From NCBI GenBank assembly GCA_014905635.1, contig JABVCE010000010.1, forward strand, positions 682,001-746,000: a DNA stretch of 64,000 bases, written 5' to 3'. Position numbers and translations under genes: made by a program. The notes under the pieces are model-generated. The model was not told the DNA's origin, ran no database searches, and saw only the letters and a list, made by a program, of their open reading frames with translations. This document shows, one piece after another, positions 1-64,000 of the stretch. The stretch's first letter is position 1. Each line of letters starts with the position of its first letter. The DNA is from Scenedesmus sp. PABB004 (taxonomy: Eukaryota).

Positions 1-786
1 CGGCAGCTCGGGGATGACGTTGCGCGTGATGATGCCGCCCTTCACGCCGTTGGTGACGTTGAAGCACGCTGCGCGCCGCGCGGCGAGCGGGTCGCAAGCG
101 GACGGCCGGGCGCGGGCGCGGGCGCGGGCGCAGGCGCAGGCGCCGCCCGGCCCAGCACGGGGCGCTGCGGCAGGCTGGCGCGCGCGCCGCCGCACCGGCG
201 AGGCCCGCCTCCATGTTGGTATAGCCCGCGCTGTAGGGCATGTTGTTGATGGCGGCCTTGGCGGCGGTGGCGTTGGTGGTCATATTCCCCAGCCCCGACA
301 CGAGCACGGCGCGCGTGCTGAACTGATTCGCGCCCCACTGCGACACTGCGCACGGCGGGGCGCGCGGGCGGGGGCGGGGTCAGCGGCAGCCCGTGGGGCG
401 GCGGCACGGCGGCATGACACGCTGCCGCTGCTGGTGCCGCCGCCGGTGCGCCGCCGGCCGCCAGCCGCCGCAGGCACGCTGCTGCGGCCGCGGCCGCAGA
501 CCCGCACGCCGCCGCGGCGTGCGGCCGCACCGTCTGCCGTCTTGGTGACGCCGTCGATGACATCAACGACAAACTTCTTGGCCTTGACAAAGTCGGTGCT
601 ACCGATGGAGCCGCTGTCGTCGATCGCAAAGCAAATAGCCACGCCGCACACGTTGACGGGCGCATCGCCCGCCTCGCGCGACAGCGGCGGCGTGGTCACC
701 TGCGCCGCGGCGGCGGCCAGCAGCGCCAGCAGCAGCGCGAGCGCCGCCGCCGGCTGCGCCCGCCTCCGGGGCGGCGTCCGCCTCAT
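1..786 (-). CDS. Secreted vWA-domain protein, 5' part only (runs off the left edge); paralogue of the gene at 2424-8455
   Basis: Signal peptide MRRTPP...ALALLLALLAAAAAQ, MIDAS motif FAIDDSGSI, exon 2 ...AINNMPYSAGYTNMEAGL, exon 3 CFNVTNGVKGGIITRNVIP. GT-AG introns lie at the same positions as in the paralogue. Confidence 0.85.
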
Positions 787-1686
787 GGCCGCGGCCGGAG
801 CCAGGCCTGCGGCGGCGGCAGCACGGCGAGCAGCGGCGTCACCCGGTGGGCCGCTGCTGCTGCCGCCGCTGCCAGCCCTCGCGGTGCGGGCGCGGCCCCG
901 CCGCGCGCACGCGCTGATCAGAATTCTGGCGCGGTACGCGCCTCCGCCGGCGCCCCCGCGGCCGCGCAGGCCCCGGGATGCCGCGCCGAAGCGTGCGGGA
1001 AGCCGGTCGCCCCGCCGCGCTGCGCCGCGCAGCCCCGCCCAATGAGCAGCGAGAAGCGGCAGCGGACCATGGGCGCACCCAACGTCGTCGGCGCGCGCGG
1101 CGTGGGGCCTGCAACGGCAGGCTGCTGCTGCTCACCGTATCGACCGCTGTGTCGCACCGACCGCTCGCCCCGCAGCTCGAATGCTTCCTACAGCGATCAG
1201 AGTCGCCCGAGAGGTGCTGCAGAAGCGCAACGGCTGCGCCTGGGGCTCGCTGCTGTGTTGTTGTTGAGTGGCCGCACGCGCTGTGGCCTGGCCGCGTCGG
1301 TGCGCGCCCGGTCGGTGTCTCTGGATCTGCGGAGCGCCAATCTCGCGCGTCGTCCGCCACGCGCGCGCGCGCGTGCGGCGTCACACGCCTGGCGGATGCC
1401 GACCGGTCGGGTGTTGACGAGTACGAACACCGCTGCGACGGCGCGTGCACTCCACGCGGCGCCGTGGCGCCTCGCGGAAAGGAGTGACAAGCAGGAGCAC
1501 GATCCGCGAAGAGGGCGTGGGCAGCCAAAAGTCATTGCTGCTCAGGGGTCACTCCACGCCGTGCCGCCGCTGTCGCGCGGCGCCTGGGGTGCGTCGGCGC
1601 CTGCAAGCGGCGGCCGCACGGGGCTCAGGTCTCACGGGCGGTGGGGTGGCAAGGCGGCCCAGCATCGCGACCTCGCGAGAGTGGCC

Positions 1687-1691
1687 TTACA
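1687..1691 (-). promoter_or_regulatory. Putative TGTAA polyadenylation signal for the vWA/DUF11 gene
   Basis: ttaca on + strand, ~735 nt downstream of the stop at 2424. TGTAA is the known chlorophyte poly(A) signal. Confidence 0.4.
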
Positions 1692-2423
1692 CAGGCGGCG
1701 GCGGAGCAGCGCGGCAGTCCCCTGCTGCTGGCACGGCGTCGAGCTCGCGCTGGGTCGGCCGGCCGCACCTCCACGCCGGGCACGTCGACGGGCGCGCTTG
1801 CCCGCCCCGCTCGACTGCGGCGCCGCCCGCGCAGCGCCGCCTGCGTGGCGAGCGCCGCGCAGCGTGCTGCCGAGCCGCGCGCGTGCGCGCGTGGCTGTCG
1901 CTGCTGCCTCATGAGTCGCCAGGCGGCGAGCAGGAGGTCCGGACCCCAGTTTCCAAGCGGCGCGGCGCACGGAGCGCCCTGCCGCACGCGCGAGAGCACA
2001 AGTGAGCGCACAGTCCGCAGTTTTCGGCCGCGCCAGCTGCGCGAGGCAGCGACGAAGCAGGGCGGCGAGCCGCAACCAGGCTCTGCAAGAGGGACAAGTA
2101 GGTGGAAGGCGGTGCCGAGGCCCCGGAGAGAGTGAGGATGACCCCGCAGGGTGTGGCCCGCCGCGCGCGGCGCGCGCGCCGCGTGCGATGCAGGGTTGCT
2201 GGTGATGCAGCCCGCCCGCCGCAGCCGGGTGAGGCTCGGCTGCGGCGGCGGTGGTTATGCCCCCCACAGGCGGCGCAGGGTTCGCCTATACATGCCCGCT
2301 GCAAAGCAGCTCACAAACCCAAGCATGCAGCTTTTATGCCCCAACATGCGCGCGCGCACGTGCCCAGCATACAACGTTCCTAGACGCGCCTCGCCCGCCC
2401 CAAAAGCACAACAACAGGCGCGC

Positions 2424-5400
2424 TCAGCGGCCGCCGACCTGGACGAGCGCGCCGCCCGGCCCGGTCAGCACGGCGCTGGCGGCCGCGGCGGAGAGCATCT
2501 GGCACTCAGCCTCGCGCTGCGCGGCGCAGCGCTTGTCGTGCTTGCGGCACTTGCGCTTGCAGTCGCACGGGCGGCACCTGCCGTCGGTGCCGCAGGTGGA
2601 GCCGGGGCAGCAGTCGCGCGGCGCGGCGCACGCCTCGCCGTTCTGCTTGCACGCAAACGGCTTGGTGCACACGCCGCGCTTGCCGTAGTGGTCCCACTTG
2701 CAGGTGAGGCCGTCGCAGCAGACGCCGCCGCCGCCGCACTCGCCGCAGGGCTGGCCCTCGGGGCGGCAGCCCTCGCCCGGCTTGCACGCGTACCACGACG
2801 TGTGGATGCCGTAGACGGGCTTGCACGCGCTCGTGCTGTCGCAGCAGGGGTTGCAGCCGGGGGCCGTGCAGGGCTCGCACATGCGCCAGGTGGGAACGCA
2901 GAACTGCGGCCGCCGCGCGGGCGGCGGCGGGGCGACGTGGCGGGTGAGCTGGTGGGGGCCGGCGCGCGCGTGTGCTCGGGCGGCGGTGCGCACGCGCGAC
3001 CAGCGCTGGGGACGAGGCGCGCGCGCGCGCGGCAGGCGCGCGCAGGCCGCCGCGGCAGGCCGCCGCCGACTCACCGCCGCCGGGCAGAGCGCAACCGTGC
3101 AGCTCGCGTTCTGCGTCCACGTGCCATTCACGCAAGTCGACTCGCGCACGGGCGCTGTGCACTTGCGTGCGGTTGAGTCGCAGCACGCGCCCGTGGCCGT
3201 CGGCAGGATGGGGCAGGCGACCTGGCTGCAGGTCAAGCCGCGGTTCCAGGTGCCGTCGTCGGCGCGGCACACACTGGCAGTGCCCTCCGCGCACGCGCCG
3301 CTGGCCAGGCAGCACGCGCCAATGGCGGCAGGGCAGTTGGCGACCGTGCAGGCCTCGTCTTGCGCCCACTGACCGCCCTGCGCCTGGCACCAGGCCGCCG
3401 TGGCGTTGGGCGTGCACCTGCTCTGAGCCGGCTGGCAGCACGCGCCACGCGGGGTCACTGGTGGGTCGCTGCCACAGGTCGTTGGGTTGCAGGTCTGGTT
3501 GGTGTAAAATGTGCCGGCGTCCTGGGTGCAGGCGTTGAGCGTGTAGTTGTTGCGGCAGTCCCGCCCCACGCAGCACGCGCCGACGGTCGGCTTGCGCGTG
3601 CACGTCACGGTTGCGCAGCTCTGGCCTGGATTGTACACGCCGTCCACGCAAGCCGACTCGGACACCACCAGGCATTGCCCGCTGCTGGCGCAGCACACGC
3701 CGCCGACCTGTGCACACACGAGCGGGGCAGGCGGGTGCCACGGGTGAGCGGCAGCATCGCGCACGCGCATGAACCGGGCAGCAAGCAGGGCGCGCCGCCC
3801 CGCGCCGCGCCCGCCCCAGCCACACGGTTGGGGCGGCTGGCCGCCAGCCGCTGGCCGCGGCCGCACGCACGCCCGCGCAGGTCAGCGCACCACGGTGACA
3901 CGCGCTTCCGCTTTGTTGTTGCCCTGGTTGCGGTCGTTGGTCGCGTTGACCGAGGCGCGGTTGGTGAAGCTGCCCGCACGCGCCGCCTTGACCGTGACTG
4001 CCAGCGAGTAGGTCTCAGCAAAGGCCAGGTCCCCGACCGCGCAGGTGATCACAGGATAGCGAATGGTGCACCCAGTGTCTGCGCGGCGGCGCGGCGCGGC
4101 AGCACGGCACAGTTGCCGCGGAGGCAGTTGGCGGCAGGCGCCGCGCCGCCGGGCGACGGGGCAGCGGGCGGCCAGGCGTGGCGTGCGCTGCATGGGCCGC
4201 GCTCAAAGGCCGAGGCTTGGCTGTGCGGCCCATGCCCCGCAGGGTGCACGCGGCGCGCGCACCCGGCCTGACGGCAACGAGCTCGAGGCCGCCCGGCAGG
4301 CGGTCTGTGATGACCACGTCCTTGGCGCCGTCGAGTCCGTCGACCACGGTGGCGGTGAGCTTGAAGTCAAAGGCCTGGCCGATCAGCTGGGTGCTGGCGG
4401 GGCCTGTTTTGGTGATGGCGACGTCTGCAACGGCCGTGGGGATGATGGGCTGGTCCGCGCACACGCCCGACTGTGCGCCGGGCAGCTTTCGGCAAATAAG
4501 CTTGCTGGATGGACACGTGCAGGTGATGAAGCCGCCGCAGCCGTCGGTGAAGTTGCCGCAGAGTCCGGCGTAGGACGAGTTGCAGGACAGGCAGACGACC
4601 TGCACGGCCCTGTTGGCCTGGTTGTTGCTCGGGTTGATGTCGCCGGTCGCGTTAACCGTGGCAACGTTGGTCCAGGAGCCCGCGGCGGTGCCCTTGACGC
4701 GCACAGTGACAAACACAGTCTCCGCCAGCGACATGGGGCCGATGTTGCAGGTGATTGTGGCGCCCGAGGAGGCGCAGCTGCCCTTGTCAGGCTTGGCGGA
4801 CACCAGCTCCAGCCCCGCGGGCAGCGTGTCTGTGACGTTGACGTCGTTGGCGCCGCTCTTGCCGTCTTTCACGCGCACCGTGAGCGTGAAGTCAAACTCG
4901 GAGCCAATCAACTGCGGCGTCTTTGGAGCACTCTTGTCAATCAAAACATCCAGGTCGCGGCTGGGGACAAAGGGGCTGTCGGAGCAATAGCCTGGGTCCG
5001 ACTGATTCTGAAGTCCGGTATGCTGGCAGTAGGGAGTGCTGGTCGGGCATGTGCAGTTGATCAGTGCACCGCAACCGTTGTCGTAGGAGCCGCACAGGTC
5101 GGGGAAGTCGTAGCACGTCTTGCAGTCCGTCTGCGGCGGCGCGGCAGGGCGGCACACGCGCATGAGCTCAGGTCAGGACCGGCACGAGCGCTGGCAGGTT
5201 GTGCAGCTGCGCTCGCCGGCTGCCCTGCCAGCCGCAGCAGCTGCCGACCACAGCAGCGCAACCCAGCCGCCCCCGGCCGCCACTCACGCAGCAGGTCTGC
5301 TGGCTCGGGTTGGGGTTGGACGCCTGCGCTGGGTTGTACTTGGAGCCGGGGCTGCAGTCGTAGCGGCTGCCGTCGGAGTAGTATTGCGCGCACGTGCGGG

Positions 5401-8400
5401 TGACCGTGACGGGCGCAACCACGGGGCCGTTGTTGAACGGGTTGGCGTCCTTGTTGGCCGACACGCGCGCAGAGTTGTTCCAGCTGCCCGCTGCTATGGC
5501 CGTGACCGGCACCAGGTACGTGAGCTTGTCGCCAGCCACCACGGTGCTGGGGCCGCACGTGAGCACCTGCGCGACTTGGGAGCAGCCTGCGTGCGCGAGC
5601 AGCAGCAGCGCGCGCCGTGAGCGCCGACAGCGGGCGCGGCGCAGGCGCGCCAGCGAGCTGCCCAGCGCGCGTTGCCGCCCAGCCGGCAGCTCGACCGACG
5701 AGCTGAGCCCCCGCCCCAACCTGCCGCACCTGCTGGCAGGGGCGTCGCGAACGCGAGACCGGCCGGCAGCGTGTCGTTCACGATCACGCCCGTGGCGGTG
5801 GCGGTGCCCACGTTGGTGGCGGTGATGGTGTACGTGACCTGGTTGCTGATCAGCACCGACGGCGACGACACGCTCTTGGCGATTGACATGTCGGGCACGC
5901 GCTCGGCCTGAGGGCGGCGGTGTGCAGCGACGGCACGCACGCAGGCGCGCAAGGGCGGAGGTGAGCGGTGGTGGATGCTCAAGCCGCAACGGCTCATGCT
6001 GGCCAGCGGCTGCCCACCATGCAGCAGGTGGCTTGGCTGGGGTTGCGGTTGTTCGCGGCGCTCGTGTTGAACACGTAGCCCGCGTCACAGACGTACGGCA
6101 CCACGTTGTTGCCCAAGGGGCCCAGCTTGAACTTGGCGCAGGTGTTATAGACCGTGACGTTGGCCACGACAGGGCCGTTGTTGGCAGTGTTGTTGTCGCC
6201 CTGCCCCGACACAACGGCGCTGTTGTCAAACTGCCCCGGCAGCGTGCTCGTCACCGGTATGACGTAGCTCACGCTCGCGTTGACGACCAGCCGCGAGGGG
6301 CCACACGTCAACACCTGCCCCGCTGCGGAGCAGCCTGCGCGGCAGCGGCGGGCAGCGGCTCAGCAGGCAAGGATGGCATCGCACGCGCCGCGGGCACAAG
6401 CAAGCGCGCGCGCACGGTCAGGGGCGGAGAGCTGCCAGGAACATGCGGCCAGGCGGCCCGCCGGGCTGCGCGCGCACCCGCCGGCAGCGGCGTCTGGATC
6501 ACGAGGCTGGCGGGGATGGTATCTGTGACCGTCACGTTGTTGGCGGTGACATTGTTTGGTGACTGGTTGGTGACGCGGATCGTGTAGGCAAACGGCGTCC
6601 CGAGCTCAACCACCGGGCTGGAGACAACCTTGGTGATGGCAAGGTCAGAGCCTGGGCGTGGAGGGCAGGGCGGAGAGCGCGGCGGCGGGGGCAGGCGCAT
6701 CAGCTGCAAGCCGGTTGCAAGCCGCTGGCTGCTCGTGGCGGGGCGGGCCTGCGGTCTGACGAGCCGGCGCCCAGGCGTGCGCCGCACCGTTGAGCGGCGG
6801 CTTCGGCACCACGACCGTTGCCTGGGCCTTGTTGTTGTTCGCGTTGCCGTCCTGGGACGCGAAGACCTCAACAATGTTGGTCCAGTTGCCTGCTGCCGTG
6901 GCATTGGTGAGGAACGAGTAGCTCCAGGTCTGCGCCACCGGCATCAGCGTGTTGATGGTGCACTTGAGCTCGCGCGTGGCCGCCGTAAAGGCGCACGACG
7001 CTGTGGCGGCGGCGGCGGCGGCGGTGCATGTTGGGGGAGGGGGTCGGGCAGCAGCGGCCGGCCGGCGAGCTCCGCTGCGCGCTGCGGCGCCGCGCCCCAC
7101 CCGCCGGCGAGCTGCCCAGCCGCGTGACGCCCGCGCTTGCGTTGTACGCGAGCCCAGCCGGCAGCGTGTCGGTGAAGTTGAGCGGCGGCCGGATGTCAAA
7201 CTTGCCGGTGTTGACCAGGTCAATGCGGAAGGTAAAGCTGCCGCCGATGGGCTGCGGGCTCGCTGACGCCGACTTGGCGACGCCCGCGTCTGTGCACACG
7301 CCGCGCACGATCTCGGCCACCGCGGCCTGCAGCTGGTCGTAGTTTGCCACAGGGTAGTACTGCCCGAGGCTGCTCAGGAACGTGGCGTTGAGGTCGGGGC
7401 CCACGCCCACCGAGATGAGGGTGATATCGTTGGCCTTGATGGCATCGGCTGTGGCGCGGCGCGGCGCAGCGCAGTCGTGGACGCGCCAGCCGTCGGCGGC
7501 GGGCGGCACAGACGCTGCGGGCGACGAGGCGCGGTCCCCGCGCTGCTGTCGGCGCCGCGCGCCCCGCCGCCCCGCTCACCGCGCAGCTGGACGGCGTCGA
7601 ACGCGCACGTGCCGTTCACCACCGCGCACACAGGCGGGGGCGGGTTGGGCCTGTTGACGCACGTGCAGTTTGAGGACGCAGCGTCTGGGGGCGACGCGAT
7701 GTTCTTAGTGTTCGGGTCGCCATCCGTGATCATCATCACGATGCGTGGCAGCTTGGGGATGACGTTGCGCGTGATGATGCCGCCCTTCACGCCGTTGGTG
7801 ACGTTGAAGCATGCTGCGCGCCGCGCGGCGAGCGGGTCGCAAGCGGACGGCCGGGCGCGGGCGCGGGCGCGGGCGCAGGCGCAGGCGCCGCCCGGCCCAG
7901 CACGGGGGCGCTGCGGCAGGCTGGCGCGCGCGCCGCCGCACCGGCGAGGCCCGCCTCCATGTTGGTCGTGCCTTTGTTGTAGGGCATGTTGCTGATGGCG
8001 GCCTTGGCGGCGGTGGCGTCTGCGGTCATCGACTCTAGCCCCGCCACGAGCGCGGCGCGCGTGCCGAAGCTCGCCGCGCCCCACTGCGACACTGCACGCG
8101 CGGGGGCGGGGCAGTGGGCGCCGGCGCGGCTTCCGGCCGCCGGCCGTGGCCGGCGCGGCGCGCCTGCCGCCGCCGCGCAGGCCGCTGCGCGCGCACCGTC
8201 CGCCTCGGCGGCAACGCCGGTGATCACGTCGTCGACAAACCCCTTGGCCTTGGCAAAGTCCGCGTCGCCGATCGAGCCGCTCTCATCAATCACGAAGCAG
8301 ATTGCCACGCCGCACACGTTGACGGGCGCATCGCCCGCCTCGCGCGACAGCGGCGGCGCCGGCTGCGCGGCGGCGCGCGGCGCGGCCAGCAGCGCCAGCA

Positions 8401-8455
8401 GCAGCGCGAGCGCCGTCGCCGGCTGCGCCGGCCTCCGGGGCGGCGTCCGCCTCAT
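2424..8455 (-). CDS. Large secreted multi-exon protein: signal peptide, vWA domain, 5 DUF11-like Ig repeats, CGxxxxGCG Cys modules, 5 GACC Cys repeats and knottin-like C-terminal modules
   Basis: Exons encode FVIDESGSI, GTTNMEAGL, MMITDGDPN and LISVGVG (vWA). Five units match D(L/V/M/A)xxxK...F/Y.(I/L)...TDTLPAGL...N...D.N..NN. Repeated G(A/V)CC...C...C...G.(W/F/Y)...C...C units follow. Stop TGA at 2424-2426. Confidence 0.85.
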
Positions 8456-9038
8456 GGCCGCGGCCGGAGGCAGGCCTGCGGCGGCGGCAGCACAGCGTCA
8501 CCGGGCGGCGGCAGCGGCAGAGCAGCGCCTGCGGCGAGGTGCCCCGCCGCGAGCGCGCCGGGCGCGGCGCCCGACGGTGCGTTGATGGCTGTGCCGATGC
8601 GGGCGGCAGGACGCGGGACCGCCAGGCGCCCCTGCCTCGCCGCGGCAGGCGAGGGGCGGAGCCCATCGCCCGTGGCGGGCGCGCTCACCGCTTGTGCGGC
8701 GCGCGGAGCCCAGTAAACGCGGCAACAAGCAGAGCTCTCTACGTGGAGCAGCGGCGCCGCGGCTGCTAGCGGCGTGGCCGGAAGAATTGGCGTTTTGCGG
8801 CGCGAAGCACCCGCACTGCCTACTGTTGCGGCCGCGCCGGTGGCTGGCGCGACTGGAAATGCGGCTATGAGAGGGCTAGGGCGTGGTGGGGAGGCGTGGG
8901 CGATCGAGGAGATTGTGTGTATCTGGGCGGCGTTGCACGCGGGGGGTCCGGCGCCCCTTCCCTGGCCCCGCGCTCGCGCCGGGCTGGGCGCACCACCACC
9001 ACGCCTGGCGGCACCTGCCCCAGCCGCCAGCGGGAGCG

Positions 9039-11278
9039 TCACCGGCTGTGCGCCGCGAGCAGCTTGTCCATGTCGAGGCTCTCAAACGCCTCCGCGCTCA
9101 TCGCCTCCACCGCGGCCACGAGGCCCTTGTAGTCGACCTGGCGGCGCGGCGGCGGCACCGGCGGCGGGGGCACGGTCAGCCCCGCCCCAGCGCGCGCGCC
9201 GCGGGGTGCGCTGCGCGCGCCCCGGCGGCGGGTGCGCGGCGCGCGGCGCGGCGCGGCGCGGCGCGGCGCGCACCTCGGGCTGGCGCGGCGGGTCGGGCAG
9301 CGCATCAAACTCTGCCTCCCAGGCGGCCGGCAGCTTGACGCGCTCCGACTTGAGCTGGCGCTGCACGTTGCGCTCCGCATACCTGCGGCGGCGCGGCGGT
9401 CAGGCGCGCGGGCGCGTGCAGCGCGCAGCGCCTGGGCCGCCCGCGCGTCGGCGGCGGCGGCGCGCGGCGTGGTGCGCGCCGCCGCGGCCGCGCACCGCTC
9501 AGCGTTGAGCAGCGCGAGGCGCAGCCCCTCGGCGGTGAACGGCAGCTGCACCGACGCGCCGCCGTCCGCCAGCGCCTCGGCGGGGAAGGTGTCCCGCAGG
9601 CGCGCCATCTCGTCGGCAAACCCGGGCGCCGCCGACTTGACCGCGCGCGCCGCGTCACGGTAGCACGCGCGCAGCTCCTGCGCGCGCACCTGCAGGAGCG
9701 GCCGCGGCGCGGCGGGAGGGCGCGGCGTGGGCAGCGGGGGCGCGCGCGCGCGCTGCCCTCCGCGCGCTGCCTGCGCGCGACGCGACGCGCCACGCGGCGC
9801 GGCGCGCGGCGGCGGCAGCTGTCGGCGTGCCTTTTTGAACTGGTCGGCCATGCTGGCCTTCTCCTGCAGCTCCAGGTACTCCTGCCACTGCTCCAGCCGG
9901 CCGTCGCTCTCGGCGCGGCCGCTCTTGAGCCAGTACGCCGCCGCCGCGTCGGCCTTGTCTGCGTCTGGCTGGATGATCTCATCGATGATGCCATACTCAA
10001 GCGCGTCCTGCGAGCCGGGCCGGGCCGGGCCGGTCTGAGGGCCGGGGGCGAGGCTCCTGGGCGAGACCGCTGTGCAAGGCCGCGGCAGCGCGGCGCCGCG
10101 CGCGCGCAATGCGGCGGCGGCCCCGGCCCGCGCGCGCGCCTGGGGGCGCATGTAGAGGGGGCGCTGCATGTCGGCGTCCAGCTTGTCCACGCCCCAGCCC
10201 GTGGCGATGCTGAGGCAGCGCAGCAGCTCGCGCTTGTAGTCCAACACCTCCCGCCACTTGATGTGGACCTCGACCGCCTGGCGCTGCCCCGTGGGCGGCA
10301 CGCGCGGCTGCTGCAGCATCGCTGCGGCGCGGCGCGCGGGGGAGGGCGGGCGCGCGGTGATGCGCGGCGGCCGGGGCTGTCGTGCCCGCCGCGGGCCGGC
10401 GGGCGGGCGCCGCCACGCCTCACCCAGCGAGTGCGGCAGGCTCTTGCGCAGGCCCTTGCGGCCGTAGCCGAGGACCACCGCCGACCAGCCCACCGCGAGG
10501 CCCATGTTGACGGTGGAGATCTGCAAGCCAAGGGGCCGCGCGGCGGCGCGGCGGCGTGGGCGCTCGCCGCCGGGCGGGCGCTGCTGCCAGCCGGCGCCGG
10601 CGCCGCCGCGAGCCCCGCGGCCCGCCGGCGCACCGGGTTCTTCACGAAGCCCATGGTCGAGGTCAGCGCGATGCCCTCGCTGTCAAACGCAAGCTGCGGG
10701 GCGCGCACGGGCCGGGGCGGGGCGGGGTGCGGCGGTCGGGGCGGGCGGCGCCGCTGCCGCTGCTGCCGCCGCCGCTGCTCCCGCCGCCGCTGCCGCCGCC
10801 GCCGCCGCGCGCCCCCGCGCCGGCGACGCACGATCTCGCCGTCCTGGCGCGTGGTGCCCGAGGAGTTGATGAGCATCTCGATGGGCAGCGAGGTGCCCTG
10901 CTTCTCCAGGTACAGCAGCTCCGCGACCATGAGCTCCGTCACAGCCGGCACCAGCTGCGGCGGCGCGGGGCGGCGTCAGGGCGTAGCCCGGGCGTCGCCC
11001 TGGGCCCCCGCACGTCCCCCCGGCCCGCGCCGGCGGCTCACGGGCATGCCCAGGTAGACGATGCGCTGATCGAACAGCAGGCTGGGCAGGTCGGGCGGAG
11101 GGGGCCGCCGCCGGTCCCCCCGCGCCATGCGGGCCCGCACGATCACCGCCCGGTCACGACCCCGCACGCCCGCGGCCTGGGGGCGGCGCTGGCCCCGGGC
11201 CTGGGGCGGCCGCAGGCCGCTGCTGCTGCTGCTGCGCCCGCCCGCGCCCTGGGCCACCCCGCCTCGCAGCGCCTGCAT
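9039..11278 (-). CDS. CLPR3: Plastid Clp protease non-catalytic subunit, ClpR3-like, with transit peptide and C-terminal extension (multi-exon)
   Basis: RPPPPDLPSLLFDQRIVYLGMP / LVPAVTELMVAELLYL / INSSGTTRQDGE / AMLQQPRVP / DALEYGIIDEI. The catalytic Ser region reads LAVGWSA and the His region reads MLQQP, as expected for ClpR. The subtype call is from recalled motifs. Confidence 0.85.
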
Positions 11279-11906
11279 GATGGCTGCGCCCGCCAAAAGC
11301 CGGGCGGCCGCGCGCTGCAAGGGCCGCCCGGGCGCGTGCGGGGGAGATGAGGCCGGTGCCGCCGCGCGGCTGCTGCCCAGGGCCGCACGTGGGCCGTTGC
11401 GGGTGCCGTTCGGCCGGGCGTCGCGGGAATGCGCGCGCGGGATGGCGCGCGCGGGCTTGCTGTCGGCGGCGGCGCGCGGCCGCGGCGCGCGACGGCAAAC
11501 CGCGCCCAGCCGCTCGCAGCTCGCAGGGTGCCAGAGCCGAGTTCGAGGTCTGAACTGGGCAGGCTGCCGTCGACCGCTGGCTCGCCGGGCGCAGCGCGTC
11601 GATTGCGCCACGCAGCCGCCGCCGAGTGCACGTGGCGCGCAGCGCGGGTCACACGCGCGCGCGCCGCCCCGCCCCGGCGAATCGCGCAGAGCCGCCGTGA
11701 GGACGCGCACCCTGTGCAGTGCTTGCCAGGGCGGGCGGCGGCCTCGCAGCCGCCGCCCTGCTCGCCACAAGAGCCCCACCGCTGCCGCCGCCGCGCGCGG
11801 CGCGCGCGGGTCCTGCTCCCCCGCTCCCCCGCTCCGCCCGCCCCTCTCCCGCCGCCCCGGGCGCGGGCTCGCGCCGCCCCGCGCCTCACGCGTGCTCCGC
11901 CGCGCC

Positions 11907-13020
11907 TCACGCGTGCTTCGCCTGGAACGCGCGCATAAAGTCGGCGAGCGCGGCGACGCCCTCGGGCGGCATCGCGTTGTAGATGCTCGCGCGCATGCCG
12001 CCCACGCTGCGGTGGCCCTTGAGCTCCAGCAGCGACGCCGCCGCCGCGTCGGCCACAAACGCCTTCTCCAGCTCCGGCTTGGACGGGATGGTGAACGGCA
12101 CGTTCATCTTGCTCCGCGCGTCCTCCGCCACGGGGGAGCAGTAGAAGCCGCCCGACGACGCGATCGTGTCGTACAGCAGGCCGGCCTTGGCCGCGTTGCG
12201 CTCCGCCGCGCCTGCGCGCGCGGCGCCGCGCGTGGGCTGCGCGCCGCGCGCCCGCCCGCCGCGCGCGCTCCGGGGCCCCCCGCGCGCGCCGCTGCACGCC
12301 CGCGCGCCGCGCCGCGCGCCCGCGCCCGCGCCGCGCGTCCCCCTGCGCGGCGCACCCGCGAGGCCGCCGTGCTTGAGCAGGTGCTTGAACACGAGGCCGC
12401 ACACGTAGATCGGCCAGCAGGGCGGCGTGTTGTACATCGAACCGTTGTCCGACGCGACCTTGTAGTCCAGCATCGTGGGGCAGCTCGCGCTGCGCGGCGG
12501 CGCGGGCCGGGCGCGGCGGCAGCGGCGTGAGGCGAGGGCGGCGCGCGGTGCGGCGTGAGGCGGCGGCGCGCGGCGGCGGCGCGAGGCGTGAGGCGCGGGC
12601 CGGGTGGGGCGCGGCGCGCCGTGCAGCAGCGGCGGCGCGGCGCACCGCGCGTGGCCGATCATGTCGTCGCGCACGATCGCGATGACGACGCCGGAGGGGC
12701 CCACGTTCTTCTGCGCACCCGCATAGATCATGGCGTACCTGCGCGGTGTGGTGTGGGCGTGGCGGGGAGGGGCACAGGGGCACAGGGGCACAGGGGCAGG
12801 CAGGGGCACAGGGGCAGGCAGGGGCAGAGGGCGGGTGGTGTCAGCGGGCGGGGGCGGGCAACGCAGGGAGGGCGGGGGCGGCGCGGCCCCGCGCCGCGCG
12901 CGCCGCGGCGCACTTGCTGACGTCGACGGGCTTGCTGAGGAAGTTGGAGGACATGTCGGCGATCAGCGGCGCGTCGCCGACGTCGGGCGCGCCCGTGAAC
13001 TCGACGCCTGGCGGCCGCGG

Positions 13021-13059
<39 letters not shown>

Positions 13060-13921
13060 CGCGGCCGCCCCGCCCCGCGCAGCGCCGGCAGGCAGGCGGC
13101 GGCCACCCTAAACCGTTCCTCCCCGCGCGCGGCGCTGTGCGGCGCTGTGCGGCGCGGCGGCGCACCGCCGATGGTCTCGTTGTCGCAGTAGTGGACGTAC
13201 TTGGCGCCGGGCGTGAGCTTCCAGGCGTCGCGCGGCGGGATGCTCTTGTTGTCGCCCTTGGCCACGAGGTTTGCGGTCAGCCCAAACTTGGCCGCCTCCT
13301 CAAACGCCTTCTTGCTCCACGCGCCAGTGACGACATAGTCGACCGTGTCGCCTGCGTGTCGTCGCGCGGCGCGCGGGGCTCGCGCGGGGCTCACGCGCGG
13401 GGCGGCGCGGGCGCGCCGGCCGGCGCGACGGCGGGGCGGCTGCCGCTGTCGCGCTGCCGCCGCCGCGCCGCGGCGCCGGGGCGCGGCGCACCCTCGGCCG
13501 TGAAGTTGAGCGGGATGGCCGCAAACTGCGTGGACGCGCCGCCCTGGAGGAAGAGCACCTTGTAGTTGCCGGGGATGGCCAGGAGCGTGCGGAGGTCGGC
13601 CTCGGCCTGCTTGATGATGCCCTCAAACGCCTTGCTGCGGTGGCTCATCTCCATCACGCTCATGCCGCTGCCCGCGTAGTTGAGCGTCTCCGCCTGCGTC
13701 TGCTGCAGCACCTCCAGCGGCAGCATCGCCGGGCCGGCGCTGAAGTTGAACACGCGGCCCGCCTCCATCGCGCCGGCGGCCACGCGGCGGCCCTCGATCG
13801 AGCGGGTGCTGCTGCCGCGGTGGGGCGCCGCGGTGGGGCGCCGCGGCGGCGCGCGGGCGGGGGCGCGCGAGGTCGGGGAGCGACGGGAGACCGCTGGCTG
13901 GCCGGCGCGGCTGCTCTGCAT
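11907..13921 (-). CDS. PSAT: Phosphoserine aminotransferase, probable plastid transit peptide (multi-exon)
   Basis: [60 protein letters not shown] (PLP lysine), [22 protein letters not shown]. Confidence 0.97.
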
Positions 13922-14434
13922 GCGGACGGCGGCGGGGATGCCGAGAGCAGGCGGCCGGGCTGCTGCGGCGCGCGGAGGGCTGGGAGCGCTCTCGCGAGAG
14001 GGGAAGTCGTTGGGGAGTGTCGGGCGCTGCCGGGGATCGCGACGCCCGGGCGGAACGGGAGCGCGCAGCCGGCAGCTGGCGGGACGGGTGCAGCACGCCG
14101 CGCCGCACGCCTCGCGCGTGAGAGGCGGGCGCGCCGCCCTGGCGTGGGCGCACCGCGAGCGCTGGTCCGCGGGCAACACGCGCGGGGTCACCTGCGGCGC
14201 GCGCCACCGCAGCGCGCGGCGCGCACCGCCGCGCGCCCGCGGCCGCCGATCACGAGGGTCGGGGATCACGCGCAGCCCGCCGCCCCGAGCCCCTGCAGAG
14301 CAGCACCAGCACCCCCCTGCCGCCCCGGTCACGCCCACGCCCAGCCCGCGCGCCCAGTGCCGCCGCGCAGCCCTGCTCCGCCTCCCCGTCTGCCGCAGCC
14401 CTGCGCGCCAAGGCCCCGAGCCTCCCCGCTCCCT

Positions 14435-14463
14435 CGCGCTCAGAGCCAGGGCATCCCCCGCGC

Positions 14464-14480
<17 letters not shown>
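14435..14480. repeat. 22-nt direct repeat, period 24, duplicating the last ATR codons and stop
   Basis: cgcgctcagagccagggcatcc at 14435-14456 and 14459-14480. Confidence 0.9.
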
Positions 14481-29250
<14,770 letters not shown>

Positions 29251-29532
29251 GGCGGCGGGGCCCGGCGCGCGCGGGCGCCGCGAGTCGCGAGCGCAGAGCA
29301 GGGCGCGGCGGCGTCAAGAATCAAACGCGCCAGCGCCGTGCGCGGCGGTCAGGGGCGCTTCAGGCCCGCATCACGCCGGACACGCGCGATGGCGGGTGTC
29401 GGGGTCGCGTGCCGCCTCCAGGGGCGCGTGCCCCGGCCGCCGCCGCCGCAAAGACGCAAGTGACGGAGCGCTGCCGCAAGCGCTCTTCATCTGCTCATCC
29501 ATCCCGCACCTTTCCCCGAACGCCGCAACGCC

Positions 29533-32111
29533 ATGGTGGACCCGCCGCAGGGGGAGGAGGAGCGCCTGCGCGCGGCGCTCGCGGCGGCGCACGCGCGGGA
29601 AGCCAAGGCGGCGGCGCGGACGCAGCGGGCCCGCAGCACGTTGGTGCGCGCAGCGCGGGCGTGCGGCGCGGCGGGACGGTGATCCCGAGCCTACGCGGAG
29701 CCGCCGGCCGCGACGCGCCGCCGCCCGCCGCTGCTGCCGCTGCTCGCGCGCTGCGCTGTTCGCGCCGCAGCCGCCGGCTGACCGCCGAGCGCCGACCGGC
29801 GCAGGCGCACTACAAGGAGAAGACCGCCAACGTGATGGAGCTGCTGCGCGAGCACACCGCGGTGCTGGAGGAGCTGGGCGCGGCGCAGGCCGGCAGGGCT
29901 GCCGCGGAGGCGGCGCGCGACGACATGGCGGCAGCGCTCAGCGCGCTCGGCGCCGCCGTGCGGCGCCTGGAGGCGCGGCAGGCGGCGGCGCAGCCGCTGG
30001 CGGAGCGCGTTGAGCGGCTGGAGGCGGAGGTGCGCCGGCTGCGGACGCTGGAAGTGGAGGTCGAGCTCGACGCGGCAGCGCTCGGGGCCGACGTCCGCGC
30101 CGCGGCGCTGGCGGCGGTGGACGCGCGGCTCTCCGCGCACGACCAGCAGGCGCAGGCGGCGCCGAACCAGCAGGCGCAGCAGGTGCAGCCGGCAGAGGCC
30201 GCGGCGCTGGCGCGCCTGCAGCTGCAGGTGGCGCAGCTTGCAGCGGAGCAGGCGCGGCTGCGGGGGCTGCTGGAGCAGGACACGAGCCACGCAGCGGCGC
30301 GTGTGCTGGCATCCGCGGCGTGCACGCGCGAGGGCTCGCCGGCGGCAGCGACGCACACCGCGTGCGGCCGGCTGGCGGCGCCGCACATCGGCGGCGGCGG
30401 CGGCCAGCAGCCGGGCGCGTGCGCGGCGGCGTCGGACCGCGCTGCCACAAGCAGCAGGTTCGGCCCGACTACGCTGCTGCCCGGCTCCAGCAGCAGCTGG
30501 GACGACGACGATGCCAGCGTGGCGTGCCGCCTGGCGCGCAGCCCCTCGCTGCCGTCGGTGGGCTGCGCGCTGCCGTGGGCGCCGCCGGCGGCGGCGGCGG
30601 GCGTGAAGCGGCCGCGGGCGCCGCAGGAGCGCGAGCAGCCGGGGCGGCGGAAGTTGGGCCAGCCTGCCGCCGGCAGCCGCCGCCCGCGGGGCGCCTCCGT
30701 TGCCAGCAGCGACATTTGGCCTGCCGCCCTGGACGGCGCGGCCAGCGAGGGCGAGGAGGAGCCCTGCTCGGCGCCGCCTGGCGCTGAGCGCCCGCGGCCG
30801 CTCGACGCTGCCGCACAGGAGTCGGGGCAGCAGGCGGCGTTCATCAAGCGCCTGGCGCCGCGGCTGCGAGCAATCAAGACAATGATGCAGGATCAGGCTG
30901 CGGGGCACGCGCGACACCTGGCGGCCGCCGCGGAGCAGGCGCCGGGTGTGCTGGCGGCGTTTGCGCTGTGCTTTCGCGACGACGCGGCGCCGCAGTTTGA
31001 CGGCTGCCACTTGCTGCAGGAGCTGGAGAGGCTGCCAGCCCAGCAGCTGCGGCAGCAGCGGCAGCGCAACGACGGCGCACTGGCAGCGTTGAGCACGGCC
31101 GGGTGGCGGGGGGCGGGGAGCGTGTCGCACGGCCAGCGCCGCCTGGCGGCTTGCGCGGCGGAACTGTCGGCCCTGCTGCAGCAACAGCGCGCCGACCCGG
31201 GGCACGCGGCCAGCAGCGGCTGGCCGACGCTGGTCGGCGGCGCTGGCGGCTGCTGGCCGCTGGGCGGCGCCTGCGTGTGCGGGGCCGGCGGCGCGGCGGC
31301 CGCTGGCGGCGCAGCAGAGCGTGCCCCGCTGGACTTCCTGCACCAGCTTGCCGCCCAGCTGCTCGCGCCGGTGCTGCGCGCACTGGCTGCGTCCTGCCCG
31401 CTGGCGGCGGCGCAGGGTCACCCCGCGAGCGAGCAGGAGCAGGCAGCGCAGCTCGCGCTGCCGCAGGCGTGCGCAGCCGCCGCCGCTGGCGCGCACCTCC
31501 TGCGGGCGGCCGGCGACCGGCGCGGGCAGCAGGCGCTGCTTGCGCAGCTGCTGGTGGCAGCGGCGCGCAGCGCCGCGCCTGGCGCCGCTGGCCGGACCGC
31601 CGCCCAAACGGCCGCGGTCGTCCGCGCGGGCGGCGGCGACGCCGGCGGCGAGCGGCACCGCGCGGCGCTCGCGTGCCTGCTGGCGGCGGCGGGCGCGTGG
31701 CCGGAGGCGCTGCAGCTGCCAGCACCCGGCGACGCGCCGCGCTGCGGCTGCTGCACCAGCGGCGCCGCGCAGGAGGAGTGGCGGGGCGTGGTCGTCGACC
31801 CCGTCGCCCTCAGCATACGCAGCGCCCTCGCCAGCGTGGCGGCGGCGGCTGCGGCCGGCGGCCCCGCCACGCCCGGCAGCGCGCGCGGCGACGCCGCCGT
31901 GCTCGGGCGCGCGCTGCGGTGCGTGCTGGAGCTGGCGCCGTGCGGCGCGGAGCCGGCGGGGGCGGCCGAGCTGCGGGGCCGCCTCGCGGGCGTGCTGCGG
32001 CTCGCACAGCGCGCCGGCGCGCTGGGCGACGGCGGCGGCGCCCGCCAGCGCGCCTACGTGGCGAGCTTGTGCACAGCGCTGCAGCTGCTGGCGACGGCGG
32101 CGGCCGACTGA
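29533..32111 (+). CDS. Uncharacterised protein with N-terminal coiled coil and Ala/Leu-rich helical C-terminus (2 exons)
   Basis: ATG 29533 (MVDPPQGEEERLRAAL). A phase-0 GT-AG intron at 29644-29804 joins to AHYKEKTANVMELLREH and a long open exon ending TGA 32111. Heptad-like pattern LAERVERLEAEVRRL. Confidence 0.7.
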
Positions 32112-32478
32112 GCGCATGAACGCACGAGCGCGGCGCGGCGGCGCGGAGCGCGGCGGCGGCCGCGTACCGCCGCGCAGCGGCGTGCGCAGTACAGGGCGCG
32201 CGCGAGCGCCCGTGGACGCGCCCGATCCGTACTCTGTGACTTCAGGAGCCATGGCGTGAGGCGCTGCGCGGTGCGCGCGAGCTCGCTCCGCATCTGCTTC
32301 GCGCGCGGCAGTTCAGCTGCCGCCCGGTTGAAGGCGCGTCACACGCGCCTGAGGTACCTGAAGTTGCTCCCGTGCCCGCGCCGCGCTCCACGGCCCCGCG
32401 CAGCGCAGCAGCCGCCCCGCGCACAGCAGCCCCTGCCGCCGTCGCCCGGACGCAGCTGCCCAGGCCGTCACCGCATCC

Positions 32479-33665
32479 ATGTCGCGGCGCTCCGCCCTCG
32501 TGGCGCTGGCCGTCGCGCTGCTCTGCGCGCACGCGGCGGGTGAGTGCGCTGGCGCTGCGCGACAGGGCTGCCTGGGGCCCGGGGCGTCCGCGGAAAGAGT
32601 GCTTTCGCACACACAGCGCTACACGCGCAGCCGCGCGAGCTGCAGCGCCCGGGCGCGACGCGGGAGTAGGGGGCGTGGACGCGCATGGCGGGAGCGCCCG
32701 CGGCGCCGCGCGGCCGCGCCGCAGCGCCAGCGCGGTGCCGCCCCAGCTTGGCACCCTTCTTACCGCCCCGCACGACCTCACGCACCGCGCCGCCGCCACC
32801 CGCAGACGCCGCCGGCGGCCGCGCGCTGCTGCAGGGCAACCACAACAACCTGGACCGCGGCATGCTCGCCCAGATCGCCATGAACGACGCGACCCAGCGC
32901 GTGCACAACGCCCAGACGGCCATCTCGGCGTCCATCAACAACCGCTTCGGCAGCCGCAACCTCAAGCAGACGCTCGGCGACGACATGAACGCGGCGGCGC
33001 AGAAGGTCAGCCAGCAGGTCTGGGACCTCAACGCCGCGACCAAGGCGGAGCTGTCCGGCCGCGCGCTCAAGCAGACGCTCGGCGACGACATGAACGCGGC
33101 GGCGCAGAAGGTCAGCCAGCAGGTCTGGGACCTCAACGCCGCGACCAAGGCGGAGCTGTCCGGCCGCGCGCTCAAGCAGACGCTCGGCGACGACATGAAC
33201 GCGGCGGCGCAGAAGGTCAGCCAGCAGGTCTGGGACCTCAACGCCGCGACCAAGGCGGAGCTGTCCGGCCGCGCGCTCAAGCAGACGGTCAGTGGCGACA
33301 TGAACGCGGCGGCGCAGAAGGTGGTCCAGGCCGTGTGGGACCTGGACTCCGCGGCCAACGCCCAGGTCGCCGGCCGCGCGCTCCGGCAGACGGTCAGCGG
33401 CGACATGAACGCCGCCGCGCAGAAGGTCACGCAGGCGGTGTGGGACCTCACCTCCGCGACCAACGCCGAGGTGTCGGGCCGCGCGCTCAAGGCGTTCCGC
33501 CGCTCCCTGGCCCAGGCCATCATCCAGTCGCCCGAGAGCTACACCGACATGATGACCACCAACACCGCCGCCATCAACGACGCGCGCGCCAAGGTCGCCC
33601 GCACCGCGTTTGACCTCATGCAGGCCGCCAACGCGCGCTTCGCGAGCGCCGAGCAGCAGCAGTGA
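32479..33665 (+). CDS. Secreted tandem-repeat polyprotein / putative peptide precursor (exon 1 32479-32539, exon 2 32806-33665)
   Basis: Signal peptide MSRRSALVALAVALLCAHA, canonical GTGAGT...CGCAG intron, strong C/G-ending codon bias, 35-aa repeats delimited by RxLx|Q. Confidence 0.9.
32961..33490 (+). repeat. Coding tandem repeat, 105-bp unit x5 (three identical, two diverged)
   Basis: Units start at 32961, 33066, 33171, 33276 and 33381, with a partial unit at 33486. Confidence 0.97.
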
Positions 33666-34289
33666 GCGCGTGCTGCGGGCCCGCCCCGCGGCACCGCCGG
33701 CCGGCGCCAGGAATAGGGGCAGCAGGGGCAGCAGGCGGCGGCACCGGGTGCACGGAAGGGGGGGCGGGGGCATGCGTGTTGCTGCACTGTCTGCGCCGGG
33801 CAACCACCTGTCGCGCGTGTTCGCCCTCGGCGGCCACATGGCCTGGCCCTGCGCAGGGCTGTTGTCTGAGAACAGGGTATTGGTAACGTCTCTCCCAACG
33901 CTCGGCGACCGCGCGCGCGCGCCCGCCGTCAGCGGCCGCGCGGCGGCACAACCGCGCCAGGGCATTGCCAAACCGCCGCCGGGGCACGCGGCCCCGCCGC
34001 AGCACTGCCGCGGCACTCCCTCCCCCCTGCACCACTTCTGCCCAGCAGCGCTGTCGGACCCGTGCGCCGCCTTGCTCTCTCCGGCCGCCGCGCAGCAGCC
34101 GCACCGGCGAGCAGCGCCGAGCCTCGCGCGCGCGAGCGCCGCCGGGGACCGCCACCGAGGCCGTGCTGGTCTTCGTCACGCCCTCGTCGCGTCGCCACGC
34201 ATGAGGGCCGCCGCGGGCGGCCGCTAGGCGCGGGCGCCCATCTCCTCGTTTGGTGCCCGGCCCCAGCGGCCCCGGCGGCCCGCGGCACG

Positions 34290-35445
34290 ATGGGCGGCGC
34301 TCCCGAGGACGAGCAGGTCCTGCTGAAGGCGCCGGACGGCGTGGAGCTCCGCAGCAGCCACGGCGGCGCCGCCGCGGCGGACACCTGGACGCTCCGCGCG
34401 CAGCGAGCGCACGCGCGTGCCGCGAGTGCGCTGGCCGACTCCGTGGCGCGCACGGCGGTGCGCTGCGGCCTCCTCATCCTCACCTGGTGCGCGCCGGGGG
34501 CGCCGCGGGCCGCCGGCGAGGGGACGGGGCGCGGAGGCGCAGCAGCAGCAGCGCGGGGCGGTTGGCGGCGCCGGCGGCTGCGCACGCGCGCAACCGCCGG
34601 CGCCGCCGGCTCGCGCGCAGGTACTTTCTGAGCACAGCGCTGGGCCTGTACAACAAGAAGCTGGTGGGCAAGAAGCACGGCCTGTTTGGGAACGGCGCGT
34701 TCCCAGGTGCGGCGGCGGATGCCGGGGCCGTGGCGGCAGCAGTCGTCGCCGGCAGCGACAGCGGCGGCGGCGGCGGCAGCTTGAGCACACCCCGCCCTCC
34801 GCCGCCGCCGCCGCCGCCGCGCCGCAGCGCCGCTGCTGCTCACGGGCGTGCAGTTTTTCTTTCAGCACCTGCTCGCGCGCGCCGTGTTTGCCACCGGCGC
34901 CGTGCAGCGCACCGGCGCGCCGCTGTCGTGGCGCGACTGGAGCAAGCTGGGTGCGCGGCGCGCGCCGCCGCGCGCCTCGCCGCCGCCGCCCACCGCCCGC
35001 GCGCCCCCGCGGCCGCCGACCCCCGCCGACCCCCGCCGCTGCCGCTGCCGCCGCCGCCTCGCGCGCGGCCGCGCCACAGTGCTGCCCAACGGCACGGTCA
35101 CGGGGCTGGACATCGGCTTCAGCAACGCGAGCCTGGTGCACATCACGATGAGCTTCTACACGATGTGCAAGAGCACCACGCCCATCTTCCTGCTCGCCTT
35201 TGCCTTCCTCTGGGGCCTCGAGACGTGCGCCGCGCCACGGGCTCGGCGGCGGCGCGCGGCGGCGGCACGCGGCGGGGGCGGGGGTGGCGGCGCGGGCGGC
35301 GCGCGCCGGGCGGGAGCGCGGCAGCGCGCCGACGCGCCCGCCCCCGCGCCGCAGGCCGAGCTGGGGCCTCGCGGGCGTCGTCGCGGTGATCGTGTCGGGC
35401 CTGCTGCTGCTGGTGCAGGGCGAGGCCGACTTTGACACCACGGGT

Positions 35446-35477
<32 letters not shown>

Positions 35478-36794
35478 AATGGCAGCAGCGCGCCGCGCGC
35501 CCCGCGCTGCCGCGCGGCGCTGCTCGCACGGCGCTCTTTCTCGACGCGCCCCCGCGGCCCCGCCGCCCGCCGCGCCGCCAGGCTTTGTGCTGGTCATGTC
35601 TGCCAGCTGCATGAGTGGCCTGCGCTTCACGCTCACGCAGCTGCTGCTGCACGGCAGCAAGCCGGGGCACGACCACGGTGCGCGCGCGCGCCCCGTCCGC
35701 CGCCCCGCCCGCCGCGCGCGCGCGCCGCCGCGCCGCGCCGCCGCGCCGCGCGCGCGCCGCCCGCGGGCGCGGCCGCCGGCCGCCCACGTCCGCGCGCGCC
35801 GCCGCCGCGCGCACCCGCCGCGGCAGCGCCCGCGCCGTTTGGCGGGCCGCTGGAGGTGCTGGAGATCCTGACGCCGGTCATGTCGGCCACGACGCTGGCG
35901 CTGAGCCTCGCGACGGAGCGCCTGTGGACGACGCTGCCGGGCAGCCCCTACTTTGCGAGCGGGCGCCACTGCCTCATCACCACCGCGCTCATCCTCTTTG
36001 GCGCGCTCATAGCGTTCCTCATGGTCTGGACGGAGTACCAGGTGGGGGGGGGGGGCGTGGGCGTGCGCTGGTGGGCGTGGGTGTGCGTTGGGTGTGGGTG
36101 CATGTGTGGGTGCGTGGGTGGGTGGGCGGGCGGGTGTGTGTGCGTGGGTGGGCGGGTGTGCATGTCTGTCTGTGCGCGTGTGCCAGGCGGCGGCGGCGCG
36201 CCGCCCCGCGCGCCGCTCGGCCGACGCCCCGCCGCACGCGCACGCGCACGCGCGCGACGACGCGCGCAGGTCATCAAGGAGACGAGCGCGCTGACGTTTA
36301 TGATCGCGGGCACGGTCAAGGAGGTCGTCACGGTCGTGACGGCGGTGCTGGTCTTTGGCGACCACTTTGGCCCGCTCAACGGCCTCGGCCTCGTCATTGT
36401 CATCGCCGGCGTGCTGCTCTTCAACTGGTACAAGCTCCAGCGCCTCAAGGCGCGCGTGCGCGAGCGCATCGCGACCGCGGGCGGCGCCGACGAGGCCGAG
36501 GGCGTGCCGGGCGGCGGCGGCGGCGGGAGCGGCGGCGGCGGCGTGCCGATACGGGTGCTCTCGGCGTCGGCCGGCGGCGCGAGCCCGCGCGGCGGCGCGC
36601 GGCTCGGCAGCGCGGCGAGCGGCGGCGGCGCGCGGCTCGGCAGCGCGACCAGCGGCGGCGGCCCGCGGCTCGGCAGCGCGACGAGCGCCGGCGGCGCCGG
36701 GGGCGACCCGCACCGGCGGCGCGCCAGCCTGGACGAGCTCGAGGCGGCCGAGGTCGTGCGCGCGCTGGAGGCGGAGCCGCTGCTACGCCGGTGA
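34290..36794 (+). CDS. Nucleotide-sugar / triose-phosphate transporter family protein (SLC35C2-like), multi-exon
   Basis: LILTW/YFLSTALGLYNK, TGLDIGFSNASLVHITMSFYTMCKSTTPIFLLAFAFLWGLE, SGLRFTLTQLLL, IKETSALTFMIAGTVKEVVTV; about 10 hydrophobic segments. Confidence 0.92.
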
Positions 36795-37433
36795 CACCTT
36801 GGGCGCGTGAAACTCAACCCCTCAACCCCCCTGGCGCACGAGAACTCCACCCCTCCATTCGCACGCGAGCAGCAGCGGGTGTCACCGACGCCTGACCGCT
36901 CGCTTGCCGCGCCGCCGCCGGCCTCCCCGCCGCCTCGCCCTGGGTGCCGCTGACCTCTGGCGCCCCAGCTCGCGGTGGCGCGGTCCACGAGCAGCGCAGG
37001 CGCCCCGAGCACACAGCGCTCGCCCTCTGCAGCATCGCCAAAACTCGCCTGAGCCGGCGCTTGCGGCAGTGCGCTCGACCACACCGTGGTGTGAGCCTCG
37101 ACAGCGCGCCGACGACGCCGACGACGCCAGGTGCGCGGCGCGGAGCGGGGCACGCAGCGCGGCCTCGCGCGGCCCCGGGCGCTCCCTGCTGGGGCGTACA
37201 CGCGTCCGCGCGCCGCTCATTGGGTGTAGAGTCTTGGTGGCTAGCCCCACGCAGCGAGCGGCGCGGCGGCGTGGCCCAATTGCGCGCCGCGGCCAGCGCG
37301 TGGCCACCCGCTCAGCCCGCCCTGCGCGCCGGCGGCCAGCGCGTGGCGGCGCGCCGTGGGGCCTGGGCGACGCGTGAGCTCACCCGGAGCACGACGGAGC
37401 AGCGCCGGCGCGGCCCGGCGCCGGCGGCGCCAG

Positions 37434-40400
37434 ATGCCGCCGCGCTGCTCGGCGCCGGCCCCACCGCCGCCCCCGTGCCGCGGCGTAGCGCAGGGGAGCA
37501 GGCCAGGCATGGCGACGCGCAACCCGAGCCTCAACATCGTGCCCAGCCTCAAGCGCCGCGCCGGCGGCGGCGCCGCGGCGGAGGATGAGCTCACCGGGCC
37601 GCGCGGCGACTGGTGGTGGACCGGGCTCAAGCCCACCGCCTGCCCGGGCTTTGACGAGGAGGCCGGCGTGCTGAGGTGCGGCGGGCCGCCGCCGCGGCCG
37701 CACCCCGCAGCGCGCAGCAGGCGCGGCGCGGCCGCCGCCGCCACGGCGCGACGCGCCCCGCGTGGGCGCTCACGCCCGCCCCGCGCACGCGCCCGCAGGT
37801 CGCTGCCGCTGCCCAACACCGCGACCGCGACGCGGCAGCAGGTCATCGACTACTTTGACAACTGCTGGACCCAGACCGAGGTCCGGGCGCGGCGCGCAGC
37901 GCACGCGCCGCCCCGCGCCGCGCCCCGCGCCGCAACGCCGCGCCGCCGCGCCGCCCGCCGCGGCGCCCGCGCAGGTGCTCTTCGCGTGCCTGCAGGGCGG
38001 CGACGCGTTCCTGCGCCAGCCGTACCACCAGCTGCGCCACCCGATGGTCTTCTACTACGTCCACCCCGCGGTGCTGTACGTGAACAAGTTCCGCGTCGCC
38101 GGCCTGCTCGGCGAGGGGCTGGACCAGTTCATCGAGCAGGTGCGGCCGGCAACCTGGAACCGGACGGCAGCGCGGGCCGCGCGGGCGCGGCGCGTGCGGC
38201 GGCGGGCGGGCGCGCGCCGGGCAGCAGCAGCGCCGCGTGCGCGCCGCGCCGGGCGCGCTGACGCCGCCGCCGCCGCCGCCGCCGCGTGTGCGCGCGTTCG
38301 CGTGCGCAGCTGTTTGAGACGGGCGTCGACGAGATGAGCTGGGACGACCTCTCGCAGTCGCGCGACGACTGGCCGCCCATCCGCGACTGCCACGCGTACA
38401 GGTGCGGCGCCGCCGCGCGGCGGGCGCGCGCCCGCAGGACGCGGGCAGGCAGGGCCCCCTCGGTCTGGGCCACGGCCCTGCGCGCCCCTAGCGGCGCCGC
38501 GCGGCGCGGCAGCTGTCGGCCCGCGCGTTCAAACGCGCGCTGCGCCCGCTGCTGCTGCTGCGCGCGCTTGCAGGAAGCGCGCCTACGCCGTCATCTTGCG
38601 CATGCTGCAGACGCACCCCTGCCTCGACGCGCCCGCGACCTGGGACGGGCCCGCGTGGGCGGTGTTCATGGGCTTTGAGCACGAGCGCATCCACATCGAG
38701 ACCTCCAGCGTGCTCATCCGCGAGGTGCGGCCCCAGCGCGCCGCGCCGCGCCGCCGCTGCGACGGCTCCGCCGCCGACCCGTGGCGCCGCCCCACCCGTC
38801 CGCGCGCGCCCCCGCCGGCCGCCCGCCCGCCAGCTGCCGCTCGAGTTTGTGCGCAAGCCGGAGTTCTGGCCCGAATACCACCCGAGCGTGGCGGAGCCCT
38901 CGGCGCACGTGCCCAAGGCGGGCACCGACTACCCCGCCAACCCGCTGCTCGCCGTGCCGGGCGGCCGCGTCGTGCTCGGCAAGCCGGGCTCGTTCCCGAG
39001 CTTTGGCTTTGACAATGAGTACGGCGCCAAGGAGATCGAGGTCCCCGCGTTCCGGGCGAGCAAGTTCAAGGTGACCAACGGCGAGTTCGCCGCCTTTGTG
39101 CGCGCGGGCGGCTACGCGGACCGGCGCTGGTGGAGCGACGAGGGCTGGGGCTGGCGCACCTTCCGCAACGTCAAGTGGCCGACGTTCTGGGTCCTCGGTG
39201 CGGCAGCGCCGCGCCGCCGCGCCGCCCGCGCTGCGCCCGCGCTGCCCTGCCCCTCGCCCGCGCGGCGCGCGCGCCGACGCCTCCGCCTGCGCCTGCGCCC
39301 GGTCCCGGCGCGCAGACGGCCCGTCTGGCCTGCACCGCTACAAGCTGCGGCTGCTCTTTGACGCCGTGGAGATGCGCTGGGACTGGCCGGTCGACGTGTG
39401 CTACCATGAGGTGCGTGCGGCGCTGGCGCTGCCGCGCCGCCGCCGCTGCTGGCGCCGCTGCCCAGCCGCCGCGGCCGCCGCGGAGGCTGCGGCCGGGGCC
39501 CACGCCCGCCCCGCCGCGCGCCGCGGCGCGCCGCCCCGCCCCCTGCAGGCCGCCGCGTACGCGGCGTGGCGCGGCGCGGCGGACGGCCAGGTCGTGCGCT
39601 ATCGCCTCATCACTGAGGCGGAGCACAACCTCATCCGCAGCACGCGCGACCGCGTCGACACGCACCTGCTGAGCGGCGCGGGCGCCGCAGCCGCGCCGGC
39701 CACGGCCGCGGCGGCGGCGGCGCAGCCGCCCGCCAAGGGCGGCGCCGCGCCGGCCAAGGCCGGCGGCGCGATCTGCATCACCGCCGTCGCGGCCAGCAGC
39801 GCCGCCGCTGCCGGCGCGGGCGCGGGCGCCGCGGGCGTGGACATGGCGATGGTCGTGTCGGGCTGCGACGCCGAGCGGGTGCGCGCCCGCGCCGCCGCCG
39901 CTGCAGCAGCGCCCTGCGCGCCCGCGGCGCCGCCGTCGCGCACGCCGCCCGCGCTGCAACCGCTCGCGCCGCCGACGCCGGCGCAGGTCGCGGGCGCCAA
40001 CTTCCAGCTCGCGCACGGCAGCGCGAGCCCCGTGACGGCGCTGCCGCCGAGCGAGGCGGGCTTCCACGACGTCTTTGGCAGCGTGTGGGAGTGGGGCGAG
40101 GACCACTTTGCCGCGCTGCCGGGCTTCAGGGTTCACCCCTACTACGATGACTTCTCGGCGCCCTGCTTCGGCGGCCTGCACCACCTGGTGCGGCGCGCAG
40201 CCTGCCGGCGCGGCCTGCGCCGCACCGCGGCCTGCACGCGCGCCGCGGCCCGCCGCCGACGCGCGTCCGCCGACGCCCCGCCCGCGCAGATCTTTGGCGG
40301 GTCGTTCATCTCGACCGGGCAGCTCGCGAGCAAGTTTGCGCGCTACCAGTTCCGGCCCCACTTTTTCCAGCACGCAGGCTTCCGCCTCGTGCAGACGGTC

Positions 40401-42344
40401 GGCGGCCTCGACGCGTACGACCTGGGCGCCGCGAGCCCCGAGGCGCCGCTGCTGCCGTTCTACGAGACGAGCTGCATGGACGCCGCCGAGCCGCACGTCG
40501 GCGACGCGCCGTGCTGCAGCCGCCACCGGCGCGGCAGGTGCGCAGGCGGCGGGGCGGCGCGGGGCGCACGCGGCGCTGAGCCCTGGCGCAGCGGCGGGAC
40601 GGCGGCGGGCGGCGGCGGGGCGGCGCGCCGCGCACACACCATGCGCCGCGCCGCCGCAGCCGGCCCGCGCAGAGCGCCGCCCCCGCACGGCCGCACACCG
40701 CCGCCGCCGCCGCGCCGCGCCGCCGCGATGGGCGCCCGCGCGAGCAGGTTCTCCGCCACCAAGGCGGAGGAGATCGCGGCCAACGAGGCCAAGCTGGCGG
40801 CGACGAAGAGCAGCTACGAGACGGACGCGCTGATGAGCCAGTACCTGAGCCTGCACTTTGGCCCCGCGGAGGCCGCGTTTGCCGACTTCATGGAGGAGAC
40901 GGGCATTCTGGCCGACGGTGGGCGCCCGCGCAGCGCGTCGCGGGGCCTGGCGGACCGGGCTGCGCCTCGAGGCATGCGCCCCCACGCCCACGCCTCCGCC
41001 CCGCGCCCGGCGCCGCAGCGCTGGACTTCCCCAAGAAGTGCGGAGACCTGGTCATGGCGTGGGCGGCCAAGCAGGGCACGCCGACCAACCGGTGCGCGCC
41101 GCGGGGCGCCGCCGCTGCCAGCGCCGCTGCCGGCGCCGCTGCCAGCGCCGCTGCTGGCGCCGCTGCCAGCGCCGCTGCCGGCGCCGCGGGCGCCCGCCGC
41201 CGGCGCCTGCGCCGCCGCAGCCCCCCACCTCACGCCCCCCGCGCCGCCCCCGCCGGCGCCAGGGCGCTGGACCTGGGCTGCGCGGTCGGGCGGAGCACGT
41301 TTGAGATGGCGCGCGTGTTTGGCGCCGTCGTCGGCATCGACCTCAGCCAGACCTTCATCGACATGGCCAACACTGTCAAGGACCACGGCAGGGTGCGCGC
41401 CCCGCGCGCCGCACGCGCTCCCCGCCGCACGCGCGCCCCGCCCCGCCGGCCTGCCGCCGCGCGCGCCCGCCGCCGCCGGCCGGCCGTTCCGCTGCGCGCC
41501 CGCGCGGGCCCACGCGCCGCGTGCGCCGCCCCGCGCCGCCCGCGCCCGCGCCGTGCGCCCCAGGTGGAGTACCGGCTGAAGGTCGAGGGCGACATCGCGC
41601 AGCCGCTCGTCGCGGCGATCGACGGCGCAATCGACGCGAGCCGCGTGACATTCATGCAGGCGCGGCACGCGGCACGCTGCACGCTGCACGCCCGGCGGGC
41701 ACAGCGCTGGCATGGCAGGCGGCGCCGCGCGGCGGCGTAGGCTGCGCTGCGCTGTGTGCGGCGCCGCCGACGCCCGCCGGCCCCCGCCGACGCGCCGCCG
41801 GCGCGCAGGGCGACGCGTGCGCGCTGCCGGGCGGGCTGGGCACGTTTGACGCGATCCTCGCCGCCAACCTGCTGTGCCGCGTGCCCGACCCCGCGGCCTG
41901 CCTCGAGGGCATGGCCGACGCGCTGGCGCCGGGCGGGCTGCTCGTGCTCACCAGCCCCTTCACGTGGCTCGAGGAGTACACGGCGCGGTCCAAGTGGGTC
42001 GGCGGCGCGGTCGACGAGGCGGGGCGCGGGCCGCGCTGCGCTGACGCGCTCAAGGCGACCGCGGCGGCGCTCGGCTTCACGGTGCTCGAGGAGGGACGGG
42101 TGCGCCGCGCCGCGCCGCGCCGCGCCGCGCCGCGCCGCGCTGTGCGCGCTGCGCTGCGCGCGCCGCGCTGATCCCCCGGCCGCCCTCTCCCCCCGCGCCC
42201 GCGCCGCTCACCCCGCCCTCCGCCGCGCTGCCGCCCGCCCGCCGCCCACCCCAGATGCCGCTGGTCATCCGCGAGACTGTGCGCAAGTATCAGCTGATCC
42301 TCGCGCACAAGCTGGTGCTGCAGAAGAACACGCCCGCGCGCTGA
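37434..42344 (+). CDS. ovoA: Ovothiol biosynthesis enzyme OvoA (5-histidylcysteine sulfoxide synthase + SAM methyltransferase), multi-exon; alternative ATG at 37509
   Basis: [39 protein letters not shown] (HxxxHxE iron motif), FGE-like domain ([35 protein letters not shown]), methyltransferase [15 protein letters not shown] and FMQGDAC...ANLLCR. Confidence 0.95.
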
Positions 42345-42816
42345 CCCGGCCGGCGCCCTCGCGCGCCTCGCTCCCGCGAGCGGCGCGACGCGGCGGCGGC
42401 GGGGAGCGGCCGCCGGCGGGGCGCGGCTGCCGGACCCGGCCGCGCTGCGCGGCGGCGGCCGGATGGGATTGACGCCTGCGCGAGCGGCGGCGGCAGCAGC
42501 GCTAGCGGCAGCGTGTGCGACCGACCTGGTGGGCCTTGCCTTGACTGAACTCAACTCGGCGACGGCGGGGGGCCTGCGGCCCGCCGCCTCGCAGCACTCC
42601 CACGTGCACGCGCGTCTGCCGCGCCGTGCTGGTTTTGGCGCGCCCATTGCAGCGCGCACTCACAATCAAGGGGCGCCGAGCGCTGACGCAGCCCCGGGGT
42701 ATCGACTGCTGCAGCGTGTGCACACACACACACATACCTACACACTCGGCCTGTGCGCGCGGCGGCTGGCTGCGCGCGGCGCGGCCGGCGTGGGGCTCAC
42801 TTGCGGGGCGACAGGC

Positions 42817-42821
42817 TGTAA
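42817..42821 (+). promoter_or_regulatory. Putative TGTAA poly(A) signal of ovoA
   Basis: tgtaa ~470 nt after the ovoA stop. Confidence 0.5.
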
Positions 42822-42904
42822 CCGACGGCGGCGAGACTCAAATGCACCAGCACCGCTCAGTCAGCACAGACTGCCGCGCGACGCTCAGCACCACGCGCGG
42901 CAGC

Positions 42905-43104
42905 GGGCTGCGCTGCGCGGCGCCGCCGACGCCCCCGTTGACGCGCAGGGCGACGCGTGCGCGCTGCCGGGCGGGATGGGCACGTTTGACGCGATCCTCG
43001 CCGCCAACCTGCTGTGCCGCGTGCCCGACCCCGCGGCCTGCCTCGAGGGCATGGCCGGCGCGCTGGCGCCGGGCGGGCTGCTCGTGCTCGCCAGCCCCTT
43101 CACG
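42905..43104 (+). pseudogene. Duplicated fragment of an ovoA intron end plus methyltransferase exon
   Basis: 42942-43104 matches 41802-41964 (offset 1140) with about 3 substitutions and is truncated after SPFT. Confidence 0.9.
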
Positions 43105-43121
43105 GCGACAGCGAAACTCAT

Positions 43122-43126
43122 TTACA
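43122..43126 (-). promoter_or_regulatory. Putative TGTAA poly(A) signal of LHCBM
   Basis: ttaca on + strand, ~210 nt downstream of the LHCBM stop. Confidence 0.6.
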
Positions 43127-43335
43127 CCAGCGCCGCTCAGTCAGCGCGGACTGCCGCGCCCGCCGCGGCGCGCTCTCATCCCAACACCGACCGACGACGC
43201 TCAACACCACGCGGGCGGCGGGCGGCGCGGGCCGGCGGCGGCAGCGCCTGCTGCGCGCCGCCGGCGCGGCGCCGCGCCGGCGCGCCCAAACACACCAGCA
43301 CCAGCAGCAGCAGCTCCTCGCCTCCGCGCGGCGGC

Positions 43336-44730
43336 TCAGTTGCCGGGCACGAACTTGGTGGCGTAGTTCCAGGCGTTGTTGCCGGAGGGGTCGCTCAGGT
43401 GGGCGTCGAGGTTGGCGATCGGGCCCTGGCCGGTCACGATCGCCTGCACGAAGAAGCCAAACATGCTGAACATGGCGAGGCGGCCGTTCTTGATCTCCTT
43501 GACCTTGAGCTCGGCGAAGGTGTCCGGGTCGTCGGCGAGGCCGAGGGGGTCGAACGCCTCACCGGGGTAGAGGGGGTCCAGGCCCTCGCCGGCGGGGCCG
43601 CCGTTCACGCGGTAGCCCTCGACCAGGCCCATGAGGATGACCTGGGGGGCGAGCGGACGGTGCATGAGCGTGGCGCGAGCGCGAGGCGCCGCGCGCGGCT
43701 GCCGACGCGGGCGGGCGGCTGCCGCCGCGGCGGCGCGGCTGCTGCGGCCGGCGGGGCCTGGCCGCCGCTGCCGCGCCCGCGTGCGCCGCGCGCGGGCGCG
43801 CACCTGGGTGGCGAGGGTCGCGAGGATCGACTGCGCGTGGATGAGGCTGCTGTTGCCGAGGTAGTTCAGGCCGCCCTCCTGGAAGATCTGCGCGCCGGCC
43901 TTGAACCACACGGCCTCGCCGAACGGCACGCCGTTCTTGGCCAGCAGCTCAGGGGTCACGCAGCCCAGCGCGCCTGGCGAGAGCGGGGCGCGAGCGGCGG
44001 CGGCGCAGCGCGTGAGCGCAGCGGCGGCGCGCTGCGGCGCGCTGCGGCGCGCGGCGGCGGCCCGCGAGCTCGGGGCGTGCTCGGCCGGGCACCGGCGGGC
44101 TCGGGGCGCCGCGCAGCGCTCGGGGGCGCCCGGGCGCGGCCGGATCTGGCGCCCGCGCTGCGCGGGAGCCCGATTGTGCGCAGATGCGCCCTCGGCGCCC
44201 CGGCGCGGCGCGAGGGGCGTCGCGGGGCCTCACCGAGCATGGCCCAGCGGGCGTGGATGAGCTCCAGCTCGCGGTAGCGGCGGAAGGTCTCCGGGTCGGC
44301 CGAGAGGCCGGCGGTGTCCCAGCCGTAGTCGCCGGCGAACTCGCCGGTGAGGTAGGCGGGGGTGTTGGTGGAGAAGGGGCCCAGCCACTTGGCGCGGTTG
44401 GGGCCGTAGAACTCGGTGCCCTTGCTGGCCGAGGCCTTGGAGACCTGCGCAGGCGGCGGCAGGGCGTCGGGGCGTGAGATCGGGGCAGGGCGAGGCGACG
44501 CGGAAGCATCCGCGCCGGCGCGGGGGCGCAGCGGGCGCCACAGGGCCCGGGGCGGGGCGGTCCATGCCGGCGCGCCATCGCAGCGCCCCTGCGCCGCGTC
44601 GGGGCCGCCACGACGCCCGCGCAGCGCCGCGACAGGCGTGGCACGCGGCGCGCACCTTCTTGGCAGACTTGGCCGCGGTCTTCTTGGCCTGCACGCTCAC
44701 GGTGCGGGCGCGCATCATGGTGGCAGCCAT
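43336..44730 (-). CDS. LHCBM: Major light-harvesting chlorophyll a/b-binding protein of PSII (4 exons)
   Basis: [86 protein letters not shown]. Confidence 0.98.
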
Positions 44731-45517
44731 GGCGGAGGGGCGGGGGGTGTGCTTGGGCGGTCACAGGGAGGGTGGTCTCGACTGTGGCGCCGAGGTGCGG
44801 CGCGGGAGGCGCCTTTATGCGTGTGCCCGGCGCTGGGCAGCCGGGCAGTTTGGCAGGCGCGTAGATCATCTACGCTTTCGCACGCGCGGACGCCCGCGCT
44901 GCTCGCAACAGCTTCCAACGCGTCCCCGCAGAGCGCGCGCGGCCGCAGGGCACGCGAGGCCTCGGGTGACCCCGGCGGCGCCCGCGCCGCCGCCGCGCGC
45001 CGCCGGCGCAGCCCCCCTGGCCCGGCGGCGGCGCGGGCGCCGCGCGCCGCCGGCGCAGCCCCCCTGGCGCCGCCATCGGTCGCGTGACGTTCACAGACTC
45101 CGCGCCAGCTGCAGCACTGGCGGCGGCGCTGCAGCGGCGGCGGCGGCGCAGCAGCACTGGCGGCGCAACGCTGGCGTGCGGCCGGGCCTGACGGCGACAC
45201 GGCGGCGCAACTGCGCCTGCTTACCAACACGCTACGGCAGCAACTCAAGCAAACAAGGGGCGGCGGGGGCAGGCCCCGGCGCGCCGGCTGACAGCGCGGC
45301 TGCGCGGCGCTGGCGCCAACACGCGCTCTCGGCGCGCCGACGCTGGAGGCCCGGGCCCAACTGCGGAAGCAGCAACTCCGGTGCGCGCACCCCGCCCCTG
45401 CCCGCCGCCTGGTGGTCTGCACGCCCCGCCGCCCGTCTGCCTGCCTCGCCTCAGCTGGAAGCCGCGGCCCGACCCGCCGCGCCTGCAGCGCGCGCGGCGC
45501 CGCTCGCGCCGCGCCGC

Positions 45518-46516
45518 TCACGCCGGCAGCGCATCAAACCATGCCTTGACGTGCGCGTAGCCGGTGGCGGCCGCGGCCGCTGCCCACTTGGGCTTGTAGG
45601 AAGCGAGCAACGCGGGGTACGTGGAGGTCGCCTCCACCGCCCACTGCCAGGCCCACTCCAGCATCGGCACGTCGCCGCGAGCGATTGCGACTGGAATCAC
45701 GTCAGAGTAACCAACCTCAAGGAACGCGGCGGAGGTCAGCGGCTGGTGCGCGCGCATCCACTGCAGCACCGGCAGGTGGCCGCCCGCCAGCGCCTCGCGG
45801 CCGGCCACAGGGGTCCAGGGCGCGCCCTGGGCGTGCGCCCAGGCCAGCACGGCGACGTGGCCGCCGCGCGCGGCCATCTCGCACACGCGCCTGCCCCAGT
45901 TGCAGCGCGGGCGCCGCTCGTGCGAGCGCAGCCACTGCAGGACCTCCAGGTGCCCGCCGCCGGCGGCCGCCGCGCACACGCCGTTGTCCCAGCTGCCGAC
46001 GCGCGGCGCGGTGCGCGCCCACTCCAGCACGGCCAGCGAGCCCGCGCCCGCCGCCGCGCGGCACACGTCGCCCAGGGCGCACCGCTGGCTGCGCAGCCAG
46101 GCCAGGCCCGCCACGTCGTTCGCGGCGGCGCGCGCCTCGGTCAGCAGGCGCTGCCGCATGGTGCGCTGCAGCACGGCGCGAAAGGCCTCCTGCACCGCCG
46201 CCAGCGGCAGCTCGGGGCTGCGCAGCGACACGCGGCGCGCGGCGCTGAAGCGCGCGCGCGCCGCCCGGCACACGCGCCGCGCGGCCCAGGCCTGCACGGC
46301 CGCCGGCAGCAGGCCCAGGATTTCCAGGACGATGGCCTCCGGCAGCTCGCCACCGCCGTCGCCGCCGCTGCCGCTGCCGCTGCCAGCGCGGGGGCGCGCG
46401 CGCCGGCCGCCGCCGCGCTGTGCTGCCGTCGCCGGCGCCGGCGCGGGCGCGGGCGCCCCGCCGCCACCGCCATGGCCGCTGCCACGGGACCGCAGCCCGG
46501 GTCGGAGAGAGGACAT
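45518..46516 (-). CDS. Intronless protein with F-box-like segment and degenerate ankyrin repeats
   Basis: ELPEAIVLEILGLLP...RRVCRAAR, then repeats CRAAAGAGSLAVLEWAR, CAAAAGGGHLEVLQWLR, CEMAARGGHVAVLAWAH and ALAGGHLPVLQWMR. Start taken at ATG 46516. Confidence 0.75.
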   Translation of the reverse strand: MSSLRPGLRSRGSGHGGGGGAPAPAPAPATAAQRGGGRRARPRAGSGSGSGGDGGGELPEAIVLEILGLLPAAVQAWAARRVCRAARARFSAARRVSLRSPELPLAAVQEAFRAVLQRTMRQRLLTEARAAANDVAGLAWLRSQRCALGDVCRAAAGAGSLAVLEWARTAPRVGSWDNGVCAAAAGGGHLEVLQWLRSHERRPRCNWGRRVCEMAARGGHVAVLAWAHAQGAPWTPVAGREALAGGHLPVLQWMRAHQPLTSAAFLEVGYSDVIPVAIARGDVPMLEWAWQWAVEATSTYPALLASYKPKWAAAAAATGYAHVKAWFDALPA

Positions 46517-47133
46517 CGGCGCCTGCTCGCGCGGGCGGCGTGCGCGGCGGCGTGCGCAGCTGCGCCCACCGCCGGCCGACGCAGCCGCCGGCGTGCCAGC
46601 GCGGCCCCTAGCTCGCGAGGGCGTGCGCCACAGCAGCGCTCTGCCGCAGGTGGCGCGCCAGCCGCCCTGGCCTCGCGCCCTGCGCTGCACGGGCAGCGCC
46701 GCCGGGCGCGGCGCCGCTGCTGCGGCCGCACCCACCTCGTGCGTCACCTGGCGCCGCTCGTTGCTGCCTGGTGCGCCTCGGCCGCGACCGAGGGCCCCAA
46801 AACGCCACGTACAGGCACGCTGCTGAGCTCAGCGAGGCAGCGGCGGCGTCGCGCGATCGACGCGTCCGGGCGTGCTCGGCGCGGCGGACGCTCTCGCGCG
46901 GGGCTGTGGCGGTCTCCGTGCCTGGGCGGGCGCGTGGCTCTGCGCCGCACGGCGGCGCCGGCGCTGAACCCTGGACCGCTGCCGCCGCGCGTCGCCTCAC
47001 GTTGACGTGGCGCTTGCCGCGCCGCCTGCGGCCCGCCCGCCGGCTGCGTGTCCCAGCAGCGCGGCGGCGGGCCTCTCCCAGCCAAGAACACGCGAGCCCC
47101 CTGCGAATCCCTGCGAACCGTCACGCCGCCCCC

Positions 47134-49879
47134 TCACGGCCGCGCCGGCGCGCCCGCGGACGGGCCCGCGCCGCCCGGCAGCGCCGGCGGCTTCTTGCGC
47201 CGAACGTCGACCCCCCCGCCGCCGAGCGCGTCACCGACCGCCGCCTCGAGCCTGCCCAGCACCTCGGCGCTCGCGTCCGACTCGGCGACCAGCTTGCCCG
47301 GCTGCGCGGGCGCCGCGCGGCGCCGGGCGGCGCGGCGCGGGGTCCGGGGCGTCGGCCGCGCGGGCGGCCCCAGCTCACCGAGCGCCCGCGCCGGCCCCCC
47401 GCCCCCGCCCGCGCTGCGTCACACGCCCGTCACACGCCCGTCACACCCCCGTCCCGCCTGTCCCGCCCGTCCCGCCCGTCCCGCCCGCCCACCTGCACCA
47501 TGTAGGGCAGCATCACGCGGAAGCCGTCCCGTATCGTCTGCGGCGCCATGCCGCTCGCCTCGGCGAGGGTCATGAAATCGAGCGCCTCCTCGCCGCTGTC
47601 GGGGTGCTTCAGCTGCGCGGCGTGCGGGCGCGCAGAGCGCGGTGCGGGCGGCGGCGCGCGGCGTGCGGTGTGGGCGGCGGCGCGGGCGCGGGCGCGGCGG
47701 TGCGGGCGGCGGCGCCGGCGGGCGCGCAACGCTGCCCGTCGCCCACGCACGCACACACAACACGCGCGCGCACACGCACACTGCCCCCCCCCCCCCCCCC
47801 CCCCACACACACACAACACACATGCACACAAACACACACACAACACACACGCACACACACACACACATCACACGCACACAAACGCGCGCGCGCCTTGTGT
47901 ATGTGCATGACGCCGTAGATGACCGCGCACGCCTGCGTCGCGGGGTCGCGCGCGGCCCAGGGCACGGCCTCGCGCCCCGCGAGCTCCGCGGCGGCCAGGC
48001 CGACGCGGTGCGCAAAGAGGCCGAGCTTGGCGTCGGTGCCCAGCTTGGACATGAAGCGCTTCTGTGGGTGTGCGCGAGGGAGGTTGAGGCGCGCGGGAGG
48101 GTGGTGCGGGCGGGCGCGTGTGATGGGCGTGCGGTGCGCGGGTGGGCGGGGCGGCGCGTGCGGGCCGCGGGCCGCCGCTGCGGGGGGGGGGGGGGGGGGG
48201 GGCTGTCCGCCCGCCGAACCCCTCGCAGCGGCGCCCCGCCCGCCCCGCGCCGCCCGCGCCGTCCACGCCCCCGGCCCCCGCGGCGCGGCGCGGCGGCTCT
48301 CACGATGAGGTCGGTCGCCTGCGTCGCCGCGACCTGGGTGTTGGGCGTCGAGCGCAGCGCGACCGCGCCGCTGAGGTCGGCGCCCGCGCCGATCGCGGCG
48401 CTGACGAGCTTGCGCTTGTACATCCTGGCAGCGCGTGCGCGCGGCGGCGGCGGCAGCGCGGCGCGCGGGGCGCGGTGCGGCAGGGCGCGGGGCGTGAGGG
48501 CGCGCTGCGCGTGCGCTGGGCCGCGCGCGCGGCCCCGCCGCCGCCAACCCCCCACGAGCCCTTCTGAACGAGCCCCATGGCGCCCGGGCCAGCCCGCTCG
48601 GCACCCCCGCCGGCCCAGCCCGCGCAGCGCCCCCGCAGCGCCCAGCACCCCGCCCGCCGGCCCGGCGCGGCGCCGCCAGGGCGCCGCACTTGTCGATCGC
48701 TGTAAAGCAGCGCCCGATGTCAACCTTGGACACGTCGGGCATGACGCCGCAGATCTCCTTGAAGGTCCGGTTGTTCTTCTCGCGCTTGGCCGCGACAAAG
48801 ATGCACGCCGCGTACACCGCCTTGAGCGTGCGGCCCTTGAGCTGCTTGCTCTCGTGCACCTGGCCCAGGAGGAGGCAAGGACGCGGCGCGGTGTTTGTGT
48901 GTTTGTGTGGGTGGGGGGGGGGGGGGGGGGGGGGGTGTGTGTGCGTGGTTGGAGGGGCCAGGGGCACAGCGCGGCGCAGCGCGCGGCGCGGCGCGCGCGG
49001 GGCCTCGGCCGCGCGCAGCCGCCGGCCTCCCAGGCCAGCCCCTCCCCTCCACGCAGCCAACAGCCAGCAGCGCGCAGCGCGCAGCGCCCCCACTCACGTC
49101 CTTGTAGATCTCCAGCGCGCTGTTGCGCACCGCGTCCGTCACGCGCAGCCGCTCCGTGGTCAGGCCGATCTCGCGGCTCGCGACCTGCATCGCGCGGTCG
49201 CCCCCGTGCAGGCGGTTGTGCAGGCGGTTGAGGCTGTTGAACTGCCCGCCGCCCATCATGCCCTGCGCGGCGCGCGGCGCGCGGCGCGGCGCGCGGCGCG
49301 GGCGGGCGGGCGCGGGCGGGTGGGCGCAGCGCGGCGCGGCGCGGCGCGGGCGTGCGGCAGCGAGGGCGCGGGGGCGTGAGGGCGGCGGCGCGGCGGGGGC
49401 GGCGGCGGCGGCCGGCGGCCGGCGGCCGCACCGGCAGCTTGCCGATGCCTGTGGAGAGGCCGCCGTCGTTCATGAGGGGGTTGGCCGCCGCGCCGACGCG
49501 GCTGGGGTCGTCGCCCTCCTTCTCCTGCAGGCCGCGGCGGCGGGCGCGCGCGGGGCGCGCGTCGGCGCGGCGTCGGCGCCGCCAGCGCGGGCCCGGGCGC
49601 ACGCGCCTTGTCGCCGAAGGTGCGCCACTCAGAGCGCTCATCGATGATGTGCGCCTCGGCGACGAGCCCGCAGGACTGCGCGGCGGCGGCGCCGCGCTCG
49701 TGCCCCCGCGAGGGCGCCGCGCGGAGCAGGTCCGCAAGCGGCGCAGCGGCTGCGCGGCTCGCCTTGCAGACGATGTCGCCGGCGGCGTGGTCCTCCACAA
49801 AGTCGAAGCCGCCGCAGTCGGCGCACACGCGCTCCTGGCGCAGCACGCCGACGGGCGCGAACACGGAGCCCGGGTCCAT
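47134..49879 (-). CDS. TFIIB: Transcription initiation factor IIB (TFIIB family), multi-exon
   Basis: Zn ribbon CADC...DHAAGDIVCK/SCGLV, B-reader IDERSEWRTF, DPSRVG, cyclin repeat KGRTLKAVYAACIFVA...RTFKEI. Confidence 0.92.
47745..47885. repeat. Poly-C and (CA)n-rich simple repeat in a TFIIB intron
   Basis: Long C run followed by imperfect ca repeats. Confidence 0.9.
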
Positions 49880-50097
49880 CCGCCGCCGCTGTTCGCGCCC
49901 GTAGCCGGGCGCAGCGCGGCGGGCCGCCGCCTCACGACACAGCGCCGGCTGCAGCCCAGTCCCGGGCGCTCACGCCGCCGGCTCTGGCGCGGGCGCGCAC
50001 GAGCGAGCGCGGCGCAGCAGCGCACGCAGGCTGCGGCGTGGCGCGCGGCGGAGAGCGTGGGGCGCGTCTGGCCTGCTCCCGTCGTGGTTGTGGTGGT

Positions 50098-50369
50098 CTG
50101 CGGGCGGGCGGGAGCGAGAAGGGGGAGGCGCGCGGCTCAACCGCGGCGGCACTGCGCCAGAACCCACGCTCGCTGCGCTGCCCTGCCGCCGAGCTGCCCG
50201 GCGCGCCGCAGTCTCGCCCCGCCCGCTAAAAAAGCACGCCGACGGCTCCGCCCCCTCGACCCGCGCGCCCGTTTGTGGGGCTGAGCCAGGCAGCCCGCGC
50301 CGCACTCGCTGCTCGCTGCTCCCCCGCGCCGCCAGGCACCGATCGCGCCAGCGGGCCTGCGGGCCGGCT
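50098..50369 (+). repeat. ~270-bp non-coding element, copy 1 (inverted copy at 55462-55730)
   Basis: Aligns to the reverse complement of 55462-55730, including long near-identical blocks such as ccagaacccacgctcgctgcgctgccctgccgccgagctgcccggcgcgccgcagtctc. Confidence 0.9.
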
Positions 50370-50469
50370 GCCGCCCACCCTCACAGGCGCATTGCACAGG
50401 GGAGACCGACAGGCAGCAGCGGCGGGTGCGCCAGCAGAAGCGGCTGCGGCGGCACCGGCGGCGGCTGCG

Positions 50470-50475
<6 letters not shown>

Positions 50476-50518
<43 letters not shown>
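50476..50518. repeat. (GCG)n repeat immediately upstream of ATG 50522
   Basis: Uninterrupted gcg run. Confidence 0.85.
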
Positions 50519-50519
<1 letters not shown>

Positions 50520-50521
50520 CG

Positions 50522-51234
50522 ATGTCGGTCGAGGAGCGGTGCGCGCAGTTTGCCGGCGACGCCGCGGCGCGGCCCAAGGCGGGCCGGGAGATTGACAAGC
50601 TGCGCAAGTTCCTTCACAAGAACCAGGGCACCCGCTTCACCGCCAAGGAGCAGGGCCACCTGTTTGCCGCGGTGGGGGCGTACGCCAAGGCCGCCGCCGC
50701 GGCGCCCGAGCCGGACGCGCCCGCGCTGGGGCTGGTCGAGGACGCGCTGAAGATGCCGTTCACGGGTGGGTGCGCCCTGCGGGCCCGCGCCGGCCGCGCC
50801 GCCGCCAGCCTGGCGGCGCACCGACGAGCGCGCCGCCGCCAGCGCGCTGCCGCGCCGCGGCGCAGCGGGGGGACGCGCGTGCCGCTGACCCGGCCGGCGC
50901 GCGGCCGCACGGCCGCCCGCCCGCCGCAGTGTTCACCACGGCGCACAAGGCCAAGATGCTCGCGTGGCTGGACAAGCTCAACGGCCTCGAGGCCGCGGCC
51001 GCGGGCGGCGACGGGCCGGCGGGCGCGCCGAGCCTGACGGTGCTGGACGTGACGGCGGACGCCGCGGAGCTCATGGACGCCGAGGGCGAGACGCAGCGCG
51101 TCGACCTGTCCGTGTGCGACGCGGAGCTCGTGGCGCGGCTGCGCGCGGCGTTTGAGCGCGGCGACGCGGAGCTCTCGGTCGAGCTGGGCACGCGGCACGG
51201 CAGGCCGGCGATCGTGAAGCTCACGGTCGGCTGA
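50522..51234 (+). CDS. Small uncharacterised protein (2 exons); C-terminus resembles the eIF5A C-terminal OB/S1-like domain
   Basis: Exon 1 MSVEERCAQF...ALKMPFT, GT-AG intron ~50766-50928, exon 2 FTTAHKAKMLAWLDKL...LTVLDVTADAAELMDAEGET...IVKLTVG*. Good codon bias. Confidence 0.8.
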
Positions 51235-51565
51235 GCTGCGCGCGGCAGCGCGCGCGGGGAGGGGGCGAGCGCGGCGCCGCTCGGCGCGGGCGCGGAGCGA
51301 GGGCAGCGCAGGAGCGGGCGGCGCTGCGACACGCGCCGGGGTCGGTCGCGCGGGGGCCGGGCGGGCACGCAACTGCTCGTTTCCTCGTGCCAACGCGCAC
51401 CCTCGCCTCCTCTCCGCCTAGGGCAAGCCATCAACTGCAGCGCTCGCGACAAAGTAGCCTCGCCTGCACGCCGCCGCGAGCGCGCGGCGGCACAGGCCGC
51501 GGCACAGGCCGCGGGCGCCCCGGCGTCGCGCCCGCCTCGCGCAGGCGCGCACGAGCGCGCCCGGC

Positions 51566-52874
51566 TCAGCACGGCTGCCCCAGGCGCGTGCCCGCGGGGT
51601 TGTAGTTCTTGGCGTAGCGCACCGTCGCCGGCACCATGCCGCACAGCCGCGGGTTGCCCCACACGGTGACCGTCGAGAGGTGCGCGCCCACGACCGACGA
51701 GAGGTTGCCAGAAAAGTCGTTGTCCGCGAGGTGCAGCTGCGTGAGGTGGGCGCTCACGTTCCTGCGCGCACGCGCGCGCAGGGCTTGGGGCTTAGGGCTC
51801 GCGGCCGCGCCGCAGCGCGCCGCCGCGGCGGGGTGCGGCGGGCGCGGCGCGGCGCGGCCGCCGCCGCACCGGAAGGACGCCGGGATGGGGCCGGTCATGT
51901 CGTTCAGCTCCACCTGAAAGCGCCGCAGCTTCAGGCGCCCGAGCTCTGCGCGCGCGAGGTGGCGGCGGCGCTCGCCGGCCGCACGCGCACGGCGCGGCGC
52001 CGGCGCCCAGCAGCTCTGCACTCTGCCAGTGGCACGGCGCGGCGCGGCGCACCGGGTGGGATGGTGCCAATGAGCGTGTTGTCCTCGACCTTGACCTCGC
52101 TCAGCACCGGCAGGTCCGCGAGGTACGCCGGCAGCGTGCCCGTCAGCTGCGGCGCGCGCCGCGCCGCGGCGGCGGGCGCGGCGGCGGTCACGGCGCTGCA
52201 GCGCCGCGCGGCGACGGCCGGCCGGCTCGCCCCGCCCCGCCCCGCCTTGCCGCGCCGCGCCCGCCCGTGTGAGACGGCGGCGCGCACCCGGTTGTACGAC
52301 AGGTCCAGCTCCTCCATCATCGGGAAGCACTCGCCCAGCCAGTGCGGGATGGGGCCTGCCGCGCGGCGGGCGCGCCGCGCGCGCGCGCGCGCGCGCGGTC
52401 GGTCGGTCGGGGCGCCCGGCCCGCACGGGGGGCGCGCGGCGGCGGCGCCGCCGCCGCGCGGCGCCGCGCACCCGTGAGGTGGCCGCCATCGAGGTCAAAC
52501 TCGCGGACGTGGCGCAGCGCGCAGAGCTCGCGCGGCACGGGGCCGTCGAGGCGCACGTCGGTGATGTGCACGTTGGTGACCAGGCCGTCGCGCGTGCCGT
52601 CCCCGCTCTCGCCCCAGCCCACGCTGTTACCCCGGCAGTGCATGTGGAACCAGTTGCCCTCGACTGTGTTGCCGCATGGGTCGCACGCGCCGACGCTGTT
52701 GCCGGCGTCCGTCGGACACGTCCACGTCGAGAGCGCGGCCGCCCAGTTGGGCGAGCGCGACGCGAGCGCGTCGCGCACCGCCGAGACGGCGTCAAACTGG
52801 TCGGGCGCGGTCACGGCGGCCGCCCCCGCCGCCGCCGCCGCCAGGCAGGCCAGTGCGAGCAGCCAGCGGCGCAT
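51566..52874 (-). CDS. Secreted plant-type leucine-rich-repeat protein (no TM or kinase domain), multi-exon
   Basis: Signal peptide MRRWLLALACLAAAAAG, Cys cap (W.C...CDPC...W.HMHC), LRRs LDGPVPRELCAL, LDLSYNRLTGTLP, NTLIGTIPPELG, NDMTGPIP, C-cap GNPRLCG. Confidence 0.9.
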
Positions 52875-52883
52875 CGTCGCGAA

Positions 52884-52995
52884 CGGCGGTGGCGCAGGCG
52901 CCCGCAGCGGACGGCGGTGGCGCAGGCGCCCGCAGCGGACGGCGTTGGCGCAGGCGCCCGCAGCGGACGACGGCGCAGGCGCAGCGGACGGCGGG
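52884..52995. repeat. 28-bp minisatellite, about 4 copies, in the 5' UTR region of the LRR gene
   Basis: ggcgcaggcgcccgcagcggacggcg(g/t)t repeated head to tail with decay. Confidence 0.85.
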
Positions 52996-53327
52996 CAGGT
53001 GGCGCGCGCGCTGCGCAGCCGCCGGCAGCTCCGTCGGGCCTGCGGCGAGGCCGGCAGGGGCGCAGGCGCGCGCAGGGGCCCGTGAGGCGTCCAGGGAGCG
53101 CGGCCGCGCGCCGGGCGAGGCCGCACGCGCGCCCCGGCATGGGGCGGGCGGGCGTGGGCGGGCGCGGGCGCACCGCTCTCGATCTCAATGCGAGCGCGGC
53201 AGGGCGTCAGCGCGAGCGTGGCTCAGCAAAAGCGCCAATGCGGGCCGGCAGAGCGCGCCGGCGGGCGGGTGGTCCCCGCCGGCGGCGGCGGTTCGCTGGC
53301 GACGACCTGCAGGTCGCCGCGCAGGGC

Positions 53328-54447
53328 TCACCACGCCGCCAGCGCCACCAGCGCCACCGGGCCGCAGGCCTGCGCCAGGGCCAGCGCCGCGCGCCAGCGC
53401 GCAGCTGCCGGCGGCGGACCGCAGGCCTCGCGCCCGGGCGCGGGTGCGGGCGCGCTGCGGTCGTCGCCGCCGGCCGCGCACCAGCACGCCGCCAGCCAGG
53501 CAGGCCAGCCCAGCAGCCAGGCCGCCCAGCGGCCGCGCAGCAGGGCGAGCACGACGGCGCCCGCCGCGCCGTCCCAGAGCGCGGCGCCGGCGACCACGGC
53601 CGCAGCGGCCTGGTGCTTCGCGGGCACAGGCGCGGCCGCGAGCAGCAGCGCCAGCAGCGGGTCGGGCCGCGCGGGGCGCCAGCCGGGCCCGACGTCGCCC
53701 GCGCCGCGGTGCGCCGCCCACGCGGCCGCCGCCCACGCGAGCAGCAGGGCCTGCCCGGCGGCGAGCCGGCCCGCCGCGCGCGCGAGGCACCACGCCGCGC
53801 GCGCGCCGGGCGCCGCCGGCCACGCCGGCCACAGCCGCACGGCCAGCCCGCCCACGGCGGCGGCGGGCGCCGCGCGGCGGCCCGCCGAGCCCCAGGCGAG
53901 CGCGCGCTGCAGCGGCGCCGCCCAGGCGGGCGCGCGGCCGCGCGGCGGGGCCGCCGCGCCGCAGCTGGCCAGCGCGCGCCCGGGGCTGCGCCAGGCGAGC
54001 ACGCACACCAGCACCACCAGCATGACCAGGCGCCCGCCGGCGATGCCGCCTCGCAGCCGCGCCGCGCGCTCGCCGGCCGCCGCGCCGCCAAGGTAGTGCG
54101 CCGCCGCCGCCGACAGGGCTGCGACGCCTTCAGATATCGCGCCGGCCGCGCCGACCAGGCGCAGGCAGCAGCGTGCGATGAGCGAGAGGTGGGCGTCCGC
54201 TGACGCCGCGCACCTGTGCAGGCGAGGCAGCAGGAGTCAGGGCGCCCCGCGGTGAGCCGCCGCGGCGCGGCGTGGACTGCGCTGCAGCAGCTCGCGCGCG
54301 GCGCGGCGCCACGCGCCTGCGCAGCTCTTTGAGCTCCTGCTGCTGCGACTCCAGCAGCGCCACGACGCGAGTTAGAAGGTGCGTGTGCTGTTGCAGCTGC
54401 TGCTGCTCCGCCCGGACGGCCGGCGGCGGCTGCGGCCGACGCGCCAT
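53328..54447 (-). CDS. Hypothetical Trp/Ala/Leu-rich membrane protein with a short N-terminal coiled coil
   Basis: Putative exon 1 MARRPQ...LLESQQQELKELR joined through a probable GC-AG intron to an open frame with several hydrophobic segments. No family recognised. Confidence 0.45.
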
Positions 54448-54629
54448 CGAGACGCGAGCGCAGCGGGCTGGCAGGCGAGCGGGGGCGCTGCAGCTGCACA
54501 GCGGCGCGCCAGTGGCGAGCGCGCTTTCTCTGGACGTGCGGGCGCTTGCAGGACGGCATTTCGGTTCGCGCCGACCGTCATACCGCGCCGCCCGCCAACC
54601 GCCGCGCAACCGACCGCGCCCCGCGCCCG

Positions 54630-55301
54630 CTAGCTCTGCACGTTTTCCAGCAGCTGCACCGGCTCCAGGATGTTGGACTTGTTGGTGTCCACGATGCAGC
54701 CGTTGAGCAGCATCTCGTCCATGATGTAGTGCACCTGGCGCACGCGGCGGACGCGGCGCGCGGCGGCGGCGAGCGCGGCGCTCGGCGGCGGCGCCCGCCG
54801 CGCGGCGGCGGCGGCGGCGCCGCCGGCCCCGCGCGCGGGGCTTGGCTCTTGGTGCGCGGCGGCGCACCACGTCGGGGTCGTTCATGATGTCGAGCTCGCA
54901 CACCTGGCCAAAGTGCTTGTCCAGCACCTCGACGAAGCAGTGGATCAGCTCCAGCACTGCGAGCTCGTTCTGCGGCGCGCCGCGCGGCGGCCGCCCGGGC
55001 GGGCGTCGCGTGCCGCGCGCCGCCGCCGCCGCCGCCGCGCGCACGCCGCCGGCACGCCGCCGCCGCGCACCTCCTCGTCGTCGACGCCGACCATGAAGAA
55101 CAGCGACGCGTAGCGGCGGTACACGATCTTGTAGGCGCGGTGCTCGAAGAAGGAGCACTGCCGGTCGGTGCGCGCGAGGCACTTGCGCACGACCTCGCCC
55201 TCGAGCGCGCGCTTCTCGTCGGTCGGCAGCAGCTCCGTGAAGTACTTGGCCAGCCGCGTCTGGCCCTGCTTGTTCACGAGCAGCAGGAACTTGATCGTCA
55301 T
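54630..55301 (-). CDS. AP4S1: Adaptor protein complex AP-4 sigma subunit (3 exons)
   Basis: MTIKFLLLVNKQGQTRLAKY, QCSFFEH...IVYRRYASLFF, ENELAVLELIHCFVEVLDKHFGQVCELDIM, DEMLLNGCIVDTNK. Confidence 0.93.
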
Positions 55302-55461
55302 CCCGCCCGCCCGCCCCCCGGTGGTTGTGGGCGTGGTCGGCGCCGCGGCGCGCCGCCCGCGGCTGCTGCTCCGCGCCCGACGGCGGCGCACGCGCGCGGC
55401 GCGTCGCCACCCGGCCCCGCCTGCGCTGTCACGCTGCGTAGAAGGCGAGGCGGGTCCGGGA

Positions 55462-55730
55462 AGCCGGCCCGCGGGCCCGCAGGGGCGATCGATGCCTGGC
55501 GGCGCGGGCGAGCAGCGAGCAGCGAGTGCGGCGCGGGCTGCCTGGCTCAGCAGCAACGGGCGCGCGGTCGAGCGGGCGGAGGGGTCGGCGTGCATGCCAG
55601 CGGGCGGGGAGAGACTGCGGCGCGCCGGGCAGCTCGGCGGCAGGGCAGCGCAGCGAGCGTGGGTTCTGGCACGCAGCGCCGCCGCGGTTGGGCCGCGCGC
55701 CTCCCCCTTCTCGCTCCCGCCCGCCCGCAG
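55462..55730 (-). repeat. ~270-bp non-coding element, copy 2 (inverted relative to 50098-50369)
   Basis: Reverse complement aligns with 50098-50369. Confidence 0.9.
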
Positions 55731-55767
55731 CTCAGACGAGCTCTGGCCGCAGCTCACACGCCGCCGC

Positions 55768-55772
55768 TTACA
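55768..55772 (-). promoter_or_regulatory. Putative TGTAA poly(A) signal of the FHA-PP2C gene
   Basis: ttaca on + strand, ~170 nt downstream of the stop at 55940. Confidence 0.55.
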
Positions 55773-55939
55773 CAGTATGCCAGCGGCTCAGCGCGCAGAC
55801 ACACGGGCGCCGCCGCGCTCTCGTTCGCCCAAAATCGAGCGGGGCGGCGCCAATTCAGTGCCCGCTGGACAGCGAAAATCACCGCACGGGGCCGATGGTG
55901 GTACACACACGCCCGCGGCCCGCCACCCCCCCATCCCCT

Positions 55940-58900
55940 TCACATGCTGCCCGACACCGAGCACGCGCCGTCGGCGGCGGTCGCGGCGCGCGCGGCGGCG
56001 ACGTCCGCCGGCAGCACGTGCAGCACCAGGATGCTGATGTCGTCCTTGCTGCGCAGCCCCAGCGCCGCGTGCATGAGCGCCTCCGCCACCGCCGCCGCGA
56101 CGCCCGCCGCCGCCGCGCCGCCGCCGCCGCCGCCCGGCGCGGCGGCCGCTCCCGCCGCCTCGGCGCCCGCCTCGGCGCCCGCCGCCGCCGCGGCGGCGGC
56201 CCGCGCCGCCGTCTTGGCCGCGAGCGCCGCCGCGCGCGGCGGCGGGACGACGTCCCACAGCCCGTCGCTCGCCGCGAGCAGCAGCGCCTCGTCGGCCGGG
56301 CCGAGCCGCAGCGCCTCGCTCACGTGTGGCTCCGCGCTAAACCCCACGTCCGCCTCCTTGAGGAAACGGTCGCCGAGCATGCGGGAGATGTTGAGTCCGT
56401 ACAGCCGGCTGCTCACGCCGCCGGGCAGCGCCGCGTTCTTCGCGCTCAGCCGCGCCGCCTCGCCGGCGTTGACCGCGATGCGGTGGTCCTCCGTCAGGCT
56501 GCGCCACCCCGCGCTGGCGGCGGCGCGGGCGCGGGCGCGGCCGCGCGCGGGCGCGCGAAGGCGGGCGGGCGGTGAGCTGCTGGCGGCGGCTGGCGCGAGC
56601 GCGCGGCCCCGCCCCCGGCCGGGCGTGCCCGGCGGCCCCGCCGCCGCCGCAGCGGGTGGCGCACCTGCCGAGGTCGACCAGCAGCGCCATGCTGTCGCCG
56701 ACGTTGGCGGCGCGCGCGAGCAGCGCGCCCCGGGCGCGCACTCGAGCAGCAGCGCGGTCGCGGTGCAGCCATCGTCGCAGCAGAGGCGGCGGTCGGCCTC
56801 CAGGAAGCTGGCGGTCAGCGCCGCGGCCACGCTGGCCTCGTCCGCGAGCAGCGCCCCGGCGTGCGCCTCGGCGTGGCCGTTGGCGCAGCCCGGGGCGGCG
56901 GCGGCGGCGCCGCTGCCGCCGCTGCTGCCGCCGCTGCCGCTGCTGCCGCTGCTGCCGCCGCTGCCGCTGCCTCCGCTGCGCTGCGGCGGCAGCTCGCGCT
57001 CCCCCGGCGGCCCAGGCTCCGGCGGCTGCCGCGCCCCGGCTGGCGCCTGCTGCTGCGCCGGCAGGCGCTCCGACAGCAGCTGCGGCAGCAGCTCCTGAGC
57101 CTGCTCCGACGCGACGCGGCTGTGGTGGCCGTCAAAGATGCAGAACAGACCCACCTGCGGCCGGTCGCCGAGCGGCGTGCGCCACGCCACGACGTCCTCG
57201 CAGGGGCAGTGGTTGCGGCGGTGGTCGGCGCCCACCTGCGGCGCGGCGCGGCGCGGCGCGGCGGCTGGGCGGCGCGCCGCGCCGCCCGGCGCGCGGCTGG
57301 CCGCCCGGCGCGCGGCTGGCCGCCCGCGCAGGCGGGGGCGGGGCGGGACGGCAGCGGGGCGCCGCGCACCATCTTGACCACCGCGCCCTCGACGCGGCAG
57401 GCCAGGAAGCGCAGCAGTACGAGCGGCGCCAGCAGCGCGCCGGGGCTGGCCGGCCCCGCGCTGATCATGCTGCTGCTGATGCCCGCGGCGCCCGCGAGCG
57501 GCTTGGGCATGCAGCCGGCGACGCTGGAGCCGGTTGGGTTGCGGCCGCCGCCGCCGTCGCCGACGCCGACGCCGCCCGCGGCGCCGCTGCGAACCCCCGC
57601 CGCGCACGCGGCTCGGCTGCCGCTGTGGCTGTCGGGCGGGCTCGCAGGCGCCGTCCACGCGGCGCAGCGCTCGGGCAGCAGGTGGTGGAGCGCCTGAGCC
57701 GGCACCTGCGCCGGCGCCTGCTCGCCGCCCGGGCTGCCCGCGCGCTTTGTCGTGCCGCCCAGCTGCTGCTGCAGGTGGGCCAGCTGCGCGTGCTGCGGCG
57801 CCGGCCGCCCAGCGGCGGTGCCCGCCGCGGCCGCCGCGAGCTCCGCGGCCACCGCCATCGCCGCTGGCTGCGAGGCGGAGGCGCAGGGGCTGCACTCGAC
57901 GCGCGCGCGCGTGGCGCTGCCCAGCTCGACAGTGTCGCCGTGCCGCAGCGCCGCGGGGCAGCCCGGCAGGCGCCCCGCCTTGCTTATGGCCGTGCCGTTG
58001 AGCAGCGTGCCGTTGAGGCTGCCCGCGTCCGCCTGCGCACGCGGCGGCGTGGCGGGGTCAGCGGCGGGGTCACAGCAGCGCGAGCTGGCGGCGCGGGGCG
58101 GCCGCGCCGGCCGCCGCGGCTGCGCACCAGCTGCCAGCAGTTGAGGTCGCCGCTCCAGGAGAGGCACGCGTGGCGGCCGCTGATCTCCTGGTCGGGGATG
58201 CTCGCCCAGGCGGTGGGGTTGCGTCCGATCACGAGCTGCACCGGCGGGGCGGGCGGCGCGCGGCGCGCGGCAGCAGCTCAGCGCGGGCGGCGGCCCTGGC
58301 GGGCGGGCACGCCGCCGGCGCGCGCAGCGGGTCTCACCTCGCCCGTGTGCCTGCGCGCCTCAAAGTGCCGCCCCGCCCCGGGCCGGCCGACACCGACAGC
58401 CGCAGCCAGGGCGCTGCGGCGTTGCCGGCGGCGGCGGCAGCGGCTCCGTCGGGGGCGGTGCGAGCCGGTGCCACCGCTGCCGACGGGCTGCGCGGCTGCG
58501 CGTCGGCGGACGCCGTTGCGGCTGCCGCGGCGGCCGCTCCCCGGCCACGCGGCGGGCTGGCGCCGGGCGACCGCTGCGGCGCGTCTGCGGCGCCCGCGGC
58601 TGCTGCGGCGGGCGCTGCGTCGGCCGCGGTGGTCATGACCGCCAGCTTGCTGTGCGACGGCGCAGCGCCGGCGGCCGGCTGCGCAGCTGCCCGCGGCGGC
58701 CGCCACGACCGCGGCGCCGTCAGGCCGGCTGCGAGGTCGCCGAGCGCTGCGCCGTCCCCGCTGCCCGTGGCGCCGCTGCTGCTGCCACCGCCCGTGGCGA
58801 GCGCCGGATCGGTGCCGACGCTGTCGCTGCCCACGCCGCCGCTGGCGCCCACGGGCTGCGTCAGCAGCGCCTCCTGCTGCAGCATCTGCTTCCAGTGCTG

Positions 58901-60676
58901 TTGCTGCCGTTTGCTGCGCAGGCTGCCCGGACTGGCGCCGAGGCTGCCGGCGCCGGCGCCACCGCTGCCGCCGCTGCCGCTGCTCGGCCGCGACGGCACC
59001 GTCAGCTGCGGCTGCAGTTGGATGGCGTCGCGCTGCTCCTGGGGCGCGGGCGGCGGCTGCGTCGGCTGCTGCGCAGGCTGCTCCTGCGCCGGCTGCTGCG
59101 CAGGCACCGGCGGCAATATAACGCCCTCGGCGAGCTGTTGCTGCAGTGCCGGGCTGGCCGCGTAGCTCAGCGGCGCAGCCGCCTGCTGCGCCTGCTCCTG
59201 CGCTGCGACCGCCTGCGGCAGCGTCTGCTGCTGCGGCTGCGGCAGCACGTGCTGCTGCTGCAGCTGCGGCTGCGGCTGCGGCTGCGGCGCTCGCTGCTGC
59301 CGCGGCTCGGCAGCGGCCGCCGCCGGCTGCTCCGCATCCCGCTGCGCAGCCGCCTCGAGCTCCCCCGCCTCGGCGCTGGTCGTCGAGCGCTGGCGCGTGC
59401 CCAGCTGGATGCTGGGCCAGTCGCCCAGCGACGCAAACAGGCTGCCGCTGCCGGAGAGGCCCGACGCGCCGCGCGACGAGTGGCGCGAGTGGTGGTGCGG
59501 CGTGCTGCCGGGCGCGGCGCCGCCGGCCGCCGTGATCTCGGGCGGCAGCGCAAAGGCGCTGCCGCGGAGCTCGTCGCCGTCGTCGCTGTCGCTGTCGCTG
59601 CTGCTGCCGCTGCTGCTCCTGCCACCGGGTGCGCGCGGCGGCTCGCGCGGCGGCGCCGCCGCCGCGACCGCTCCCCCGGCCGGCGTCCGCGGCGGCAGCG
59701 CCGCGCGGTCGACCTGCACCGTGCGCAGCGACGCCCACGCGGCGTCGGTCATCGCCGGCCCCTCACGGTCCGCCGCGGCGGCGTCCAGGGGCTGCAGCTT
59801 GCGCTCCCGCAGCACCCGCTGCTGCTGCGCCACCGCTGCCGCTGCCGCCGCGCCCGCCGGCTGCTGGCCGCCGTCCTCCTCCAGCGACAGCGCCGCGAGC
59901 GGCGCCGCGCAGGCCGCCGCGCCGCCGTCCTGCCACGCGCCGAGGCCCAGGCCCGTGCCGGCGCCCAGGCACAGGCGCGGCTCGATGGCCCCAAACTCCA
60001 CCTGCTCTGACGAGCTGCGCCGCATGTTCCGGCCGCCGTCGCCGGCGACGGCGCCCGCGCCTGCGTGCGCGGGCGGCGCGTGGTGCTGCTCGCCGTCCGC
60101 CTCCTCAAGGCTGGCCGCGCTGATGAAGCTGTCAGAGGGGTGCAGCGACGCGTCCGCCTGCTCCGACGCCGCCGCCTGCGAGCGCTGCCGCGGCGCGCCG
60201 CCGCGCTGGGGCGACGGCGACGCGGAGCCCGGCGGGTGCGCCTCGTCCTCGCCGCACTGCGACGACGCGTCCGTCCACACCGCGCTGTGCTCGCCCGCCG
60301 CGCCGCCGGTCGCGGCGCTGCCAGGGCTGAGCGACGGCGACGCGGGCCCCGGGGCCTGCGCGGCGGCGGCGGTTGGGGCCGCGCGCCGCTGTTGCCGCCG
60401 GTGCGGGCGGCGCGACGCGCCCCGCTTGGCGCCCCCGACGGGCCCACGCGCCCCGTGGCCGCGCGAGGTGGCCGGCCCGCCGGCAGCTGCAGCCTGCGCG
60501 CCGGCGCCGGCGCCGCGCAGCAGCGGCGCGCCGCGCCGCTCGCCGCCCGAAAGCCCCACCTGCTGGTCCTCCGGGCCTTCCGCCGGCTCCTCGCCGGTGA
60601 GCAGCTTCCACAGCATCATCCCGCCCAGCGTGGCCGTGGCGAGCGCCAGAGAGGCGGGGCCGCTCAAGGGCGGCAT
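55940..60676 (-). CDS. KAPP-like phosphatase: N-terminal hydrophobic anchor, long disordered region, FHA domain and PP2C domain; apparent frameshift near 56730
   Basis: FHA motifs LVIGRN...EISGRHA...DAGSLNGT...LRHGDTVELG; PP2C motifs CED, LFCIFDGH, GCTAT, ANVGDS, LTEDHR, LNISRMLGDRFLK, ASDGLWDV, SKDDIS. Confidence 0.88.
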
Positions 60677-61229
60677 CGACCCCCGCGCCCGGCCTCGCTG
60701 CGGGCCGCGGCTGCCTGCCCGGCCATGCGCGGGTGCCCCCTTACGCACGCCTCACGCCCCGGCAGCGTGTGCTGGCGCCGCGGCGAGCATCGGCGGGCGA
60801 ACAAGGCGCGCGCGTGCGAGGCGAACCGCCTTGCCGGCAACGGTGTCTGGCCGTGGGCGTGCGAGCAGCGGCAGGGGCAGGCGGGCAGCGGCGGCGGCGG
60901 CGCACGCGCCCGTGCGCCGCCGGGGTCCAAACGGCGCTGCGTCGTCTGCGCCCGCGCCCGGCTGTCGGCGGCTACCGGCGTGCGCCCTGCGTGTGTGGCG
61001 GCCGGGACAGCTCACTCGGTTGCTCCTGGACCGCCGCCGCCGCCTGGCGCAACCGACAACCGCCGCGCAGGCGGAAGGAGCGGGCTGCCGCGCGCGCGCG
61101 CGCGCACGCAGCCGCGCAGCCGCCAACCGACCGCCTCGCATAGGAACAAAGATAGACAGGCCGGCACAATTGCGCCCGCCCCGGTGCTCCGCTGCCCTTG
61201 CCTCCCTCCACTGGTCGCTCGCTGGCCGC

Positions 61230-62298
61230 TCACACCGGCAGCGCGCCGTCGTCGGCCGCGGCACTCGCGCCGCCGCCGCTCGCGCCGCCGCCGCCGCCGC
61301 CGCTCGCGCCCGGGAGGCGCGCCAGCAGCTGCGAGCCCGCGGCTGGGCCGGGCTGCACCGCGGCCACGGGCGGAGGCGCGTAGGCGAGCTGCCGAGGCTC
61401 GCGCAGGCCCTCCTGCGCCGCCCGCTGCTGCTGCACGGCCTCCGCCGCGAAGGGAGAGCCGCTGGACAGCCCGCGCGGGCTGTCCAGCGGCGGCAGCAGC
61501 GGCTGCTGCAGCTCGGCGCCCCCGCCCGCGCCGCCGCGCCCGACGCGGCGGGCGCCGCGCTCCGCGCCGCCCGCCGGCGGCGCGACGCGGATGGCGACGT
61601 GCGCCGGCCGGGCGTGCGCGCCGCTGCGGCCGCCGCCGCCGCCGCCGCCGTCGGCGCCGCTGCCGCAGCTGCTGCTGTCGCTCCGCCACTCCCGCAGCGG
61701 GACGTCGGCGCCGTCCGCGCCGCCGGCGCCCTCGTCGCCCTCCTCCGGCAGCGGCGGCAGCAGGCTCTGCAGCCGCGCCACCTCGCTCATCTGGCGCACC
61801 TCGTCGGCCCGCCGCGCCGCGAGCGCGGCGAGGTGGCGCTGCGCGCGCGCCTGCGCCACGCCCTGCCGCGCCGCGATGGCGGCCTTGGACGACAGCTCCG
61901 CCCGGTAGTGCGCGACGACGCCGCGCCGCACGAGCGCCTTGAGCTGCTGCGCGAGGCGCCGCCGCTCCGCCGTGGTCAGCTGCGGCGCGCGCGCGCGGGC
62001 GGGCGGGCAGCGTGGGGCGAGGGCCGCGCGTCGAGGGTCGCGGTGCTGGCGCGGCGCTGACCACGTGGCGCGCGCACGGCCCTGGCGCGCGCACGGCCCT
62101 GGCGCGGGGCGCGCGCCGCACCTCCTTGCCGCCGCCGGGCAGCGCGTCGAAGAAGAAGCCCAGGCTGTCCAGCCAGGGCGCGTCGTCGGCGCTCGCAAAG
62201 GCGAGCTCCATCGCGTACAGGAACCGCTGCCAGGCCTCGCAGACCTGGTCCCAGCAACTCGGCGCGGCCTGGCCGTCGAGCGAGGGGGGCGCCGCCAT
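61230..62298 (-). CDS. Hypothetical protein (2 exons)
   Basis: Exon 1 MAAPPSLDG...CEAWQRFLYAMELAF...GGGKE, GT-AG intron, exon 2 LTTAERRRLAQQLKALV... ending TGA 61230. No family recognised. Confidence 0.6.
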
Positions 62299-62957
62299 GG
62301 CTCGCGCCGCAGCCCCCGGCGAGCGCCGCACAGCTGGCAGCGGCAGCGACGCACGGCAGCTGCGCTGCGCGAGAGCCACGCCGCGGGCGCGGCGGCGCCG
62401 GCCCAGGGAGCGAGGCCGGGCCGGGGCCGCGCGTCCGACCCTGGAACGAGCTCCCCCGGCGCCGGCAGCGGCGCCGGCAGCGGCGGCGGCGGCGCGTAGG
62501 CCGGCGTCGGGTGCGGCGCGCGGGCGGCGGCGCGGCGAGGTGGCCGACCACGCGGGCGCGCTGGTGGGGAGCGGGCGCTGTGGCGGTCGCGAGCGGGGGG
62601 CGCAGACGCCACAGGCGCGCCTCGTCACGCCGGTGCACCTTCGCTCGCCGCGGAGCACCCCCCGGGCCTCAGATCGCGGGAGCGCTCCAGTTGCCTCCCT
62701 GCCGCTGTCCTGCGATCGCCCCCGCGGTCCTGCGCGCTCGCCGTCCGGCCGGCCCGCACGCCTCCTCGCCCACCGCCGCCCGCCGGCCCGTGCGCACCGC
62801 GGTCGCGCCGCCACCGATATCAGGACCTCGCCTGCGAGGGCGCCACCCGCAGCGCGCGGCGGCGGAGCGGGGGCAGCAGCAGCAGATGGCCTCCCCTTTC
62901 CCGGGCCCGCCACGCGCGTAGGCCCGCGCCCCAGCGTCCCGCCCGCGCGTGACGGCC

Positions 62958-64000
<1,043 letters not shown>

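Follow-up and report, generated by a model that had tools for sequence, protein, structure and literature searches.

Between positions 32479 and 33665 of the window, by which we mean the whole 64-kb stretch of DNA analyzed here, lies a gene whose protein product consists largely of homologous units, each headed by a short R-x-L-x motif. The question raised by this locus is whether the motifs mark the places at which a secreted precursor is cut into peptides, or whether they belong to a repeat protein that remains whole. The original prediction had taken the former view, describing a prohormone-like secreted polyprotein that yields several peptides protected at both ends. To arrive at an answer it is necessary to consider the gene and its repeats, the relatives of the encoded protein, the conservation of the motif among those relatives, and the known systems that the arrangement resembles.

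The gene is composed of two exons, which together give a spliced coding sequence of 921 nt and a protein of 306 amino acids:

32479..32539, + strand: exon 1, beginning with ATG at 32479; 20 codons plus 1 base, encoding a signal-like peptide
32540..32805, + strand: predicted intron of 266 nt, GTGAGT...CAG, phase 1
32806..33665, + strand: exon 2, 860 nt, encoding the rest of the protein; stop codon TGA at 33663-33665

The final base of exon 1 is the first base of the codon for Asp21. GC content at codon positions 1, 2 and 3 is 0.668, 0.476 and 0.990, respectively, compared to 0.786 in the intron; over the window it varies from roughly 69 to 83%, with a mean of about 0.78. The codon-position pattern is a strong coding signature, the intron has canonical GT..AG ends and connects the two exons in frame, and the gene is real. 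In the peptide encoded by exon 1 an Arg-Arg n-region is followed by a hydrophobic core of 12–13 residues, and Ala-His-Ala precedes the point at which signal peptidase would probably cut. Judged by eye against the -3/-1 rule this N-terminus is signal-like, as had been claimed, and it is probable that the protein is secreted. Its 306 residues include 67 alanines and 29 glutamines, along with 20 serines and 14 lysines, and in prediction it is an all-helical tandem-repeat protein.

Details of the repeats are as follows:

32820..32954, + strand: N-type unit, amino acids 26-70 (45 aa), headed by RALL-Q and collinear with the N-type units of homologues
32955..33479, + strand: five central units, amino acids 71-245, 35 aa (105 bp) each, every unit ending in Gly
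33480..33500, + strand: remnant, amino acids 246-252 (7 aa), RALK followed by Ala; a central unit cut short after its head
33501..33662, + strand: terminal unit, amino acids 253-306 (54 aa), headed by RSLA-Q; P0005 and P0011 have collinear units at their C-termini

The five central units start at 32955, 33060, 33165, 33270 and 33375 and are headed, in that order, by RNLK, RALK, RALK, RALK and RALR, each of which is followed by Gln. Counting the RALL of the N-type unit, the RALK of the remnant and the RSLA of the terminal unit, eight R-x-L-x motifs stand at the heads of units, with Gln the next residue at seven of the eight. The C-terminus lacks an R-x-L motif, and a ninth match, R-G-M-L, is internal to the first unit. 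The eight motifs and the homology of the units are as the original prediction had described them. Only five residues separate the signal peptide from the RALL-Q of the first unit, and as this leaves no room for a transit-peptide-like stretch, a plastid-type polyprotein in the style of Euglena or dinoflagellates was dropped from consideration.

Eight motifs are far in excess of what composition alone would produce: 5000 shuffles of the exon-2 protein gave 1.26 ± 1.04 R-x-L-x motifs on average and never more than six. Nevertheless, the number of motifs inside this one gene is not independent evidence, since the units that carry them are recent duplicates. Over 32961-33491 Tandem Repeats Finder reports a period of 105 bp, with 5.1 copies and 90% matches; unit 2 has the same DNA sequence as unit 3, 3 nt set unit 1 apart from both, and the 31-residue peptide after the motif is the same in all three. 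Units 4 and 5 are 18–24 nt removed from units 1–3, and the codon changes involved are of the synonymous as well as the non-synonymous kind. Contigs from four sequencing runs are short pieces, the gaps between which carry no meaning; three are collapsed repeat unitigs of 135 nt and one is a variant of 403 nt. In the latter, which comes from a related strain, unit 4 has the form of units 1–3 and RALR is replaced by RALK. No further member of the family was found by tblastn elsewhere in the 64-kb window, all matches falling within 32808-33662. Independent evidence on the motif has to come from homologues.

The window protein is not an orphan: by sequence similarity it belongs to a small family that matches none so far described. 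An exhaustive phmmer search of 1.84 billion representatives returned 16 matches, among which P0005, P0007, P0009, P0010, P0011 and P0015 are true collinear relatives (E from 5e-14 to 3e-5, 35–50% identity). The long matches (P0004, P0006, P0008, P0012, P0013, P0014 and P0016-P0019) were judged to be repeat proteins of no relation to it: P0008, P0017 and P0019 on the basis of their sequences, P0004 (ray) and P0012 (bacterial TIR) by the names of their sources, and the remainder on length and low identity only. Profile searches added P0022-P0033, with E-values down to 4e-73. In total, about 19 homologous ORF fragments from metagenome contigs define two lineages beside that of the window, one comprising P0005, P0011 and P0020, the other the larger P0007-P0033 group. 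The fragments were called by prokaryotic gene finders and some of their automatic names are plainly wrong; several begin or end at likely intron positions.

Other searches returned nothing that extends the family. A word-indexed homologue search with P0001 gave 1026 candidates, none with E ≤ 0.01, and the ESM Atlas, queried with P0001 and P0005, gave no usable match. Scans for contigs encoding the homologues produced 599 and 229 pattern matches in metagenomes, 54 and 40 in prokaryote genomes and 88 in viral sequences, and in each instance 0 were confirmed. Pfam listed 10 families at E-values up to 10, all of which scored below the gathering threshold (best E 0.00039), and a profile search of the PDB gave 0 matches at E ≤ 1. 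Judged by titles, none of the papers listed in literature searches (two in one search, 10 out of 75 in another) deals with the family.

Members of the family share both the types of unit and their order. An N-type unit of 45–48 aa comes first and is followed by central units of 33–36 aa, in which the core reads D-(M/V)-N-x-x-A-x-(K/R/N)-(V/I). The larger group has in addition a proline-containing unit of 34–39 aa, and the terminal unit is present in the window protein, P0005 and P0011. The number and order of units vary from one homologue fragment to the next, with for example one or two of the N-type and one to five central units. Variation in copy number is what the original prediction had envisaged, and modular precursors show the same kind of variation. 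R-x-L-L at the head of every repeat is the only strictly conserved linear feature of the family.

Among the homologue fragments R-x-L-L stands at 46 of 46 unit boundaries and heads units of four types (counted by hand, leaving aside an overlapping match and two others that lie in read-through tails). Many fragments are near-duplicates within one lineage, and the 46 motifs therefore amount to about three independent lineages. Moreover, a division into units that relies on the motif is circular where conservation of the motif is at issue. We therefore counted from the cores, which defines units without reference to the motif: R-x-L-x lies 7–9 residues upstream of 33 of 34 D-[MV]-N cores, and of 28 of the 29 cores outside the window. 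The sole exception is P0033, where the Arg of the motif is replaced by His. A wider tally, which excludes three rows whose upstream sequence is cut short, gave 54 of 58; the three further misses come from anchors on a second core of the window protein, where the motif falls just past the look-back of 22 residues. The position of the motif is kept across N-type, central, proline-containing and terminal units. These comparisons of sequence indicate that the motif has been conserved independently of the recent duplications in the window gene, across approximately three lineages, and conservation of the spacers, on which the original prediction had staked itself, has thus been borne out.

The manner in which the motif varies bears on its function. 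Across the whole family, the window included, position P3 accommodates eight residues (A, N, S, T, G, H, Q and R), while P4 and P2 are fixed; in the window protein, drift at the fourth position of the motif has led to Lys, Arg or Ala. Fixed P4 and P2 around a variable P3 is the pattern of a recognition site. It is less readily reconciled with the main alternative, which is that the protein is an uncleaved secreted helical repeat protein with a role in the wall, in the matrix, at the surface or in protection from stress, and that Gly together with R-x-L-L forms a helix stop and start or a binding element. Nor would a purely structural element be expected to head the proline-containing units and to follow leaders that are not homologous: the motif comes directly after five residues in the window protein and, in P0023, after some 40 residues rich in Pro and Lys. 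Even so, several features fit a protein that stays whole equally well. Its composition is rich in Ala, Gln, Leu and Asn, the units (33, 35 and 36 residues) approximate three hendecads in length, and the identity of units 2 and 3, together with the altered unit 4 of the variant contig, points to gene conversion that keeps the copies alike, which is also seen in genes for structural repeats. In addition, by our reading N-type units retain an Arg at an internal position homologous to the motif, where the leucines have been lost (R-F-x-x), which hints at a structural role for the Arg itself.

Structure prediction contributes to both sides of this question. AlphaFold2 without an alignment returned helix throughout, with breaks near the Ser-Gly-Arg junctions (pLDDT 49.8, pTM 0.22); with an alignment of eight sequences the helices lie inside the units (pLDDT 58.4, pTM 0.23). 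An all-helical prediction is what the uncleaved protein calls for. In the alignment-based model residues 91-183 form one unbroken helix that crosses two unit boundaries, and H188-240 is likewise mostly helical over the two boundaries that follow. Against this, the motif would lie in non-helical stretches at two or three of the eight boundaries: residues 1-13, 47-60 and 79-93 of P0001, which contain the first three of the eight motifs, have pLDDT below 50 and are modeled partly as coil, and a fourth stretch of low confidence, 176-201, includes a short break at 184-187 just before RALR. Neither model predicts a compact fold, and both are of low confidence and carry little weight.

The hydrophobic properties of the units were also considered. 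The hydrophobic moment at 100 degrees is 0.18–0.31 and the strongest hydrophobic period is 3.9, rather than the 3.67 of 11-residue repeats. Group 3 LEA proteins, exchangeable apolipoproteins and perilipins likewise have helix-prone, low-complexity units, a unit length near a multiple of 11 and a helix breaker; however, repeats of the LEA or apolipoprotein kind would be expected to show the 3.67 periodicity with a strong moment, and this the window units lack. Furthermore, none of the Pfam matches of the window protein is to a LEA, apolipoprotein, perilipin or any other repeat family, and the PDB offers no counterpart. A match to known uncleaved families of the LEA-like or apolipophorin-like kind, which would have spoken against the original prediction, was accordingly not seen. 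We know of no invariant R-x-L motif accompanying the helix breaker in LEA, apolipoprotein or perilipin families. All told, that the protein goes uncleaved is a real possibility, albeit one that we think rather doubtful. As to the peptides that cleavage would release, the description of them as amphipathic applies to a modest degree, given the size of the moment. A whole unit has a net charge of 0, and the unit-2 peptide of the window protein, without its spacer, has one of about -2 (hand count), so a cationic antimicrobial peptide is unlikely.

If the motifs are sites of cleavage, then a plausible course of events is that the signal peptide is removed, after which a secretory-pathway endoprotease that recognizes R-x-L would cut at the motifs. 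The products would be one peptide of 45 residues, five of about 31–35 and one of about 50, all of them helix-prone and neutral to mildly acidic. Candidates for the protease are a subtilase of the site-1-protease (S1P)/SBT6.1 type and an ‘RXL’ endopeptidase of the type inferred in diatoms. The motifs of the window protein match the S1P/SBT6.1 site as it is defined in PMC4983112, namely R-x-(hydrophobic)-x or R-x-x-L, and the same source describes SBT6.1 as cleaving GLV1 (GOLVEN1) after RRLR and RRRAL. In Chlamydomonas, a subtilase (Cre14.g628800) is reported to have a catalytic core most like that of SKI-1/S1P (PMC6313938). No S8 protease, peptidylglycine alpha-amidating monooxygenase (PAM) or glutaminyl cyclase was found among ORFs of at least 250 aa in the 64-kb window, which says little. 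The likeliest reading, in our view, is a secreted precursor that would be cut at its R-x-L-(L/K) marks by an endoprotease of the S1P/SBT6.1 kind, and our belief in this proposal is about evenly balanced by our doubt.

Comparison with S1P (SKI-1)/SBT6.1 substrates is instructive. These are proteins of the secretory pathway, which the window protein probably enters too, and like it they have R-x-L-x or R-x-x-L sites (PMC4983112). Their number of sites differs: one or two sites free a single peptide or domain in the known substrates, whereas the window protein has eight motifs, and among the described substrates we met no precursor with eight such sites. RALF23, GOLVEN1 and pectin methylesterases are among the substrates of this protease class.

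Processing at RXL is known from biosilica proteins of diatoms, namely the silaffin precursor Sil1p, the cingulins, silacidins and frustulins. Sil1p is, by analogy of design, the closest architectural precedent for the window protein: both have a signal peptide (putative in the window protein), an early R-x-L and about seven tandem units with an R-x-(I/N/L)-L tetrapeptide (PMC4557024). As reported there, the seven units of Sil1p carry RRIL or RRNL, tetrapeptides that the mature peptides no longer contain; a further RXL motif comes after the signal peptide, and a general RXL endopeptidase has been inferred. The two proteins have no sequence similarity, and their units differ in character. Those of silaffins are described as Lys/Ser-rich, basic and heavily modified (PMC4557024), whereas those of the window protein are Ala/Gln/Asn-rich, helical and neutral to acidic, with none of that basic character. 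The tetrapeptide is also placed differently: silaffin units have it at their C-terminal end, the window units at their head.

Multi-copy precursors of a third kind are the Kex2-processed KEPs of fungi and the neuropeptide precursors of animals, which resemble the window protein in having a signal peptide (putative in the latter), no known domain and near-identical cores flanked by a motif (PMC6313938). In these precursors the spacers are dibasic (Lys-Arg and similar), as opposed to R-x-L-(L/K) in the window family. Dibasic or furin-type sites are absent from the unit boundaries of the family, which read Gly/Ser/Thr-Arg-x-Leu; the only Arg-Arg pair of the mature window protein is in the seven-residue remnant before the last unit. 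Lacking dibasic boundary sites, the family falls outside the neuropeptide-like precursors of Chlamydomonas as these are delimited in PMC6313938. There is also a difference in size between this family, the cores of which have 31–48 residues, and KEP and neuropeptide precursors. The cores of the latter are mostly shorter.

The point at which an R-x-L motif is cut depends on the protease. R-x-L-x-E/Q/D is the PEXEL consensus, and in apicomplexans plasmepsin V and ASP5 cut it after the Leu. Were an aspartic protease of this type at work on the window protein, each product would start one residue earlier and would be without an N-terminal Gln. The sequence R-x-L-x-Q at seven of the eight window motifs fits the consensus, as do the 19 of 46 homologue boundaries with Gln or Glu in fifth place (hand count). 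However, the commonest boundary among homologues is R-[HQN]-L-L-K, with Lys in fifth place (25 of 46), and Val, Gly or Ala occupy that place in others. To our knowledge green algae have no PEXEL-type protease, and we regard cleavage of this sort as very improbable.

Cleavage after the fourth position of the motif, as an S1P-type protease would perform it, gives the N-terminal Gln on which part of the original prediction depended: the peptides were to be capped by pyroglutamate at one end and amidated by PAM, from a donor Gly, at the other. The first of these proposals stands in part. Gln follows the motif at seven of eight positions in the window protein; in homologues the residue is Gln at 18 of 46 boundaries, Lys at 25 (always Lys-Glu), and Val, Gly or Glu at three. 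A pyroglutamate N-terminus, possible where Gln follows the motif, is therefore not a family-wide feature, and the central units of the largest lineage begin with Lys-Glu.

Amidation has fared less well. All five central units of the window protein do end in Gly before Arg, and Gly precedes Arg at six of its eight boundaries; but the same is true of only 25 of 46 boundaries in homologues, where Thr (10), Ser (6), Arg (3) and Ala (2) account for the rest. The last residue of an N-type unit is Thr, Ser or Arg, never Gly. The boundaries are also without the dibasic or Gly-basic-basic sites that belong to a classical prohormone-like precursor, and it is simpler to read the Gly as a helix breaker than as an amidation donor. 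Chlamydomonas is reported to possess active PAM and amidated peptides (PMC6313938, PMC6919629, PMC9351486), which counts in favor of the proposal. Amidation would require prior removal of the four-residue spacer, for which the maturation of silaffins, with removal of RRIL and RRNL, provides a precedent (PMC4557024). From the distribution of Gly among the boundaries we consider amidation of the released peptides unlikely, and the complete scheme, in which a classical precursor gives rise to peptides with both pyroglutamate and amide ends, very unlikely. What stays of the prohormone-like polyprotein is a series of homologous units headed by R-x-L-x; pyroglutamate as a family trait does not survive the comparison, amidation looks doubtful and amphipathicity is modest.

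The family is best regarded as a putative precursor of repeated peptides, of the known kind in which the motifs of the spacers are conserved, the new elements being the R-x-L-L spacers, the long helical cores and the algal host. Few precursors of signaling peptides are known from algae, and those that are known follow the animal-like logic of dibasic sites and amidation. If cleavage at R-x-L-L is true, algae would also make multi-copy peptides via an S1P/RXL route. The family would likewise furnish a natural multi-site substrate for S1P-like algal subtilases and a simple sequence rule by which further precursors could be mined. A bolder version of the same idea is that this is the first algal family of multi-copy peptide precursors in which an S1P-type, non-dibasic R-x-L-L protease frees the cores, and that the resulting helical peptides of about 30–45 residues, some with pyroglutamate, act as extracellular signals, such as pheromones or cues for density or settlement. 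The family would then embody a third logic for repeat-peptide precursors, besides the dibasic one of animals and fungi and the RXL one of diatom silica proteins; so specific a combination is, we think, unlikely to be correct in full. Should the protein prove uncleaved, it would still represent an undescribed family of secreted helical-repeat proteins with an unexplained invariant motif.

The surroundings of the gene were surveyed by a Pfam scan of 143 of the 147 ORFs of at least 250 aa in the window. Just downstream of the repeat gene is a TPT-family transporter (35436-36791), and a chlorophyll a/b-binding protein is encoded on the minus strand (43339-44229). What this gene content shows is a very GC-rich photosynthetic eukaryote, and not specifically a relative of Chlamydomonas; the light-harvesting gene does not discriminate between green algae and those of the red lineage, although a GC content of ~79% is not known to us from any diatom. 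Further genes in the window encode a FAT/FATC kinase, a Clp protease, a class-V aminotransferase, an FGE-sulfatase, methyltransferases, TFIIB, a clathrin adaptor small chain and PP2C. The genes with Pfam matches are split between ORFs, as exons would be.

The N-type unit at the head of the predicted protein (window aa 26–70) resembles a central-type unit to which a head of ∼11 residues has been added, and the same is true of the N-type units of the metagenomic homologue fragments P0007, P0010, P0015, P0022, P0023 and P0026. At the position homologous to the central-unit motif these units keep the arginine, but the leucines are gone: the decayed motif reads R-F-x-x in most and R-G-M-L in the window. 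A fresh R-x-L-L is found 11–12 residues upstream of the decayed position.

The ends of the homologue fragments bear on how the units are laid out in exons. Among P0022, P0023, P0026, P0029, P0030 and P0031, many end in Ala-Arg, and P0030 and P0031 begin with junk that runs into Arg-Phe-Ser-Ala-Val-Ser-Gly immediately before the motif. Together these boundaries suggest that in this lineage each unit occupies its own exon, with an intron placed 6–7 codons before the motif. Unlike this putative layout, the window gene carries all of its units in a single exon.

A 403-nt freshwater-metagenome contig matching window positions 33236–33638 differs from the window at 9 positions. Five of the seven changes listed give unit 4 the form of units 1–3, with RALR becoming RALK. 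This pattern suggests that the repeat units of a related strain have undergone gene conversion with one another.

Short tandem repeats of 20–22 nt are present in the 5′ leader (32375–32423) and in the intron (32688–32747) of the gene. Neither TGTAA nor AATAAA occurs in the 635 nt 3′ of the stop codon (33666–34300).

GC content is extreme for a eukaryote, at ∼0.69–0.83 per 2-kb step across positions 1–64000, and GC3 reaches 0.99 in the studied gene. The window holds 340 ORFs of at least 120 aa, and long spurious ORFs are found in all six frames. Other genes recognized are as follows:

9042–10682, reverse strand: Clp protease piece, beside the FAT/FATC gene
11910–15337, reverse strand: class-V aminotransferase, beside the FAT/FATC gene
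13394–23058, reverse strand: large FAT/FATC (PI3K-related kinase) gene, in several ORFs
43339–44229, reverse strand: exon of a chlorophyll a/b-binding (LHC) protein (E 8e-25)

The LHC exon indicates that the source organism is photosynthetic. A further multi-exon gene, on the reverse strand at 4018–8497, encodes a VWA domain together with four or more pieces of DUF11 (best E 4.6e-31), a repeat that is mostly bacterial and archaeal. GC drops markedly at just one place in the window, and this gene lies there (0.69–0.71 versus ∼0.78).
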